A stretch of DNA of 40,444 bases from a virus (lineage: Duplodnaviria; Heunggongvirae; Uroviricota; Caudoviricetes). The number at the start of each line of letters is the position of its first letter. Positions within the stretch are counted from its first letter, which is position 1. The DNA lies in IMG/VR virus record IMGVR_UViG_2579778961_000003; one strand, given 5' to 3'. The position numbers and the translations under genes are program-made. The notes under the pieces are model-generated. The model saw only the letters and a program-made list of their open reading frames with translations. It did no database searches and was not told where the DNA came from. This document shows, piece by piece, positions 1-40,444 of this stretch.

Positions 1-1284
1 ATGGAATCCCTAACGTTACAACCCATCGCTCGTGTCGATGGCACTATTAATCTGCCCGGTTCCAAGAGCGTTTCTAACCGCGCTTTATTGCTGGCGGCAT
101 TAGCACACGGCAAAACAGTATTAACCAATCTGCTGGATAGCGATGACGTGCGCCATATGCTGAATGCATTAACAGCGTTAGGGGTAAGCTATACGCTTTC
201 AGCCGATCGTACGCGTTGCGAAATTATCGGTAACGGTGGTCCATTACACGCAGAAAGTGCCCGGGAGTTGTTCCTCGGTAACGCCGGAACGGCAATGCGT
301 CCGCTGGCGGCAGCACTTTGCCTGGGTAGCAATGATATTGTACTGAGCGGTGAACCGCGAATGAAAGAACGCCCGATTGGTCATCTGGTGGATGCGCTGC
401 GCCAGGGCGGGGCGAAGATCACTTACCTGGAACAAGAAAATTATCCGCCATTGCGTTTACAGGGCGGCTTTACTGGCGGCAACGTTGATGTTGATGGCTC
501 CGTTTCCAGCCAGTTCCTCACCGCACTGTTAATGACTGCGCCTCTTGCGCCGGAAGATACGGTGATTCGTATTAAAGGCGATCTGGTTTCTAAACCTTAT
601 ATCGATATCACCCTCAATCTGATGAAGACGTTTGGTGTTGAAATTGAAAATCAGCACTATCAACAATTTGTCGTAAAAGGGGGGCAGTCTTACCAGTCTC
701 CGGGCACTTATTTGGTTGAAGGCGATGCATCTTCGGCTTCTTATTTCCTGGCAGCAGCAGCAATCAGAGGCGGCACTGTAAAAGTGACCGGCATTGGACG
801 CAACAGTATGCAGGGTGATATTCGCTTTGCTGATGTTCTGGAAAAAATGGGCGCGACCATTTGCTGGGGCGATGATTATATTTCCTGCACGCGTGGTGAA
901 CTGAACGCCATTGATATGGATATGAACCATATTCCCGATGCGGCGATGACCATTGCCACCGCGGCGTTATTTGCAAAAGGCACCACCACGCTGCGCAATA
1001 TCTATAACTGGCGTGTTAAAGAGACCGATCGCCTGTTTGCGATGGCAACAGAACTGCGTAAAGTCGGTGCGGAAGTCGAAGAGGGGCATGATTTCATTCG
1101 CATTACGCCACCGGAAAAACTGAAATTTGCTGAGATCGCCACTTATAATGATCACCGGATGGCGATGTGTTTCTCGCTGGTCGCATTATCAGATACGCCT
1201 GTGACGATTCTTGATCCAAAATGTACCGCTAAAACTTTTCCAGACTATTTCGAGCAATTGGCGCGGATAAGTCAACCCGGCTGA
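1..1284 (+). CDS. aroA: 3-phosphoshikimate 1-carboxyvinyltransferase (EPSP synthase), host gene
   Basis: Full-length 427 aa ORF; sequence ([34 protein letters not shown]...) recognised as enterobacterial AroA, very close to E. coli AroA with a few substitutions. Confidence 0.97.
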
Positions 1285-1328
1285 ATGAATAACGGGCGAT
1301 AACATAGACAATCCTTTCTTTTCAAAGA

Positions 1329-1355
1329 CGTCGGCACATTGCCGGCGTTTTTTTT
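1329..1355 (+). terminator. Rho-independent terminator of aroA
   Basis: GC hairpin cgtcggca-cat-tgccggcg followed by a T8 tract, about 45 nt after the aroA stop. Confidence 0.6.
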
Positions 1356-1454
1356 CGGACCTTGTGGGGTATTTTTATTAATGGTAGCGTTAATTATCAA
1401 TGTAACTTGTTGATACATAATGTTTATATATAATTAATCAACGGATGATTCACA

Positions 1455-1540
1455 TGAAGAATGATGCGCCGCGCGATAAATGCACTCTATCTTGTGCGAT
1501 AAATGGCATCCACGCGGCGTTTCATTATTTGAAAAAGAAT
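1455..1540. other. Mu-type prophage end (attR-like) with repeated putative transposase-binding sites
   Basis: Begins 5'-TGAAG; CGATAAATGC/CGATAAATGG repeated at 1474-1483 and 1497-1506 and GTTTCATT...GAAAAAG at 1518-1537, resembling the Mu right end as I recall it (TGAAGCGGCGCACGAAAAACGCGAAAGCGTTTCACGATAAATGC). Confidence 0.55.
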
Positions 1541-2112
1541 TACATTTCAGGTTGCGTTATGACAGTCCCAACAGGGTGATAGCGGTAGATCGTTGACAGT
1601 CCAATATCATAGATAATTGCCAGCCGCTTTCTGTCATACCCTTTCTGGAGCAATCTTGCGATCTGCTCATGCTGCTCCTTCGTCAGTTTCGGGCGACGTC
1701 CTCCAACTCTTCCTTGTGCTCGCGCAGCAGCCAGTCCAGCCAGCGTGCGCTCAACTATCAGTTCACGCTCCATTTCTGCCAGTGCACCCATCATATGAAA
1801 AAAGAACCTTCCCATCGGAGTGCTGGTATCGATTGAATCCGTCAGACTGCGAAAATTGACACCTTTTGCGCGTAGCTCTTCTGTGAGAGCAATGAGGTGT
1901 TTCATTCTTCTACCCAACCGATCCAGCTTCCAGACCACCAATGTATCCCCTCTTTTAAGGCACTTTAAAGCGCGTTTCAGGCCTGGTCGTTCCGACTTGG
2001 TTCCGCTCATTTTGTCCTCAAAAATCTGTTCACATCCTGCGCACATTAATGCATTGCGTTGCAAATCTGTGTTTTGGTCATTTGTTGACACACGTATGTA
2101 GCCAATCAGCAT
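1540..2112 (-). CDS. gin: Serine recombinase, DNA invertase (Gin/Pin/Cin/Hin family)
   Basis: N-terminus MLIGYIRVSTNDQ (catalytic Ser motif) and C-terminal HTH; start placed at the internal ATG 2112 with AAGGGAG RBS rather than the ORF-track start at 2241. Confidence 0.85.
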   Translation of the reverse strand: MLIGYIRVSTNDQNTDLQRNALMCAGCEQIFEDKMSGTKSERPGLKRALKCLKRGDTLVVWKLDRLGRRMKHLIALTEELRAKGVNFRSLTDSIDTSTPMGRFFFHMMGALAEMERELIVERTLAGLAAARAQGRVGGRRPKLTKEQHEQIARLLQKGYDRKRLAIIYDIGLSTIYRYHPVGTVITQPEM

Positions 2113-2166
2113 TAAAAATACTCCCTTTTGAGTGGTTAAAGTACTGAGATAATGTGGGGAGGATTT

Positions 2167-2192
2167 GAGAGATAAACGTTGGTTTGGGGGAA
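2167..2192. other. Invertase crossover site (gix/hix-like), left
   Basis: 26-bp site GAGAGATAAACG TT GGTTTGGGGGAA with AAAC-NN-GTTT centre typical of hix/gix sites; outer half is identical to the right site in inverted orientation. Confidence 0.55.
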
Positions 2193-2645
2193 GGCTCTGC
2201 ATTGCCTGTTGGTGTACCGGTTCCATGGCCCACCGCCACACCGCCAGCAGGCTGGTTACAGTGCAACGGAGCTACGTTCACCAAAGAACAATATCCTGTT
2301 CTGGTCAGAGTCTACCCGACCCTCCGTCTTCCCGATTTGCGCGGTGAGTTTATCCGTGGATGGGACGGTGGTCGCAAGGTTGATACCGGGCGTGCGCTAC
2401 TTTCATTTCAGGAAGGGACTATCGTATCCGGTTTTGATGATAATGATACCGGAGATATCAGTTCGCTCGGCTCTACACAATACGGATTTGGTGACGCTTT
2501 AACCTCTAATCAACTGGGGGTCTTAAATGGCAAAAAGTGGATATTTGATGCATCCTCTAAAGGTGCACAAAGATATGACTGGTGGGCTTATGTATCAGCT
2601 CGCCCCCGCAATATCGCATTTAACTATATCGTGAGGGCGGCGTGA
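2184..2645 (+). CDS. Alternative tail-fibre C-terminal cassette (Sv'-like), promoterless until inversion
   Basis: First 70 aa nearly identical to residues 278-346 of the fibre at 3266..4603 (GEGSALPVGVPVPWPTATPPAGWL...), then a divergent C-terminus ending NYIVRAA. Confidence 0.7.
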   Translation: MGEGSALPVGVPVPWPTATPPAGWLQCNGATFTKEQYPVLVRVYPTLRLPDLRGEFIRGWDGGRKVDTGRALLSFQEGTIVSGFDDNDTGDISSLGSTQYGFGDALTSNQLGVLNGKKWIFDASSKGAQRYDWWAYVSARPRNIAFNYIVRAA

Positions 2646-2651
2646 TACCGT

Positions 2652-3266
2652 TCAGCCGGCAAGCGCCAGTGGCGCTTCCGGCCAGCTGATTTCAGGTGCC
2701 TTGCTGATATCCAGTGCGTTCAGCTCGTCGATATAATCCAGCACGGCGTTCAGTTTTGCCGTTTCTTCTGGTTTCAGACTGCGACCAGCACGCAGTTTGA
2801 GGTTGATAAGATCGACGGACGCCATCGCCTGTTTCACCCGTTGCTGGCGTTGCTGTCTGGCAACCTCCAGTTCTGCGGCTCGCTGCCGTTCAGTATCGGT
2901 TACCCACGCCTCACCGTTCCAGGTATCCCATGGCGTGGCTGGCTGTTTTGTGGTGGTGTCCGCCGGGTAATCACCCGGTTGGGTAATCAGAACGGGGTTA
3001 CCGTTCTCCGTGCTGTATACCGTCTCGCCGCGGTGATCAGGCACATGCTCCCACCCGTTCAGCGTGGCAGTCCGGCAAACCACGTAACCCGAAATTGCTT
3101 CCGGCGGTGCATCGGCGCACGAATGTGCCGGAGTACCCACCCCAAGGGCGAGATACTCCACAGAGGATGAGGTGTATTCCCGGGTTTCCTCGTCATAGTG
3201 ATATACAGTGATATCGCCCGCTACAGTGGCGATACCGTTTTCATCCAGAACTGCAGTGTTACTCAT
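2652..3266 (-). CDS. Tail fibre assembly protein (chaperone, Mu U / P2 G-like)
   Basis: 204 aa ORF immediately downstream of the fibre gene, inside the invertible segment; position and size typical of tail fibre assembly proteins. Confidence 0.75.
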   Translation of the reverse strand: MSNTAVLDENGIATVAGDITVYHYDEETREYTSSSVEYLALGVGTPAHSCADAPPEAISGYVVCRTATLNGWEHVPDHRGETVYSTENGNPVLITQPGDYPADTTTKQPATPWDTWNGEAWVTDTERQRAAELEVARQQRQQRVKQAMASVDLINLKLRAGRSLKPEETAKLNAVLDYIDELNALDISKAPEISWPEAPLALAG

Positions 3267-4603
3267 TAAACTGCCCTCACAATGTAATTAAGTGCAATGC
3301 TACGGGGTCTGACAGTGATACCCTTCGCATACCCGCTTCTGATAGAGGTCAGAATAGTAGCCTGCATACCATTGTCTGACATTGCCACGACAGGATCGCT
3401 GAATGTTGTCCCGTCCGGCATTTTAAAGCTGCCCTCACGAAGGTCTGTAATGGAATCTTCATTGTTGAATCCCATGCCGACTATCCCCGAGGTTCCCGTA
3501 GTGTCCTGGTTATAATAATCCAGCATTGCTGTTCTTAACAGCGTTGCCCCTTGTGCGGACAGCAACTTACGTCCTGTATCAACTTTGCGCCCGTCGTCCC
3601 ATCCACGGATAAACTCACCGCGTAAATCGGGAAGACGGAGGGTCGGGTAGACTCTGGCCAGAACAGGATATTGTTCTTTTGTAAAGGCGCGCCCGTCGCA
3701 CTTTAACCAGCCTGCTGGCGGTGTGGCAGTGGGCCACGGAACAGGTACACCAACGGGCAGCGCCGAGCCTTCCCCCAAACCAAGGTAATTGAGGACATCT
3801 TTTATACTGCCCTTAGCGATAATAGCGCGACCAATAGCTGTAAGGGTTGCCAGCTCTGCGCGGTCTGCTCCGGTAAAATAAGGCAACCGATCTGCTGCAG
3901 TGGCAAGTCCTGCCAGAGCAGTGAGCGTGGCATCTGCCGGTTGTTTTCCGTTTGCCAGATCGTATGCAGCCTTGACCGCTTTCGGTGTGGCGGCCAGTAT
4001 TTCAGACGTGCTGTTGATGGCACTGCTCAATTGTACGGTGCCTTTTGCCGTCAGCGAGGCAGCAGGCACTCCCGTTATCTGACTCCACGGGTGAGTGTGG
4101 CTGACGGGCGCCTTGCCGGCTGCAAGGTCGTATGCAGCCTTGACCGCCTTCGGCGTGGCAGCCTCAGTTTCTGATTGACTGTCCGTGGCGCTGCTCAGTT
4201 GTACGGTGCCTTTTGCCGTCAGTGAAGCCGCAGGCACTCCCGTTATCTGACTCCACGGGTGAGTGTGGCTGGCAGGCGCCTTGCCGGCTGCCAGGTCGTA
4301 TGCAGCCTTGACCGCTTTTGGTGTGGCGGCCAGCGTTTCAGAGGTGCTGTTGGTGGCACTGCTCAGTTGGGTGAACCCCTTAGCTGTCAGTGTCGCGTCC
4401 GGGTGGTTACGGGAACGTACGTGTTCAGCCAGTGACTGTGCGGCTTCCTCCGTTTTCTTCTTCAGCCATTTCGTCCTGTTTGCCAGTTGCCGGGGGGCTC
4501 GATTTGATATCCCGTCTGCACCACCCAGAACCGGATCTGATGTCTCCAGTTGATAGATATTTTCTTCCCACTTTTCTGTTTCATTCAGGTTTCCCATAAT
4601 CAA
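3266..4603 (-). CDS. Tail fibre protein (Mu S / P2 H-like) with variable C-terminus
   Basis: 445 aa; internal 56-aa repeats with the ...SETLAATPKAVKAAYDL... motif known from Mu/P1/P2 fibres; C-terminus ends NYIVRAV. Confidence 0.85.
   Translation of the reverse strand: MIMGNLNETEKWEENIYQLETSDPVLGGADGISNRAPRQLANRTKWLKKKTEEAAQSLAEHVRSRNHPDATLTAKGFTQLSSATNSTSETLAATPKAVKAAYDLAAGKAPASHTHPWSQITGVPAASLTAKGTVQLSSATDSQSETEAATPKAVKAAYDLAAGKAPVSHTHPWSQITGVPAASLTAKGTVQLSSAINSTSEILAATPKAVKAAYDLANGKQPADATLTALAGLATAADRLPYFTGADRAELATLTAIGRAIIAKGSIKDVLNYLGLGEGSALPVGVPVPWPTATPPAGWLKCDGRAFTKEQYPVLARVYPTLRLPDLRGEFIRGWDDGRKVDTGRKLLSAQGATLLRTAMLDYYNQDTTGTSGIVGMGFNNEDSITDLREGSFKMPDGTTFSDPVVAMSDNGMQATILTSIRSGYAKGITVRPRSIALNYIVRAV
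3770..3795. other. Invertase crossover site (gix/hix-like), right
   Basis: TTCCCCCAAACC AA GGTAATTGAGGA, about 19/26 matches to hix as recalled; inverted relative to the site at 2167-2192. Confidence 0.55.
3944..4393 (-). repeat. In-frame 168-bp tandem repeats (about 2.7 copies) inside the tail fibre gene
   Basis: Protein repeat SLTAKGTVQLSSA...TPKAVKAAYDLAAGKAP.SHTHPWSQITGVPAA at residues 71-126 and 127-182, partial third copy 183-220. Confidence 0.8.
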
Positions 4604-5178
4604 CTGCTCCCGTGGTTATAACTGCCATCATGGATGGCGGTATTGTTATAGCGAATGGCCACAGACTGATACTCCAGGCTGGCCAGATGGCAGCGGGCCG
4701 GTGCAAATGCAGCCAGCGTCTGACGCAGCATCGCGGCCTGATCGTTAGTAATGGGCTGTTTCAGAATAACGCGATAAACTGCCCAGGCGGCTGCATCTCC
4801 ATGAACAAACAGTCCGTTATAGCTGCGATTGCCGTCGTAACTGAGACGACCTGTGCCTTCAATCAGATCCACTTCACCAAAGCCAAAACGGCGGATAACT
4901 TCCCGGATTGACCACGGCGTCCCTTTATACCGGTGCAGTTCGATGGCTGCTTTTATAAGCATGCGGCGAACATCGTCCGATTCCGCCAGCTCCCAGCCAT
5001 CGCCAGACAGTGAGAACTGCTCGCCCAGCCATGGCAGCGCGGAACTGTCGACGATATCGACGAGAAAGACCATCAGTACGCTCAGGTCGATGTTATCCAG
5101 CCGTCCTGCCAGTCTTCCCAGCGTCCTGAGACTGATATCACCCTCAAGCGGTGGCGGGAGTTGTAATGGCTCAGTCAT
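4600..5178 (-). CDS. Baseplate/tail protein (P2 gpI-like)
   Basis: 192 aa; position between J-like gene and fibre gene as in P2-type baseplate modules. Confidence 0.65.
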   Translation of the reverse strand: MTEPLQLPPPLEGDISLRTLGRLAGRLDNIDLSVLMVFLVDIVDSSALPWLGEQFSLSGDGWELAESDDVRRMLIKAAIELHRYKGTPWSIREVIRRFGFGEVDLIEGTGRLSYDGNRSYNGLFVHGDAAAWAVYRVILKQPITNDQAAMLRQTLAAFAPARCHLASLEYQSVAIRYNNTAIHDGSYNHGSS

Positions 5179-6274
5179 CAGACACTCCAGTCATGTTAAG
5201 AGTGATTGCCGTACAGTTTGCCCATTCGTTTTCTGCCACCACCCGCAGTGCCGGTGTCACCAGTTCAACCTGGTACACCCCGGAAACGGACAATGCACTG
5301 ATAATCTGGCTGGGGACAATATCGCGCCCCAGCGTGGCGGCACGTGATGCCACCCAGTTCTGTATGGCGCTGTTAGCGGCATCTTTTACAGACCTGGCAT
5401 CCTGATCACGATAGATCGTAATCCTGGCTTCAATGGTGTAATCCACCTTCACTGGTGTTTTAGCCCGCACTGTATCAGTGAGTGGCCTGACTTTCTCATC
5501 AGAGCAGAAACTCTCTACCAGCGTGAGAACACCGCCGTCCGGCAGACCGGTACTGAGCAGCGGATACAGATCTACGGTCCCGGGAACCGGGGAAAGCACA
5601 GCAACATCGACAATGTTGGGATGGGCCTGCATGGCATGAAAGCGGTATGCGCCACGGCTTCCGGCATTGGTGAATGACTCCGGGGCCAGCCTGATACGCT
5701 CCCGGAGCCTGTCATCGTCTTCCTGTTCTGAACCGCCGGAACTGGCCATCAGATTGCTCACCAGCAGGTTAACGTTATCAATCTCATCGAGTAACTGACT
5801 GACCTGCGCAGGTTGCCAGCCGTTACCAGCGGTACCGGGTTCGGTACAGGTGGCCGTGACATTGACCAGCAGCAATCCGGCCTTCAGTACCACATCTGTA
5901 TCGGTGGCAAAAATAACGCTGTCGGAAGCGCTGACGCGGGTGCCTGCCGGGATCAGCACATCAATGGCCAGTGCCTCATCTACGGAGAACTGGAGCGTGG
6001 TGGTGGCAGGCTGCGCGGCAAGACGGTATACACCGACCAGTTCACCGAGGTAATCAATCATCGGCTCACGGGCAAAGGCGACCAGATTCTGCTTTGCTGC
6101 CTCCTGTACCGCAACCCTGACCAGCATTTCGCGATAGGCCCACAGATCAATCAGCAGACGTTCTGCCTGTGCCGGGTACAGCGTTTTGCCGGTATCCGCT
6201 TCATACTTCGCAATCATTTCTGCCGTGATTTTGTCGGCATCGCGTTCAATAAAATCGGGTTCTGTCAGCGCCAT
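5171..6274 (-). CDS. Baseplate protein J-like
   Basis: 367 aa; order W-J-I-fibre matches the P2-type baseplate module. Confidence 0.75.
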   Translation of the reverse strand: MALTEPDFIERDADKITAEMIAKYEADTGKTLYPAQAERLLIDLWAYREMLVRVAVQEAAKQNLVAFAREPMIDYLGELVGVYRLAAQPATTTLQFSVDEALAIDVLIPAGTRVSASDSVIFATDTDVVLKAGLLLVNVTATCTEPGTAGNGWQPAQVSQLLDEIDNVNLLVSNLMASSGGSEQEDDDRLRERIRLAPESFTNAGSRGAYRFHAMQAHPNIVDVAVLSPVPGTVDLYPLLSTGLPDGGVLTLVESFCSDEKVRPLTDTVRAKTPVKVDYTIEARITIYRDQDARSVKDAANSAIQNWVASRAATLGRDIVPSQIISALSVSGVYQVELVTPALRVVAENEWANCTAITLNMTGVSDD

Positions 6275-6612
6275 AGCAGCTCCTGAGTCCGGGTCTGTCC
6301 GTCTGAGCCTTTCCAGCTCACCCGGAGCGTAAGATGTTCGCCGTCGACGGCGGGTTTAACTGACATAAGCTGGCAGCGGGGCTCCCAGCGCCGGATGGCA
6401 TCGACGGATTCGCGCACCACATGCGGAATGGCCCGGTCTACAGGCCAGTCGATATAAAGATGCAGATTGCTGCCGAACTCCGGGCGATGCGGGTCGCTGC
6501 CGCGGGGAGTCCGCAGGATAATTTGAATCGCCTGCCGGATATCATCCAGCCCCCGGACAATTTCGCCGGGAGCCTGCAGGGCTGGTTGCCAGAATACTGA
6601 GGTTGTTTTCAT
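6265..6612 (-). CDS. Baseplate protein W-like (GPW/gp25 family)
   Basis: 115 aa small baseplate protein directly upstream of the J-like gene. Confidence 0.7.
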   Translation of the reverse strand: MKTTSVFWQPALQAPGEIVRGLDDIRQAIQIILRTPRGSDPHRPEFGSNLHLYIDWPVDRAIPHVVRESVDAIRRWEPRCQLMSVKPAVDGEHLTLRVSWKGSDGQTRTQELLWR

Positions 6613-6666
6613 GGGGGCAGTATTGCCCCCGTGCGGGAACGCTGATATTAAAGGCGTTTAAAAAGC

Positions 6667-7263
6667 TCAGTGGGAGTGGTGGCTGGAGTTTTCGCCATCA
6701 GACAACATACTGCCCGTGGCATGGACATTCCCTTTAATCTCGATATTGCCATGGATGGTCGCGGTAACACCTTCACCACCAGAACCCGCCATGCCTCCTT
6801 CGTAAATCAGCTTACCCCTGACACGCAGATCTCCGGTAAGTTCGGTTTCCGGTGCGTCAATCGTGGCTTTCTGTGTTTTCAATACCACATCAGCACCACA
6901 CTCAATGACAATATGCTCAATGCCGCCCCGGATGATCAGAGTGTGCGTCTTCCGGTTGTAGCTGTACTCTGCACCATCAGCAAACCGGGTTCCCCGGATA
7001 TTTTTGTCACTGAACGGTGGTTTATCGACGTCTGAATACACCGCGCCCAGAATAACACCATCCTCGCCGTTGGCATCGAGCAGCACCTCAACCTGCTCCC
7101 CCACGTCAGGGAGCCAGTAATCTTTGTTATCCTGGGTATTGCGCTGCAGCACGTTAAGCCAGTTTGTGCGCAGGTTATCGCATTCAGGCAGACGAACGCG
7201 GGCCTGAACCCTGTCGGCATCAACGGCACTGACCGTACCGACCTGACGAGTGACACCAGTCAT
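6667..7263 (-). CDS. Baseplate spike / assembly protein V-like
   Basis: 198 aa, N-terminal OB-like region and Gly-rich C-terminus; position between D-like and W-like genes. Confidence 0.7.
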   Translation of the reverse strand: MTGVTRQVGTVSAVDADRVQARVRLPECDNLRTNWLNVLQRNTQDNKDYWLPDVGEQVEVLLDANGEDGVILGAVYSDVDKPPFSDKNIRGTRFADGAEYSYNRKTHTLIIRGGIEHIVIECGADVVLKTQKATIDAPETELTGDLRVRGKLIYEGGMAGSGGEGVTATIHGNIEIKGNVHATGSMLSDGENSSHHSH

Positions 7264-8414
7264 TTTTTCTTCTCCTTAATCACCGTCGATGTACTGCCAT
7301 CCGGGTGATAAACCGTGAGTTTCTGAGTTTTTTGTTTTTTCCCTCTTGTGACTGGCCCCCGTGCCACTTCCAGCTCTGTGGTGTAGCCGCTGTTACGGTC
7401 AAACGCATGGCGGGCAGTGGTTATGAGCCATGGCCCGGATAACTGCCCAAAACTCACCAGTTCAATTTTGTTGCCTGCTGTCAGTTGAGGTGTTCCCGTC
7501 AGCGTCAGGGAGCCGTTCTGCTGGTATTCGTTATGTCTGGCCAGTGCTGAATCCGCTTTAATCCGGGCACTGTCCGGGTCGCTGACGCGGCTGTTAACTT
7601 TAAGTGAGTCAGCGCTGGTAACCTTACCACCTTTGAGCTTTTTGTCGCTTTCACGGGTACCACCATCAGCTTCGTAGACGATCAGTTTTTTACTGCTGCT
7701 TTTCTGGTGTTTTACCTTTGCAGATTTATAGACCCGGTTGATGGTGTCACGCAGGGAAAAGCGGGCCACATCCTGCGGTTTTAACTGCCTGACCGGCTCC
7801 TGACTGCGCAGTGTGGCCAGATGAGAAAAAATCAGCTGGTCACTGACCACTTTCACTGCATAACCATACTCGCTGGCCAGCCGGCGCAGAAAACCCACGT
7901 CGGTTTCAGCATACTGGGTCACCCGGTCGATTCTGATGGACTCAATGCTGCCCACCAGTTTCAGCCGGTGCTTTCTGGCAATCCGCCCCGCAACAGCTGC
8001 CAGCGTGGTGTTCTCAAAACCACGACTGGTTTTAGTCCGCAGGGCACTGTTAACCGAGGTGGCCACCCCACGGATAGAAACAACGGAAGCGGGCGAACTC
8101 ACTTCGATCTCGTCTATAGAGAACGTACCGCAGGACAGCAGCTTCTCGCCCTGATAGCCCATTTTCAGCGTCAGCGTGTCACCCTTGCCCGGATACCATT
8201 TATCCAGCCAGCGGCCATCGGTGTCGTCCAGCTCCACCTCAATGGTATCGGACTCATTTTTGATGTTATCGCTCCAGGTCACACGGGTGACATAAGGCGC
8301 GATATCAGAGGTGATGTTTTTCTGCAGATACCACAGAGTGAACACCGGTGTCAGCACATCGCTGACGCCGGTTAACGCTGATGTGACTTGCGCAGTGCTG
8401 TTTATCTCAGCCAT
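7260..8414 (-). CDS. Tail protein D-like (P2 gpD-like)
   Basis: 384 aa; position after X-like and U-like genes as in P2. Confidence 0.7.
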   Translation of the reverse strand: MAEINSTAQVTSALTGVSDVLTPVFTLWYLQKNITSDIAPYVTRVTWSDNIKNESDTIEVELDDTDGRWLDKWYPGKGDTLTLKMGYQGEKLLSCGTFSIDEIEVSSPASVVSIRGVATSVNSALRTKTSRGFENTTLAAVAGRIARKHRLKLVGSIESIRIDRVTQYAETDVGFLRRLASEYGYAVKVVSDQLIFSHLATLRSQEPVRQLKPQDVARFSLRDTINRVYKSAKVKHQKSSSKKLIVYEADGGTRESDKKLKGGKVTSADSLKVNSRVSDPDSARIKADSALARHNEYQQNGSLTLTGTPQLTAGNKIELVSFGQLSGPWLITTARHAFDRNSGYTTELEVARGPVTRGKKQKTQKLTVYHPDGSTSTVIKEKKK

Positions 8415-8617
8415 GGGGCAATATCCTCTTCTGTACGGGCTTCTTCAGCCTCAATCACCGGGATCAGTAACAACAGCCCGGAGGGCAGCACCGGCGTGAT
8501 GGCCACGTGCGGATTGGCGGCAATAATCCGGGGATAGCCCAGCGGGTCACCGTAGTACTGCCATGCCAGCGAATCCCAGCGCTCTCCGTCACGGGTAACA
8601 TGTTCAAGAAACATCAC
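8402..8617 (-). CDS. Tail protein X-like
   Basis: 71 aa ORF between U-like and D-like genes, size and position of P2 gpX. Confidence 0.55.
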   Translation of the reverse strand: MMFLEHVTRDGERWDSLAWQYYGDPLGYPRIIAANPHVAITPVLPSGLLLLIPVIEAEEARTEEDIAPWLR

Positions 8618-9498
8618 ACACTCCTCGTCAGTATTCTGGCGGCCATTGCACTTAATCCCGGAGACATGCGGTTGAATGCTGTGCCGACGGCGTTAAGCTG
8701 CCCGGAAACGGTATCCAGAGCACCTGCAATATTTCTTTTGTCCACACCACTCAGCGCAGACTGTGCCTGCTGTACATACGTGGCTGCTTCGCTGGCTGTT
8801 CTGGCCAGACTGATGGCATCGGGCATGGATTCAGAGAGTGCGTTAAACGCCGGAACACTTTTCCCCAGAGCCCCGGAGATATTACCCAGTCCGCTCATCA
8901 GCCCCGGCACACGGGTCAGTGCGACAACGGGGTTATCCTTCATTTTCTGTGTCACCCGAACGGCGCTGATAGTGGTCTGGAGTACAGACTGCGCCTGTTT
9001 CGCATAGTTGACGCCGTTGCGGATGAACTGCGCCACCCCTGAAGGTGAAGGTATGGCACCGGAGACCGCCCCGACACCCGGGAGCTTCGTGCGTATTGCC
9101 GGTGGTTGCAGAGGATTTTTCGGGTCACCGGTGTATTCCCGGAGAGACACGGTGGCACTGACAGCCAGCACGTTGCCGGTACTGTCAGTCTGCTCGCTGG
9201 TTGCAGTCACATCGGTGATCACGAACCAGCCGCGATAGTCACCGTTGCCGAAGACCAGCGCCAGTGCCTGATGGGCTTTCATGGCTGTTCGCAGTCTCGC
9301 CAGCTCCACATCGGGTACACAATAATGCTGATGGAAAACCAGAGTTATCTGGATTTCGTCCAGCCTGTCGCCGACGAACTGCAGACCAGGCTTACCCCCG
9401 ATGCGGGCATGCTCCGCATAATCGACGCCGAACGTGGCCTCGAAGCCGTCCCAGTAGGTAATCAGCTCAAACTCAATATCACCCAGTACGGCAAACAT
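8614..9498 (-). CDS. Tail protein U-like with C-terminal extension
   Basis: N-terminus MFAVLGDIEFEL...GGKPGLQFVGDRLDEIQITL follows the P2 gpU pattern as recalled; immediately downstream of the tape measure gene. Confidence 0.6.
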   Translation of the reverse strand: MFAVLGDIEFELITYWDGFEATFGVDYAEHARIGGKPGLQFVGDRLDEIQITLVFHQHYCVPDVELARLRTAMKAHQALALVFGNGDYRGWFVITDVTATSEQTDSTGNVLAVSATVSLREYTGDPKNPLQPPAIRTKLPGVGAVSGAIPSPSGVAQFIRNGVNYAKQAQSVLQTTISAVRVTQKMKDNPVVALTRVPGLMSGLGNISGALGKSVPAFNALSESMPDAISLARTASEAATYVQQAQSALSGVDKRNIAGALDTVSGQLNAVGTAFNRMSPGLSAMAARILTRSV

Positions 9499-12449
9499 CA
9501 GCGGTACTCCTTACGTTGTTTCTGAGCCAGCAGACGCTCCAGCATTTTTTCCAGCTCATGCAGACTCATATTCAGGGCACCAGTCAGTCCTGCAGGCGCT
9601 GTGGTTTCCCTGCCATTGAGGAAAAACTGAGGATTAAAGCTGACCTGGATACCACCAGACGTTCCACCGCCGGTTGCAGCTGCACCACGGCCTGAATATC
9701 CGGCAGCCAGGATTTCAGGCGAGGGGATACGGGGAACATCCGGTGTCATCTCATTTGCCAGACGTTGCCCTGGTAAAATCGATGCCCGGGTGGAGAGCGG
9801 AATAGCGGGCATGGAAGACAAACTATTGATTACGGCTCCGATCGCATTTTTAGCAGACGACATAAACCCATTGATATCGGGCAACGGCATACTGAAGCGA
9901 ACACCTGAAGTGTTATCCCGTATTTCTGGCCCCTGAATGCTCACGGGCATTCTGGGGAGCAGTTCACTGGCCATTCGCTGCCCGGCCAGAGCTGCAAGCG
10001 GAGTGGTCCGCTGCAGGCCAATGGCGGCCCCCTGCGCGATATTGTCACCAAAGCCCATAAACACGCGGCTCGGCGAATGAATGCCCAGCTTTTCGCTGAA
10101 CCAGCCACTGATGCTGTCGCCCATTCCGGTTACACTGGATTTGAGCGACTCCCATTTGTTTTTGATACCGTTAATCAGACCATCGACAAGATGGCCACCG
10201 AAGTCGGTAAACTTTGCCGGCAGATCAACACCAAGATATTTCAGCGCAGCTGCAAAGGCTTTATAGAGCAGACCTGCCGGCGACCAGTTAATCAGCAGCT
10301 TACCAGTTCCCGCGATACCGCCGTTAAAGGCTTCCTGAATGTCAGCCCAGCATTGTTTAAACCAGCTACTGATGCTGTCACCCATTCCGGTTACACTGGA
10401 TTTGAGCGACCCCCATTTGTTTTTGATACCGTTAATCAAACCGTCGATAAGATGGCCACCGAAGTCGGTGAACTTTGCCGGCAGAGTAACGCCGAAATAT
10501 TTCAGCGCAGCCGCAAAGGCTTTATAGAGCAGGCCTGCCGGCGACCAGTTAATCAGCAGCTTACCAGTTCCCGCGATACCGCCGTTAAAGGCTTCCTGAA
10601 TGTCAGCCCAGCGCTGTTTAAACCAGCCACTGACTGCCCCCCAGTTGCGGTAGATAAGGTAAGCTGCTGCCGCGACAGCGGTGATAACGAGACCGATGGG
10701 ATTCATCATCAGCGCTCGCCCAATCCAGAGAACGGCACGTGCAGCGCTCATAAAACCGCGAACGAGGCTGCCCGCCAGAACTTTGCTGAGTTTCAGTCCT
10801 CCGCTGGTCAGTCGGCTGAATCCAGTGACAAGCCAGCGTAATTTGCCACCTTCTCCGAGTGCGGTAGTCAGTCGATGCCAGTTGGTCCGGAGTAAAACAG
10901 CAGTTTTCCAGACGTTCACAAAGGGGGAAATAAGGAGATTCAGCCCCAGTTTGAGACCAACAGTCGCTATCTTAATCGCAAGGAGCGCACTGATGAGCTT
11001 AAAAGCCCCACTGACAAATTGCGGGTGAGTCGCCACCCAGTGTTTTGTCCCCTGAATGAGTGGGAGCAAGTCCTGAGTCAGAGAAATAAAAGATGGAGCT
11101 AATTGATCGCCCAGCGTAATTGCCAGATCGCGACTGCTGACCATAAGTGTTTTAGTGGCTTCAAGGGGAGATTTCAGCCGCTGATCATAAGCACTGGCAA
11201 GCAAATCGTTATCCGCAGCCCTGAGAGCACCGGCACGGATCTCTCGATATCTGTCCATGTTGGCCAGCATCGGGCGGATAAATGCCATGACCTGCATATC
11301 CGCGAACATATCGCCCAGACCAAAGTTTTTCGCCAGAGCCTGAAGTGCCTCATCTCTTGCCGTATCATTCTTTATTTTCATGGCTGATTTGAAGCCGGCC
11401 AGCGCTTCGGGGCTTTTGGCATTGAGGTAACGTTCTATAACACTCAACATCCCTTCAATCGGAGAGATCCCCGCAGCTTTATAACTCGCAATAGATCCCT
11501 GCAAATCAATACCCAGATCAGCAAACTGTTTCTGAGTATCGCGGGCAAAAATTTTGGTAAGAAAGTTTTTAAAATTATTGGCTGCTTCGTCGGTGGAACC
11601 TGCACCGATTTTTGCTATCTGGAGACTGGCCCCGATTTCAGCAACAGCCTCTTTTCCACTGGCAATACCCGCCATCATTGGGGCCAGGGACTGCATCCAC
11701 TTGACCTGATCCGGGATTTCAAATGACCCCTGGTCACCGGCATAAGCCATAATATTCTGAACGGCACCAAAATCTCTGGCCGCGCCTTTCAGGGAGTTTT
11801 GCCAGACTGCGGCCACTTTTGCCCAGTCCTGAGCAGACGTGCGTGTTGCCGTTGCCGCGCGGGCAATATCCGGCATCAGAAAACCGATATCTGACACATT
11901 ATCAATATTGTCGCTGATGAGTGAACCCATCGCCTCCTGCAGCTCATCCTGATACTGATTGTATTTAAGCGCCCAGCCTTTTATCTGTCCGGCAAGTGCA
12001 TCCCGCGTTTTATTGTCATATTTTGCGGTGATCGACATATCAATCATTTTGTCCTGAAAAGACATGGACTGCTGAACGGCAGGGGAAACCGTATGATAAA
12101 CAGTCTGTGCCATGCCATACGCTTCAATCCCCTGACCATACAGCGCCATGCGGTTAGCTTTCAGCGCATCACTGGTAGCGGATGCCGCTGACAGACGGCG
12201 CTGCTGGCGCTCAATTTGCTCCATGGTGCGGCTTACCCGCAGCAGCTCGCTGTTGAGATGCTGCATCCGGGAAGAACCCAGTTGACCATAACGTTCTGTT
12301 GCACGGGTTAAAGCGTTCTGACGTTCCTGCAGGCGGCGTGAGGTATCGCTCAGGGAATCAAGCGCACGGCGGGTACCGCTCATTGCAGAACGGAATGTGC
12401 TGCCAATCATCCCGCCGATAACAACGCCGACTGAAAACTGTCCCGACAT
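9498..12449 (-). CDS. Tail tape measure protein
   Basis: 983 aa, coiled-coil N-terminal region, hydrophobic central region, located after the frameshifted tail chaperone. Confidence 0.9.
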   Translation of the reverse strand: MSGQFSVGVVIGGMIGSTFRSAMSGTRRALDSLSDTSRRLQERQNALTRATERYGQLGSSRMQHLNSELLRVSRTMEQIERQQRRLSAASATSDALKANRMALYGQGIEAYGMAQTVYHTVSPAVQQSMSFQDKMIDMSITAKYDNKTRDALAGQIKGWALKYNQYQDELQEAMGSLISDNIDNVSDIGFLMPDIARAATATRTSAQDWAKVAAVWQNSLKGAARDFGAVQNIMAYAGDQGSFEIPDQVKWMQSLAPMMAGIASGKEAVAEIGASLQIAKIGAGSTDEAANNFKNFLTKIFARDTQKQFADLGIDLQGSIASYKAAGISPIEGMLSVIERYLNAKSPEALAGFKSAMKIKNDTARDEALQALAKNFGLGDMFADMQVMAFIRPMLANMDRYREIRAGALRAADNDLLASAYDQRLKSPLEATKTLMVSSRDLAITLGDQLAPSFISLTQDLLPLIQGTKHWVATHPQFVSGAFKLISALLAIKIATVGLKLGLNLLISPFVNVWKTAVLLRTNWHRLTTALGEGGKLRWLVTGFSRLTSGGLKLSKVLAGSLVRGFMSAARAVLWIGRALMMNPIGLVITAVAAAAYLIYRNWGAVSGWFKQRWADIQEAFNGGIAGTGKLLINWSPAGLLYKAFAAALKYFGVTLPAKFTDFGGHLIDGLINGIKNKWGSLKSSVTGMGDSISSWFKQCWADIQEAFNGGIAGTGKLLINWSPAGLLYKAFAAALKYLGVDLPAKFTDFGGHLVDGLINGIKNKWESLKSSVTGMGDSISGWFSEKLGIHSPSRVFMGFGDNIAQGAAIGLQRTTPLAALAGQRMASELLPRMPVSIQGPEIRDNTSGVRFSMPLPDINGFMSSAKNAIGAVINSLSSMPAIPLSTRASILPGQRLANEMTPDVPRIPSPEILAAGYSGRGAAATGGGTSGGIQVSFNPQFFLNGRETTAPAGLTGALNMSLHELEKMLERLLAQKQRKEYR
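10075..10640 (-). repeat. 261-bp in-frame tandem duplication (2 copies plus the start of a third) inside the tape measure gene
   Basis: ccagc(c/t)actgatgctgtc recurs at 10101, 10362 and 10623 (period 261 bp); the protein shows two 87-aa units WFKQ(R/C)WADIQEAFNGGIAGTGKLLINWSPAGLLYKAF... Confidence 0.9.
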
Positions 12450-12524
12450 AGTGGTTAACCTCCGGGGAAGGTGAAAAGACGTGAGGGGATAACGCAGAAC
12501 AGCCGCTACTGGCGGCTGTCTGTA

Positions 12525-12942
12525 CTATGATTTGTCGCCGTACTCGCTTTTGATTTGCTCTTCAGCCTGCTCCAGCCACATCTCCAGATCGTCAGTATCG
12601 AGGGCATCAATCTCCCCCGGCTGAAACCGGAACCATCTCGCCAGCAGCCCCTGCGCCTGCGTCAGCGCCCTGGTTGCTCTCACCCATCCCCGTGATGAGC
12701 TGAAATCGTTTCTGTAACTGCAGGTAATCAGCCAGATCCATATTGTCGAGATCCTCCGGGAGAAGACCAGTACTGCGGGCAATCAGCGGTTCGTCCCAGT
12801 CTGCCGGGTTTTTGCTGATTTTGCGCACCTGCTTCAGGTCTTTTACCGTCAGGCGTTTCAGTTCAACCAGCTCAATTCTGGTGCCTGCAGCAGTGGTGAA
12901 GGGATAAGACAATTTAAAAGTATCGGATGGGGTCTGTGACAT
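12525..12942 (-). CDS. Tail assembly chaperone, predicted frameshift-extended product (E+E'-like)
   Basis: Overlapping ORF 12525..12782 in the +1 frame fills the otherwise 157-nt gap before the tape measure gene; a G5 run (plus-strand C5 at 12614-12618) lies just before the zero-frame stop. Confidence 0.5.
12607..12942 (-). CDS. Tail assembly chaperone (P2 gpE-like), zero-frame product
   Basis: 111 aa ORF with AGGAG RBS between tail tube and tape measure genes. Confidence 0.7.
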   Translation of the reverse strand: MSQTPSDTFKLSYPFTTAAGTRIELVELKRLTVKDLKQVRKISKNPADWDEPLIARSTGLLPEDLDNMDLADYLQLQKRFQLITGMGESNQGADAGAGAAGEMVPVSAGGD

Positions 12943-13018
12943 GATTGTGCTCCTGTGTAAGTTCAGGGCAGTATGTCGGGAGAAGCGCGTGACGGATATT
13001 AAAGGAGATTAAGAAGAA

Positions 13019-13032
13019 GGGGCCGGAGCCCC
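13019..13032 (-). terminator. Hairpin with T-rich tail downstream of ORF 13040..13321
   Basis: Minus strand GGGGC-TCCG-GCCCC followed by TTCTTCTTAATCTCCTTT, 8 nt after the ORF stop. Confidence 0.4.
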
Positions 13033-13039
13033 TGTGATG

Positions 13040-13321
13040 TCAGCAAGTGCGAAACCCCTTGCAGTTACGCAGGAAAGCGATGAGAAGCGTCTTTCCCTCA
13101 GATTTGCCGATGCCGGAGAACCAGTGGTCGGGAGGCTCCCATGCTTCAATCAAATCCGCCAGTTTGCGGGCCTTTGAACGTGTGCAGTCAATCGGGTCAT
13201 TGGTTTTACGGGTATTAAAAAGGGTTTCCACCCCCGGAATATCAAGGAGGGTAAACCACGTACCATTTGACATGCCCAGTGCCGCACATCGTCCTCCTTT
13301 ATCCGTCAGTTCAACACTCAC
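13040..13321 (-). CDS. Hypothetical protein inserted between tail tube and tail chaperone genes (possible moron)
   Basis: 93 aa ORF starting at GTG 2 nt after the tube stop; not part of canonical P2 or Mu tail gene order; followed by its own hairpin. Confidence 0.4.
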   Translation of the reverse strand: MSVELTDKGGRCAALGMSNGTWFTLLDIPGVETLFNTRKTNDPIDCTRSKARKLADLIEAWEPPDHWFSGIGKSEGKTLLIAFLRNCKGFRTC

Positions 13322-13323
13322 CG

Positions 13324-13845
13324 TCAGCCCCCGATATTGATACGGTAGTCAGTCAGTTGATCAACACCGCCGACCCGGAAGATGTTGGCCAGATAGTCCA
13401 GTTGCAGCAGCTCTTCACCATCCAGTACCTGTCTGATATACGTGCAGGTGAAGCTACTGGAGAACTCGGCGTTCTCGTGCTGTTTGAACGTCCCCAGCGG
13501 GTTCTTCTTGAACATAATCGTCAGGAAGGTGACCAGCGGGATTTCGTCAATCAGCCCCTGCGAGCTGTAGCGCTGGACGCTGGAACGACACTGCAGTGCC
13601 AGCGACCTGTACGGGTTCGCGGCAGACAGCATCGCATCGCGGTAAAAGCTGTTCCATTTGATTTCGCCTTCCAGTTTGTCAAAACCAGCCGGGAGTTCCA
13701 CCTTACCCACCATCCCCAGCGCCTTGTGTTCCTGCATAATCATGGAGACATCGGGGAGTTTAACTTCCTCAGCCCGTCCCAGCAGGTTAGTACCATCCAG
13801 ATAGATGTTGGCATTCGTGATGCGGTTTATCTCAATCTTTGACAT
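13324..13845 (-). CDS. Tail tube protein (P2 FII-like)
   Basis: 173 aa ORF directly after the sheath gene. Confidence 0.8.
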   Translation of the reverse strand: MSKIEINRITNANIYLDGTNLLGRAEEVKLPDVSMIMQEHKALGMVGKVELPAGFDKLEGEIKWNSFYRDAMLSAANPYRSLALQCRSSVQRYSSQGLIDEIPLVTFLTIMFKKNPLGTFKQHENAEFSSSFTCTYIRQVLDGEELLQLDYLANIFRVGGVDQLTDYRINIGG

Positions 13846-15272
13846 CAGTTGCCCCCTTTCAGGGTTAACAGGTATTCCGAGGTGATCTCAGTCTCAAACG
13901 TCAGTCGCTCCAGCGGCGGTGGTGGCGTATATTTGTAGCTCAGCAACAGGTGCCCGGCGGCCAGCTCCGTCTCCGGATTGCGGGCCGGATCAAACCAGCA
14001 ACGGAAGCCCAGTACCGCACCATCACCAGTCATTTTGCGACCGTAGGCGTTGACCGACTCCGTCAGTGCATCAATCAGCGCCTGAGTAATCGGCATGTCG
14101 ATGTACTGCTGGCTGAAATAACGAATGGACTCGTTGATCACATCACCGGTGCGGCGAACGTTCTCAAAGTTACGCATATGGGTGACCGTTGGCCATGCTG
14201 CCGTCCGGTTACCCCACAGACGAAGGCCGCTGCCGTAACTGCTGAATACCGTGGTGATCCCCTGTTCGTTAAGCAGGTTCACCTCACTCTGCGGGTCATC
14301 AATCATCGCGGACAGCTGGCGCTCCACGCCGGTGATCCCCAGAATCTCCTGATTGGAGGATGACCACCAGTAGCCCTTGTCCAGATCGACTCTGGCACGC
14401 AGACCTGCTGCACGCTGGCTGAGCGGCTCCAGACGCTCTGTGTTTGTCACCGGGTCATATACCTTCACATGCGGATAGCACAGACGGACGCGGTCGGAGC
14501 TGGTATTGAAGTTGATGGTGCCTTCCGGGCCACGACCTGCCAGAGCCTGTGCAAAGGTGGTACCGACAGGCGCATCAATGTAGGTTACCGCGCCCAGCTT
14601 CTCTGCCATGGCGATAAGCTCAACTGCGACACTCTTCTGGGTGCAGAACACCGGCGCAATCAGAATTTTGGCGAAATAGCCGTACAGGTTGAAGCTGTCG
14701 TTAAGCAGCTTCATGCCGGTTCGGTTTCCGGCGCTGTTCACCCCGCCGATGATGTCCGCCGCAGTCACCTTCGACGGGTCCGCGTACTCATAGCTCACCT
14801 TCACGCTGCCACCGGCCTCAATAGCCTTGCCCAGGTTCGTGAGCACACCCGCCTGCGCATCAACACGGTAGTCCGTGTTCGCCGTGTGGGTGGTGCTGCC
14901 TTCACTGTTTTTCACCACCACATTAGCGACAACCGGATGCGCCAGTCTGGCCTGCCCTGTCGATTTGTCAAAGGTAACCACCTCATCCTCGATCGCCGTT
15001 TTATGTTTCGCCGGGTCGAGGACGTTAATGACCAGAACGGTGCCTGCACCATGGTCATAAATCGCATCCAGCGCCTGCGGAATGGTAAAGCCGGTGAACT
15101 GGCTGCCAAATGCCGCTGCGTCTTTCTCAGACAGGCACTGTACCAGCGTATTGACATCCCCCATCGGGGCGGTACCAATCAGGCCAATAACGGCAGATTT
15201 CACCGTTTTAACCGGGCGGGCACCGTTTTCCACCTCAATGGTTTCGGGACCATGCAGATAGTTAGCTGCCAT
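13845..15272 (-). CDS. Tail sheath protein
   Basis: 475 aa; size and position typical of contractile tail sheath (Mu L / P2 FI family). Confidence 0.9.
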   Translation of the reverse strand: MAANYLHGPETIEVENGARPVKTVKSAVIGLIGTAPMGDVNTLVQCLSEKDAAAFGSQFTGFTIPQALDAIYDHGAGTVLVINVLDPAKHKTAIEDEVVTFDKSTGQARLAHPVVANVVVKNSEGSTTHTANTDYRVDAQAGVLTNLGKAIEAGGSVKVSYEYADPSKVTAADIIGGVNSAGNRTGMKLLNDSFNLYGYFAKILIAPVFCTQKSVAVELIAMAEKLGAVTYIDAPVGTTFAQALAGRGPEGTINFNTSSDRVRLCYPHVKVYDPVTNTERLEPLSQRAAGLRARVDLDKGYWWSSSNQEILGITGVERQLSAMIDDPQSEVNLLNEQGITTVFSSYGSGLRLWGNRTAAWPTVTHMRNFENVRRTGDVINESIRYFSQQYIDMPITQALIDALTESVNAYGRKMTGDGAVLGFRCWFDPARNPETELAAGHLLLSYKYTPPPPLERLTFETEITSEYLLTLKGGN

Positions 15273-15516
15273 GGGTGTCCTCCGTTTTCACTTCGCTGTC
15301 ACTGCTGCTTCTGCGCTTTGGTGACTGCACAGCCGGTGTGCCGGCGGGTTTAGTCTCTTCAGGTACCGGCGTCAGATGTTTCAGCGCCACCAGTACCTTC
15401 ACGTAGTCATGCTCCTCCGGCAGGGAAACCGTCTTCCCCGGCCAGAGCAGGATTTCGGTTCCGTCCGACAGCGTGACGCCGCTGGCCGGGCCGGAATAGC
15501 GGTATTCTTTCATCAC
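15262..15516 (-). CDS. Hypothetical head-tail region protein (Mu gp38-like position)
   Basis: 84 aa ORF overlapping the sheath start by 11 nt. Confidence 0.45.
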   Translation of the reverse strand: MMKEYRYSGPASGVTLSDGTEILLWPGKTVSLPEEHDYVKVLVALKHLTPVPEETKPAGTPAVQSPKRRSSSDSEVKTEDTHGS

Positions 15517-15977
15517 TCGCTTTCCTCATAGTTCACTTCGGTTAACAGCGGGCCGGACGGTAAATCGCTGTCTTCGATAAAGACGCTTTCAGTCGCGAAG
15601 TCGAGGGCGTACTGCCACAGCCCCCTGACTTCACCGATAAACACCTCGCGGGTCAGCCAGATACGGCGGCGGCAGCCGGGCGGGGTGTGGCCACCGAGAA
15701 TGCGGCGGACAGCATCCAGGACATTAATCGCCCCTTTTTTACCGTTGAGCTGGCGGAAGACCACCGTGACGCAGAGCTGGATAGTCTGAGACTGGATCAC
15801 CGCACCGGTATCATCCGGCCTGTCAAAGCGCGAACCGGCATAGCTCAACAGCAACGCGCCAACCGGATGGTTCAGGCGATATTCAGCCGGTTTCTCCGGG
15901 AAGTACTCCACCTGCAGTTGCGGCAGCTTCTCGCGTAACCGGGCCAGTACCGCATCAAGGACGGGCAGAACGTTCAT
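15513..15977 (-). CDS. Hypothetical head-tail region protein (Mu gp37-like position)
   Basis: 154 aa ORF, start overlaps upstream stop. Confidence 0.5.
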   Translation of the reverse strand: MNVLPVLDAVLARLREKLPQLQVEYFPEKPAEYRLNHPVGALLLSYAGSRFDRPDDTGAVIQSQTIQLCVTVVFRQLNGKKGAINVLDAVRRILGGHTPPGCRRRIWLTREVFIGEVRGLWQYALDFATESVFIEDSDLPSGPLLTEVNYEESE

Positions 15978-16423
15978 CAGTATTTCTCCAGTAAACCGTC
16001 ACGACCGCCGAAAGTGGCCGGGCGACTGCGTACACGAAACTCGCCAGGCTCAGGCACATCTTTCTGAGTGGACGGCAGCCCCAGCGTGAGCCTGTTATCA
16101 CGTAACTCCCTGAGTTGCCGCAGCGCTTCTTTGTGGTCATCCTTCACCGTATCCGGGAGGTCACCTTCCGGGCGGCGGGCGTAGAGCCGGTAACGGACCA
16201 GCGTGATGGCAATGTCCCGCAGAACAGTCGGTATCTCTGCCAGTGGCAGGATATAGCGTCCGCGCAGATGGGCATCAATCAGCTCGTCGGCATAGCGGAT
16301 ACAGCTGTCCACCACACGGGTATTCACTGTTGCAGGTGAGTCGAAGTCCATCTCTTCACTGGTGAGCTCGATAAGCGTCCGCTCCGGCACCTGCGCAAGC
16401 AAATCCTCCAGGGTGCAGTACAT
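15977..16423 (-). CDS. Hypothetical head-tail connector region protein (Mu gp36-like position)
   Basis: Start placed at internal ATG 16423 (MYCTLEDLLAQ...), overlapping the upstream stop as ATGA; the ORF-track start at 16585 would overlap the neighbouring gene. Confidence 0.5.
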   Translation of the reverse strand: MYCTLEDLLAQVPERTLIELTSEEMDFDSPATVNTRVVDSCIRYADELIDAHLRGRYILPLAEIPTVLRDIAITLVRYRLYARRPEGDLPDTVKDDHKEALRQLRELRDNRLTLGLPSTQKDVPEPGEFRVRSRPATFGGRDGLLEKY

Positions 16424-16424
16424 G

Positions 16425-16763
16425 TCACACCCCGCGCAGGATACGAATGACGTCGCCTTCACCCCCGGCTTCATCAAGTGCAATACCACAGGATTTACCG
16501 TCGCCGGACTGCGGCACGGCTCTGGCCTGAGCATCTGACTGAACAGCCACACCACGGCTGACAGCGGCCCCGGCCTCGACAGCAATAATGCCCAGAACGC
16601 TCACCGGCGTGCTGTCGCCGGTAACAGCATCCACTTCGGCAACCCCGAGCGCTGCGGCACCGGCTTTACAGGGGGTATTATCTGCCCCGACAAAACGCTG
16701 CTGTGCCAGTGCTGCCCCTGCCGTTACGGTTGTGATCAGAATGACCTGCTGAGTGGTTCCCAT
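16425..16763 (-). CDS. Small Ala/Gly/Val-rich putative head protein
   Basis: 112 aa ORF directly downstream of the major head gene. Confidence 0.5.
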   Translation of the reverse strand: MGTTQQVILITTVTAGAALAQQRFVGADNTPCKAGAAALGVAEVDAVTGDSTPVSVLGIIAVEAGAAVSRGVAVQSDAQARAVPQSGDGKSCGIALDEAGGEGDVIRILRGV

Positions 16764-16772
16764 AACGCCTCC

Positions 16773-17726
16773 TTATTTACTGATACCGGTAATGAGATAC
16801 CCGGCATCGCCACCAACCACGGCGACTTTGTAGATATCGGTATAACGGCAGTACTTCACCTTGCCACCGGCTCCGTCGTATTTGTCGGCAACAGGCATCC
16901 CCTTACGACGCAGGGTGTAGCCGAAGGACGGCTCGTTCTCGTCCGCGCTGTCCGCCCCCGGCTGCGGTTTGCCGACATAGTGCAGCATCAGATTGTCTCC
17001 CCAGATATCCGCCGGCACGCTGTTCTTATCCATTGCCGCTTTCATGGACGGCAGGGAGACTGGGGCACCGATGACGATCTCTTCGATCTGAAAGAGGTCC
17101 TGCAGGATTTCTGTGGTGATGCGCTTGCGTTCGTTGGCTCCGATGGCGGCCTGAATCGCCGGGTGGAACTTCAGCAGCGCCATCACGCCGGCCCCCATGG
17201 TCATCAGGTTAGGACGCAGCCCCGTGGCCGTACGGACCGCTTCCATACCGGCTTCAATCACCCCGATGGGGTCCCCCTTACCACCGGCCCAGCGATCACT
17301 GGCTGTCAGTTTTTTGACGTGCCCGGTACGGTAGACCTTTTCATCCTGAGCCAGACGGGCAGCGATAAGTTCACGGCGCAGGTTCACGCCATTCGTGGCG
17401 CGACGGATGGCCTTGCTCTCTTCGTTAAACATGGACTCCGCCTGCTCGCGATAGTCCACCGGCGCAGCCAGATCGTGTTCACCCAGCACCAGGTCCAGCG
17501 TGCCTGTTTTTTCACGGACCAGAACATTGCTGTCCGCCCCGACGGCACGCTCGGTGTCATATTCCACAAAGGCGGTTTTCCCGAAGGTCGGTACACGCAC
17601 GCCTTCCTTGTCCGTCAGCACGACGGGGAAAATACGTTCGCCGATGAATGCGGCATTTTTATAGCCACGGGCGATACTGGTCAGTACCGGATCAACGACA
17701 CGTTTACCTTTTAAGTAATCAGACAT
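16773..17726 (-). CDS. Major head subunit (Mu gpT-like)
   Basis: 317 aa ORF following the protease/scaffold gene, typical Mu head gene order. Confidence 0.85.
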   Translation of the reverse strand: MSDYLKGKRVVDPVLTSIARGYKNAAFIGERIFPVVLTDKEGVRVPTFGKTAFVEYDTERAVGADSNVLVREKTGTLDLVLGEHDLAAPVDYREQAESMFNEESKAIRRATNGVNLRRELIAARLAQDEKVYRTGHVKKLTASDRWAGGKGDPIGVIEAGMEAVRTATGLRPNLMTMGAGVMALLKFHPAIQAAIGANERKRITTEILQDLFQIEEIVIGAPVSLPSMKAAMDKNSVPADIWGDNLMLHYVGKPQPGADSADENEPSFGYTLRRKGMPVADKYDGAGGKVKYCRYTDIYKVAVVGGDAGYLITGISK

Positions 17727-17740
17727 GCTCTCTCCTTAAA

Positions 17741-18614
17741 TTACAGGCAGCGTGCGACAGCAGCCTCATAGCTGATGCCTTCTTTTTTGGACAGGGCCAC
17801 TGCTTTCTGATGCAGGGCCAGACGCTCAGGATCGGCTTCCGCAAACTCTGCCACATCCACCTTCACCGTGTCGCCGACACGCTCTTTTGTGGCCTGTTCG
17901 GCGAAATTCATCACCGGCTCCCCGTCGGAGAGCAATGAACGAAAGGCGGTGGCCAGCGGTGTGCGGCTTTCCCCCTCAGCAAACTCCACCGGCTTGTCGC
18001 CACCGGCGACGGCATCCAGCAGGGCAACCACCACGGAGGAGGCGCGGGGAGCCAGACGGCCCTCTGCGACCAGTTTTTCTGCAAAGGCCACATTGTCCTT
18101 ATGCAGTTGCTCCTGTCTGACCTGTGCATCACGCGCATCGCGATCAGCAGCCTGCTGCTTCAGGCGGCGGTTCTCCTCCTGAAGGGCTTCAATCTCTTCT
18201 TTTGTCATCGATGATTCCTCGTTACTTGCGGAAGACGGCCCCGGGCCTGTCTCACTGAATTGTGCACCTGCTGCATCCTGCGACAGTGTGTCGCGGTACG
18301 CCTCTTCGCGCAGACTGTTGAGCTGCCATTCCGGCAGGACTTTTTCTGCCTCGTCCAGACTGAAGCGGGCGATCAGAAAATCGCGCAGCTTTCCCCACAG
18401 GGAGGCATTCGTGATGGCCTGCCAGTCGGCGAACTCCACCACACCTTCTTCCTGCTCACTGAAGGACACCTGTTTCAGCCCCTTGACGGAAGGTGGCTGT
18501 GCCCCGAGAAAGCCCACATGGCGAAGGTAGAGCACGCCGGGCTTCGGATTGGACGGTGAATCCGGGAGGTAGAAAGAGGCGGACACTTTTTTGAATCGTC
18601 CGTCGGTGACCATC
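17741..18614 (-). pseudogene. Head protease/scaffold gene I, C-terminal fragment (split by IS66 element)
   Basis: Frame continues across the IS: flank reads ...EMV | TDGRFKKVSASFYLPDSP... once the IS and one TSD copy are removed; Ala/Glu-rich scaffold-like C-terminus. Confidence 0.8.
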
Positions 18615-18644
18615 GTAAGCGTCAACGGAGCACCGTATTGACGC

Positions 18645-20258
18645 TTATTTATTGGTGAGTACTACGTTCCATGGCAGGAGTTCGTCAACTCGGTTGGAAG
18701 GCCATTCCGGCAGTACGCTCAGGATATGGCGCAGATACGCTTCCGGATCGATACCGTTCAGACGGCAGGTGCCGATCAGCCCGTACAACAGTGCTCCACG
18801 CTCGCCGCCGTGATCGCTGCCAAAGAACATAAAGTTTTTCTTTCCGAGACAGACTGCACGAAGCGCTCTTTCCGCAGCATTATTATCCGCCTCCGCCAGA
18901 CCGTCATCACTGTAATAACAGAGGGCATCCCACTGATTCAGTACATAGCTGAACGCTTCGCCCAGTCTGGATTTTTTCGACAGCGTACCATTCTTCTCCA
19001 CCATCCATTCATGCAGCGACGTCAGTAACACTTTGCTTCGCTGCTGCCTGACGGCAAGACGCTCTGACTCCGGTAATCCCCGTATTTCATCCTCGATGGC
19101 GTACAGTTCACTGATTCGCTTCAGGGCTTCTTCTGCCGTCGCACTTTTGCTGCTGATGTATACATCGTGGATTTTTCGCCGGGCATGGGCCCAGCACGCA
19201 ACTTCTGTCAGTGCACCACCTTCACGTTCTGCACTGAACAACCTGTCGTAACCTGTGAACGCATCCGCCTGCAGGATACCCCGGAAGGGGCGGAGGTGTT
19301 GCTCCGGGTGTTTCCCCTGCCGGTTCGGCGAGTACGCGAACCAGACCGCTGGAGGAGATGACGAACCCACATTGCGATCATCCCGGACATACGTCCAGAT
19401 ACGCCCTGTTTTCGCCTTTTTCTGACCCGGTGCCAGTACCTTTACCGGTGTGTCATCAGTGTGAACCTTGCGGGTGTTCATTACATAACGGTACAGGGCA
19501 TCATTCACCGGTGTCATTAACTGGCAGCACGCGTCAACCCAGTTGGAGAGTAAGGCCCGGCTCAGTTCGACACCCTGGCGGGCAAAGATTTCACTCTGAC
19601 GATACAGTGGCAGATGTTCGCAGTATTTTCCCGTTAACACGCGGGCAAGTAATCCGGGGCCCGCGATACCACGCTCTATCGGGCGGGACGGCGCCGGTGC
19701 TTCAACAATACAGTCACATTTTGTACAGGCTTTTTTTACCCGTTCTGTGCGGATCACTTTCAGGGCACTGCTCACCAGTTCCAGCTGTTCAGCGCTGACT
19801 TCCCCCAGATAATCCAGCTCACCGCCACACTCCGGGCAACAGCTTTCTTCTGGCTCCAGGCGGTGTATTTCACGGGGAAGGTGTGCCGGTAACGGACGAC
19901 GATGGCGCGACTGTCGCAACTGGCGGGGAACCTGAGGATCGTCTTCCCGCCCACTGTAACGATCGCTGTCCTGTTCACGTTGTTTCAGCAGAGCCTCAGC
20001 CAGTTCAACTTCACGACGCAGTTTTTCAGAACGGGTACCGAACAGCATCCGGCGCAGTTTTTCTATCTGAGCCCGCAGATGTTCTATTTCCCGTTCATCT
20101 TCTTCGATCTTTTCTTCGGCACGTGTCAGTGCAGAGCGCAGGAAGGCTTCCGTCTCTTCAACCAGACTCAGTTGCTGGTCTTTCTGACGGAGGGCTTCAG
20201 CCTGCTCAGAGAGCAACCTTTCCAGCTCTGCGATGCGAATGAGGTATTTCTGACTCAT
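18645..20258 (-). CDS. IS66-family transposase (TnpC)
   Basis: 537 aa with N-terminal coiled-coil/leucine zipper (LRAQIEKLRRMLFGTRSEK), zinc-finger cysteines and DDE region, as recognised for IS66 transposases. Confidence 0.9.
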   Translation of the reverse strand: MSQKYLIRIAELERLLSEQAEALRQKDQQLSLVEETEAFLRSALTRAEEKIEEDEREIEHLRAQIEKLRRMLFGTRSEKLRREVELAEALLKQREQDSDRYSGREDDPQVPRQLRQSRHRRPLPAHLPREIHRLEPEESCCPECGGELDYLGEVSAEQLELVSSALKVIRTERVKKACTKCDCIVEAPAPSRPIERGIAGPGLLARVLTGKYCEHLPLYRQSEIFARQGVELSRALLSNWVDACCQLMTPVNDALYRYVMNTRKVHTDDTPVKVLAPGQKKAKTGRIWTYVRDDRNVGSSSPPAVWFAYSPNRQGKHPEQHLRPFRGILQADAFTGYDRLFSAEREGGALTEVACWAHARRKIHDVYISSKSATAEEALKRISELYAIEDEIRGLPESERLAVRQQRSKVLLTSLHEWMVEKNGTLSKKSRLGEAFSYVLNQWDALCYYSDDGLAEADNNAAERALRAVCLGKKNFMFFGSDHGGERGALLYGLIGTCRLNGIDPEAYLRHILSVLPEWPSNRVDELLPWNVVLTNK

Positions 20259-20288
20259 GACCGTTTTTATAATGCGGTCAGGAGTTTT

Positions 20289-20639
20289 TTACAACATTGT
20301 CAGTGAGTTACGGCTGGATGTTTTTGGCTGACGCCAGTCCAGCTTATCGAGGAGCATTGCCAGTTGCGAGCGGGTAATGGATACCTTGCCGTCACGTACC
20401 GCAGGCCAGATAAACTGGCCTTCCTCCAGGCGTTTGGTGAACAGGCACAGACCATCAGCATCAGCCCAAAGAATTTTGACGGTGTCACCCCGTCGGCCAC
20501 GGAAGATAAACAGGTGACCGGAGAAGGGATTATCATTCAGCACATGTTGTACCTGTTCTCCCAGTCCGTTGAAGGATTTACGCATATCGGTAACGCCGGC
20601 AACGAGCCAGATACGGGTACCTGATGGGAGTGAGATCAT
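20289..20639 (-). CDS. IS66 Orf2 (TnpB) accessory protein
   Basis: 116 aa ORF in IS66 position 2; overlaps TnpA stop. Confidence 0.85.
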   Translation of the reverse strand: MISLPSGTRIWLVAGVTDMRKSFNGLGEQVQHVLNDNPFSGHLFIFRGRRGDTVKILWADADGLCLFTKRLEEGQFIWPAVRDGKVSITRSQLAMLLDKLDWRQPKTSSRNSLTML

Positions 20640-21061
20640 CTTCCCCTCCCGGTCAGTTCACGGATCAACACTGTGAGCAGCTCTGGCGATGGATTTTCCA
20701 GCGTCATGTTACCGTGACGGAATTCCACCTTGCAGGAACTGGCACTGACTCTGGTCTGAGTGGAAGTGGATAAAGACGGCGCAATGGCCGCCACAGGTTC
20801 TTTCTGCTCATCCGGCGTTATTTCTACAGGTAATAATTCAACGCCAGTGTCAGAAGAGGTCGTTACCGGAAGACGCCGCGAAACACGCCCTTCGTTCTGC
20901 CAGAGCCTGAGCCATTTGAAAATAACATTATCATTGACGCCATTTTCACGTGCAATCTGTGCAACACAAGCTCCAGGTTGTGATGCCAGTTCCACCATAC
21001 GAAGTTTGAATTCATTCGAATAGTTTTTACGAGGTTCTTTTCGCCAGTCCTGTAATTCCAT
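20636..21061 (-). CDS. IS66 Orf1 (TnpA) accessory protein
   Basis: 141 aa ORF with HTH-like N-terminus, first gene of the IS66 operon. Confidence 0.8.
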   Translation of the reverse strand: MELQDWRKEPRKNYSNEFKLRMVELASQPGACVAQIARENGVNDNVIFKWLRLWQNEGRVSRRLPVTTSSDTGVELLPVEITPDEQKEPVAAIAPSLSTSTQTRVSASSCKVEFRHGNMTLENPSPELLTVLIRELTGRGR

Positions 21062-21146
21062 ACTTAGATGTCCGTCTATATCAGATGGGCGTCTAAGTTA
21101 CCAATTCTCGTCTGATGGCTACATACGGCGGTCAGTTTACGCTTAC

Positions 21147-21396
21147 TGACCATCTCAGCAAACTGCGGGTCCAGCTGGGCAGGCTCTGCCATCAGATCGA
21201 CGCCGCTGAGCGACAGGGCTTTCACCCAGCCCCACGCCGGGTCTTCCGTTCTGGGATGACCAATCACGAGTGGTGCTTCATGGACGGACGGGTCATAGGC
21301 TTTCACGCAGGCGGCAAGATCGTCTGGCGTGAACGGCAGTTTTTTGCCGTGCATATCGGTATGAGTACCGGCTTTAAAAATGTGAATGGCTGACAT
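21147..21396 (-). pseudogene. Head protease/scaffold gene I, N-terminal fragment (split by IS66 element)
   Basis: N-terminal 83 codons (MSAIHIFKAGTHTDMHGKKL...) then read-through into the IS terminal repeat. Confidence 0.8.
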
Positions 21397-21610
21397 TTTG
21401 CTGTCCCGCGTTATGTTGTCGGAGACAGTTTGTGAGAAATGCAGGCCCGGCGATTTTAATCTGCTTTAGAAAACATCAGGGGAGAAGGACAGGGAAAGCA
21501 ATGCGGTGAACCGGAGGCGGTTATAAAACAGAGGCTGTAAAGCCTTTATAAAGGTAATACAGCCCCTCATTCGCTGGCAATGATAAATCACCCGCCTGAA
21601 GAGAGAAAAC

Positions 21611-22069
21611 TCAGCGACGGGCCGCTGATTCAAGATGGCGGACAATGGTATCGAGGATGGGGATTACCACTTCAGGCTGTAGTTCTCCATCCCCCGTCAC
21701 CGGCAGGAACGGGCGGGCCGGAAGTTCAACAGACTCATTACGCCCCGTTTTACCCCCGAACTGGTGAATGGCACCGTAAACAACGTTGGTCCCCACAACA
21801 GCCTGCCGGTCGTCATGGTCGGTTGATACTGACCCCATCAGACGCCCGGTATCCTGCAGTGTCTGCCCGTCACGTTCTTCCGCTGCCAGCGAGGGCATCC
21901 ACCCCGGACGCCCCTCATCAAGAAAGTTAAACTGTGTTTCCGCCAGCAGGGTTCCGGCGATTTTGCGCATCGCGGGCTCCAGGTCTGTGGCAGCAAGATC
22001 CAGCGCACGGAGGCTCCGGCGCAGGGACTTATCGTTAATGGTGATACTGACCAGGTTATCGGAAGCCAT
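21611..22069 (-). CDS. Virion morphogenesis protein (Mu G-like)
   Basis: 152 aa ORF between F-like and I genes, Mu order F-G-I. Confidence 0.7.
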   Translation of the reverse strand: MASDNLVSITINDKSLRRSLRALDLAATDLEPAMRKIAGTLLAETQFNFLDEGRPGWMPSLAAEERDGQTLQDTGRLMGSVSTDHDDRQAVVGTNVVYGAIHQFGGKTGRNESVELPARPFLPVTGDGELQPEVVIPILDTIVRHLESAARR

Positions 22070-22071
22070 TG

Positions 22072-22893
22072 TTATCCTCTCAGTTCCTGTTGTGCCAGTG
22101 GCTGAAGCGTACCCTGATAGCGGGCCAGGTCGGGACGGTATGCTGCCCCCGGAGCATAAGACCAGCCGACGTCGGTGGTCACCTTCGTGGTGCCGGTATT
22201 AAAGGTGGCCACGTTCCGCATTTCGCCGGTTTTCTCTGAGACCAGTTTCAGTTCCTGGCCCATGGCAGAGCCGGAGCTGATAACCTTCAGGCCACGGGCA
22301 CGTACATCCGCCGCACTCAGGGCAATAACACTACAGCGGCAGCGCCAGCCGTTCGGCGGGTAAAATGCCTGCCAGAACGGGTCATCCCAGCGCAGCACCA
22401 GACCATGCAGCGCCAGATGGCTCCTGCGGGTATGGCTGTCGTTGATGCCGGTATACATCCAGTACGGCCTGTCGTCGACGTTTTCCATCTGTTCCGCCCA
22501 ACGACCGGCGCTGTAGAGTACGGACATATTGGTGCGAAAGATGGTATCGAGCCGCCACGGACTGCCCTGCTGAATGGTGACCGGCTCACCCGTTACCGGG
22601 TCAGTCGTGTCACGTGGTCCCCACCATCCCTTACGCTTCAGCACCGGCTCCAGCTCCTGCCGGAACCAGCGATCGGTTTTTCCTTCATCGACAGCCTGCT
22701 GCAGTGCCCCGCGAATATCTTCCAGGATATCCAGGCGGGTCACTTTAGCAACGGTAAAGGCGCGGGCATGGGCCTCCTGCCACATTTCTTCCCAGTCCCA
22801 GGTAATCTGATATCCTTTGGACTTCAGGTAGTTGATTGCCCGCTTCGGGGGAAGCGTCATGCAGTACGCCAGTTCAGCCGTTGTCACGCTCAT
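22072..22893 (-). CDS. Head morphogenesis protein (Mu F-like)
   Basis: Downstream of portal; start placed at ATG 22893 (MSVTTAEL...) to limit overlap with portal. Confidence 0.75.
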   Translation of the reverse strand: MSVTTAELAYCMTLPPKRAINYLKSKGYQITWDWEEMWQEAHARAFTVAKVTRLDILEDIRGALQQAVDEGKTDRWFRQELEPVLKRKGWWGPRDTTDPVTGEPVTIQQGSPWRLDTIFRTNMSVLYSAGRWAEQMENVDDRPYWMYTGINDSHTRRSHLALHGLVLRWDDPFWQAFYPPNGWRCRCSVIALSAADVRARGLKVISSGSAMGQELKLVSEKTGEMRNVATFNTGTTKVTTDVGWSYAPGAAYRPDLARYQGTLQPLAQQELRG

Positions 22894-24370
22894 GCAGACG
22901 TCCCCGGATATTTGCCACAAAGAGAATGCGGGCCAGCCGCTCCTGCAGATCGTCCGTGTTCATCTGAGGGTAGAGCTCCGCCAGTTCGCCCAGCAGCTCA
23001 GACGGGTTAACCCCGTTTTCGACCCGCCTGAACAGAGGTGCCAGGACGGGTTCCAGCGTGCCATTTAACGCGCCTCCGTTCATCAGAATGTCCAGCGCGT
23101 CGTCAAGCTGCTGCTGAGCCTGAATATCAGCATCAATCGCCTCGGCAAATGACAGCGGCAGCATGTTATTCTGGCGTTCCGACGGTGGTGTCTCGTCAAT
23201 ATCGCCGTCCTGCAGTTGGTACTCACGCTTGAAGTACTGCGGGGTCAGACGCAGACCCGCCCGGGTGAGTTTTTCGTCGCGGGTGGCACGGGTGTCATCA
23301 ATGGCCTCCTGTTCCCACATGGCCCAGACCGGACACGGCACATCGCCGAAGTTCAGGGTGACCACCGTTCTGATGACCTGATTCACTGCCGCCTGAATGA
23401 TGTCCGCATCCGCATCGCGGATATCAGCCGTTACCTCCAGCCCGGCCTGTGCAGAGGCCTTGTTACTGTTCGCTTCCGTGGTCTGATTCTGACCGAGTAA
23501 TGCAATGGAGATCTCACTGCGTGACAGTGTGATCAGCTCGCGAAATACCTCGCTGCTGTCTGCCTTGCCATCCGCTGCCCTGAGCTCAATACTGCTGTCA
23601 TCGGGGATGGCGGCCACCGCGTCCTCCACCATCTGCTCCATGGAGTCCAGCAGTTTTTCAATCTCTGCATCATTTGCGCCCCTCGGGTGCTTACCGATCA
23701 CCCACGGGGAGCCAAACTTTTCGGCAAAGCGGAGCCAGAATTTCATCCCGCCTTTCTTGAAGGCGACCGGCCAGAAGCACATGGACAGGTCCGGGAAACC
23801 GTAAGGATTGTCATACGAGGCATCCTGTGCCGGCACCACGAATTTTGACGGTGACAGCAGCTCACCCTCCACACCCGCATCACGCGCCCGAAAGCGCAGG
23901 CAGTTGTCCGTATCAAACTGAAACCACTCAGGCGGTTTGCCGACAATATCCGTCACCGCCCACGACCTGACCGAACGGCCCCACATGATTTCACAGGGCT
24001 GATACCCGTAGAGCACGGCATCGCTCATTTCACCGATGATGCGGGACAGATCCAGATCGTCGAGCATGTCGCGGATGAAACGGAAGACCCGGGCAGAGGC
24101 GTGACCACGCTCCAGTCCACGCTCCAGCGATTTGAGCGCTGCTTTACGTCTGCGGATACAGCCCCCGACCAGCGGGTCGGTGCGCAGTTCGCGGTAGATA
24201 CGGATATCCCGTCCCTGAGCCTTGAGAATGGGATCAGGATTGGGCAGATACATGCCCAGTCCGTAAAAGTCGATCGCGCGGCTGCGGGAGGCAATCTGCG
24301 CGGTCAGTGATTTCTGAGGCTCAGAAAAAGCAACAAATTCATCGGGTGAAACCCAGATACCCCTCGCCAT
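22874..24370 (-). CDS. Portal protein (Mu gp29-like)
   Basis: 498 aa ORF immediately after the large terminase, start overlapping the terminase stop. Confidence 0.85.
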   Translation of the reverse strand: MARGIWVSPDEFVAFSEPQKSLTAQIASRSRAIDFYGLGMYLPNPDPILKAQGRDIRIYRELRTDPLVGGCIRRRKAALKSLERGLERGHASARVFRFIRDMLDDLDLSRIIGEMSDAVLYGYQPCEIMWGRSVRSWAVTDIVGKPPEWFQFDTDNCLRFRARDAGVEGELLSPSKFVVPAQDASYDNPYGFPDLSMCFWPVAFKKGGMKFWLRFAEKFGSPWVIGKHPRGANDAEIEKLLDSMEQMVEDAVAAIPDDSSIELRAADGKADSSEVFRELITLSRSEISIALLGQNQTTEANSNKASAQAGLEVTADIRDADADIIQAAVNQVIRTVVTLNFGDVPCPVWAMWEQEAIDDTRATRDEKLTRAGLRLTPQYFKREYQLQDGDIDETPPSERQNNMLPLSFAEAIDADIQAQQQLDDALDILMNGGALNGTLEPVLAPLFRRVENGVNPSELLGELAELYPQMNTDDLQERLARILFVANIRGRLHERDNG

Positions 24371-25965
24371 CAGAATCCCTCCAGCATACGGGCCGCCTGA
24401 CGACGACGGCGTGAGCTTGCCTTCACCGGCCCTTTGTTAATTTCACGGCTGGCGAAATACGCCAGCGCCAGTGCGATGGCTGAATCCCCGTGGCGTTTAC
24501 CACCGTCAGCCTTTGCTTTTGAGCGTTGCTCCGGTACGCGGGGGACACCGTTCACCACCTGAACGGCCCGCAGGTCATCCAGTGTGTCTTCATCCTTTGG
24601 TAAGTCCACCAGGTTGCCGTCTTCCAGTGCAGCTTTGACCGGAGGCATATGCTCCCGGTACCAGCCTTCGGTTGGCATCACCTGCTGAACCCGGCCGGAG
24701 CCGTAGCGCTGCATGGCGTATTCAGCCAGATAGGCACCATTACCACGGGCATCAAACGCTGCACCCAGCAGACCGGGCAGGCCATCCATCAGATACCAGG
24801 TGATTTGCTCCTGCTGTCTGAACGGCACGTTACGCAGCTCCAGTACGAATGGCACGCGTCGTACCAGGTTCTTCTCCTGCAGCAGGGGATAGTCCACCGA
24901 CAAATCACCGCTACGGCCAAAGTCGCGCCCCAGGAAAGAGCGGGCATCAGTGGGGAGTGCCTCCAGCAATGGTTTCAGATACTCATCAAGCCAGTCCTGC
25001 GTCTCGCGGAAGCGAACCTCATCAGACAGCAGTTCATAACCTTCCTTGCAGGTCAGACGCAATACCGGCGTATCAGCGGACATGCGGGACTCTATCAGGG
25101 CACGGGACAGCCAGGCACCGCCACCGTTGGCCGGAATACAGTCAAGCTCTTCGGATGCGCCGGCACCGTAGAATTTGTACACCGATGCCATCCAGGCCTG
25201 CTCGGATGCCTCCGACCATTCCTTCCCGGTGCGCAGACAGACGCGCCGGAACAGCCCCTCAGATACGGCTTCCCGGAAAGTGATGCGATGTATGCTGCCT
25301 CCCTGACGTCCGGCACGGATATCCCCGATAAGCGTATTGAACGGATTGTCGTCACCGTCATGGGTGGAGATAACGCGTACCTTTCCCCCCCAGATAAGCA
25401 TCGCCAGCGCCGCTTTCAGCAGTTCGTCCAGTTGCTCATGGAACGCCGCTTCGTCGATAACAATAATACCCTGACGGCCACGCAGGTTAGACGGGCGGCT
25501 GGAGAGCGCAACAATACGAAAGCCGGAGTCAGGAAATTTGATGGTGTAAGTCTTGATGTGTTTGTCGTCGTCGTCCTCTTCCCAGAATCCTTCTTCAATT
25601 TCACTGGCCGCATAGTTGAATGCCCGTGCCCACATCGCACACGCCTGAATGTATTCGACGGTCATGTCCTGGTTATAAGCGATGTAATACACATTCATCC
25701 CGCCTGCTGGCGCAGAAGAGGCGGCGGTCAGTACGTTATCGGATGCCTCAGCCCATGTAATACCGGTACGACGGCTCTTTTCTATCACCTTAAGCGGAGA
25801 GGTGTCTGCCACCCAGCGCTGCTGGTAAGGCAACAGAACGGGAGGGGCATCCAGCGCCGAGGTATCAGGCAAAACGGGAGCAAGGTTATTCCTCCCGTCC
25901 ATGGGACTCATCCCTTCGGGGCCGCCGCCAGCGGCGTTTAAAATCACTCCGGATGATTTTGTCAT
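24370..25965 (-). CDS. Terminase large subunit (Mu gp28-like)
   Basis: 531 aa; acidic nuclease-like C-terminal region; position before portal. Confidence 0.9.
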   Translation of the reverse strand: MTKSSGVILNAAGGGPEGMSPMDGRNNLAPVLPDTSALDAPPVLLPYQQRWVADTSPLKVIEKSRRTGITWAEASDNVLTAASSAPAGGMNVYYIAYNQDMTVEYIQACAMWARAFNYAASEIEEGFWEEDDDDKHIKTYTIKFPDSGFRIVALSSRPSNLRGRQGIIVIDEAAFHEQLDELLKAALAMLIWGGKVRVISTHDGDDNPFNTLIGDIRAGRQGGSIHRITFREAVSEGLFRRVCLRTGKEWSEASEQAWMASVYKFYGAGASEELDCIPANGGGAWLSRALIESRMSADTPVLRLTCKEGYELLSDEVRFRETQDWLDEYLKPLLEALPTDARSFLGRDFGRSGDLSVDYPLLQEKNLVRRVPFVLELRNVPFRQQEQITWYLMDGLPGLLGAAFDARGNGAYLAEYAMQRYGSGRVQQVMPTEGWYREHMPPVKAALEDGNLVDLPKDEDTLDDLRAVQVVNGVPRVPEQRSKAKADGGKRHGDSAIALALAYFASREINKGPVKASSRRRRQAARMLEGF

Positions 25966-26507
25966 GTGGCAATCCCCAGAATCTCGCGACGAAGCGCCTG
26001 TACTGCGTCGCTTGACAGTCCCCCCTTACGGGCAATTTTCTCGGCGTTGCTGGCTGCCTGCTGCGCTCTGGCCCGTACTTCAGACTGGAACTTTTTGAGG
26101 TTGACGGACGCGCGGGACAGCGTAGCCACATTCTTCGCCACCTTCGACAGCAGGGCCACGCGTTCTTTAGGATCGACTTCGCCTTCTTCCGCCTCCTGCA
26201 ACTGGACAATACTCTCGAACAGCTCGGTCTGAATAAGGGCTATCACAGCCTCCGAACGCGCATCCTGATCGTCTGCTGCGCCTTCGGTCAGCATGCGGGC
26301 CGCTTCTGTTGCCGCACGGATAGCACCATAGCGGCGCTCAATCTTCTGTCCATAGCGATGGATAGCGGATTTGCTGATGACGTACCCCCGCTCACGCAAC
26401 AGTGACTCCAGCTCGTTATACCCGCTGAAGCCGGATTCAGTCAGCGCCCGTTCAAGCCAGCGGCGCACGTCTTCCGGCAGCTTTTCTATTGTGCTGCGTC
26501 TGGCCAT
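25962..26507 (-). CDS. Putative terminase small subunit / DNA-binding protein (Mu gp27-like)
   Basis: 181 aa with N-terminal HTH-like segment (EKLPEDVRRWLERAL) and coiled-coil tail, directly upstream of large terminase. Confidence 0.6.
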   Translation of the reverse strand: MARRSTIEKLPEDVRRWLERALTESGFSGYNELESLLRERGYVISKSAIHRYGQKIERRYGAIRAATEAARMLTEGAADDQDARSEAVIALIQTELFESIVQLQEAEEGEVDPKERVALLSKVAKNVATLSRASVNLKKFQSEVRARAQQAASNAEKIARKGGLSSDAVQALRREILGIAT

Positions 26508-26818
26508 TATTCACTCCAGTACTTTTCCGGGCGGGCAATACCCGGACCACATTCCACGGTGTATTCCACCAGGTCTACGCCGAGGCGGGTCAGGTCAGCA
26601 AACCAGTCGCCAGAAGGTTTTTTCTCCAGCTCAACCATTTTACGGTCAGCCAGATAATCCAGTTCGCGGCGCAGTTCCAGCGGTGTGGTGTCCGGGTAGA
26701 TGGCACGGGACACATCCAGCAGCAGCGTCTCGCTGGCGGTGTAAGGGCGGGTCTTGTTCAGGGCAACCAGCAGACTCCAGCGCAGGGATTCGCGGCGTAC
26801 CCGGGTAATATCGACCAT
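26507..26818 (-). CDS. Hypothetical protein (late operon)
   Basis: 103 aa ORF, start/stop coupled to neighbours. Confidence 0.4.
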   Translation of the reverse strand: MVDITRVRRESLRWSLLVALNKTRPYTASETLLLDVSRAIYPDTTPLELRRELDYLADRKMVELEKKPSGDWFADLTRLGVDLVEYTVECGPGIARPEKYWSE

Positions 26819-27144
26819 TATTGACCTCCGGTATTGCGGTACTGCTGTACCACTTCCAGTTTGTTATAAAGCGCGTCCAGTTTGGCCTCAATGACTGTCT
26901 GGCCACGGATATAATCCTCTCGACGGACATAATTCAGCGGTAAATCCGCTTTAAATCGCATAAATTCTTTTTCCAGCTCGCCCCAGTTGGAGGCGGATTG
27001 TTGCAGGGCCTGTTCAAGGGAGGCGAATCGTGCCGCCTGGCGTTCTTCTGTTTTACTGAACAACCATTTGGCGAGCCCTCCCACAAACCTCATGAAGGTG
27101 AGCAGAAAACTCACCACCGTCCAGAATTCAACCTGCAGTGTCAT
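26818..27144 (-). CDS. Hypothetical membrane protein (late operon)
   Basis: 108 aa ORF with N-terminal hydrophobic segment (FWTVVSFLLTFMRFVGGL). Confidence 0.4.
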   Translation of the reverse strand: MTLQVEFWTVVSFLLTFMRFVGGLAKWLFSKTEERQAARFASLEQALQQSASNWGELEKEFMRFKADLPLNYVRREDYIRGQTVIEAKLDALYNKLEVVQQYRNTGGQ

Positions 27145-27791
27145 TTCTGTAATCCTTCCCGTTCATCCAGCAGCGCGTTTATCTGGTTCCGCCAGCGACG
27201 ACATTGCCATGCGTTGTCGATGATGTTGGCGAGAACGTCACGCTGGGAGACACCCGAATCGCGTAACCGGGTGTCAGTGGTTTCAGGTTGCCCGGTCGCT
27301 GTGCCAGAGCGGGTGCCAGTGGCGGCAACTGAGTCTGAATGACCGGTGTCGACGGATGCGTTGTCATATCCGAGTGCGGCGTTGTACTGGCGCACGAAAC
27401 CGCGAGTAAACACGCACTCAATGGGATGACTCTTACCTTTTTCATCAATCCAGCGCTGTGTGACATCGTTAATTTGCCCCTGTAGTTGTTTGTTCCGGCT
27501 CTCCAGTTGAGCAATCTGCTCAAGATAACCGGCTTCAGCCCGCTGCCCGGCGGCCACCTGCTCCTGATACCGTCTGGCCCAGGCCCGCAGCGCAGCATTC
27601 TCAAGCGTTGCCTGCTCCGTTTTGTACGCGTCAAATGCTGACTGCAACTGACTTAGCGCGGTATCACCGTCACGCTTTGCAGAGTCATGACCACTTCTGT
27701 ATCCCATGGCATACAGGCCGACCAGAAAGGCATTGATAAGAATGGCCAGCAGAATGCCGCGCCACGGCAGCTTTTTAACCAGATGCCACAC
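27141..27791 (-). CDS. i-spanin (Rz-like)
   Basis: N-terminal TM (GILLAILINAFLVGLYAMG) then coiled-coil; start tentatively at GTG 27791 with GGAGG RBS; embedded lipoprotein ORF in the +1 frame. Confidence 0.65.
   Translation of the reverse strand: MWHLVKKLPWRGILLAILINAFLVGLYAMGYRSGHDSAKRDGDTALSQLQSAFDAYKTEQATLENAALRAWARRYQEQVAAGQRAEAGYLEQIAQLESRNKQLQGQINDVTQRWIDEKGKSHPIECVFTRGFVRQYNAALGYDNASVDTGHSDSVAATGTRSGTATGQPETTDTRLRDSGVSQRDVLANIIDNAWQCRRWRNQINALLDEREGLQK
27179..27445 (-). CDS. o-spanin (Rz1-like) embedded within Rz
   Basis: MKKVRVIPLSACLLAVSC lipoprotein signal followed by a proline-rich segment; start at internal ATG 27445. Confidence 0.7.
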   Translation of the reverse strand: MKKVRVIPLSACLLAVSCASTTPHSDMTTHPSTPVIQTQLPPLAPALAQRPGNLKPLTPGYAIRVSPSVTFSPTSSTTHGNVVAGGTR

Positions 27792-28515
27792 AACTGCTGC
27801 CTCCCCATGTGAGATATCGCGGTGCCAGTTCGCGCAGGATGCGCTGCGGATAATGGCGGTTCTCCCGCCAGCTGGCCGCATTGCGTCCGGCATTCACCGT
27901 GGCGACATGTCCGAACCAGCGGGTGCTGTCCAGACCTTTCTGTGATGCAAGCCGCCTGTCCCGTTGTACCCAGCCCAGACCACCGTTATAGCCCGACAGT
28001 GTCATGGCCATACGCTCGCAGTCACTGGCGGCGCTGACACGCTGCCACAGCCAGCGGTCATAGCTGACCAGCGCCCGGATAGCCCATGCCGGATTAAACG
28101 GCTCACGACTGCTCAGCATCGGTATCAACTGGCTTATCCAGTCGGCAGTGGCAGGCATGAACTGCGCCAGTCCCTGAGCGCCAGCCGGCGAGATCGCATC
28201 AGGTCGCCAGCCGCTTTCCTGATGCAGTTGCGCGGCGAAATCGGCCACCGGCGCAGACAGTCCCCATTCAAGCCGGGCATTACGGATCACATCATCGCGA
28301 TACTGCAGCGCAGCCTGCGGAGGTTGTGCTGCGCATGCCTGGCTGAAAAAGCCGCCACACCAGAGCAACATTGCGACAAAGAATACCCATGCCATATGAA
28401 CCAGAAAGGTCCCGGCGCGGACTGACAGGCGTTCGGTTCTGATGAAGACCCGAAAGGCTTCGAAAGCCAGTTTCAGGGACATGCATACAATCCAGGTGAT
28501 CTGCGGCCAGTTCAT
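27775..28515 (-). CDS. Endolysin, lytic transglycosylase (SLT domain)
   Basis: SLT motif ...QESGWRPDAISPAGAQGLAQFMP...; hydrophobic N-terminal region may be a signal-anchor; start codon uncertain (28515 or 28395). Confidence 0.85.
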   Translation of the reverse strand: MNWPQITWIVCMSLKLAFEAFRVFIRTERLSVRAGTFLVHMAWVFFVAMLLWCGGFFSQACAAQPPQAALQYRDDVIRNARLEWGLSAPVADFAAQLHQESGWRPDAISPAGAQGLAQFMPATADWISQLIPMLSSREPFNPAWAIRALVSYDRWLWQRVSAASDCERMAMTLSGYNGGLGWVQRDRRLASQKGLDSTRWFGHVATVNAGRNAASWRENRHYPQRILRELAPRYLTWGGSSCVASG

Positions 28516-28517
28516 GA

Positions 28518-28868
28518 TTAAAGCCCCATCGCAACAGCCAGGCAGACCGCTGCAACAATCAGTGCACGGCGGATTAACGCAGCAGAAAACACCAGGTGAA
28601 GGCCGGTCTGTACCGGGAAACGCCCTTCAGCCATCAGCCTGTCGTCATGTTTCAGGTACTGACCGGGACGGGCTTTGGGGAAGAGCGAACGGTCAAGCCA
28701 GTAACCCAGCACTGCTGCCAGCGTGATGAGTGCCAGCTTGTAGATCACAACAGGCAGCTGCTGTGGTGAGACCAGAGCGATGGTGCCCAGCAACAGCACT
28801 GAGGTCAGCAGCCAGCCGCTGAGGCGAGGTTTTTTAACAGGGGGAATGAATTTTTTCAGGTTTTTCAT
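28518..28868 (-). CDS. Putative holin (3 predicted TM segments)
   Basis: Start at ATG 28868 with AAGGAG RBS; three hydrophobic segments; first gene of the lysis cassette immediately upstream of the endolysin. Confidence 0.55.
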   Translation of the reverse strand: MKNLKKFIPPVKKPRLSGWLLTSVLLLGTIALVSPQQLPVVIYKLALITLAAVLGYWLDRSLFPKARPGQYLKHDDRLMAEGRFPVQTGLHLVFSAALIRRALIVAAVCLAVAMGL

Positions 28869-28998
28869 GTGTGTCTCCTTATCTGGTGGAGACAGCATCA
28901 CAAATACAGGGCGCGAAGGATTTTAAAGCGCGTTAAGAGAGCCGGGGATACGGGATGTGCAGGATAAACGATGAATTATTCACAGAGGAGAATACGAT

Positions 28999-29727
28999 AT
29001 GACGCAGACACTGAATCCGGTCATCACTGTCACCGTGTCCGGTCCTGTGGGCAGCGGTAAAAGTTACGTACTGGCGCGAATAGAGGAAGTGGTGAAACAG
29101 GAATTCGGAAACAGCGTCATTGTCGACGCCGCAGACGTGGACGGTGAGCGCCGTATGAGTGGGGATGATCTGAGCACATGGCAGAAACCACGGGCTGGCA
29201 CAGTGATCAGGCTGGAGGAATACACGGGACAGGGCCTGTTGTCATACGGCGAGGAGCGTATCTGTCGGACGAATGAGCTGCTGGATGTTATATGCCCCAC
29301 GGGCCGGCAACCCTGGATACTGCCCGATGCACTGCATGCCACCATTGCGGCACTGATGACAGTTTACGATCAGGAGCTGCTCATGAAGGAGTTACGTAAA
29401 CTCACTGGTCAGTCAACAGAATGTTGTTCGTCCCCGAAGTACGGCAAACAGGAACACATCCCGATTAACCAGCCTCCCCGGTTCTTCGACGAATACCTTC
29501 TGACACCGGAAAATAAAGCTGAGCATGAAGAGATCAAAGCGGCGTTGTTCCGGGAAATCAGGAAGATTGCTGAAATGCAACTGGAGGGCGGGCTGGACAG
29601 AGTGATGGCGAGAGGAGAATGGGCATCGCTGTTTGAAAGAGTTTCCCCGGAATTACTTCCCCTCGCACTGGCTATCGGGATTATGCAGACAGCGGATAAA
29701 CCTCACTTACGTTCATTAAACACGTAA
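28999..29727 (+). CDS. P-loop NTPase/kinase-like protein of unknown function
   Basis: Walker A motif VSGPVGSGKS at residues 13-22; GAGGAG RBS; lies in the accessory island between the late operon and the repressor. Confidence 0.6.
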   Translation: MTQTLNPVITVTVSGPVGSGKSYVLARIEEVVKQEFGNSVIVDAADVDGERRMSGDDLSTWQKPRAGTVIRLEEYTGQGLLSYGEERICRTNELLDVICPTGRQPWILPDALHATIAALMTVYDQELLMKELRKLTGQSTECCSSPKYGKQEHIPINQPPRFFDEYLLTPENKAEHEEIKAALFREIRKIAEMQLEGGLDRVMARGEWASLFERVSPELLPLALAIGIMQTADKPHLRSLNT

Positions 29728-30107
29728 CGCATAATCCGGGATACGCATTCAGCGATGACTGCATTTTCACCGGTTTTTACTGCATCCAGAAGTGACTCTT
29801 TAAATGGTACGGGCCGGGGCTGCAGAAAGGTCGGCATGGCATTGAGCAGACAGAGCGTTTTTTCCGTGAGGACGACATCAGCCGCTCCCACAGCCAGCAA
29901 CTGAGAGTAACGAATATAGCTGTTATCCCGAAGCCATATCAGCGTATCAATAAAACACCGGCACTTTTTCTGGTCGTGATCAACCTGGTCCGGGATATCG
30001 AAAAAACCAGAATAAATCAAAACCTGAGGTGCCGGATGCGTGTTCAGTAATCGGCAGAATATTTTGCCGGTGAGTACATAAAAATCATCATTTAAGGAGT
30101 GCATCAT
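29703..30107 (-). CDS. Hypothetical protein
   Basis: 134 aa ORF convergent with and overlapping the 3' end of the P-loop gene by 25 bp; weak RBS; lower-GC region. Confidence 0.4.
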   Translation of the reverse strand: MMHSLNDDFYVLTGKIFCRLLNTHPAPQVLIYSGFFDIPDQVDHDQKKCRCFIDTLIWLRDNSYIRYSQLLAVGAADVVLTEKTLCLLNAMPTFLQPRPVPFKESLLDAVKTGENAVIAECVSRIMRYVFNERK

Positions 30108-30321
30108 GAATCCCCGATTAACGTTAACAGAACATCAGCGCCGTGCTGAAGCAGTGAACAATGTTCTGGAAGATATTATCCGGTTATACCGCGGAGAACT
30201 GAGTGTCTGTCGTGCCGCTTTTCATTTTCAGGGAATACAAAAGCAGTTTGATACTTCTGTTTTTGCAGAAGGTATTACTTATGCCCTGGACCGGATAAGG
30301 TCAGAAAATCGCCCCGGATAA
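30106..30321 (+). CDS. Hypothetical small protein
   Basis: 71 aa ORF with strong AAGGAG RBS 6 nt upstream of the ATG. Confidence 0.5.
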   Translation: MNPRLTLTEHQRRAEAVNNVLEDIIRLYRGELSVCRAAFHFQGIQKQFDTSVFAEGITYALDRIRSENRPG

Positions 30322-30377
30322 TCCCTAAACCACATTAACAGAAATCCCGCCATCCCTGCCGCATCATGAAAGAACGA

Positions 30378-30405
30378 CCAGCCCGGCACCCGAAAGCCGG
30401 GCTGG
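30378..30405. other. Perfect 10-bp stem hairpin (possible terminator or RNA structure)
   Basis: ccagcccggc-acccgaaa-gccgggctgg; no strong T-tract on the plus strand, modest T-rich run on the minus strand. Confidence 0.4.
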
Positions 30406-30511
30406 TCATCGCCCCACAGGAATGCGCTGTGAGCCGACCAAGGTTCAGTCAGTCTCGCGAGACCTGACCAGACTGCCATATTTTTTAATAATTGTAAAAG
30501 GCTTGCAGATT

Positions 30512-31276
30512 ATGAAAATGCAGACATTACCCATCGTGCCGTGGATTGGTGGCAAACGCCGCCTTGCAAAACACATTCTGCCGCTGTTTCCGGCGCATGA
30601 ATGTTATGTGGAGCCGTTTTGTGGGGCAGCAGCGCTCTATTTTCTTAAGACACCCGGCAAGATCGAAGTCATCAATGATATCAACGGTGAACTGGTGAAT
30701 CTGTACCGGGTGGTAAAGCATCACCTGGAAGAATTTGTCCGCCAGTTCAAATGGGCGCTGGTCAGCCGTCAGATCTACAAATGGCTGCAGATCACCCCGG
30801 AAGAAACACTGACGGATATCCAGCGTGCGGCACGGTTCTACTACCTTCAGAAGCAGGCGTTTGGCGGCAAGGTGGCAGAGCACAGCTTCGGTACCTCCAC
30901 CACATCCCCGCCACGCTTCAACCTGCTACGTATTGAAGAAGAACTGTCAGCGGCACACCTGCGGCTTTCCAGAACAGTCATAGAACACATGGACTGGCAA
31001 CAGTGCATTGAGCGTTATGATCGTCCGCACACGCTGTTCTACTGCGACCCACCGTACCTGGGTACGGAAGGCTATGGTGTGGATTTTCCTGAAGGGAACT
31101 ACTCGCGGCTGGCAGAGCTGGCCCGGTGCATCAGAGGAAAAATGATAATTTCGGTGAACGACATCCCGCAGATGCGCGAGGTGTTCACTGGACTGAACAT
31201 ACAGACAGTGAATATCAACTACAGTCTGGCGGGTAAACCCACGCCGCGCCGTGAACTGCTAATCTGCAACTTCTGA
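30512..31276 (+). CDS. DNA N6-adenine methyltransferase (Dam-like, orphan)
   Basis: Motif I EPFCGAAALYF and motif IV DPPY (LFYCDPPYLGT); no adjacent endonuclease candidate; start chosen at ATG 30512 rather than ORF-track 30422. Confidence 0.9.
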   Translation: MKMQTLPIVPWIGGKRRLAKHILPLFPAHECYVEPFCGAAALYFLKTPGKIEVINDINGELVNLYRVVKHHLEEFVRQFKWALVSRQIYKWLQITPEETLTDIQRAARFYYLQKQAFGGKVAEHSFGTSTTSPPRFNLLRIEEELSAAHLRLSRTVIEHMDWQQCIERYDRPHTLFYCDPPYLGTEGYGVDFPEGNYSRLAELARCIRGKMIISVNDIPQMREVFTGLNIQTVNINYSLAGKPTPRRELLICNF

Positions 31277-31283
31277 AACAAAA

Positions 31284-31306
31284 CCGGAAAGCACAATGCT
31301 TTCCGG
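31284..31306 (-). terminator. Probable terminator of the repressor transcript
   Basis: Hairpin ccggaaagc-acaat-gctttccgg; on the minus strand it is followed by TTTTGTTTC. Confidence 0.5.
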
Positions 31307-31392
31307 TAAACCAAACAACTTCCACTATGTCACTGGCGATGTTTTCTGAAAGCATCCAGATCAACCACCTGTCCTTTGTGTCCGGGTCAGTA

Positions 31393-31749
31393 TCAGCCTG
31401 CGATTTTTCCTGGTTTTGGCTGAGTATAGAATCGCCCAATCTCAAGAAATGAGCGTTGTTGGTCTGGTGTCATGTCGTCAAAAGTATCTATTAGTTTTTG
31501 TTTTTCTGGGGAAATTTGATTCTGGTTTCTAGTCATACCATCTGTGCTCATTCCAGTGAGCAACCAATTTACATCAACATTAAACTCTTGATGCATCTTT
31601 AACAGAAACTCCCCTCCAGGCATCGCCTTTCCATTTTCAATCTGACTGATACCACCATTAGAAATACCTAAACGAGCTGCAAATTCTCTCTGGTTCAACC
31701 CTGCTTTCTTCCTCACAGAAATAACGCGCTCTCCTATATCTTTGCTCAT
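31393..31749 (-). CDS. Prophage repressor (HTH XRE family; Mu c-equivalent)
   Basis: N-terminal HTH (LNQREFAARLGISNGGISQIENGK), divergently transcribed from the early operon, operator palindrome in the intergenic region. Confidence 0.75.
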   Translation of the reverse strand: MSKDIGERVISVRKKAGLNQREFAARLGISNGGISQIENGKAMPGGEFLLKMHQEFNVDVNWLLTGMSTDGMTRNQNQISPEKQKLIDTFDDMTPDQQRSFLEIGRFYTQPKPGKIAG

Positions 31750-31789
31750 AAAAGTGAATCTCTATCTTGATATGCTCATAATTATGAGC
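31743..31789. promoter_or_regulatory. Operator/early promoter region with 18-bp perfect palindrome
   Basis: TGCTCATAATTATGAGCA at 31772-31789 and a TGCTCATA half-site at 31743-31750 overlapping the repressor start codon. Confidence 0.6.
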
Positions 31790-31842
31790 AATAATCTAAC
31801 ACATATAAGGCAAACATCATTGCATCAACAAAGGAGACAACG

Positions 31843-32031
31843 ATGACTGCAGAACAAGTCAAAGCTCTCTTCCGCCAGCGCGGGATCACTTTCACCCGCT
31901 GGGCAGAAGAAAACGGCTACAACCGCAATGAGGTATACCGCGTTCTCAACGGGCAGACCAAAGCCCGTTACGGTAAATCCCATGAAATCGCCGTGAAGTT
32001 GGGACTGAAATCAACAGCTCAGGCGGCCTAA
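31843..32031 (+). CDS. Small DNA-binding early regulator (Ner/Cro-equivalent)
   Basis: 62 aa basic protein, first rightward gene after the operator, AAAGGAG RBS; assignment by position rather than clear Ner motif match. Confidence 0.5.
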   Translation: MTAEQVKALFRQRGITFTRWAEENGYNRNEVYRVLNGQTKARYGKSHEIAVKLGLKSTAQAA

Positions 32032-32077
32032 ATATTTTGAGTCTTTGTAAAAGGTTATCACATATCGCAAAAGAGGT

Positions 32078-32392
32078 ATGCAGATGAGTAAGACGAATGT
32101 TTCAAGCTCCGGCAGTCGCATCCTCCGGGTACTCAAAGCGCTGCGCGGTCATGCCCTGAACGGTATTTCTAACGGTGAACTGGCGACAGCACTGCACGAG
32201 TCACCGGCAAACATCAACCGGGCACTCAACACCCTCATTGAAGAAGGGCTGGCTCTGAAACTGGAGAACGGACGTTTTGCACCGGGCATCCAGTTACTGC
32301 AGATCGCCATGGCCCACAGTAACGAGATGGCACGTGCACAGGATCGTATTAACGAAATTAACCAACGTGTCATTTCAGGTAGTCGTTTGTAA
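32078..32392 (+). CDS. Winged-helix DNA-binding protein (putative transcriptional regulator)
   Basis: 104 aa; HTH-like segment ISNGELATALHESPANINRALNTLIEEGL; AAGAGG RBS. Confidence 0.45.
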   Translation: MQMSKTNVSSSGSRILRVLKALRGHALNGISNGELATALHESPANINRALNTLIEEGLALKLENGRFAPGIQLLQIAMAHSNEMARAQDRINEINQRVISGSRL

Positions 32393-32402
32393 GGAGTAAT
32401 CA

Positions 32403-33323
32403 ATGGGACGTACCAAATCACCGATTAACACTGAACTGAACGCCGATGTACCGCTGTCGGATGATCTCAACGTCAGCCTGAATGCCATGACACAGCATCG
32501 CATGGAGATCATGCAGCAGTTTGGTGATGGACTGCCTTATGAACGTGAACGCATCGTTCACGAAGCACGTTTTTATATGGCGCAGAGTGCTGAATCTATG
32601 TTGGAAGCGGGTAAGCGGCTGATCATCTTAAAAGAAAATGAACCGCATGGTGATTTCACAAATATTCTGGAAAACGACCTCGGATTAGCACCACAGGTAG
32701 CTCGTCGCATGATGCAGGCCAGCGTGAAATTTCTCGGCAATGGAGATGAACAGCCAAAACGCTCAGCGCTGAGCGTTTTGGGAAAAACCAAGTTATATGA
32801 ACTGATGGTTCTGGATGACGAAGAACTCGACGCATTAGCTGATGGTGGAACCGTCGCCGGTGCAACGCTTGATGATATTGATCGCATGACCAGCCGCGAA
32901 CTGAAGGCCGCCCTGCGTGAAGCGCGCGAAACCAACGCAGCTCAGCAACAGGTGCTTGCCGGAAAGGACGAAAAAATCAACGAACTGGCCACAAAACTGG
33001 AGAAGAAATCGCGCCTGCAACCTCCGCCGCCAGACGAAGAACTGAAAAAATTGCGGGCGGAAGTGACGGCATTAGCGGTTGAGGCCGAATCGGCTATCGC
33101 CGTCCGGCTGTCCAGTGTTTTTGAGACCCTGTGTGAATACTGCACCAAAAACATGATCGATACCCCCAGAGATTTCATGGCCGGTCTGGTCTGCCAGATT
33201 GAACGCAGTGTTCATGCATTACGTGAGACGTTTGACCTTGAGGCCGCTCCATCGGGTAACGATGCCCCCGCCTGGCTGACCGAACCGGAACCTGAAATCA
33301 ACCGACCGGAGGATATGCAGTAA
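32403..33323 (+). CDS. Hypothetical early protein
   Basis: 306 aa ORF with acidic/coiled-coil regions between regulator genes and transposase. Confidence 0.5.
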   Translation: MGRTKSPINTELNADVPLSDDLNVSLNAMTQHRMEIMQQFGDGLPYERERIVHEARFYMAQSAESMLEAGKRLIILKENEPHGDFTNILENDLGLAPQVARRMMQASVKFLGNGDEQPKRSALSVLGKTKLYELMVLDDEELDALADGGTVAGATLDDIDRMTSRELKAALREARETNAAQQQVLAGKDEKINELATKLEKKSRLQPPPPDEELKKLRAEVTALAVEAESAIAVRLSSVFETLCEYCTKNMIDTPRDFMAGLVCQIERSVHALRETFDLEAAPSGNDAPAWLTEPEPEINRPEDMQ

Positions 33324-33640
33324 TGAATACGAATAACACACAAAATACCCTGATGGACAGCCCGGAGGCACTGGGGCACGCACTGTGTAATCTGCTGCCG
33401 GAGATGGTGCAGGGTTTCCGCGTGGTGACCCCTTCCGGTGAAATCTGCGTACCCGCACAGGAGACGCACCCGTTTGTACTGACGATGGAGGTGATGCTGA
33501 TGCAGCAGATAAGACGTCTGCAGAATCAGTCAGCATTACGCCCGGTAGTTGCACCGCAACCGGTAAATACCGTGGTGAAAACCTGCGATGGCGAAACACT
33601 GTGCGACCTCGCCAGAAAAATTGCCGCCAGAATCGGATAA
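33323..33640 (+). CDS. Hypothetical early protein
   Basis: 105 aa ORF, start overlaps upstream stop. Confidence 0.4.
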   Translation: MNTNNTQNTLMDSPEALGHALCNLLPEMVQGFRVVTPSGEICVPAQETHPFVLTMEVMLMQQIRRLQNQSALRPVVAPQPVNTVVKTCDGETLCDLARKIAARIG

Positions 33641-33655
33641 CAGGGAAGACAAGCT

Positions 33656-35425
33656 ATGACCCCGGCACTGACTGAAAAACTGGTTGAAACAGCCCGCGCG
33701 GCACGTGACGCGGGGCATGGTAAACGCGGTGCAATATACGACGCTGCCTGTGCTGAACTTGGCATGTCCCGCGCCACTCTGCTGCGCAGGCTGAAGGAGG
33801 TATCTGTGACTGATAAACGCAAAAAACGCGCCGATGCCGGGCGCAGCGCCCTGACCCGCGACGAAGCCGCGCTGATATCTGCCACACTGCGTGAGGCCAC
33901 CCGCAAGAACGGTAAGCGTCTCTATTCCATCGCAGATGCAGTGGAAACCCTGCGGGCTAACGGCTTTATCACCGCAGGCAGAACAGATGAAACCACCAGT
34001 GAGTTTTTCCCGTTGTCTGAAGATGCCATCAGCCGTGCTCTGCGTAACTATGGCCTGCACCCGGAACAACTGGATGCCCCTGCACCACATACCGAAGTGG
34101 CCAGTCTGCATCCCAATCATGTCTGGCAGATTGACGCCTCACTCTGCACGCTTTACTACCTGAGCAATGGACATAAAGGGCTGCAGGTGATGGACAGCGC
34201 GAAGTTCTACAAGAACAAGCCCGCTAACCTTGCCCGTATCGCCAGTGACCGCGTGTGGAGTTACGAGATTACCGACCATGCCAGCGGCTGGATTTACGTT
34301 GAGTATGTGACGGGCGCGGAATCAGGTGAGAACCTGTGTTCTGTGCTTATCAACGCCATGCAGGAGCGTGGCGGCGCAGACGTGCTGCACGGCGTGCCGA
34401 AAATACTCTATCTCGACCCCGGCTCGGCAAACACCGCGGGTATGACGAAAAACATGTGCCGCTCACTGGGCATCGACCTGATAGCGCACAAGCCGCATAA
34501 CGCCCGCGCCACCGGACAGGTGGAAAAGGCGCGTGACATTATCGAACGCAAGCTGGAGCCGGGTCTGAAGTTCCGGCCGGTTCACAGTCTGGAAGAACTC
34601 AACGCGCTGGCCGCGAAATGGCGCAGCCACTTTAACGCCACGGCTGTTCACAGCCGCCACGGTAAAACCCGCACGGATATCTGGCTGAAGATTACTGCTG
34701 AGCAGCTGAAAAAAGCGCCTTCCGTTGAGGTATGTCGTGAACTGGCTGTGGCGGCACCAGAACTCCGCAAAGTCACGCCAAAACTTCGTGTCTCGTTCCG
34801 GGGCACTGAATTTGACGTATCAACGGTACCGGGCGTACTGGTTGGTGAAAAACTGATGATTACCCGTAACCCATGGCGCAGCGATGTGGCACAGGTGGTT
34901 CTGACCGGTGAGGACGGCCACGAGACGTTCTTCCTGGTCGAAGAGGTCAGAAAGAACGAGTTTGGCTTTGCTGAAGGCGCGGCGGTATTTGGCGAAAGTT
35001 ACAAAGCCCTGCCGGAAACCCCGGCACAGATGGCGGCAAAAGAAACCGAAGCGCTGGTTACCGGTACAGACAACGCCGCAGATGCAGCCGCCGCACGCAA
35101 GGCGAAGGCGCTGCCGTTCGGCGGGCGGCTTGACCCGTATAAACATATCGACGACACCACACTTCCGGCCTATATGCCGAAGCGTGGTCAGGCCTCTGAC
35201 GTACGCGGGCCGCGCACTGAACAACGTCCCATGACTCATGTGGAGGCCGCGAAAGCCCTGCGCGATAAGTTCAGCGCCGACGGCCTTACCTGGACGCCGG
35301 AACATTACCGCCAGTTAACGGCACAGTACCCGGACGGCGTACCGGAAGCCGCACTGGATGAAGTCATGGCCACGCTGACCACACCGGCCCGCAGCAGTGT
35401 TATCAGCATTGTTAACGGCAACTGA
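33656..35425 (+). CDS. DDE transposase (Mu A-like)
   Basis: 589 aa; N-terminal DNA-binding region; integrase-core-like HPNHVWQIDAS segment; followed by an AAA+ B-like gene. Confidence 0.8.
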   Translation: MTPALTEKLVETARAARDAGHGKRGAIYDAACAELGMSRATLLRRLKEVSVTDKRKKRADAGRSALTRDEAALISATLREATRKNGKRLYSIADAVETLRANGFITAGRTDETTSEFFPLSEDAISRALRNYGLHPEQLDAPAPHTEVASLHPNHVWQIDASLCTLYYLSNGHKGLQVMDSAKFYKNKPANLARIASDRVWSYEITDHASGWIYVEYVTGAESGENLCSVLINAMQERGGADVLHGVPKILYLDPGSANTAGMTKNMCRSLGIDLIAHKPHNARATGQVEKARDIIERKLEPGLKFRPVHSLEELNALAAKWRSHFNATAVHSRHGKTRTDIWLKITAEQLKKAPSVEVCRELAVAAPELRKVTPKLRVSFRGTEFDVSTVPGVLVGEKLMITRNPWRSDVAQVVLTGEDGHETFFLVEEVRKNEFGFAEGAAVFGESYKALPETPAQMAAKETEALVTGTDNAADAAAARKAKALPFGGRLDPYKHIDDTTLPAYMPKRGQASDVRGPRTEQRPMTHVEAAKALRDKFSADGLTWTPEHYRQLTAQYPDGVPEAALDEVMATLTTPARSSVISIVNGN

Positions 35426-35435
35426 GGAGGGAAAC

Positions 35436-36602
35436 ATGCTGGTACTGAAGCAGCAACTGAAAGAGGCCCGTATTCCACAGGCGGTGGTGGCGAGAGCTGT
35501 CGATGTTTCTGAGGCCACGCTGGCCCAGATTGTGAATCATAACGCGTGGCCCCGCACCAGCCCCGGAGAAGTGCGCCGGCGTCTTGCGTCCTGGCTGGAA
35601 AGTCAGGGGATTGATACAACGAAGAGTTTTGATGCTGTACAGGGCGCGGCCACGCCCCGTACAGCGGGTACCACAGATAAAACGAGCCTCAGTGAGGAAG
35701 AGAATATGTTACTCAAAAAACAGGTGTTATTTCCAGCAACCAAAAAAGCGTTTGGTCTTTTCCGTGACCCGTTCGCCGACGAAGCCATGCAGGGTTCTGA
35801 TGATGTGTTCACCACCCCGGACATTCGCTACGTGCGTGAGGCGCTGTACCAGACAGCCCGTCATGGTGGGTTTATGGCCGTCATCGGTGAGTCCGGTGCG
35901 GGTAAATCCACGCTGCGCCGCGACCTGACTGAACGTATCAACCGCGAGAATGCGCCGGTAATTGTTATCGAGCCATACATCATCGCTATGGAAGACAACG
36001 ATGTGAAAGGGAAAACCCTGAAGGCAGCAGCTATTGCCGAAGCCATTATCAGTACCATCGCACCACTGGAAAGCATCAGACGCAGTCAGGACGCCCGTTT
36101 TCGCCAGTTGCATCGCGTCCTGAAAGACAGCAGCCAGGCGGGGTTCAGCCACGTTCTGGTGATTGAGGAGGCCCACAGTCTGCCCATTCCGACACTGAAA
36201 CACCTCAAACGCTTTTTTGAGCTGGAGTCCGGTTTCAAAAAACTGCTGTCCATCGTGCTGATTGGCCAGCCGGAACTGGCGACAAAACTGTCTGAACGCA
36301 ATATGGAAGTCCGTGAAGTCGTTCAGCGCTGTGAGGTGGTCGAACTTCTGCCTCTGGACAATAACCTTGAAGAATTTCTGACGTTCAAACTGCAACGGGC
36401 CGGTAAACAGCTGACGGACATTATGGACGCCGGTGCAGTGGATGCCATACGTGCCCGCCTGAGCAATCCGGGAAGTCACCGTAAAAATATGGTCAGCCTG
36501 CTGTATCCGCTGGCCGTCAGTAACCTGGTAATAGCCGCCATGAATCTGGCCGCTGAAATCGGGGTTCCACAGGTCAACGCTGACGTTGTCAAAGGGGTTT
36601 AA
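35436..36602 (+). CDS. Transposition ATPase (Mu B-like, AAA+)
   Basis: Walker A GESGAGKST, N-terminal HTH-like region; start placed at ATG 35436 with GGAGGG RBS. Confidence 0.75.
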   Translation: MLVLKQQLKEARIPQAVVARAVDVSEATLAQIVNHNAWPRTSPGEVRRRLASWLESQGIDTTKSFDAVQGAATPRTAGTTDKTSLSEEENMLLKKQVLFPATKKAFGLFRDPFADEAMQGSDDVFTTPDIRYVREALYQTARHGGFMAVIGESGAGKSTLRRDLTERINRENAPVIVIEPYIIAMEDNDVKGKTLKAAAIAEAIISTIAPLESIRRSQDARFRQLHRVLKDSSQAGFSHVLVIEEAHSLPIPTLKHLKRFFELESGFKKLLSIVLIGQPELATKLSERNMEVREVVQRCEVVELLPLDNNLEEFLTFKLQRAGKQLTDIMDAGAVDAIRARLSNPGSHRKNMVSLLYPLAVSNLVIAAMNLAAEIGVPQVNADVVKGV

Positions 36603-36604
36603 TA

Positions 36605-36874
36605 ATGAAATCCACCACAGGTATCAACCAGCAAATCAGCAAAGTGCAGTCAGCCATTATGGCGCTTAAGGCGACGAACACGGATGTACAAAGCATCACC
36701 ATCAGGGGTAACAAACCTGTCATCCGCGTTTCCCGGAGTGCGCATTGCATGCGCATGCTTGAGCAGGGAAAGGCCTGTTATCTGTATACCGGACATGACC
36801 ACAGGGGATATTTCCGTCAGGGCGTTTTCGAACTGCACGGCTGTCGCGTCGTGTGGCCGGAATCTTTGTGGTAA
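36605..36874 (+). CDS. Hypothetical early protein
   Basis: 89 aa ORF immediately after B-like gene. Confidence 0.4.
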   Translation: MKSTTGINQQISKVQSAIMALKATNTDVQSITIRGNKPVIRVSRSAHCMRMLEQGKACYLYTGHDHRGYFRQGVFELHGCRVVWPESLW

Positions 36875-36901
36875 TCAGCACAACTGGAGAAATCATAAAA
36901 A

Positions 36902-37432
36902 ATGGCAAAAAGTACAAAAGGTGCAAAACGTATCAAGGCCGCAGCAGCACTCTGGGTGCCGGGGACACGTGAAGAGGTCATTGAGGGAATCAGACTACTC
37001 GGTGACGCACAACGTGAACTGGTCAGGGCTGAAACAGAAATGAATGACGCCATTGGCGATATCACCGCACGTTATGCCCCGCTCACCGAGAGCCTGAAAA
37101 AACGCATGGCCGAACTGCAGTCCGGTATTCAGACATGGTGTGAGGCACACCGTGATGAACTGACCGGCAACGGGAAGGTGAAGTTCGCTAACCTCACCAC
37201 CGGCGAGGTGCAGTGGCGAAACCGTCCGCCATCAGTCAGTATCCGTGGGGCGGATAATGTTATTGAATTACTGAGACGTCTGGGGCTTGAGCGCTTTATT
37301 CGTGTAAAAGAGGAAATAAATAAAGACGCTATCCTGAATGAAAAAGAGGCCGTGAAAAATATTCCCGGTATTTCCATTAAAAGCGACATTGAGGATTTTT
37401 CAATAATTCCTTTTGAGCAGGATGTGCAGTAA
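36902..37432 (+). CDS. gam: Host-nuclease inhibitor Gam-like protein
   Basis: 176 aa, size and coiled-coil character of Mu Gam; located in semi-essential early region after B. Confidence 0.65.
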   Translation: MAKSTKGAKRIKAAAALWVPGTREEVIEGIRLLGDAQRELVRAETEMNDAIGDITARYAPLTESLKKRMAELQSGIQTWCEAHRDELTGNGKVKFANLTTGEVQWRNRPPSVSIRGADNVIELLRRLGLERFIRVKEEINKDAILNEKEAVKNIPGISIKSDIEDFSIIPFEQDVQ

Positions 37433-37529
37433 ACACACCACGTTAATTATTTAATAAAAACATTTTCTTTTTTATTCCGACGTCAGCGCCGCGGGCTTCT
37501 GCACGCCGGAAACAGAGGAGAATTAAATC

Positions 37530-37724
37530 ATGATATTTAAATGTATTCAGTGCGAGAGGGATATAACAGCCCTGCGTTTTCACAGCGCCATCGCCGTGAT
37601 GTCCGGTAAATACCACATCCCTGCGGTACGCGTCACCCTGGTCTGCCCGTACTGCAGCCAGCATTTTTCGGCAGACGTGCCCGTCATGGAATTCTCCCGC
37701 CCTGACAGGGAGGACTCGCAATGA
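37530..37724 (+). CDS. Small zinc-ribbon protein
   Basis: Two CxxC pairs (CIQC ... CPYC) in 64 aa. Confidence 0.45.
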   Translation: MIFKCIQCERDITALRFHSAIAVMSGKYHIPAVRVTLVCPYCSQHFSADVPVMEFSRPDREDSQ

Positions 37725-37993
37725 TTACCCCACAGGAAGCACGACAGCGCACCCGAACCCTTGTTGAACACTATGTCAACGAGTGTGAATGCCGCGACCT
37801 CACCGATGTGAAGCACGTCCTGACGGCGCTAATCAGCATGGCCACACAGGCCATTGTGGCGACCAACGGAAAGGAGGCTGCCCTGCAGGTACTGATGAAC
37901 ACACTCACCCACACGGCAGAGCATGAGGTGCCGTACCGGATGGAAACCACTGCAGAAGGCGGCCTGCACATCACCGTCAGCCGGAAGCACTGA
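37721..37993 (+). CDS. Hypothetical early protein
   Basis: 90 aa ORF, start overlaps upstream stop. Confidence 0.4.
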   Translation: MITPQEARQRTRTLVEHYVNECECRDLTDVKHVLTALISMATQAIVATNGKEAALQVLMNTLTHTAEHEVPYRMETTAEGGLHITVSRKH

Positions 37994-38002
37994 GGGCGCG
38001 GC

Positions 38003-38299
38003 ATGACACGAAACACCGAACTCACCCGCACCGCCCTCTACCGTCTGGCCCTGCAGCGTTTCGGGCCGGACGCACAGGCCCTGAAACTGGCAGAAGAGGC
38101 CGCTGAACTGGCGGCCAGTGCCGCCCGCAACCTGAACGGACAGGGCAGCGAAAGTGACCTCGCGGCAGAGCTGGCAGACGTGGAAATCATGACAGAGCAA
38201 CTGCGCCTTCAGGGGATGGACCGGCTGATTGACTTCCACAAACAGAAAAAACTGGAACGTCTGGCTGCACGACTGGGCGTGATTTACACGAACGAGTAA
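38003..38299 (+). CDS. Small MazG-like nucleotide pyrophosphohydrolase (putative)
   Basis: 98 aa, EEAAELA...ELADVEIM pattern reminiscent of MazG-like helices; assignment tentative. Confidence 0.4.
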   Translation: MTRNTELTRTALYRLALQRFGPDAQALKLAEEAAELAASAARNLNGQGSESDLAAELADVEIMTEQLRLQGMDRLIDFHKQKKLERLAARLGVIYTNE

Positions 38300-38313
38300 C
38301 CGGGAGGCATTCA

Positions 38314-38529
38314 ATGGCTGACATACTCAGGGAAATCACCGCATGGACACTGATTCTTACTGGCCTGGCGACATGCCTCAGTGCGGGGGCAGCCCTGGCT
38401 GCCCTGCTGATGCACATAACAACACAGTGGTTATGGGAAAAGCTTAAAGCAGCATACAGCCTGAAAGAGCTGTCCGACGCTGTCCGGGCATGGAAACGGC
38501 AGAAAAATACCGGAGATACAGAACAATGA
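38314..38529 (+). CDS. Small membrane protein
   Basis: 71 aa with one hydrophobic segment (WTLILTGLATCLSAGAALAALL). Confidence 0.4.
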   Translation: MADILREITAWTLILTGLATCLSAGAALAALLMHITTQWLWEKLKAAYSLKELSDAVRAWKRQKNTGDTEQ

Positions 38530-39209
38530 CAGACCAGAATAAACACATTGAGAAACTGAAAAAGTTGCTGGCGCTGGCCGCATCCGGCAACCCGCACGAG
38601 GCCGCTCTGGCACTGCGCCGAGCCCGTAAACTGATGGATGTTCACGGCATCACACATTCCGACATTGCTATGAGTGATATTGATGAAACCATCAGTCACT
38701 ACTGGCCGACAGGCAGTCTCCGTCCACCGCGCTACATGCTGGGCCTGATGAACATCATCCGCGAGGTATTTGGTGTTAACTCCATCATTCACCCCGGCAC
38801 GCATCCGTCTGTGGGGTTCTACGGCAACCGGGAACGTGCGGCACTGGCTGCATACACCTGGGAAGTGCTGGCCCGTCAGCTGAAAAAGGCGCGTCAGCAG
38901 TATATCAGTGCACAGAACAAAAGAATAAAAACCGCCACCCGCACCAGCCGTGGAGACCAGTTTGCCGAAGGCTGGGTGCTGGCCGTTATCAGTGAAATAC
39001 AGTCCTTTGCCCTGACCGATGATGAGCGTGAACTGATGCAGCAGTGGCTGGAACATAAATACCCGCAGACGCAAACCACCAGGGCGCGTAAACCGGGAAG
39101 AAGCCGCAATGGCGACGCCTCGCGCTATGCGGGGTTTCGTGAAGGGCAGAACGTCAGACTGCACCGCCCGGTCAGTGGGCAGGAACAACAGAAACTGGAG
39201 GCCAGATGA
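38526..39209 (+). CDS. Hypothetical early protein (DUF2786-like N-terminus)
   Basis: N-terminal IEKLKKLLALAASGNPHEAALALRRA pattern; start placed at ATG 38526. Confidence 0.45.
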   Translation: MTDQNKHIEKLKKLLALAASGNPHEAALALRRARKLMDVHGITHSDIAMSDIDETISHYWPTGSLRPPRYMLGLMNIIREVFGVNSIIHPGTHPSVGFYGNRERAALAAYTWEVLARQLKKARQQYISAQNKRIKTATRTSRGDQFAEGWVLAVISEIQSFALTDDERELMQQWLEHKYPQTQTTRARKPGRSRNGDASRYAGFREGQNVRLHRPVSGQEQQKLEAR

Positions 39210-39436
39210 TTACGCTATCAGGTAAAAGCCGGAAATTAAAAGCCTGCCGAATATCTGCCAGATACCTTTTTGCCCGCGCCTTTTTTAAGAACGTCAGGCC
39301 GGGGATCACAATTGGTGTTATTGCCGGACGCGAACAGGTTGAAAAATACATGTCAGGTGCATGGTGGAATAACGACCCTGTCATTGCTGCCCGTAATATT
39401 CATATCGAATGGGGAGGTATTCAGAATGACTACTGA
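39206..39436 (+). CDS. Hypothetical protein
   Basis: 76 aa ORF. Confidence 0.3.
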   Translation: MITLSGKSRKLKACRISARYLFARAFFKNVRPGITIGVIAGREQVEKYMSGAWWNNDPVIAARNIHIEWGGIQNDY

Positions 39437-39632
39437 AACCATTGTCTGTTTTCTTTTCTGGTATATGTACGCAGGATCATGCAGCGCAAGACTTCATCGT
39501 TCCCTGGGCTATGGCAGGCACTACGACACCGCGCATTACATCCTGTACATGACCGCCGTCATGTTGTTCTGGCCAGTCACCCTGCCAGCTGCAACCGACA
39601 TTGTTGCCGACAGACTGAAAAAAAGGAGATGA
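39426..39632 (+). CDS. Small hydrophobic protein
   Basis: 68 aa, two hydrophobic segments. Confidence 0.35.
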   Translation: MTTETIVCFLFWYMYAGSCSARLHRSLGYGRHYDTAHYILYMTAVMLFWPVTLPAATDIVADRLKKRR

Positions 39633-39633
39633 T

Positions 39634-40083
39634 ATGCAGAAAAAACGCCTGATACAGCTTATCCATATTGCCCGTAATGAACTGGGTATGGATGAAGACA
39701 CCTACCGCCAGATGTTACAGGGGCTGACCGGTAAAGCCTCAACCAAAGGAATGGATACCACACAACTAAACTGCGTGCTGGAATCCATGAAAAAGAAAGG
39801 CTTTCGCGTTAAACCAGCCAGAAAAGCCAGCTCCGGTTTACCGCTTGATAACCATCCGCAGTCCAGGAAAATTCGTGCGCTATGGCTTGAAATGGCTGCT
39901 GCCGGCATTGTTCGTGACCGTTCAGAAAATGCATTAGCGAGGTGGATCAAGCGGGAAACGGGCATCAGCGCCCTGCGCTGGCTCAGTACTGAACAGGCAA
40001 GCAGTGTTATTGAGAAACTGAAGAAGTGGCAGCGCAGAGCTGCGGGAGTCAAACATGAGCGACCTGAATCAGTTTCGAAGTAA
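39634..40083 (+). CDS. GemA-like regulatory protein (Mu gp16-like)
   Basis: 149 aa; N-terminal LIQLIHIARNELGMDEDTYRQML pattern; located immediately upstream of the Mor-like gene as in Mu. Confidence 0.55.
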   Translation: MQKKRLIQLIHIARNELGMDEDTYRQMLQGLTGKASTKGMDTTQLNCVLESMKKKGFRVKPARKASSGLPLDNHPQSRKIRALWLEMAAAGIVRDRSENALARWIKRETGISALRWLSTEQASSVIEKLKKWQRRAAGVKHERPESVSK

Positions 40084-40444
40084 GGGGCCGGAACTCCTGG
40101 TGGAACTGGCACAGCATACCTCTGAGACCGTTCGCGAGATTATTGATATTGAGCCCGAAGTTGCCGACCAGATTGGTCAGGCCGTCGCGAACCGAATGAT
40201 GCAGGTCTGGGGCGGGCAAAACGTTTATTTCCCGATGGGCATGGTATGGAAGGTCAGTCAGCGCGACCGGGAAATCTTCAGGGAGTTTAACGGACGCAAC
40301 CACCACGAACTGGCCCGCAAATTTGGTGTTTCGCTTCAGTGGGTCTACAGCGTGGTTAAGCGGGTAAGAAAAGAAGAACTGGATCGGATGCAGGGCAAGC
40401 TATTTGCTGATGAACCCGATGCAGATACGGAGAAAAAAGAGTAA
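40055..40444 (+). CDS. mor: Mor/C-family transcriptional activator (Mor-like)
   Basis: 129 aa with GGQNVYFPMG ... FNGRNHHELARKFGVSLQWVYSVV, matching the Mor/C family pattern as recalled; complete ORF ends at window end. Confidence 0.7.
   Translation: MSDLNQFRSKGPELLVELAQHTSETVREIIDIEPEVADQIGQAVANRMMQVWGGQNVYFPMGMVWKVSQRDREIFREFNGRNHHELARKFGVSLQWVYSVVKRVRKEELDRMQGKLFADEPDADTEKKE

What the first reader, a model, noticed from the sequence alone, without database searches (positions are those of the whole stretch)
28999..30405. Accessory island with a P-loop protein and two small unknown ORFs at the early/late divergence point
Three ORFs sit between the late operon and the Dam gene, in lower-GC sequence than the structural genes: a 242-aa protein with an N-terminal Walker A motif (GPVGSGKS), a convergent 134-aa ORF overlapping its 3' end by 25 bp, and a 71-aa ORF with a strong RBS whose start codon overlaps the divergent start of the 134-aa ORF. 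This is the position where transposable phages carry cargo, and I cannot assign the set to a system I know; it is a candidate toxin-antitoxin, abortive-infection or other defence module.
Basis: inference. Interest (0 to 1): 0.75.

Follow-up and report, generated by a model that had tools for sequence, protein, structure and literature searches.

The report
Orphan antisense-nested prophage gene cassette
Three real but functionally unknown genes lie in the variable spot of a common E. coli Mu-like prophage; two of them form a head-to-head pair with overlapping start codons that also occurs in P2-like phages, and nothing yet shows that the set is a defence or toxin system.

Summary
All three ORFs exist at the stated coordinates, with the stated overlaps, in a BcepMu-like transposable prophage found in about 12% of complete E. 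coli genomes. All three are conserved as proteins.

The "three-gene P-loop island" is not one unit.
- **ORF A (242 aa)** is a mosaic. Its first 76 residues are a minimal Walker-A domain. In related prophages this domain is always the first gene divergent from the lysis operon, with or without B and C. Its last ~68 residues (A-Ct) are a separate module, which stands alone as an 89-aa gene in Serratia.
- **A-Ct, B and C** travel together in three diverged prophage lineages.
- **B with a divergent 63–73-aa partner** recurs in more than 40 P2-like phages next to cos. The partners share start codons, usually through a CATG palindrome.

No protein matches any Pfam, NCBIfam, PADLOC, PDB or Rfam family. 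The AlphaFold models were poor.

My best reading, held at low confidence: B is nested antisense inside an A→C→Dam transcription unit. This would make B expression (prophage state) and A/C/Dam expression (lytic state) mutually exclusive. B would be the effector, and C and A-Ct its partners. Defence, regulation and counter-defence all remain open.

The parts
28902..28998 (.). Divergent regulatory region between the holin gene (late operon) and A. It contains the conserved core TTTTAAAGCGCGTTAA at 28921-28936, a TTAAAG/CTTTAA-type dyad.
   Evidence: The core is invariant in 7 BcepMu-like lineages. It lies about 61 bp from the holin ATG and about 70 bp from the A ATG. Calling it a Mor/C-type late-activator site that may fire in both directions is an inference.
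28999..29727 (+). ORF A, a 242-aa mosaic protein (PHROG 3787, function unknown).
   Evidence: E. coli alleles of 242, 247, 182 and 158 aa differ by whole modules.
28999..29226 (+). A-N, a minimal P-loop domain (residues 1-76). The Walker A motif is GPVGSGKS. G15, G18, G20, K21, S22, E50, D57 and W61 are invariant.
   Evidence: An exhaustive HMMER search found 60 representative proteins (one per 50%-identity cluster) with E-value up to 0.001. About 40 share only this domain at 33-59% identity, in proteins of 73-364 aa. The best PDB match is a designed 'phosphate-loop protein', 6c2u, followed by generic ABC ATPases.
29521..29727 (+). A-Ct, the C-terminal module (about residues 175-242; motif QL..(D)(W/R)V..R..W..L).
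   Evidence: It is homologous to a stand-alone 89-aa Serratia ORF and to the C-termini of P0057 and P0067. It is always convergent with B and overlaps the 3' end of B.
29703..29727 (.). 25-bp convergent overlap between the 3' end of A and the 3' end of B.
   Evidence: The equivalent overlap is 37 bp in Serratia and 54 bp in L101.
29703..30107 (-). ORF B, a 134-aa all-helical protein that is neutral to acidic (PHROG 2266, function unknown).
   Evidence: Identity is 53% to the Serratia homologue, 32% to the L101 homologue and about 31% to 143-aa proteins of P2-like phages. The AF2 model has pLDDT 61 and finds no fold match.
30057..30068 (.). GAATATTTTGCC, lying inside B (codons G-K-I-F read on the other strand), 38-49 nt upstream of the C start.
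   Evidence: It is identical at all four synonymous positions in the E. coli, Serratia and L101 lineages. It is a candidate promoter or 5'-UTR element embedded in B.
30105..30108 (.). CATG palindrome that holds both start codons (B on the - strand, C on the + strand).
   Evidence: The same arrangement is present in all 62 loci with a B homologue listed, and the divergent small ORF is found in every one. The one exception, found later, is the L101 lineage, where the two coding regions overlap by 8 nt without sharing a start.
30106..30321 (+). ORF C, a 71-aa protein (PHROG 4490, function unknown) with the Shine-Dalgarno sequence AAGGAG at 30094-30099.
   Evidence: Homologues lie in the same position in Serratia (73 aa) and L101 (65 aa). 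C is not homologous to the 63-64-aa partners in P2-like phages (hhalign probability 0.2%).
30366..30407 (-). Intrinsic-terminator-like hairpin for - strand transcription. The 12-bp perfect stem is 30376-30387/30396-30407, followed on the - strand by GTTCTTTCAT.
   Evidence: It is conserved, with changes in the stem, and keeps a T-run on the same strand in Serratia and L101. It would shield B from - strand transcription coming from the repressor/Dam side.
30512..31276 (+). Dam (D12-class N6-adenine methylase). This is context: it is probably the last gene of an A→C→Dam transcription unit.
   Evidence: Pfam MethyltransfD12, E-value 9e-29. In variants with B deleted, A, C and Dam are co-directional with a 53-bp gap between A and C.

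Best explanation
The region is the variable accessory spot of a BcepMu-like transposable prophage, and it holds two separable things.

1. **ORF A belongs to a lineage-specific gene family.** In enterobacterial BcepMu-like prophages this family is always the first gene read away from the lysis/late promoter. Its N-terminal 76 residues are a conserved minimal Walker-A domain, and its C-terminal part is assembled from swappable modules.
2. **The last module of A (A-Ct), B and C form a three-part cassette.** Its core is the B/C pair, two genes placed head to head with shared start codons.

**Proposed working (inferred).** A, C and Dam are read as one + strand unit from the bidirectional late-promoter region during lytic growth. 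B lies entirely antisense inside that unit, on the strand of the repressor gene, behind its own - strand terminator. B mRNA and the A-C-Dam transcript are therefore fully complementary. The ribosome-binding sites and start codons of B and C pair with each other. Transcription of one side should silence the other through polymerase collision and RNA duplex formation, so B is on in the prophage and off after induction. B would be the active factor of the lysogen (exclusion of other phages, or modulation of the host). C and A-Ct would be its partners or antagonists, made when the phage itself needs B switched off.

**What is shown:** the gene geometry, its conservation, the co-occurrence of the parts, and selection on all three proteins. 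**What is inferred:** the transcripts, the timing, the protein interactions and the phenotype.
For: - **Geometry.**
- **Prophage identity.** The window is 100% identical to Escherichia phage PhiKM (Bcepmuvirus).
- **A-N is always at the same site.** It is next to the holin gene in seven lineages, whatever lies downstream.
- **A-Ct, B and C co-occur.** They are together in E. coli, Serratia and L101-L103. B and C are absent wherever the A homologue lacks A-Ct (L016, L023, L104-L106).
- **B and C co-occur in E. coli.** B is found at 529 places and C at 531 places, each in 499 genomes; the prophage lysis genes are found in 636 genomes.
- **The B-plus-partner pair recurs in P2-like phages.** A CATG at the B start, and a divergent 63-86-aa ORF reading from it, are present in all 44 P2-like loci examined. 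This includes phages Midge, FSL SP-004 and ST147-VIM1phi7.1, where the pair sits beside cos and the portal gene.
- **Both are true proteins.** There is abundant synonymous change with conserved amino acids; pN/pS is below 1 in E. coli.
- **Embedded nucleotide-level conservation in the 5' part of B**.
- **A - strand terminator upstream of the cassette is conserved in three lineages**.
- **A conserved dyad sits midway between the holin gene and A**.
- **In natural B-deletion variants A, C and Dam are co-directional and closely spaced**.
- **B is lost or truncated in some otherwise intact cassettes**. That is tolerable for an effector but not for an antidote.
Against: - There are no transcript data. 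Consensus scans found no convincing sigma-70 promoter for A, B or C.
- No protein has a recognisable fold or family, so 'effector' and 'partner' are only labels.
- In P2-like phages the orientation relative to the late P-Q operon is the opposite: read-through from the portal gene would be sense to B. The prophage/lytic assignment therefore does not transfer simply.
- None of the alternative cargoes at this site in BcepMu-like phages is a known defence gene.
- The P2-like partner is not homologous to C.
- In L101 the start codons do not share bases, so the CATG itself is not essential.
Confidence: 0.35

Rival explanations
1. The cassette is a phage-internal regulatory switch. B is a small DNA-binding regulator (possibly winged-helix-like) and C (or C2 in P2-like phages) is its divergently transcribed antagonist. 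Together they time Dam and/or late-gene expression, and they do not act on other phages.
For: - B and its partners evolve at about the backbone rate and are almost confined to phages.
- They always sit beside landmark control regions: the late promoter and Dam leader here, and cos/portal in P2-like phages.
- Conserved palindromes lie in the C-Dam spacer: GTCTCGCGAGAC at 30452-30463 and CACAG-N7-CTGTG at 30415-30431.
- The Midge record calls its B homologue a 'putative transcriptional regulator', and UniRef calls the Serratia homologue 'DUF2513'.
- The B motif ...L..NGYI.Y...V.LTEK.L..LN resembles recognition-helix/wing segments of winged-helix proteins. This resemblance is from my own recollection and was not tested.
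Against: - There is no HTH or DUF2513 hit in Pfam at E-value up to 1 for B or for any homologue.
- There is no PDB sequence match.
- The AF2 model is all-helical with no wing.
- B is neutral to acidic, with pI 4.7-6.8.
- The cassette is absent from many closely related, apparently complete prophages, and B alone can be deleted. It is therefore dispensable for the phage cycle.
Confidence: 0.25
2. The + strand genes form a counter-defence or host-takeover operon. A, C and Dam are made early or late in lytic growth to protect phage DNA (Dam methylation) and to neutralise host or rival-prophage defences. The small acidic proteins act as inhibitors, and the shuffled C-terminal modules of A are alternative inhibitor domains.
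For: - A and C are co-directional and closely linked with Dam.
- The A family shows module shuffling on a constant N-terminal domain, as expected for proteins in an arms race.
- A, A-Ct and several B and C homologues are acidic, soluble and small.
- A stand-alone A-N homologue lies among small ORFs of a phage unrelated to the BcepMu-like backbone (locus L017).
Against: - No protein resembles a known anti-restriction or anti-defence protein. An HHpred note in the Midge record pointed to T7 gp5.5/5.7, but hhalign gives a probability below 1%.
- This reading does not explain why B is kept antisense inside the operon, or why the B-plus-partner pair stands alone in P2-like phages.
Confidence: 0.15
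3. A is a P-loop NTPase toxin or sensor, and with B and C it forms a three-gene toxin-antitoxin, abortive-infection or other defence system.
For: - The Walker A motif is intact and invariant in most family members.
- There are weak sub-threshold hits to AAA_30, KAP_NTPase, Zeta_toxin, Csx3-AAA and HerA.
- The site is variable.
- A preprint reports that 15-32% of unknown genes in P2 hotspots are predicted to be antiviral (10.64898/2026.02.27.708500, read).
Against: - All ATPase hits cover only the Walker A helix and fall below the curated cut-offs.
- The domain is 76 residues long, and some members have a degenerate motif (GAESSGKN).
- A-N and B/C occur independently of each other.
- No PADLOC model matches B, C, A-Ct or any P2-like homologue.
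- The pair is not among the systems tested by Rousset et al. 2022.
- The gene order is not that of a type II TA operon, and no protein is a small hydrophobic type I toxin.
Confidence: 0.1
4. The ORFs are decaying or selfish filler with no current function.
For: - Truncated and deleted alleles exist: a 158-aa A, a 182-aa A, deleted B, B with an internal stop, and frameshifted C variants.
Against: - Protein-level conservation extends across genera and across two phage families, with many synonymous changes.
- pN/pS is below 1.
- The intact cassette is present in 499 of 5426 complete E. coli genomes.
Confidence: 0.05

Closest known systems
Cargo of the cos-proximal hotspot of P2-like phages (old, tin and other anti-phage systems; Rousset et al. 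2022, PMC9122126)
   Same: Homologues of B, each with a divergent small partner, lie between replication gene A and cos/portal Q. That is exactly the hotspot described in the paper.
   Different: The pair is not among the validated or tested systems and has no PADLOC model. In the 44 loci examined it sits directly beside cos, and the variable genes (Fic, DinI, an HTH protein plus a 'polymerase') lie between it and gene A. Within this subgroup it therefore behaves more like a conserved neighbour of the cargo than like swapped cargo.
Antisense-coupled gene arrangements: IS10 pIN/pOUT, 'excludons', 'noncontiguous operons' (from my own knowledge of Simons & Kleckner 1983; Sesto et al. 2013; Saenz-Lahoya et al. 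2019)
   Same: Genes or promoters face each other, so the 5' ends of the transcripts, including the ribosome-binding sites, must be complementary. One gene (B) lies on the opposite strand inside a run of co-directional genes (A, C, Dam).
   Different: Both partners here encode conserved proteins and share their start codons. No transcript, RNase III dependence or mutual repression has been measured.
Minimal or ancestral P-loop (beta-loop-alpha) elements and generic P-loop NTPases
   Same: A-N has the order beta strand, GxxGxGKS, helix, beta strand. Its best PDB sequence match is a designed 'phosphate-loop protein' (6c2u, E-value 3.5e-6), followed by ABC ATPases.
   Different: The domain is only about 70-76 residues with three predicted strands and no clear Walker B strand. 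It falls below every Pfam and NCBIfam ATPase cut-off. Nucleotide binding is untested.
Lysogen-expressed exclusion genes next to phage repressor genes (lambda rexAB, BcepMu gp18; from my own knowledge)
   Same: B is on the repressor strand in the immunity-proximal variable region. The alternative E. coli variant carries two membrane proteins directly downstream of its repressor.
   Different: B is separated from the repressor gene by the antisense of Dam and by two terminator-like hairpins. It is soluble and has no similarity to Rex or to any exclusion protein.

Membership tests
P-loop NTPase (ORF A) | Walker A motif GxxxxGK[ST] after a beta strand | tested here: met
   GPVGSGKS at residues 15-22. 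G15, G18, G20, K21 and S22 are invariant in 10 diverse family members. A few relatives have GAESSGKN.
P-loop NTPase (ORF A) | Walker B acidic residue on a core strand, and a complete alpha/beta core (five or more strands) | tested here: inconclusive
   The conserved domain is 76 residues with 3 predicted strands. D43 (in VIVD) is not conserved, while E50 and D57 are invariant. The AF2 model has pLDDT 44 and cannot be used.
Named ATPase families (AAA_30, KAP, Zeta toxin, ABC, HerA, Csx3-AAA) | A profile match above the curated threshold that extends beyond the P-loop | tested here: not met
   Best Pfam score is 16.5 bits against a cut-off of 27. Zeta_toxin scores 12 against 22.3. All matches cover only residues about 3-50.
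Type II toxin-antitoxin system | A co-directional two-gene operon with a known toxin or antitoxin fold | tested here: not met
   A/B are convergent and B/C are divergent. There is no family hit for any of the three proteins.
Type II toxin-antitoxin system | Spread across plasmids and chromosomal islands as an autonomous addiction module | tested here: not met
   A tblastn search with B finds only 3 of 72,556 plasmid records. All other contexts are BcepMu-like or P2-like phages.
Type I toxin-antitoxin system | A small hydrophobic membrane toxin controlled by an overlapping antisense RNA | tested here: not met
   The 5' overlap geometry is present, but C, C2 and B are hydrophilic (GRAVY -0.5 to 0.05) with no hydrophobic segment.
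Known anti-phage defence systems (PADLOC-DB v2; Rousset 2022 systems) | A match to a system protein model, or identity with a tested locus | tested here: not met
   There are no hits for B, C, A-Ct or the P2-like B and C2. A has only Walker A noise. The motifs are absent from the supplementary tables of PMC9122126.
DUF2513 / winged-helix regulators (ORF B) | A Pfam PF10711 or HTH-clan profile match, or a winged-helix fold | tested here: not met
T7 gp5.5 / gp5.7-like proteins (lead from the Midge annotation) | Profile similarity to T7 gp5.5 or gp5.7 | tested here: not met
   hhalign of the B alignment against gp5.5 gives probability 0.08%, and against gp5.7 gives 0.6%. The templates were single sequences, so this is a weak test.
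Noncontiguous operon / excludon | An opposite-strand gene embedded between co-directional genes, with overlapping ends | tested here: met
   B overlaps A by 25 bp at its 3' end and overlaps C at its start codon. A, C and Dam are all on the + strand. The arrangement is conserved in Serratia and L101.
Noncontiguous operon / excludon | A single long transcript spanning the embedded gene, with reciprocal repression | not testable with these tools
   This needs strand-specific RNA-seq, Northern blots and RNase III mutants.
Variable (cargo) locus of BcepMu-like phages | Unrelated gene content at the same site between conserved flanks | tested here: met
   At least six different gene sets lie between the holin gene and the Dam/repressor region, while the flanking intergenic region is conserved.

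The most novel reading that the evidence does not exclude
B with its head-to-head small partner is a previously undescribed, phage-borne two-gene module. Its shared start codons make a bistable RNA-level toggle, and it acts as a new kind of prophage-encoded exclusion or abortive-infection system. It would have spread between two unrelated temperate phage families (BcepMu-like and P2-like), with A-Ct as a lineage-specific third component that is sometimes fused to a minimal P-loop domain.
Probability: 0.2. Interest if true: 0.7.

Novelty: new variant of a known kind. Interest (0 to 1): 0.5.

Why it matters
**Prevalence.** The prophage lysis genes are found in 636 of 5426 complete E. coli genomes, and the B/C cassette in 499 of them. 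The carriers include strains labelled ST131.

**An unusual layout.** The cassette is one of the few parts of this prophage with no assignable role, and its layout is unusual. Two conserved protein genes share their start codons on opposite strands. One of them lies antisense inside a run of three co-directional genes. The same pair design is kept in P2-like phages, inside a locus known to hold anti-phage systems.

**If the antisense-toggle idea is right,** it would be a compact natural example of mutually exclusive gene expression tied to the lysogeny/lysis decision. It would also be a candidate new exclusion system.

**If the idea is wrong,** the cassette is simply one more set of orphan phage genes.

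**The A family.** The 76-residue Walker-A domain with swappable tails is a small, tractable case for asking what a minimal P-loop can do.

Tried and rejected
**Family libraries.** Pfam, NCBIfam, PADLOC and PHROGs gave only PHROGs of unknown function and sub-threshold Walker A hits.

**Structure.**
- AlphaFold2 with shallow alignments gave pLDDT 61 for B and 44 for A.
- The afdb50 library was unavailable.

**Sequence searches against PDB.** Profiles of A-N, B and C2 gave only generic P-loop matches or nothing.

**Genome-contig scan.** The scan with the A-N alignment was wasted.

**Leads that failed.**
- hhalign of C against the P2-like partner family gave no relationship.
- The T7 gp5.5/5.7 lead from the Midge annotation was not supported.

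**Literature.**
- 'DUF2513' returned no papers.
- Papers on BcepMu or Bcepmuvirus in E. coli say nothing about this locus.
- The tested systems of Rousset 2022, including the 'hp+hp+hp' system, are unrelated proteins.

**RNA and promoters.**
- Rfam found no family in 28400-32100.
- Consensus promoter scans found no convincing conserved sigma-70 promoter for A, B or C.

**Readings rejected.**
- Chance ORFs, because the proteins are conserved.
- A classical type II or type I TA system, because of the geometry, hydropathy and distribution.
- A as a Zeta-toxin or AAA ATPase, because the hits are below cut-off and the domain is too small.
Full report
**Context.** The window is a BcepMu-like transposable prophage of E. 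coli.
- The island DNA is 100% identical to Escherichia phage PhiKM (PQ738613, genus Bcepmuvirus) and to many E. coli chromosomes.
- The late operon (holin, SLT endolysin, spanin, terminase, portal, and so on) runs on the - strand from 28901 downwards.
- To the right lie Dam (30512-31276, +), an HTH repressor (31393-31749, -), a Ner-like gene, and the early operon with the DDE transposase, an ExeA-type B protein, Gam, GemA and Mor (+).
- The finding therefore sits where late and early/immunity transcription diverge.
- The lysis genes are found in 636 of 5426 complete E. coli genomes, at least part of the island in 584, and B and C in 499 each.

- A is 28999-29727 (+, 242 aa, GPVGSGKS at residues 15-22).
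- B is 29703-30107 (-, 134 aa).
- C is 30106-30321 (+, 71 aa, Shine-Dalgarno AAGGAG at 30094-30099).
- A and B overlap by 25 bp at their 3' ends. The B and C start codons share the palindrome CATG at 30105-30108.
- GC falls only over the right two-thirds of the island: 0.50 and then 0.46. The first 500 bp of A are at 0.554, which is the backbone level.

**All three are real genes.**
- RefSeq calls them. Each matches a PHROG of unknown function.
- In E. coli alleles 93-96% identical at the DNA level, pN/pS is 0.26 for A, 0.40 for B and 0.52 for C.
- Protein homologues in the same arrangement occur in a Serratia prophage and in a third lineage whose DNA has diverged completely.

**ORF A is a mosaic.** The word-indexed search found only E. 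coli proteins of at least 62% identity. These included 247-aa, 182-aa (lacking residues 52-124) and about 141-158-aa forms. The exhaustive HMMER search found 60 representative proteins (one per 50%-identity cluster). About 40 of them share only residues 1-76 at 33-59% identity, in proteins of 73 to 364 aa.
- Behind the shared N-terminal domain their sequences carry short modules in different combinations. I recognised at least nine module types by eye.
- The N-terminal domain (A-N) has invariant G15, G18, G20, K21, S22, E50, D57 and W61.
- Its best PDB matches are a designed "phosphate-loop protein" (6c2u) and generic ABC ATPases, and they cover the Walker A helix only.
- Every Pfam, NCBIfam and PADLOC ATPase hit is far below threshold.
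- A few relatives have a degenerate motif, GAESSGKN.
- The last ~68 residues (A-Ct) are homologous to a stand-alone 89-aa ORF in Serratia and to the tails of P0057 and P0067.

**Where the A family sits.** Every member whose locus I could read lies in a BcepMu-like prophage as the first gene divergent from the holin gene. The loci are L012-L016, L023 and L101-L106. The exceptions are a few distant stand-alone A-N-like ORFs in other phages (L017-L019). The 97-bp spacer is conserved in seven lineages. Its invariant core is TTTTAAAG(C/G)GC(G/T)TTAA (28921-28936), a dyad lying about 61 bp from the holin ATG and about 70 bp from the A ATG. I read this as the binding site of the Mor/C-type late activator, possibly serving both directions. 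That reading is an inference.

**What follows A varies.** Downstream of A the lineages carry B/C; or a DUF2441 protein (L106, and KP12); or a 157-aa zinc-ribbon-like protein (L104); or 88-aa and 113-aa proteins (L105); or nothing before Dam (L016). In roughly a hundred E. coli genomes A is truncated and followed by two membrane proteins and a different repressor (L023). BcepMu itself has gp18-gp20 there. None of these alternatives is a known defence gene. The site is thus a genuine variable region, but not a demonstrated defence hotspot.

**The A-Ct/B/C cassette.**
- A-Ct, B and C co-occur in three lineages: E. coli; Serratia (89-aa A-Ct, 139/140-aa B, 73-aa C); and L101-L103 (A-Ct as the tail of a 224-aa A-family protein, 168-aa B, 65-aa C).
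- In all three, A-Ct is convergent with B and overlaps its 3' end, by 25, 37 and 54 bp. C is divergent from the B start.
- Where the A homologue lacks A-Ct, B and C are absent (L016, L023, L104-L106).
- In E. coli, B and C are found at 529 and 531 places.
- B is occasionally deleted down to 18 codons (L013, L025) or carries a stop codon (L034), while A and C stay intact.
- Serratia has no A-N at all. The P-loop domain and the cassette are therefore separable, and their fusion in E. coli is weak "Rosetta-stone" evidence that they work in the same context.

**The B-plus-partner pair in P2-like phages.**
- tblastn and a viral-contig scan found B homologues of about 31% identity and 143 aa in Escherichia phage Midge, Salmonella phage FSL SP-004, Klebsiella phage ST147-VIM1phi7.1 and 41 further P2-like contigs.
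- Every one of these 44 loci has CATG at the B start, and a 63-86-aa ORF (nearly all 63-64 aa) reads away from it.
- These partners form one family (C2; invariant NxDLSSRE core). It is not detectably related to C (hhalign probability 0.2%).
- Both B and C2 show abundant synonymous change with conserved amino acids.
- The pair lies beside cos and the portal gene (41 of 44 loci). The variable genes lie between B and replication gene A.
- That interval is the hotspot shown by Rousset et al. to hold anti-phage systems (PMC9122126). This pair is not among their validated or tested systems. A 2026 preprint estimates that only 15-32% of unknown P2-hotspot genes look antiviral.
- B is almost absent from plasmids, with 3 records.

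**What the geometry implies.** Because the start codons are shared, each gene's Shine-Dalgarno sequence lies in the first codons of the other: AAGGAG for C, and GGGG (30112-30115) for B. Any promoter for one must lie inside the other. The two mRNAs must therefore be complementary across both ribosome-binding sites.
- Nucleotide-level conservation beyond what the protein needs is visible in the 5' part of B.
  - GAATATTTTGCC (30057-30068) is identical at all synonymous sites in three lineages.
  - In P2-like phages, synonymous diversity is lower in the first 60 codons of B than in its 3' half.
- A, C and Dam are co-directional. In the natural B-deletion alleles only 53 bp separate A from C.
- The hairpin 30376-30407 has no T-run on the + strand, but it has one on the - strand in all three lineages. 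It should therefore stop - strand transcription coming from the repressor/Dam side, and should not stop + strand read-through into Dam.
- Taken together, B looks like a gene nested antisense in an A→C→Dam unit. This is the layout called a noncontiguous operon or excludon, and at its 5' end it resembles IS10 pIN/pOUT (from my own knowledge). No transcript evidence was available, and consensus scans gave no convincing promoters.

**Function.** Nothing identifies the proteins.
- The AF2 models were poor: B had pLDDT 61 and was all-helical, and A had pLDDT 44.
- The DUF2513 name and the T7 gp5.5/5.7 note attached to homologues in public records were not reproducible.
- All the proteins are soluble and neutral to acidic.

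My best-supported reading (confidence 0.35) is the antisense toggle described above. B would be the prophage-state factor, and C and A-Ct its lytic-state partners or antagonists. The rivals are:
- a phage-internal regulatory switch controlling Dam or late genes (0.25);
- a counter-defence operon with Dam (0.15);
- decaying filler (0.05).

The tolerated loss of B fits B as an effector rather than an antidote. The opposite orientation of the pair relative to the late operon in P2-like phages is the main weakness of the prophage/lytic assignment.

**Verdict.** The finding is real and is correctly described as unassignable, but its parsing needs revision. It is not a three-gene P-loop system. It is a mosaic backbone-associated gene (A) whose tail belongs to a separate cassette, A-Ct/B/C. 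The core of that cassette is a head-to-head gene pair shared with P2-like phages. The cassette is an uncharacterised variant of phage accessory cargo with an unusual, conserved antisense architecture. It is of moderate interest, and it is directly testable by RNA-seq of a lysogen and by simple deletion and cloning experiments.

Noticed in passing
window 30322-30511: The non-coding spacer between C and Dam is conserved across E. coli, Serratia and L101, even though the C proteins are only 20-30% identical. It holds a - strand terminator hairpin (30376-30407, with its T-run at 30366-30375 on the - strand), CACAG-N7-CTGTG (30415-30431) and the palindrome GTCTCGCGAGAC (30452-30463). The palindrome lies beside predicted back-to-back promoters at 30464-30492 (+) and 30518-30491 (-). 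This could be a small - strand RNA of about 110 nt or a regulatory leader or operator for Dam. There is no Rfam match.
   Followed up: partly
window 28902-28998: The spacer between the holin gene and A is conserved in seven BcepMu-like lineages. Its invariant dyad core is TTTTAAAG(C/G)GC(G/T)TTAA at 28921-28936. It is probably the binding site of the Mor/C-type late activator, and it is placed symmetrically enough to drive both the lysis operon and A.
   Followed up: partly
L023 4600-7230 (E. coli AVS0575); about 100 E. coli genomes: There is an alternative version of the same prophage. A is cut to 158 aa (annotated 'ABC transporter ATPase'), and there is no B, C or Dam. Instead, two predicted membrane proteins (193 and 328 aa) lie directly downstream of a different HTH repressor on the repressor strand. 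This layout is typical of lysogen-expressed exclusion genes.
   Followed up: partly
L013 5741-5800, L025 3343-3397, L034 (B codon 41): Natural alleles exist in which B is deleted to 18 codons or carries an in-frame stop codon while A, C and Dam remain intact. These are useful natural knockouts for phenotype comparison.
   Followed up: yes
L017 4989-5240 and proteins P0060, P0084, P0093: The 76-residue Walker-A domain also exists as a stand-alone protein of 78-92 aa. One copy (L017) lies among small ORFs in a phage unrelated to the BcepMu-like backbone. It is therefore an independent small phage domain and not merely the head of ORF A.
   Followed up: partly
L106 4242-4808 and L011 4059-4625: A DUF2441 protein (188 aa; 52% identical between an unidentified host and Klebsiella phage KP12) occupies the B/C position in other BcepMu-like prophages. 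Its function is unknown and it has no PADLOC hit.
   Followed up: no
window 29913-29942 (- strand): A promoter-like site (CTGATA-18-TATATT, 9 of 12 matches) lies inside B and points towards the antisense of A. I did not check whether it is conserved. It may be chance: the scan found 5 sites against 3.5 expected.
   Followed up: no

Follow-up and report, generated by a model that had tools for sequence, protein, structure and literature searches.

A solitary Dam-related adenine methyltransferase gene, very probably that of M.EcoMIV, in a BcepMu-like prophage of Escherichia coli

The methyltransferase gene and its setting

The DNA analyzed here, a stretch of 40,444 nucleotides (IMG/VR record IMGVR_UViG_2579778961_000003; hereafter the window), is a BcepMu-like transposable prophage. 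Over the 3.2 kb around its methyltransferase gene it is 100% identical to Escherichia phage PhiKM, which is classified in Bcepmuvirus, and the methyltransferase region is also 100% identical to prophage Phi2 of the E. coli ST131 strain EC958; in ST131 strains, the prophage adjoins ycaL. The gene order is of the BcepMu type, unlike that of Mu: the lysis and structural late genes and a cI-type repressor gene are read leftward, and a rightward early operon encodes an rve-family transposase, an ExeA-like ATPase, Gam, GemA and a Mor-family activator. The preliminary description of this DNA had measured the locus against Mu and its Mom function. As the phage is BcepMu-like, with a transposase of the Tn552/rve type, and is not Mu proper, the comparison with Mom has to be withdrawn as an expectation and can be kept as an analogy.

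The methyltransferase gene has the leftward late lysis/structural operon on one side and the leftward repressor gene on the other, and the following features are distinguished around it.

30376..30407, no strand assigned: conserved hairpin with a 12-bp stem, about 105 nt before the start codon (RNA folds, conservation)
30408..30511, plus strand: conserved leader, non-coding, linking the upstream hairpin to the start codon (alignments with relatives)
30512..31276, plus strand: coding sequence of a solitary D12-class (alpha-group) N6-adenine DNA methyltransferase of 254 amino acids (open reading frame, PF02086, identity to WP_000783854.1)
31283..31307, minus strand: intrinsic-terminator-like hairpin directly past the methyltransferase stop codon (terminator scan, RNA folds)

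The open reading frame at 30512–31276, the stop codon included, encodes 254 amino acids, and RefSeq places the start at the same position. The GenBank record of PhiKM gives a longer version of 284 amino acids from an ATG at 30422. We rejected this N-terminal extension: in relatives its frame is broken by a 1-nt indel and early stop codons, and only the first six or so codons are similar, so we take 30512 as the start. Reading the frame from 30422 as a Com-like peptide was rejected as well, as indels in the relatives break that frame.

Two hairpins and a conserved leader

The hairpin at 31283–31307 has a stem of 11 bp with six G-C pairs. Its tail on the minus strand is TTTGTTTCAG, and that on the plus strand, TAAACCAAAC, contains no U-tract. 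It folds at about −18 kcal/mol; against shuffled sequences, the z-scores are −7.4 on the plus strand and −3.5 on the minus strand. Upstream of the hairpin on the minus strand, at a distance of 86 nt, is the stop codon of the convergent repressor gene (HTH_3, 118 amino acids, 31393–31749, minus strand), and a Klebsiella relative has a hairpin of different sequence at the equivalent 3' place. From its T-rich tail, this hairpin had been described as oriented for the repressor transcript. The terminator scan, which calls it on the minus strand, and the folds agree with that orientation, and it is probable, judging from sequence and predicted structure, that the hairpin terminates the convergent repressor transcript.

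The hairpin at 30376–30407 is where similarity between lineages begins, and it bounds the conserved methyltransferase module on its left. It folds at −29.8 kcal/mol on the plus strand and −41.4 kcal/mol on the minus strand (z-scores of −4.8 and −6.8, respectively), and the relatives in Klebsiella, Salmonella and Pectobacterium have kept it, with four compensatory base-pair changes among the four distinct sequences. Its pyrimidine- and U-rich tail, GUUCUUUCA, belongs to the minus strand, and a simple terminator scan made no call at this position. It may be a second minus-strand terminator that shields the late lysis operon, or else a 5' regulatory element of the methyltransferase unit.

Between this hairpin and the start codon, the leader holds a conserved −10-like element, TATTTT, and an AAAGG ribosome-binding site. 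It also contains a perfect 12-bp palindrome, GTCTCGCGAGAC, at 30452–30463. The palindrome occurs once in the window, for which reason we rejected it as a repeated operator, and no motif common to the leader and the late promoter region was seen. Presumably the leader holds the methyltransferase promoter together with an operator. A sigma-70-like match, CTGACC-17-AATAAT, is present in the window but is not conserved in relatives, and we do not rely on it; among the relatives aligned, no conserved sigma-70 consensus promoter was found upstream of the methyltransferase gene, which fits conditional expression of the enzyme. A scan of 28800–32200 against Rfam gave no matches, and the leader folds no better than its shuffled counterparts (z-score of −0.98).

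Probable identity with M.EcoMIV, and distribution

The gene is already known: it is annotated, it is listed in REBASE and it has been described in the literature, and finding it here is a rediscovery. Translation of the gene gives a protein identical to WP_000783854.1, which EC958 encodes in the same prophage at the same position, and WP_000783854.1 is the only methylase annotated on the EC958 prophage Phi2. Forde et al. (2015, PMC4659465) described M.EcoMIV (EC958_1101) as a type II orphan methyltransferase carried by Phi2. As the window's enzyme is identical to the only methylase on that prophage, it is very probably M.EcoMIV; the link is made through prophage, position, protein identity and the single methylase present, the RefSeq record being without the old locus tag EC958_1101. 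For M.EcoMIV, which has a PF02086 domain, the term “Dam homolog” was used; its transcription in mid-log culture was significantly below that of dam, and no methylation motif was attributed to it (PMC4659465). It is reported to be conserved in most strains of ST131 clade C (PMC5654935).

Of 5426 complete E. coli genomes, 531 have the 1-kb stretch that contains the gene, and in 388 of these 531 carriers it is at least 99% identical. Beyond E. coli, homologues of 85–88% identity are abundant across the Enterobacteriaceae, and in every context that we examined (a Klebsiella-type copy found in six chromosomes and in a record named “KP12”, Salmonella and Pectobacterium) the homologue is carried by a BcepMu-like prophage and occupies the same slot, between holin and repressor. 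In BcepMu itself, the slot contains no methyltransferase.

An intact N6-adenine methyltransferase

The assignment to the D12 class is supported by a match to PF02086 (E-value of 6e-29; 102 bits, with a cut-off of 22 bits) that extends over residues 11–234 of the protein and over positions 1–248 of the 253 in the profile. In addition, the protein matches the PADLOC MTase_II model PDLC03253 (E-value of 6e-112) and PHROG 56, “DNA methyltransferase” (E-value of 1.5e-100). The order of motifs is that of the alpha group: motif I, EPFCGAAALYF (residues 34–44), is followed towards the C-terminus by motif IV, DPPY (residues 179–182), with residues from about 70 to 137, between the two, making up the helical and hairpin region that corresponds to the target-recognition region. 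The preliminary description had reported a full-length N6-adenine methyltransferase with these same two motifs, and this account is borne out by the length of 254 amino acids and the coverage of nearly the whole profile.

Closer alignment revealed no dead catalytic motifs. In a family alignment of 82 sequences, G13, K15, G38, D56, E158, D170 and the D179-P-P-Y182 motif are invariant, a further 19 positions are at least 90% conserved, and F36, within F36-C-G38-A-A, is invariant or nearly so. The second glycine of the FxGxG pattern in motif I is alanine in this protein. Alanine is the majority state across the family, and the substitution is thus a family trait, not a defect. An AlphaFold2 (AF2) model of the protein (pLDDT of 91.9) has as its best Foldseek matches in the PDB EcoDam, DpnM, Mcbe1 and T4 Dam, with TM-scores of 0.67–0.81; EcoDam and DpnM score 0.79–0.81, with E-values of about 1e-17. 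The sequence DPPY rather than SPPY favors adenine as the methylated base. Mcbe1 (7M6B), which shares the fold, may be an N4-cytosine enzyme.

When the copies of the gene from E. coli, Klebsiella, Salmonella and Pectobacterium are compared in pairs, dN/dS is 0.04–0.09 at dS values of 0.5–2, which points to a working gene. This bears on the notion that the gene is a decaying, non-functional remnant that is carried passively by the prophage. The low transcription in EC958, the lack of a motif attributed to the enzyme there and the alanine at the second glycine of motif I could all be read in that direction. However, purifying selection acts across genera, every catalytic residue is invariant with the motif I alanine being the common family state, the reading frame is full length across genera, and the stretch is at least 99% identical in most of its E. 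coli carriers, as given above. On this evidence, decay is extremely improbable. The analysis confirms that the gene encodes a solitary alpha-class N6-adenine DNA methyltransferase with intact catalytic motifs, and AdoMet-dependent formation of N6-methyladenine is its predicted activity.

No restriction partner found in a hypervariable slot

The genes that flank the methyltransferase differ from one prophage lineage to another. In the window, the neighbors are open reading frames of 242 amino acids (a P-loop protein), 134 amino acids and 71 amino acids; in the Klebsiella type, they are a DUF2441 gene and a 177-amino acid open reading frame; in Salmonella, there are open reading frames of 85 and 312 amino acids; and in Pectobacterium, there are four others. 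When compared with the arrangement in Salmonella and Pectobacterium, the three-gene island of the window, which includes the open reading frames 28999–29727 and 29703–30107, has been inserted so as to separate the late promoter region from the methyltransferase module.

We found no nuclease among the three island open reading frames, the repressor and the holin with Pfam, NCBIfam, PADLOC and PHROGs, and none for two of the island open reading frames against PDB sequences. Neither a nuclease nor a defense match was found among the methyltransferase neighbors in the Klebsiella, Salmonella and Pectobacterium prophages. The methyltransferase is conserved while its neighbors change, none of them nuclease-like, which argues strongly for an enzyme that works alone. 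The earlier statement that it lacks a nuclease partner extends from the window to four other lineages of the prophage family, in which the flanking genes are all different, and the homology searches for an adjacent restriction endonuclease (Pfam, NCBIfam, PADLOC and PDB sequences) turned up none.

It could still be supposed that the enzyme is the modification half of a restriction-modification or defense system of which the effector is the adjacent 242-, 134- or 71-amino acid protein. The best PADLOC hit of the methyltransferase is to a “type II MTase” model, the 242-amino acid neighbor has a weak P-loop match (AAA_30, E-value of 0.007), and some homologues are named “restriction endonuclease subunit M” in databases. 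However, the three candidate effectors match no nuclease or defense family. They are also absent beside the Klebsiella, Salmonella and Pectobacterium methyltransferases, where unrelated genes take their place, and their island is inserted between the late promoter region and the hairpin–methyltransferase module. We consider such a partnership very unlikely. That the enzyme is an orphan with no restriction partner is well supported by these comparisons, and a cryptic nuclease in the window's island is unlikely.

Separately, a putative restriction-modification “moron” beside the homologue in phage phi1026b was inspected and set aside, since it is a type VI effector–immunity module of the PAAR / VRR-NUC / TsiV kind and not a restriction enzyme.

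What has been conserved in the slot is more than the coding sequence. The methyltransferase gene, the upstream hairpin and the leader together are the conserved unit in an otherwise hypervariable slot of enterobacterial BcepMu-like prophages, and this is one of two useful additions of the present analysis.

Likeness to Dam and the question of target specificity

Identity to EcoDam and DpnM is about 24–27%. The protein fails the EcoDam equivalog model NF008152, which has a cut-off of 441 bits, at a score of 67 bits; on the broad dam subfamily model TIGR00571, it is marginally above the threshold (116.6 bits, cut-off of 114.85). In EcoDam, as is reported from work on structure 2G1P, GATC is read mainly by Y119, N120, L122, R124, P134, R137 and Y138 of a beta-hairpin, together with K9, and R124 is said to contact guanine. 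A profile alignment with hhalign places G118, K120, A122, S129, T130 and T131 at the positions of N120, L122, R124, P134, R137 and Y138, respectively. The same six positions are unconserved in phmmer and MAFFT alignments, which makes three independent alignments in agreement. Only two of the GATC-reading residues of EcoDam have retained counterparts: K9 corresponds to K15 of the window's enzyme, and Y119 to F117. The tip of the hairpin is the most variable part of the family. With the GATC-reading residues missing, a GATC target cannot be assumed. The phage sequence itself is depleted in GATC (observed/expected ratio of 0.56), and the site would thus seem to be still selected against.

These data bear on the possibility that the enzyme is a GATC-specific Dam isoenzyme, like those of T4, T1 or P1, which would top up GATC methylation on fast-replicating phage DNA, be it for protection against DpnII/MboI-type enzymes, for handling by MutH and SeqA, or as a packaging or regulatory signal. 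The score above the broad “dam” cut-off speaks for it, as does the fact that the nearest solved folds all belong to GATC enzymes, and that the lysine of the N-terminal WxGGK motif (EcoDam K9) and an aromatic residue at the Y119 position are kept. The EC958 methylome, which yielded no new motif, is also what a redundant GATC enzyme would give (PMC4659465), but poor transcription would explain the missing motif equally well. Set against this are the replacement of six contact residues by G, K, A, S, T and T, the variability of the hairpin tip across the family, the low score against the equivalog model and the depletion of GATC. On balance, we regard GATC specificity as unlikely, though the least remote of the alternatives to be weighed here. 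The earlier label “Dam-type” is accordingly sound for the fold and the class of the enzyme, which match those of Dam, but should not be extended to GATC specificity, given the lost contact residues and the failed equivalog model.

The literature offers little guidance on what the target would be. No recognition site is known for any homologue of M.EcoMIV of more than 65% identity (PMC4659465), and none was found in the literature that we searched for the family, including phi1026b gp26, phiHAP-1 gp26 and the Acinetobacter phage protein; the VHML and BcepMu papers were uninformative in this respect. Similarly, the methyltransferase of the Campylobacter CJIE1 prophage is without an assigned recognition site, and a paper on ST101 methylomes lists similar methyltransferases of unknown specificity. 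As a reference for GATC recognition, HP1 Dam was dropped, being a protein of 173 amino acids and of a different type.

A possible role in protecting phage DNA

Anti-restriction and phage gene regulation, the two functions put forward in the preliminary description, are both plausible. The reading that we favor, with somewhat better than even confidence, is that the enzyme methylates phage DNA during lytic replication, and so protects it from restriction in the next host. The methyltransferase would be expressed as a small plus-strand unit of its own, consisting of the upstream hairpin, the leader of about 105 nt and the coding sequence. The downstream hairpin would stop the repressor transcript before it could run antisense through the methyltransferase gene towards the lysis genes. 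With repressor and lysis genes both on the minus strand, the two hairpins together may block transcription of the repressor strand into the lysis operon. The methyltransferase promoter may be weak or dependent on a further factor, matching the low transcript level in the lysogen. The enzyme would use AdoMet to methylate the N6 of adenine within a short DNA motif, such that replicating phage DNA becomes methylated after induction, and packaged genomes are shielded on entering the next host. With little expression in the lysogen, it would be a functional counterpart of Mom in Mu or of the FluMu-type methyltransferases. Of this explanation, the analysis shows the identity of the protein, its intact motifs and Dam-like fold, the purifying selection, the lack of a partner and the orientation of the hairpin, whereas we infer the timing of expression, the target motif and the protective role.

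The case for protection draws together the near-core conservation of the gene, the purifying selection upon it, its solitary status, its poor expression in the lysogen and the precedent of Mom and FluMu: many restriction enzymes are blocked by the adenine methyltransferases found in Mu-like prophages without mom (PMC3299994). Other observations weigh on the other side. A homologue of about 65–66% identity in phi1026b is transcribed in the lysogen (PMC2920897), which would allow for a lysogenic, host-directed role, and the gene of the window is not at the mom position and is not accompanied by a com-like regulator. Nor did the analysis yield a confident promoter for it.

A host-directed role would make the enzyme an epigenetic regulator, expressed from the prophage in the manner of a moron and methylating regulatory sites of the host or the phage rather than protecting against restriction, with altered host gene expression, maintenance of lysogeny or transposition as the outcome. 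The location of the gene, as an independent cassette in a hypervariable accessory slot adjoining the immunity region, is consistent with such a function, and so is the lysogenic transcription of the phi1026b homologue. Roles of this kind have been proposed in the literature for VHML-type phage methyltransferases, to which that of phiHAP-1 is similar according to its record, where gp26 is likened to the methyltransferases of VP882, VHML and phiE125. In the EC958 lysogen, however, transcription of the gene is significantly below that of dam, and the enzyme has been assigned no methylation motif from which clusters of candidate target sites could be defined. We hold a regulatory role to be improbable, and slightly more so than a GATC-specific isoenzyme.

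Within the protective reading, a more specific version can be put forward tentatively, and with clearly less confidence than protection as such. The divergent hairpin (F117-G-G-K...F126-G) may direct the enzyme to a non-GATC or relaxed adenine motif. The enzyme might then act as an activator-dependent, lytic equivalent of Mom, with the upstream hairpin and the palindromic leader serving as its control element and as an insulator of the lysis operon against repressor-strand transcription.

As a discovery the gene is ordinary, since orphan methyltransferases are common in phages. Nevertheless, roughly a tenth of the complete E. coli genomes carry the methyltransferase stretch, and prophages of five other genera (Klebsiella, Salmonella, Enterobacter, Citrobacter and Pectobacterium) have close copies. 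Knowledge of the target site would fill a gap in several published methylomes, which list “Dam-like prophage orphans of unknown specificity”, and could account for the passage of these phages between strains whose restriction systems differ. What the present analysis usefully adds is that GATC is not to be presumed as the target.

Comparison with known systems

Mom of phage Mu is a possible functional analogue, in that a transposable phage modifies its own adenines against restriction. It belongs, however, to an unrelated superfamily (acyltransferase), its chemistry is N6-acetamido modification of adenine, and its gene is located elsewhere in the genome. Mu Mom is controlled by Dam, OxyR, C and Com (PMC3299994), none of which features was seen in the window.

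Hia5, Hin1523 and Nma1821 are, like the window's enzyme, Dam-related DPPY methyltransferases of transposable prophages without mom (PMC3299994). They are non-specific adenine methyltransferases for which broad anti-restriction is presumed (Drozdz et al. 2012, PMC3299994). Membership of their subfamily was rejected for the window's enzyme: in a BLASTP comparison with SuMu gp53, which represents the Hia5-type subfamily at the com–mom position, the E-value was 0.023 and the alignment was confined to the motifs, and SuMu gp53 scores 23 bits on PF02086 as compared with 102 bits for the window's enzyme. The contexts also differ, as Hia5-type genes lie at the mom position behind com, whereas the gene of the window, between the lysis cassette (or the island) and the repressor, adjoins the immunity region, and no com-like open reading frame was found near it.

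With the GATC-specific alpha-class enzymes EcoDam, DpnM and T4 Dam (PDB 2G1P, 2DPM and 1YFL), the window's enzyme has in common the fold, the order of motifs, the lysine of WxGGK, motif I and DPPY, and the aromatic residue at the Y119 position of EcoDam is kept, but identity to these enzymes is only 17–27%. EcoDam, moreover, is a chromosomal housekeeping enzyme, whereas that of the window is phage-borne.

Members of the same subfamily are found in phi1026b of Burkholderia (gp26, about 65–66% identity), phiHAP-1 of Halomonas (gp26, 62%) and the Acinetobacter phage Acba_3 (58%). Like that of the window, these methyltransferases are encoded by solitary genes in temperate phages, but the phages are of other types and the genes lie at other positions, following either the lysis genes or tail gene D. 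M.EcoMIV, finally, has the same D12 domain, and shows no differences from the protein encoded in the window.

Start, leader and upstream hairpin of the methyltransferase gene

In the GenBank record of Escherichia phage PhiKM, the methyltransferase begins at ATG 30422, giving a protein of 284 aa. We reject this start, as the frame of the resulting 30-codon extension is not kept in the related prophages, and the ATG lacks a usable ribosome-binding site. The stretch 30422-30511 is a conserved non-coding leader. The hairpin on the 5' side of the gene is found at the following positions:

30376-30407, window
5863-5894, related locus L009
4863-4894, related locus L018
4863-4895, related locus L021

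The hairpin has been preserved in four genera, its pairing maintained by four compensatory base-pair changes. It may act as a minus-strand terminator or insulator, or else as a 5' regulatory element.

Neighbouring genes

The accessory island comprises three genes, whose products are all assigned to PHROGs of unknown function:

28999-30321, accessory island encoding proteins of 242 aa (P-loop at the N-terminus), 134 aa (minus strand) and 71 aa

Comparison with the prophages of Salmonella and Pectobacterium identifies the island as an insertion that separates the late (holin) promoter region from the hairpin-methyltransferase module; the island's sole match among phage records is PhiKM. On the other side of the gene, a 41-aa ORF (31327-31452, plus strand), annotated in PhiKM as a hypothetical protein, lies antisense to the repressor gene and overlaps its 3' end; this ORF is probably spurious.

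The methyltransferase family in other contexts

In Burkholderia phage phi1026b, the genes adjoining a 66% identical methyltransferase homologue have been named a "restriction modification moron" (PMC2920897). These genes (locus L007, 6949-9356) encode a PAAR protein, a VRR-NUC protein and a TsiV immunity protein, and we reject the label in favour of a type VI secretion effector-immunity module. The family also occurs as two to four matched stretches in each of several giant proteins of 800-2500 aa (P0123, P0138, P0141, P0149, P0175, P0186 and P0235), which may be multi-methyltransferase fusions.

Scarcity of GATC and CTAG

GATC is depleted in the window as a whole: it occurs 111 times, where about 200 occurrences would be expected (ratio 0.56). 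It is absent over the 6149 bp of 33155-39304, which span the genes for the transposase, the ExeA-like ATPase and gam, together with the early genes downstream. CTAG occurs once in the window. The Klebsiella and Salmonella relatives share the scarcity of GATC in the early region, whereas this region is not GATC-poor in the Pectobacterium relative or in BcepMu. Regions without GATC have been remarked on by Forde et al. 2015 (PMC4659465) for the mobile elements of E. coli ST131 strain EC958 generally.

Follow-up and report, generated by a model that had tools for sequence, protein, structure and literature searches.

A putative repressor-operator set with an intragenic site in the immunity region of a BcepMu-like transposable phage

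A perfect 18-bp palindrome separates a leftward repressor gene from a rightward early operon in a phage sequence of 40,444 nucleotides, the whole of which we refer to as the window. We consider it highly probable that this palindrome, here called O1, would act as the main operator of the prophage's own repressor, in a set that also comprises a weaker site over the repressor start codon (O2) and a third site inside the repressor gene (O3). The resulting switch appears to be of an ordinary kind, in which a 434/P22-type repressor-operator pair is placed in a genome layout of the Mu/B3 type. The coordinates of all features are collected in Table 1.

Over the 2.4 kb queried (31300-33700) the window and Escherichia phage PhiKM (PQ738613) show 100% identity; PhiKM was isolated from uropathogenic E. 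coli and is listed as a Bcepmuvirus in the GenBank taxonomy. The rightward genes are predicted to encode the Ner-like protein, a small IclR-like wHTH protein, a DUF3102 protein, a 589-aa DDE transposase carrying an rve domain, a B-like ATPase and gam. The Ner-like protein matched TIGR04111 (BcepMu_gp16) with 97.4 bits at a cut-off of 34, and its matches to HTH_35 and HTH_31 were weak. An earlier note on this DNA had postulated an early operon at this place; with its rightward Ner-like, transposase and B-like ATPase genes, it has the make-up of a transposable-phage early operon. Judged by its sequence, the region holds the immunity and early functions of a BcepMu-like transposable phage. Literature searches for PhiKM, for BcepMu operators and for the operator sequence returned nothing specific, and among the literature searched there was no paper that contained the operator sequence or described BcepMu-type operators.

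Table 1. Features of the immunity region and their positions in the window.
Feature	Position	Strand	Sequence or product	Basis or remark
Terminator-like hairpin	31283-31307	-	11-bp stem, then TTTGTTT	
Repressor gene (putative)	31393-31749	-	118 aa	HTH_3/Cro-C1-type
O3, intragenic operator (putative)	31545-31562	.	TGCTCA-TTCCAG-TGAGCA = TGCTCATTCCAGTGAGCA	perfect arm match
O2, secondary operator (putative)	31743-31760	.	TGCTCATAAAAGTGAATC	weak second site 30 bp from O1
Pe, predicted early promoter	-35 31767-31772; -10 31790-31795	+	-35 TTGATA; -10 AATAAT	consensus match, 17-bp spacer
O1, primary operator (putative)	31773-31790	.	TGCTCA-TAATTA-TGAGCA	arm conservation and replacement in heteroimmune loci
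Block conserved across immunity types	31791-31842	+	most of the Pe -10 and the early leader	intergenic alignment
First early gene, Ner-like DNA-binding protein	31843-32031	+	62 aa	BcepMu gp16 family, TIGR04111

The palindrome TGCTCATAATTATGAGCA is gapless, has 9-bp arms, occurs a single time in the window and lies in the divergent intergenic region of 93 bp (31750-31842). The earlier note had correctly reported its presence, but had placed it at 31772-31789, one base too far left of its true position at 31773-31790. The 8-mer TGCTCATA is present in exactly three copies in the 40,444 bases, namely as both arms of O1 and at 31743-31750, every one of them inside 31743-31790. Perfect gapless palindromes with arms of at least 9 are not rare on the scale of the window: two were found against 0.19 expected, and at least one arose in 18% of 300 dinucleotide shuffles of the window. 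The palindrome alone is therefore weak evidence, and our case is built on its position and on comparison with related phages. When the arms were used as a pattern, TGCTCA-N6-TGAGCA had two perfect matches in the window, at 31545 and 31773 only, and seven matches with at most two mismatches, compared with a shuffle mean of 2.08 (0/100 shuffles reached seven). A possible fourth site, the symmetric variant TGTTCA-N6-TGAACA at 31182-31199, was rejected, as it is not conserved in orthologs and is within chance expectation. Regulation by LexA was rejected too: the sole CTGT-N8-ACAG match is located in a structural gene and is at chance level.

With regard to position, O1 consists of the whole 17-bp spacer of the predicted early promoter Pe together with the first base of its -10 hexamer. 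Pe agrees with the consensus at 10 of 12 positions and was the only sigma-70-like promoter found on either strand between 31300 and 32200. It points toward the ner-like/transposase operon, with a transcription start expected near 31802, and the relatives described below keep a -35-like hexamer 16-18 bp upstream of a conserved (A/C/T)ATAAT. For the repressor gene, no minus-strand promoter exceeded the scan thresholds within the same interval. Our own scoring yielded two weak candidates, both of which are overlapped by O1. The first, CTTATA-17-CATAAT, has its -10 at the centre of O1. The second is an extended -10 element, TGtTAGATT (TGTTAGATT, 31801-31793, minus strand), whose TG and TAGATT are conserved in most relatives and whose middle base is variable. 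The leftward repressor transcript would be terminated by the terminator-like hairpin listed in Table 1, which is also found in L003 and L004.

We then compared the region with loci encoding orthologous repressors (57-78% identical) from Klebsiella, Citrobacter, Serratia, Symbiopectobacterium and metagenomes; a scan of genome contigs for relatives gave 18 loci, nine of which were useful. All seven further distinct loci (eight with the window) share the recognition helix NGGISQIE and keep O1. The earlier note had proposed to look for phages that have the same repressor and are missing the palindrome, and the palindrome was present in 7/7. Across the eight distinct loci the arms TGCTCA and TGAGCA never change, whereas the central 6 bp vary (TAATTA, AAATAA, CAATTA, TAATAA, TTATTG). 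The 434 repressor and P22 c2 are dimeric readers of 14-18-bp palindromes, and in their operators uncontacted central bases modulate affinity. A DNA-binding domain of the 434/P22 type with an uncontacted operator centre would fit the combination of invariant arms and a variable, A/T-rich centre. As far as sequence comparison can speak for selection, these data leave no doubt that O1 is selected for.

Besides these orthologs, we found at least six further immunity types among E. coli and enterobacterial prophages of the family (seven types with the window), and each of them has its own palindrome in the Pe spacer. Both groups of relatives bear on the two additional sites. O2 has a perfect left arm and a weak right arm, in which only TGA is kept (3/6 bases matching). 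It covers the repressor start codon (the ATG of the 118-aa ORF 31393-31749(-), seen as its reverse complement CAT at 31747-31749) as well as 5' untranslated bases. In the orthologs its consensus is TGCTCAT(A/T)AAA(A/G)TGAAT(C/A), located 29-30 bp from O1. The Ser2 codon AGC, which lies in O2, is the same in 5/5 orthologs, and the intergenic alignment shows higher conservation in the non-coding right half of O2 than in the spacer that flanks it. In three other immunity types, too, the start codon is covered by a copy or a half-site of the operator belonging to that type, at 29-31 bp from its main site.

The third site, O3, spans the codons Leu63-Leu64-Thr-Gly-Met-Ser68 of the repressor gene, 228 bp to the left of O1. 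Shuffling of this gene never produced a match as good as O3 (0/1000 shuffles). In every ortholog exactly the position -204 from the ATG is occupied by a perfect TGCTCA-N6-TGAGCA, in which the central Thr and Gly codons vary (ACT/ACA/ACG/AGT and GGA/GGT/GGG, respectively) and the arm codons do not. In L011 and L012, O3 grows into a palindrome with 15-bp arms. The half-site previously seen at the repressor start codon is present (31743-31750) and is really the strong half of the full site O2. Likewise, the suggestion of the earlier note that the repressor binds at more than one site agrees with what we see in the DNA, where O2 appears to be a full though weaker site and where the intragenic O3, missed by that reader, would add another.

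It could be objected that O1 is a true operator and that O2 and O3 are mere by-products of coding for an ATG-AGC-A start and for the peptide LLTGxS. Indeed, both sites overlap codons of conserved residues (Met-Ser and Leu-Leu-Thr-Gly-x-Ser), and some immunity types are without an intragenic site. We nevertheless regard this explanation as improbable in the light of a synonymous-site test on five orthologs. Among 53 amino-acid columns that were both invariant and degenerate, only 8/53 used an identical codon in all five orthologs. Four of these eight represent all four such codons located in operator arms, namely Ser2 in O2 and Leu63, Leu64 and Ser68 in O3, each of them six-fold degenerate, compared with 4/49 invariant degenerate columns outside the arms. 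A hypergeometric calculation on these counts (53/8/4/4) gives ~2e-4. The arm codons are fixed despite their degeneracy, which argues that O2 and O3 are maintained as DNA sequence, beyond protein coding. The conservation of the non-coding right half of O2 and the half-sites that three other types place over their own start codons speak against a by-product as well.

The same holds for the intragenic sites of other immunity types, which fall at different codons in 3-4 types. The L007 and the L018 type each have an intragenic copy of their own operator, matched in quality by 2/1000 and 5/1000 gene shuffles, respectively. The L002/L003/L022 type has a perfect intragenic GTGCAG-N4-CTGCAC; when scored against the O1-derived pattern, the L003 site was not significant (215/1000 shuffles). 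In the L004, L005 and L006 types the intragenic copy was absent or not significant in the gene-shuffle test. The distances from O1 to the intragenic site in four immunity types are 176, 191, 228 and 259 bp. They share no common helical phase. This speaks against a loop of strict phasing, and it is compatible both with looping in general and with its absence.

Which protein would read O1? The answer we favor comes from the heteroimmune relatives, whose spacer palindromes are different in sequence: GGTGAG-N4-TCTGCACC in L003, and TGTCCCATTTTTGGGATA or ATCCCATTTATGGGAT, TGTCTAATTTTTTAGACA, GGTTGAAAATTTTCTACC, TATACACGTTTGTGTATA and ATGAGAACAATAGTTCTCAT in the other immunity types. Alignment of the intergenic regions revealed a sharp mosaic boundary exactly at the -10 hexamer. 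On its right side, the immunity types have a conserved leader and a conserved Ner-like gene; on its left side, the spacer, the -35 and the N-terminal domain of the repressor change together. Compared with the window, L003 has a Ner-like protein that is 100% and a wHTH protein that is 99% identical, whereas for the repressor N-domain the identity drops to 25% and the operators are unrelated. The same Ner-like and wHTH proteins thus occur with another repressor N-domain and another palindrome, which argues that the palindrome would be read by the repressor. In these alignments the putative operator covaries with the predicted DNA-binding domain of the repressor, which is the pattern of immunity specificity.

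The palindrome might instead be the site of the Ner-like protein, a Cro analogue, or of the small IclR-like wHTH protein. Both proteins are DNA-binding and encoded beside the site, and in lambda-type switches Cro and CI share operators. We hold this to be very improbable, since the two proteins are 98-100% identical in L002/L003 (wHTH 99% in L004) and the operators are entirely different; in the other types examined the Ner-like protein is still 74-90% identical while the operators differ completely. Moreover, the site changes only alongside the N-terminal domain of the repressor. Within the intergenic region, what travels with the Ner-like gene is the block on the right side of the -10, and this block is a likelier target of the Ner-like protein than O1. 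It contains an inverted repeat, GCAAACATCATTGC (31810-31823), with a compensatory variant in L006, as well as the Shine-Dalgarno sequence AAGGAG (31831-31836) and, on the minus strand, the candidate extended -10 of the repressor promoter. It may represent a Ner-like binding site and/or the repressor promoter.

Least probable of all is a role at the RNA level, in which a hairpin in the 5' leader of the repressor mRNA would influence stability or translation and the palindrome would not be a protein-binding DNA site. In favor of this, each strand can form a stem of 7 bp (-9.2 and -8.9 kcal/mol, with z -3.0 and -4.0), and a repressor promoter to the right of O1 would put the palindrome in the transcript. 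Against it, the arms are invariant without compensatory changes in 8 distinct loci, a signature of base-specific protein contact, O2 carries the same arm without a pairing partner, the motif changes with the DNA-binding domain of the repressor, Rfam gave no match in 30000-34000 at E values up to 1, and both candidate repressor promoters start within the palindrome, which would leave the hairpin incomplete.

The properties of the repressor are compatible with its role as the reader of O1. The earlier note had recognized a leftward repressor, and we can assign this protein to the HTH_3/Cro-C1 type (PF01381, E 4.6e-15, 55.8 bits at a cut-off of 23), related to the DNA-binding domains of 434 cI and P22 c2. 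Its N-terminal domain matched the 434 repressor with E 3.4e-8 and also aligns with P22 c2, and this domain superposes on P22 c2 in its operator complex with 1.2 A over 63 columns. In the AF2 model (mean pLDDT 79), five helices form the HTH domain (residues 5-65); they are followed by a disordered linker (66-80) and by a pair of C-terminal helices within 81-109 (81-92 and 95-109). The repressor had no Peptidase_S24 match; in place of a cleavage domain it has only this two-helix tail of ~40 aa. The GenBank record of PhiKM leaves this ORF unannotated; RefSeq entries for E. coli genomes carry it as a helix-turn-helix protein.

SinR-type repressors combine an HTH with a C-terminal helical hook, form tetramers and are controlled by a small-protein antagonist. 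The predicted HTH plus C-terminal helical pair of our model would resemble this arrangement, and the best full-length Foldseek match of the model with pLDDT 79 was SinR (1b0n; 110 columns, E 2.9e-4, TM 0.47/0.54). The Phi106 repressor-AimX complex was also among the Foldseek matches. There was no Pfam-level match of the tail to the SinR/SinI multimerisation domain: searched alone against Pfam and PDB sequences, the tail gave nothing significant, this domain included. A tblastn search of the window with the tail, looking for a paralogue or a SinI-like antagonist, found only the repressor itself; an antagonist of unrelated sequence may still be encoded. Over the last 40 residues, three of the heteroimmune repressors compared (L002/L003, L004 and L007) show 52-75% identity, and the tail is near-identical in P0020 and P0023, though their HTH domains differ. 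Because the tail is shared by repressors with different HTH domains, we take it to be a common module, which plausibly has a role in oligomerisation.

On this basis we propose that a repressor dimer would sit on O1 with one 434/P22-type helix-turn-helix per TGCTCA arm. As O1 fills the Pe spacer and includes the first -10 base, the bound repressor would exclude RNA polymerase from Pe, so that the ner-like/transposase operon would be silent and lysogeny maintained. A second dimer may occupy the weaker O2, about three helical turns from O1 and on the same face of the DNA, and binding to O1 and O2 is probably cooperative via the two-helix C-terminal tail. As O2 lies where the repressor gene starts, repressor synthesis would also fall when the repressor is abundant. 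Such negative autoregulation is plausible or even likely, because all candidates for the repressor promoter, as well as the 5' end of the gene, lie under O1 and O2. O3 could either loop to O1/O2 or block the elongating polymerase, and would in both cases tighten repression and autoregulation. Since the position of the intragenic site varies among types without a common helical phase, a loop of strict phasing would fit less well than a roadblock or a flexible loop. The probable target of the Ner-like protein would be the conserved block that follows the -10 on its right. What the sequences and their comparison establish is where the sites lie with respect to the promoter-like elements, that they are conserved and that they vary together with the DNA-binding domain of the repressor; physical binding, the formation of dimers or tetramers, the identity of the repressor promoter and the looping or roadblock are steps that we infer.

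The proposed switch has much in common with those of 434, P22 and lambda. It shares with them a Cro/C1-type HTH and a two-fold symmetric operator whose arms are conserved and whose centre is variable, A/T-rich and presumably uncontacted. In all of them this operator overlaps the core of the lytic promoter (predicted here) within a short intergenic region between divergent genes, the sites are several and differ in quality, and immunity specificity resides in the repressor-operator pair. There are also differences. The repressor of the window is without an S24 peptidase or RecA-cleavable C-terminal domain. 434, P22 and lambda have three adjacent sites, whereas here two sites lie ~30 bp apart and one is intragenic and 228 bp off. 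Finally, the Ner-like Cro analogue does not seem to share the type-specific operators.

Phage Mu has three repressor sites (O1-O3), the promoters Pe and Pc, a Ner-type second regulator and a ner-A-B early operon. Its repressor c is a winged-helix protein homologous to the N-terminal domain of MuA, and the Mu operator doubles as transposition enhancer. The window resembles Mu in having a leftward repressor divergent from a rightward ner-A-B-type operon, three repressor sites (putative here) and a Ner-type regulator. In contrast to Mu, the repressor is an XRE-type HTH protein and the operators are simple palindromes. A Mu-style homology between repressor and transposase was not detected by BLASTP, which gave no alignment (best E 21).

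Auxiliary intragenic operators are known from lac, where O2 lies in lacZ, and from gal, where OI lies in galE. In a similar manner, O3 would be a second good operator (putative here) a few hundred bp away in transcribed coding DNA, with the difference that it sits in the repressor's own gene.

A comparable layout is that of the B3-like transposable Pseudomonas phages B3 and Fc02, for which the accessible part of the source describes a lambda-CI-like HTH repressor divergent from ner and overlapping pC2 and pE promoters in an intergenic region of ~106 bp (PMC9936078). The ner gene of the window has blastn matches to B3-like phages. As far as that part of the source goes, the B3-like phages differ in having a repressor of another family and length, and what is described there for them is promoters, not operators; Fc02 has an extra upstream promoter, pC1, and overlapping exclusion genes, neither of which was seen here.

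Conceptually, the switch adds little beyond those of lambda, 434, P22 and Mu. With some reservation, and leaning toward doubt, we raise the more general idea that enterobacterial BcepMu-like prophages have a swappable repressor domain with a matching operator triplet, one member of which is self-embedded via synonymous codons and has arisen independently in several lineages. If true, the switch would require the self-embedded operator, be it for a loop or a roadblock, as part of its design, and the presence of this site would be no accident. In practical terms, the operator set might allow the prediction of mutual immunity among BcepMu-like prophages, furnish reporters for the induction of PhiKM-type prophages and offer a compact three-site switch, with its third site in the repressor gene, that is open to testing. 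The 661-bp immunity region is at least 99% identical in 391/5,426 complete E. coli genomes (~7%), and its carriers include O25b:H4-ST131.

Judged from sequence comparison, the 118-aa repressor is a domain mosaic. Its C-terminal ~40 residues (about 79-118; window 31393-31515) are common to heteroimmune repressors with unrelated HTH domains, at 52-75% identity in three of the immunity types compared (loci L002-L007), and are nearly identical in P0020 and P0023, two repressors whose HTH domains differ. The exchangeable immunity cassette thus extends from the repressor linker to the -10 hexamer of the predicted early promoter Pe. In the closest ortholog locus, L008, the repressor is 78% identical and the predicted operators O1, O2 and O3 are the same as in the window. 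The first gene past the operator region of this locus encodes a 182-aa Mor-family protein (L008:859-1407) and is inserted before the gene for the Ner-like DNA-binding protein.

Several further symmetric elements were located in and around the immunity region and elsewhere in the window.

Coordinates of hairpins, repeats and operator-like sequences in the window
Feature	Sequence	Window position	Strand	Location
Perfect palindrome, 28 bp	CCAAAACGCTCAGCGCTGAGCGTTTTGG	32754-32781		Within DUF3102 gene, early operon
Inverted repeat	GCAAACATCATTGC	31810-31823		Leader of early transcript, in the block that the immunity types have in conserved form
Terminator-like hairpin	11-bp stem followed by TTTGTTT	31283-31307	-	Between repressor gene and convergent DNA adenine methylase gene
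Operator-like, 1 mismatch	TGCCCAGGTTCGTGAGCA	14828-14845		In structural gene
Operator-like, symmetric variant	TGTTCACTGGACTGAACA	31182-31199		Methylase gene 3' end

The palindrome in the DUF3102 gene has an RNA folding energy of -19 kcal/mol (z -4.0), and its layout of A-tract, GC-stem and T-tract resembles that of a bidirectional attenuator. Palindromes were also found at the equal codon position in four of the relatives' loci (L002, L003, L005 and L007), and none was present at the matching position of this gene in L004, L006, L009 and L011. Where they occur in the relatives, the palindromes (for instance CCAAAAGCGACAACGTTGTCGCTTTTGG and CCAAATGTGCCAACGTTGGCACATTTGG) have inner sequences that differ greatly and they encode different peptides at this one codon position, and it is therefore the symmetry that is conserved, not the sequence. 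In the early leader, the L006 counterpart of the inverted repeat, ACAAACATAGTTGT, is changed in both arms with its symmetry kept; this repeat is a candidate for a binding site of the Ner-like protein or for a leader RNA hairpin. The terminator-like hairpin is kept in L003 and L004. Both operator-like sequences are located outside the switch and are compatible with chance occurrence, and the symmetric variant at the methylase 3' end showed no conservation in the orthologs compared.

In the GenBank record of Escherichia phage PhiKM the repressor gene (31393-31749, minus strand) is left unannotated and a 41-aa ORF is given instead on the opposite strand (31327-31452, plus strand), overlapping the repressor 3' end; the HTH protein is annotated in RefSeq E. 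coli genomes. In a collection of 5,426 complete genomes of E. coli, the immunity region was matched in 595, with at least 99% identity over its whole length in 391 of these, and some genomes carry two or three copies.

Follow-up and report, generated by a model that had tools for sequence, protein, structure and literature searches.

In Mu, the ner gene is directly followed by A, whereas in the 40,444-nt stretch of prophage DNA considered here (the window) three open reading frames on the + strand separate a 62-aa HTH gene from an rve-type transposase gene. The question raised by this locus is whether these frames are insertions into a Mu-like layout, as the original prediction had it, or belong to another arrangement. 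Both the frames, which are also present in the RefSeq and PhiKM records, and the gene order given for Mu are as described. On comparative grounds, however, Mu is the wrong reference for this phage and the BcepMu type the right family, since the transposase is without detectable similarity to MuA and the phage is a Bcepmuvirus. The BcepMu-type prophage of the window is 100% identical to phage PhiKM and is carried by ~12% of complete E. coli genomes, ST131 strains included. In BLASTP, no significant alignment of TnpA with MuA was obtained (best E = 0.48); its match to phrog_310 begins at profile position 130, and it does not qualify as a MuA-type transposition module. The 62-aa gene, which had been called Ner-like, is not assigned to that family either: Pfam HTH_35 (Ner) gives 17.9 bits, below its cutoff of 25, and TIGR04111 (BcepMu_gp16) recognizes the protein instead, with 97 bits for a cutoff of 34. 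The features of the region are collected in Table 1.

Table 1. Positions in the window of the early genes, of the candidate sites and of the transposition genes.
Feature	Position	Strand	Basis or remark
XRE/cI-type repressor gene (immunity gene; orientation divergent to that of the early operon)	31393..31749	-	Pfam HTH_3 4.6e-15, Phage_CI_repr, phrog_8/4
Early promoter-like site TTGATA-17-AATAAT	31767..31795	+	Overlapped by the operator-like palindrome
Operator-like 18-bp palindrome TGCTCATAATTATGAGCA	31773-31790		Overlaps the early promoter-like site; related half-sites found
62-aa HTH protein, BcepMu gp16 family, in Ner/Cro position	31843..32031	+	TIGR04111 97.4 bits; phrog_925 3.8e-33
Winged-helix (wHTH) ORF, 104 aa; ortholog of BcepMu gp12 and B3 ORF14	32078..32392	+	HTH_IclR 7.9e-6; phrog_1368 5e-45
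DUF3102 protein, 306 aa; ortholog of BcepMu gp10 and B3 ORF13	32403..33323	+	PF11300; phrog_1748 1e-143
Putative specificity cassette (HTH domain and palindrome), approximate extent	32560..32900	+	Comparison with L112 and L113
Predicted recognition helix, N-terminal end: codons 96-102 (APQVARR)	32688..32708	+	Co-varies with inner palindrome bases
Perfect 28-bp palindrome CCAAAACGCTCAGC|GCTGAGCGTTTTGG, proposed site of the DUF3102 N-domain	32754..32781		Family core CAAAW-N7-C|G-N7-WTTTG
105-aa lineage-specific ORFan at the DUF3102/transposase junction	33323..33640	+	Start overlaps the DUF3102 stop (TAATG)
rve-type DDE transposase TnpA, BcepMu gp9 type	33656..35425	+	PF00665; phrog_310 3.7e-147
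AAA_22/ExeA-type transposition ATPase TnpB, MuB analogue	35436..36602	+	PF13401 3.8e-20; phrog_296 5.5e-93; RefSeq start

The wHTH-DUF3102-TnpA-TnpB order is common to eight sequenced phages, namely BcepMu, phiE255, B3, Ps60, phiSHP3, Bise, Mae-JY22 and KP12. In a sample of 80 loci, each from a different species, TnpA comes after DUF3102 in 78 and the winged-helix gene before DUF3102 in 75. In KS10, a gp10-like gene is found directly upstream of the transposase gene (PMC2628397). Rather than insertions into a Mu-like arrangement, the region represents the first half of a BcepMu/B3-type transposition gene block. Relative to Mu, the term insertion applies to the 105-aa gene alone, and does not apply to the winged-helix and DUF3102 genes, which almost universally occur together immediately before the transposase gene. 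Of the refuting condition set beforehand for the prediction, ubiquitous core early genes of known function, homology and synteny comparison returned the ubiquity for this pair and not the known function. Almost certainly, the pair is a core module and the 105-aa gene is lineage-specific, which corrects the Mu-centered reading and leaves the latter gene as the sole cargo. The early promoter-like site is the only one within 31200-33800, and since no terminator-like site with a T-run was found from there to the transposase gene, the three frames are probably co-transcribed with tnpA and tnpB from this promoter.

Regarding the 105-aa gene, a dN/dS of 0.24-0.44 indicates a real coding gene. It is found in none of the 80 species-level loci, in 9 of 80 IMG/VR loci and in one phage record; the counts for E. 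coli genomes are 410 versus 638. In a set of 5.8 billion proteins just 11 clusters match its product, and every source organism named for them is E. coli or Salmonella; a divergent 87-aa homolog occupies the same position. Pfam, NCBIfam and PADLOC gave no match for the protein, and no fold match was found in the PDB with its model, which is of low confidence (mean pLDDT 63). Judged by this distribution, the gene is a lineage-specific accessory add-on.

The winged-helix call on the first gene is supported by the N-terminal HTH profile of the IclR family (PF09339, HTH_IclR; 26 bits for a cutoff of 22) and by MarR/IclR matches in the PDB, and its dN/dS of 0.03 is that of a real coding gene. The protein aligns with the orthologs of BcepMu, phiE255, B3 and KP12 and belongs to phrog_1368, a group of ~100-aa winged-helix proteins encoded before DUF3102. 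Its true start is most likely the second ATG, at 32084, giving 102 aa, since the Shine-Dalgarno sequence AAGAGG (32070-32075) is too near to 32078 and the RefSeq, PhiKM and related proteins begin with MSK. The C-terminal effector domain of IclR regulators, which are proteins of ~250 aa, has no match in the 102-104-aa protein, the PDB match to IclR being to the HTH only, and PADLOC defence models give HTH-level matches below significance. An inverted repeat within the gene (32278-32338) is not kept in relatives and was judged to be due to chance.

According to the original prediction, ner and the transposase gene are separated by three genes of additional cargo, of which the winged-helix gene encodes an extra regulator that could modulate the lysis-lysogeny switch. 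While the protein is a credible DNA-binding protein of the early operon, encoded beside the immunity region, and while the 105-aa gene does represent an insertion, this explanation is improbable. Besides leaning on a reference that is not relevant, it treats as cargo two core genes tied to the transposase, whereas the genes that do vary are found, in many relatives, in the interval between ner and the winged-helix gene. Furthermore, the winged-helix protein is ~90% identical across enterobacterial relatives although their repressors are only 20-64% identical to that of the window; it thus does not travel with the immunity type, and a role in the lysis-lysogeny switch finds no support.

The 306-aa protein encoded by the second gene belongs to PF11300 (27.0 bits for a cutoff of 24.4, residues 65-173), in line with its RefSeq name, DUF3102 domain-containing protein, and to phrog_1748, the gp10/ORF13 group (E = 1e-143, residues 1-303), with 37-55% identity to gp10, gp41 and ORF13. 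The gene is a real coding gene (dN/dS = 0.10), and in the proteomics of such a prophage the DUF3102 protein, the adjacent HTH protein and Gam were detected (PMC9927464). At E <= 1e-3, matches to DUF3102 amount to 1585 clusters at 50% identity. In the predicted layout, a helical N-domain containing an HTH is followed by a disordered linker, then by a long helical hairpin and finally by a C-terminal helix; in the AlphaFold model (mean pLDDT 69), values of about 80-87 are reached at residues 61-110 and of 84-93 at residues 221-280, with successive helices at 84-93 and 97-112. Compared with PDB and BFVD folds, the model gave nothing better than E = 0.14; a PDB profile search with the DUF3102 alignment returned a single designed helical protein (E = 0.15), and PADLOC and NCBIfam gave no informative match. 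The fold and profile searches yielded no structural homolog in favor of a given mechanism for DUF3102. Longer DUF3102 proteins (434-545 aa) were considered as informative fusions and set aside, their N-terminal extensions having no Pfam domain. From its predicted HTH and the co-variation described below, DUF3102 is most likely a sequence-specific DNA-binding protein with a recognition helix at about residues 96-107.

The longest perfect palindrome of the 40-kb window is located inside the DUF3102 gene, ~60 bp downstream of the recognition-helix codons, ~8 kb from the nearest phage end and 0.9 kb upstream of tnpA. It is present as a single copy: no further copies of the palindrome or of its half-site were found in the window beyond chance, and half-site-like motifs were not seen at either phage end by eye. 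In relatives, among them BcepMu, phiE255 and B3, a palindrome is found at the same codons with a different sequence and compensatory changes. Perfect 13 + 13 palindromes occur in 26 of 67 distinct DUF3102 genes, and 12 of 13 pairs in another 15. Synonymous-codon randomizations of the same proteins give a mean of 8.8 pairs and never 13, and 41 of the 67 genes exceed all 200 of their randomizations; as the randomizations fall short, the amino-acid sequence does not in itself impose the palindrome. Neither the outer CAAA/TTTG nor the central CG varies. Some phages harbor two to four copies with the same inner sequence, some of them far upstream or in other genes, and in Neisseriaceae loci the sites are intergenic, preceding the start codons of DUF3102 and tnpB by 3-9 codons. 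About one third of the DUF3102 genes do not have a strong in-gene palindrome, some of these having a site elsewhere or one with a 2-bp spacer. Other, non-cognate palindrome types include CAAAAGCGCAAGC and CAAATGTGCCAGC. In a literature search, no paper was found to give a function for these genes or for the palindrome, and the BcepMu, phiE255 and B3 annotations record none for the winged-helix or DUF3102 orthologs; the helix-matched palindrome inside the DUF3102 gene appears to be new here.

Such a symmetrical sequence could alternatively act as an RNA hairpin of the early transcript, involved in attenuation, processing or stability, its link with the helix being a by-product of linkage. Its folding energy (-19 kcal/mol, z = -4.1) and a GC-rich stem placed between an A-run and a T-run, like a weak bidirectional terminator, would fit this; however, the T-run has just 3-4 bases and the terminator scan makes no call. 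In a set of 40 sites, which were selected as palindromic, both members change in 8 of the 13 pairs, among them the central ones, which in a hairpin would form the loop, and the two central pairs stay complementary and co-vary (columns 19-22). Mismatches of all kinds, not mainly G:U, are found in imperfect copies; copies occur in both orientations, also in genes on the other strand; and the invariant outer and central bases are unlike those of a pure stem. Considering also that the amino-acid/base pairing described below is equally valid for sites outside the gene, an RNA hairpin is a very improbable explanation.

Mutual information was calculated for ~1400 alignment columns taken from five proteins; the columns most strongly coupled to the bases of the half-site all correspond to DUF3102 residues 96-102, and the coupled palindrome positions were half-site bases 5-10. 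Residue 101 is R with CG in 12/12 loci and Q with GC in 19/19 (1.57 of 1.62 bits), residue 98 is R with G in 33/33 and residue 99 is T with C in 17/19. The same residue-base pairs are seen again in independent IMG/VR loci, and the pairing holds for the Neisseriaceae intergenic sites as well as for BcepMu. A protein-only test with 119 representatives gives a Fisher p of 2.4e-8, and in the AlphaFold model the coupled residues are placed at the start of the helix 97-112. With good probability, then, it is the DUF3102 N-domain that reads the palindrome at 32754-32781. The association is inflated by shared ancestry, helix codons and site being only ~60 bp apart; the intergenic sites and the far lower scores of neighboring columns argue against a linkage artefact without removing it. 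The winged-helix protein was also considered as a reader of the variable part of the palindrome and was rejected, the same wHTH recognition helices occurring with different palindromes. Its recognition helix shows no correspondence with the variable site, and the protein that behaves like a specificity factor is DUF3102 instead; a role in transposition may be plausible.

Helix and site can also be exchanged together. In two relatives (L112 and L113) whose winged-helix and TnpA proteins are 99% and 98.8% identical to those of the window, the flanks are 93-100% identical, whereas the cassette is only 57-65% identical and has a different helix and a different palindrome. Co-resident prophages have different helix/site types in 3 of 4 genomes; polylysogens account for 68 extra copies in the E. 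coli set. As far as these sequences go, helix and site are an exchangeable cassette, of which relatives have at least about 10 types. On a broad scale, variation in the DUF3102 C-region is correlated with that in TnpA (rho = 0.81, partial rho = 0.78, p = 0.0005) but not with variation in the N-domain of the same protein, and BcepMu compared with phiE255 shows the junction explicitly. As evidence for a contact this co-variation was set aside, since it is explicable by linkage and is broken in one locus (L103), where TnpA is 98.6% identical and the C-region only 78%; it is a weak hint at most.

A bound palindrome might simply block RNA polymerase and cap transposase expression, which would make DUF3102 a pure transcriptional autoregulator with no direct role in the transpososome. 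This rather unlikely explanation shares with the preferred one the comparative support for DNA binding by the N-domain, and draws on the position of the palindrome in the early operon, upstream of tnpA and with no other promoter-like site near, and on the Neisseriaceae sites preceding start codons. Why there should be many orthogonal types, or why prophages that are 99% identical should exchange cassettes, is not obvious from a simple feedback loop, which also does not explain the extra copies far upstream or in other genes and leaves the long coiled coil and the conserved C-region without explanation.

From gene order, palindrome conservation, helix-base co-variation and cassette exchange, which comparative sequence analysis gives directly, we infer actual DNA binding, dimerization, contact with TnpA and an effect on transposition. 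In the mechanism proposed, the N-terminal HTH domain of DUF3102 would bind as a dimer to the 26-28-bp palindrome in its own gene, while the coiled-coil hairpin and the C-terminal region would dimerize the protein and link it to the products of neighboring genes. DUF3102 would thereby mark the phage's own DNA for the transposition machinery through an internal enhancer-like site, with the ~102-aa winged-helix protein as a conserved partner and, possibly, a brake on transcription into tnpA/tnpB as a side effect. Taken as a whole, a transposition block with a self-site-binding DUF3102 adaptor and a lineage-specific 105-aa gene is considered the probable explanation, if only by a little. That DUF3102 and its palindrome render an enhancer-like service to the transposase is put forward tentatively, and slightly more tentative still is the suggestion that protein and self-encoded palindrome may form a self-recognition system for replicative transposition, which would recruit or activate the Tn552-type transposase/ATPase. 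The single site lies far (~8 kb) from the phage end and, being a palindrome, is without orientation, unlike the enhancer of Mu, both of which speak against the enhancer reading. An enhancer-like adaptor is of interest because BcepMu/B3-type transposases are unrelated to MuA and have no enhancer-binding domain; the proposal suggests a route by which these phages might gain an enhancer-like or self-recognition function. If it is correct, the many orthogonal helix/site types would keep related co-resident prophages from mutual interference, and DUF3102 (~1,600 clusters at 50% identity) would for the first time have a function assigned, together with an amino-acid/base pairing that can be read.

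The closest known systems are those of BcepMu (gp12/gp10), phiE255 (gp42/gp41) and B3 (ORF14/ORF13), whose proteins are orthologs of the winged-helix and DUF3102 proteins (33-55% and 37-55% identity, respectively), in the same order and with the same type of transposase and ATPase. In comparison with these three phages, the window has the additional 105-aa gene between DUF3102 and tnpA and a different specificity type, the helix APQVARR with the site ACGCTCAG; BcepMu has a small gp11 between gp12 and gp10. Mu Ner, lambda Cro and the IclR regulators are similar in being small HTH or winged-helix proteins at the start of an early operon, although the winged-helix protein has the IclR-type HTH without the effector domain.

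ParB-parS, KorB-OB and KfrA also have palindromic sites of similar size, sometimes in the gene of the binder, as well as HTH and dimerization or coiled-coil regions. A parS site is found within spo0J, the binder's own gene, and KfrA of IncP plasmids combines an N-terminal HTH with a long coiled coil. Hence it could be hypothesized that the winged-helix protein, DUF3102 and the palindrome organize or segregate phage DNA, through a chromosomal domain or protection from self-insertion, and do not act in assembly. The likeness extends to weak profile matches of the winged-helix protein to the KorB HTH (E about 0.02). Yet neither the ParB N-terminal (CTPase) domain nor ParA has a Pfam or NCBIfam match in the three proteins or their neighbors, the prophage has a single site, the context is a transposition operon and integrated transposable prophages need no partition, so that this explanation is scarcely credible.

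For the preferred reading, in which DUF3102 serves the transposase, the comparisons of choice are Mu and lambda. The IAS enhancer of Mu is read by domain I-alpha of MuA, and Mu and D108 differ in this module. An internal early-region site, a type-specific winged-helix/HTH module and a candidate service to the transposase are common to both systems. In Mu, however, the transposase itself contains this module, and the IAS overlaps the operators. In the window, the candidate reader is encoded apart from the transposase, which is unrelated to MuA, and the site, a symmetric palindrome, is at a distance of 1 kb from the operators. In lambda, the origin lies inside the O gene, beside the linker between a type-specific N-domain and a C-part that serves the product of the next gene, and lambdoid phages swap cassettes of type-specific N-domain and site. 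The cis site within the gene of its binder, the N-domain as reader and the C-part directed toward the product of the next gene would be alike in layout only, Phage_rep_O having no Pfam match here and a family or sequence relationship to lambda O not being found. One palindrome takes the place of the four iterons and AT-rich region of lambda, and the candidate downstream partner is a transposase instead of a helicase loader. If the self-recognition proposal holds, DUF3102 and its palindrome would be a trans-acting counterpart of the Mu enhancer and MuA I-alpha, organized in a manner similar to lambda O and its origin.

The original prediction had described, by comparison with Mu, three extra genes between the Ner-like regulator and the transposase, and the ORF listing confirms three ORFs at this position. 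Their description as extra holds for the 105-aa gene, a real insertion, but not for the winged-helix protein (wHTH) and the DUF3102 protein, which are core genes beside the transposase in relatives; the earlier interpretation is thus partly supported. Full-length orthologs of both, likewise arranged, immediately precede the transposase (TnpA) and ATPase (TnpB) genes in BcepMu (gp12, small gp11, gp10, gp9 and gp8, from wHTH to ATPase), phiE255 (gp42-39), B3 (ORF14-11), Ps60, phiSHP3, Bise, Mae-JY22 and KP12. Among 80 loci, one per species of gamma- or betaproteobacteria, TnpA comes next after the DUF3102 homolog in 78, the remaining two contigs being cut; the wHTH precedes this homolog in 75 and TnpB follows it in 74. 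A gp10-like gene is also found just upstream of the more distant transposase of KS10 (PMC2628397). In the species loci, anything from about 50 bp to about 1.5 kb separates the gp16-like gene from the wHTH gene; the wHTH-DUF3102 pair is therefore tied to the transposase and not to the immunity genes. Proteomics of an ESBL E. coli strain detected Gam, the DUF3102 protein and its HTH neighbour, all of which changed in concert (PMC9927464). The wHTH is under strong constraint (dN/dS = 0.03), and its resemblance to IclR/MarR regulators is limited to their DNA-binding part.

This phage should not be measured against Mu, where A directly follows ner. The window transposase has no BLASTP similarity to MuA, and the 62-aa HTH protein, a member of the BcepMu gp16 family, falls below the Ner family threshold. 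Escherichia phage PhiKM, classified in Bcepmuvirus, is 100% identical to the region 31300-36700, and among 5426 complete E. coli genomes, 644 have prophages matching this region. Three unrelated ORFs are also found at the ner-A position of D3112, another Mu-like phage. In the urinary isolate E. coli Ec-U4 (L177, NZ_CM192147.1, 4337-8479), an ISEcp1-blaCTX-M-15 unit splits the ExeA-type tnpB gene of this prophage, corresponding to tnpB of the window.

Features of the window and of the DUF3102 protein
Feature	Position	Strand	Remarks
Start of window	1-1284		within host gene
Accessory block	28999-31276		between lysis genes and repressor; 242-aa ORF, 134-aa ORF (opposite strand), 71-aa ORF, DNA adenine methylase
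Hairpin	31283-31307		between dam and repressor genes
XRE-type repressor gene	31393-31749	minus	
Half-site related to TGCTCATAATTATGAGCA	31545-31562		within repressor gene
Half-site related to TGCTCATAATTATGAGCA	31741-31751		repressor start
Early promoter-like site	31767-31795		
18-bp palindrome TGCTCATAATTATGAGCA	31773-31790		overlaps promoter-like site
62-aa HTH gene	31843-32031		
Shine-Dalgarno AAGAGG	32070-32075		of winged-helix ORF
Winged-helix ORF	32078-32392	+	104 aa; start most likely 32084
DUF3102 ORF	32403-33323	+	306 aa
28-bp palindrome	32754-32781		DUF3102 codons 118-127
105-aa ORF	33323-33640	+	
rve-type transposase gene (tnpA)	33656-35425		
AAA_22/ExeA-type ATPase gene (tnpB)	35436-36602		
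gam	36902-37432		
End of window	40055-40444		stop of Mor-like gene
DUF3102 N-domain	residues about 20-125		well predicted (pLDDT about 80-87 over 61-110); includes helices 84-93 and 97-112
DUF3102 disordered stretch	residues 131-157		predicted
DUF3102 long helical hairpin	residues 164-202 and 210-249		predicted
DUF3102 further helix	residues 256-276		predicted

The promoter-like site is the sole one in 31200-33800, and the TGCTCATAATTATGAGCA palindrome and its related half-sites are probably repressor/gp16 operators. No T-run terminator was found between this site and the transposase gene, so the three ORFs probably belong to the early operon. The wHTH begins with MSK in RefSeq, PhiKM and relatives. 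The hairpin beyond the repressor gene has an 11-bp stem (ACCGGAAAGCA...TGCTTTCCGGT) and, on the minus strand, a T-run after it; it is the second-longest palindrome in the window and a likely terminator. In KP12, other genes occupy the position of the accessory block. The stop of the Mor-like gene is followed within about 150 bp, in strain 4/1-1, by the end of the prophage and ycaL; the early operon thus points to the end of the phage, an orientation opposite to that in Mu.

The 105-aa gene is a real gene despite its narrow distribution. Its start overlaps the DUF3102 stop, its dN/dS is 0.24-0.44, and a divergent 87-aa homolog occupies the same junction. The gene is found in one phage record, in 9 of 80 IMG/VR loci and in none of the 80 species loci, and in 410 E. 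coli genomes versus 638 for the neighbouring wHTH-DUF3102 pair; its product falls into 11 clusters among 5.8 billion proteins, and wherever a source gives the organism it is E. coli or Salmonella. Its model is of low confidence and a fold search gave no match. In other lineages too, the DUF3102/tnpA junction has gaps, of differing length (L169, 218 bp; L170, 326 bp; L175, 1072 bp; L043 and L044, about 200 bp; Photorhabdus, about 130 bp; also L165), and small genes may have been inserted there repeatedly.

The DUF3102 protein is predicted to be helical throughout, and its model has no meaningful match in the PDB or BFVD. Six homologs (P0311, P0321, P0325, P0367, P0368 and P0377; 434-545 aa) carry N-terminal extensions of 150-290 residues with no Pfam domain, that of P0321 being cysteine-rich with a repeated pattern. 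Within the DUF3102 gene lies the longest perfect palindrome of the window, present there in a single copy. The homologous codons of relatives form a palindrome too, of different sequence (halves CCAAAAGCGCAAGC and GCTTGCGCTTTTGG in KP12, CAAAACGGACAAC and GTTGTCCGTTTTG in B3, CAAAAGCGAAAAC and GTTTTCGCTTTTG in Photorhabdus, TTCAAAAGCGGCGTT and AACGCCGCTTTTGAA in BcepMu), the common form being CAAAW-N7-C followed by G-N7-WTTTG. An unbiased count over 67 distinct DUF3102 genes found a perfect 13+13 palindrome in 26 and 12 of 13 pairs in another 15, whereas the same proteins recoded at random with synonymous codons gave 8.8 pairs on average and never 13. In Neisseriaceae loci one site closely precedes the start of the DUF3102 gene and another lies upstream of tnpB; some phages carry 2-4 copies, which share their inner sequence and occur in either orientation. 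Extra copies of the palindrome family occur elsewhere in the early or immunity regions of some relatives (L009 of Mae-JY22, 871-942; L049, 2392-2419; L052, 3844-3869; L059, 1171-1196, 2626 and 3405; L007 of Ps60, 450-481; L089, 2634-2667), some within genes on the other strand and that of Ps60 within the annotated repressor gene. The palindrome could act as an RNA hairpin, since its transcript would fold (-19 kcal/mol). However, 8 of the 13 pairs change on both sides among 40 distinct sites (a set selected for being palindromic, so that the percentage paired is not independent evidence), including central pairs that a hairpin would leave unpaired, and imperfect copies have mismatches of all types; a symmetric duplex DNA site fits better, and the hairpin is less likely.

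When loci are sorted by half-site, the same wHTH recognition helix occurs with differing palindromes, whereas DUF3102 helix 97-112 has, at its start, residues that vary along with the site. In a mutual-information scan of 43 dereplicated loci and about 1400 columns from five proteins, palindrome-encoded residues being excluded, the top couplings all fall within DUF3102 residues 96-102. Residue 101 pairs with bases 6-7 (R with CG, 12/12; Q with GC, 19/19; 1.57 of 1.62 bits), residue 98 with base 8 (R with G, 33/33) and residue 99 with base 9 (T with C, 17/19; I/V/A mostly with A); neighbouring columns and the other proteins reach 0.5-0.9 bits. The pairs recur in an independent IMG/VR set, about ten types being found in all, and a protein-only test resting on residue 120, which is encoded by bases 6-8, gave Fisher p=2.4e-8 for 119 representatives. 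Where the site lies outside the coding region the pairing is kept (APQSAR with ACGCTC in L061, matching the window; R98 with G8 and Q101 with GC in L065; S/N98 with C8 in L062 and L077), and it holds in BcepMu too, which counts against a purely within-protein or purely linkage cause, although linkage may still contribute in part.

The segment carrying helix and site differs between otherwise close relatives. L112 and L113, both with the 105-aa gene, are 99% (wHTH) and 98.8% (TnpA) identical to the window but only 57-65% around 32560-32900, helix and palindrome differing; BcepMu and phiE255 are 95-100% identical in TnpA, TnpB and the DUF3102 C-region but only 27-53% identical in the DUF3102 N-halves. 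Of four genomes that carry two such prophages, three have differing types, and the fourth pair includes a decayed copy. In 62 dereplicated loci, variation in the DUF3102 C-region follows that in TnpA (rho about 0.8; partial rho, controlling for the N-domain, 0.78, p=0.0005) but not that in its own N-domain (partial rho -0.05). Physical linkage could be the source, and in L103 a TnpA 98.6% identical accompanies a C-region at 78%; that the C-domain contacts TnpA can only be hypothesized. Distances of DUF3102 residues 1-130 and the TnpB HTH region (1-125) also correlate with TnpA controlled (partial rho 0.40-0.51, p=0.0005), BcepMu versus phiE255 being a counter-example; tnpA lies between the two genes.

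From these sequence comparisons, the DUF3102 protein is probably an HTH protein that binds DNA in a type-specific way, its cognate palindrome being part of the gene that encodes it. This self-encoded palindrome with its co-varying reader helix, absent from the original prediction, is the point of interest at the locus. That there are so many orthogonal types suggests a role in self-recognition, exerted in cis. A pure autoregulatory roadblock, with the protein bound to the palindrome, is unlikely, and partition-like or organising roles are less likely. By analogy, an enhancer-like or recruitment role of protein and palindrome for the transposition machinery is tentatively favoured, given the orthogonal types together with two likenesses that rest on established knowledge: the DUF3102 gene with its internal palindrome mirrors the layout of lambda O and ori-lambda, and protein and palindrome functionally recall the I-alpha domain of MuA with the Mu enhancer.
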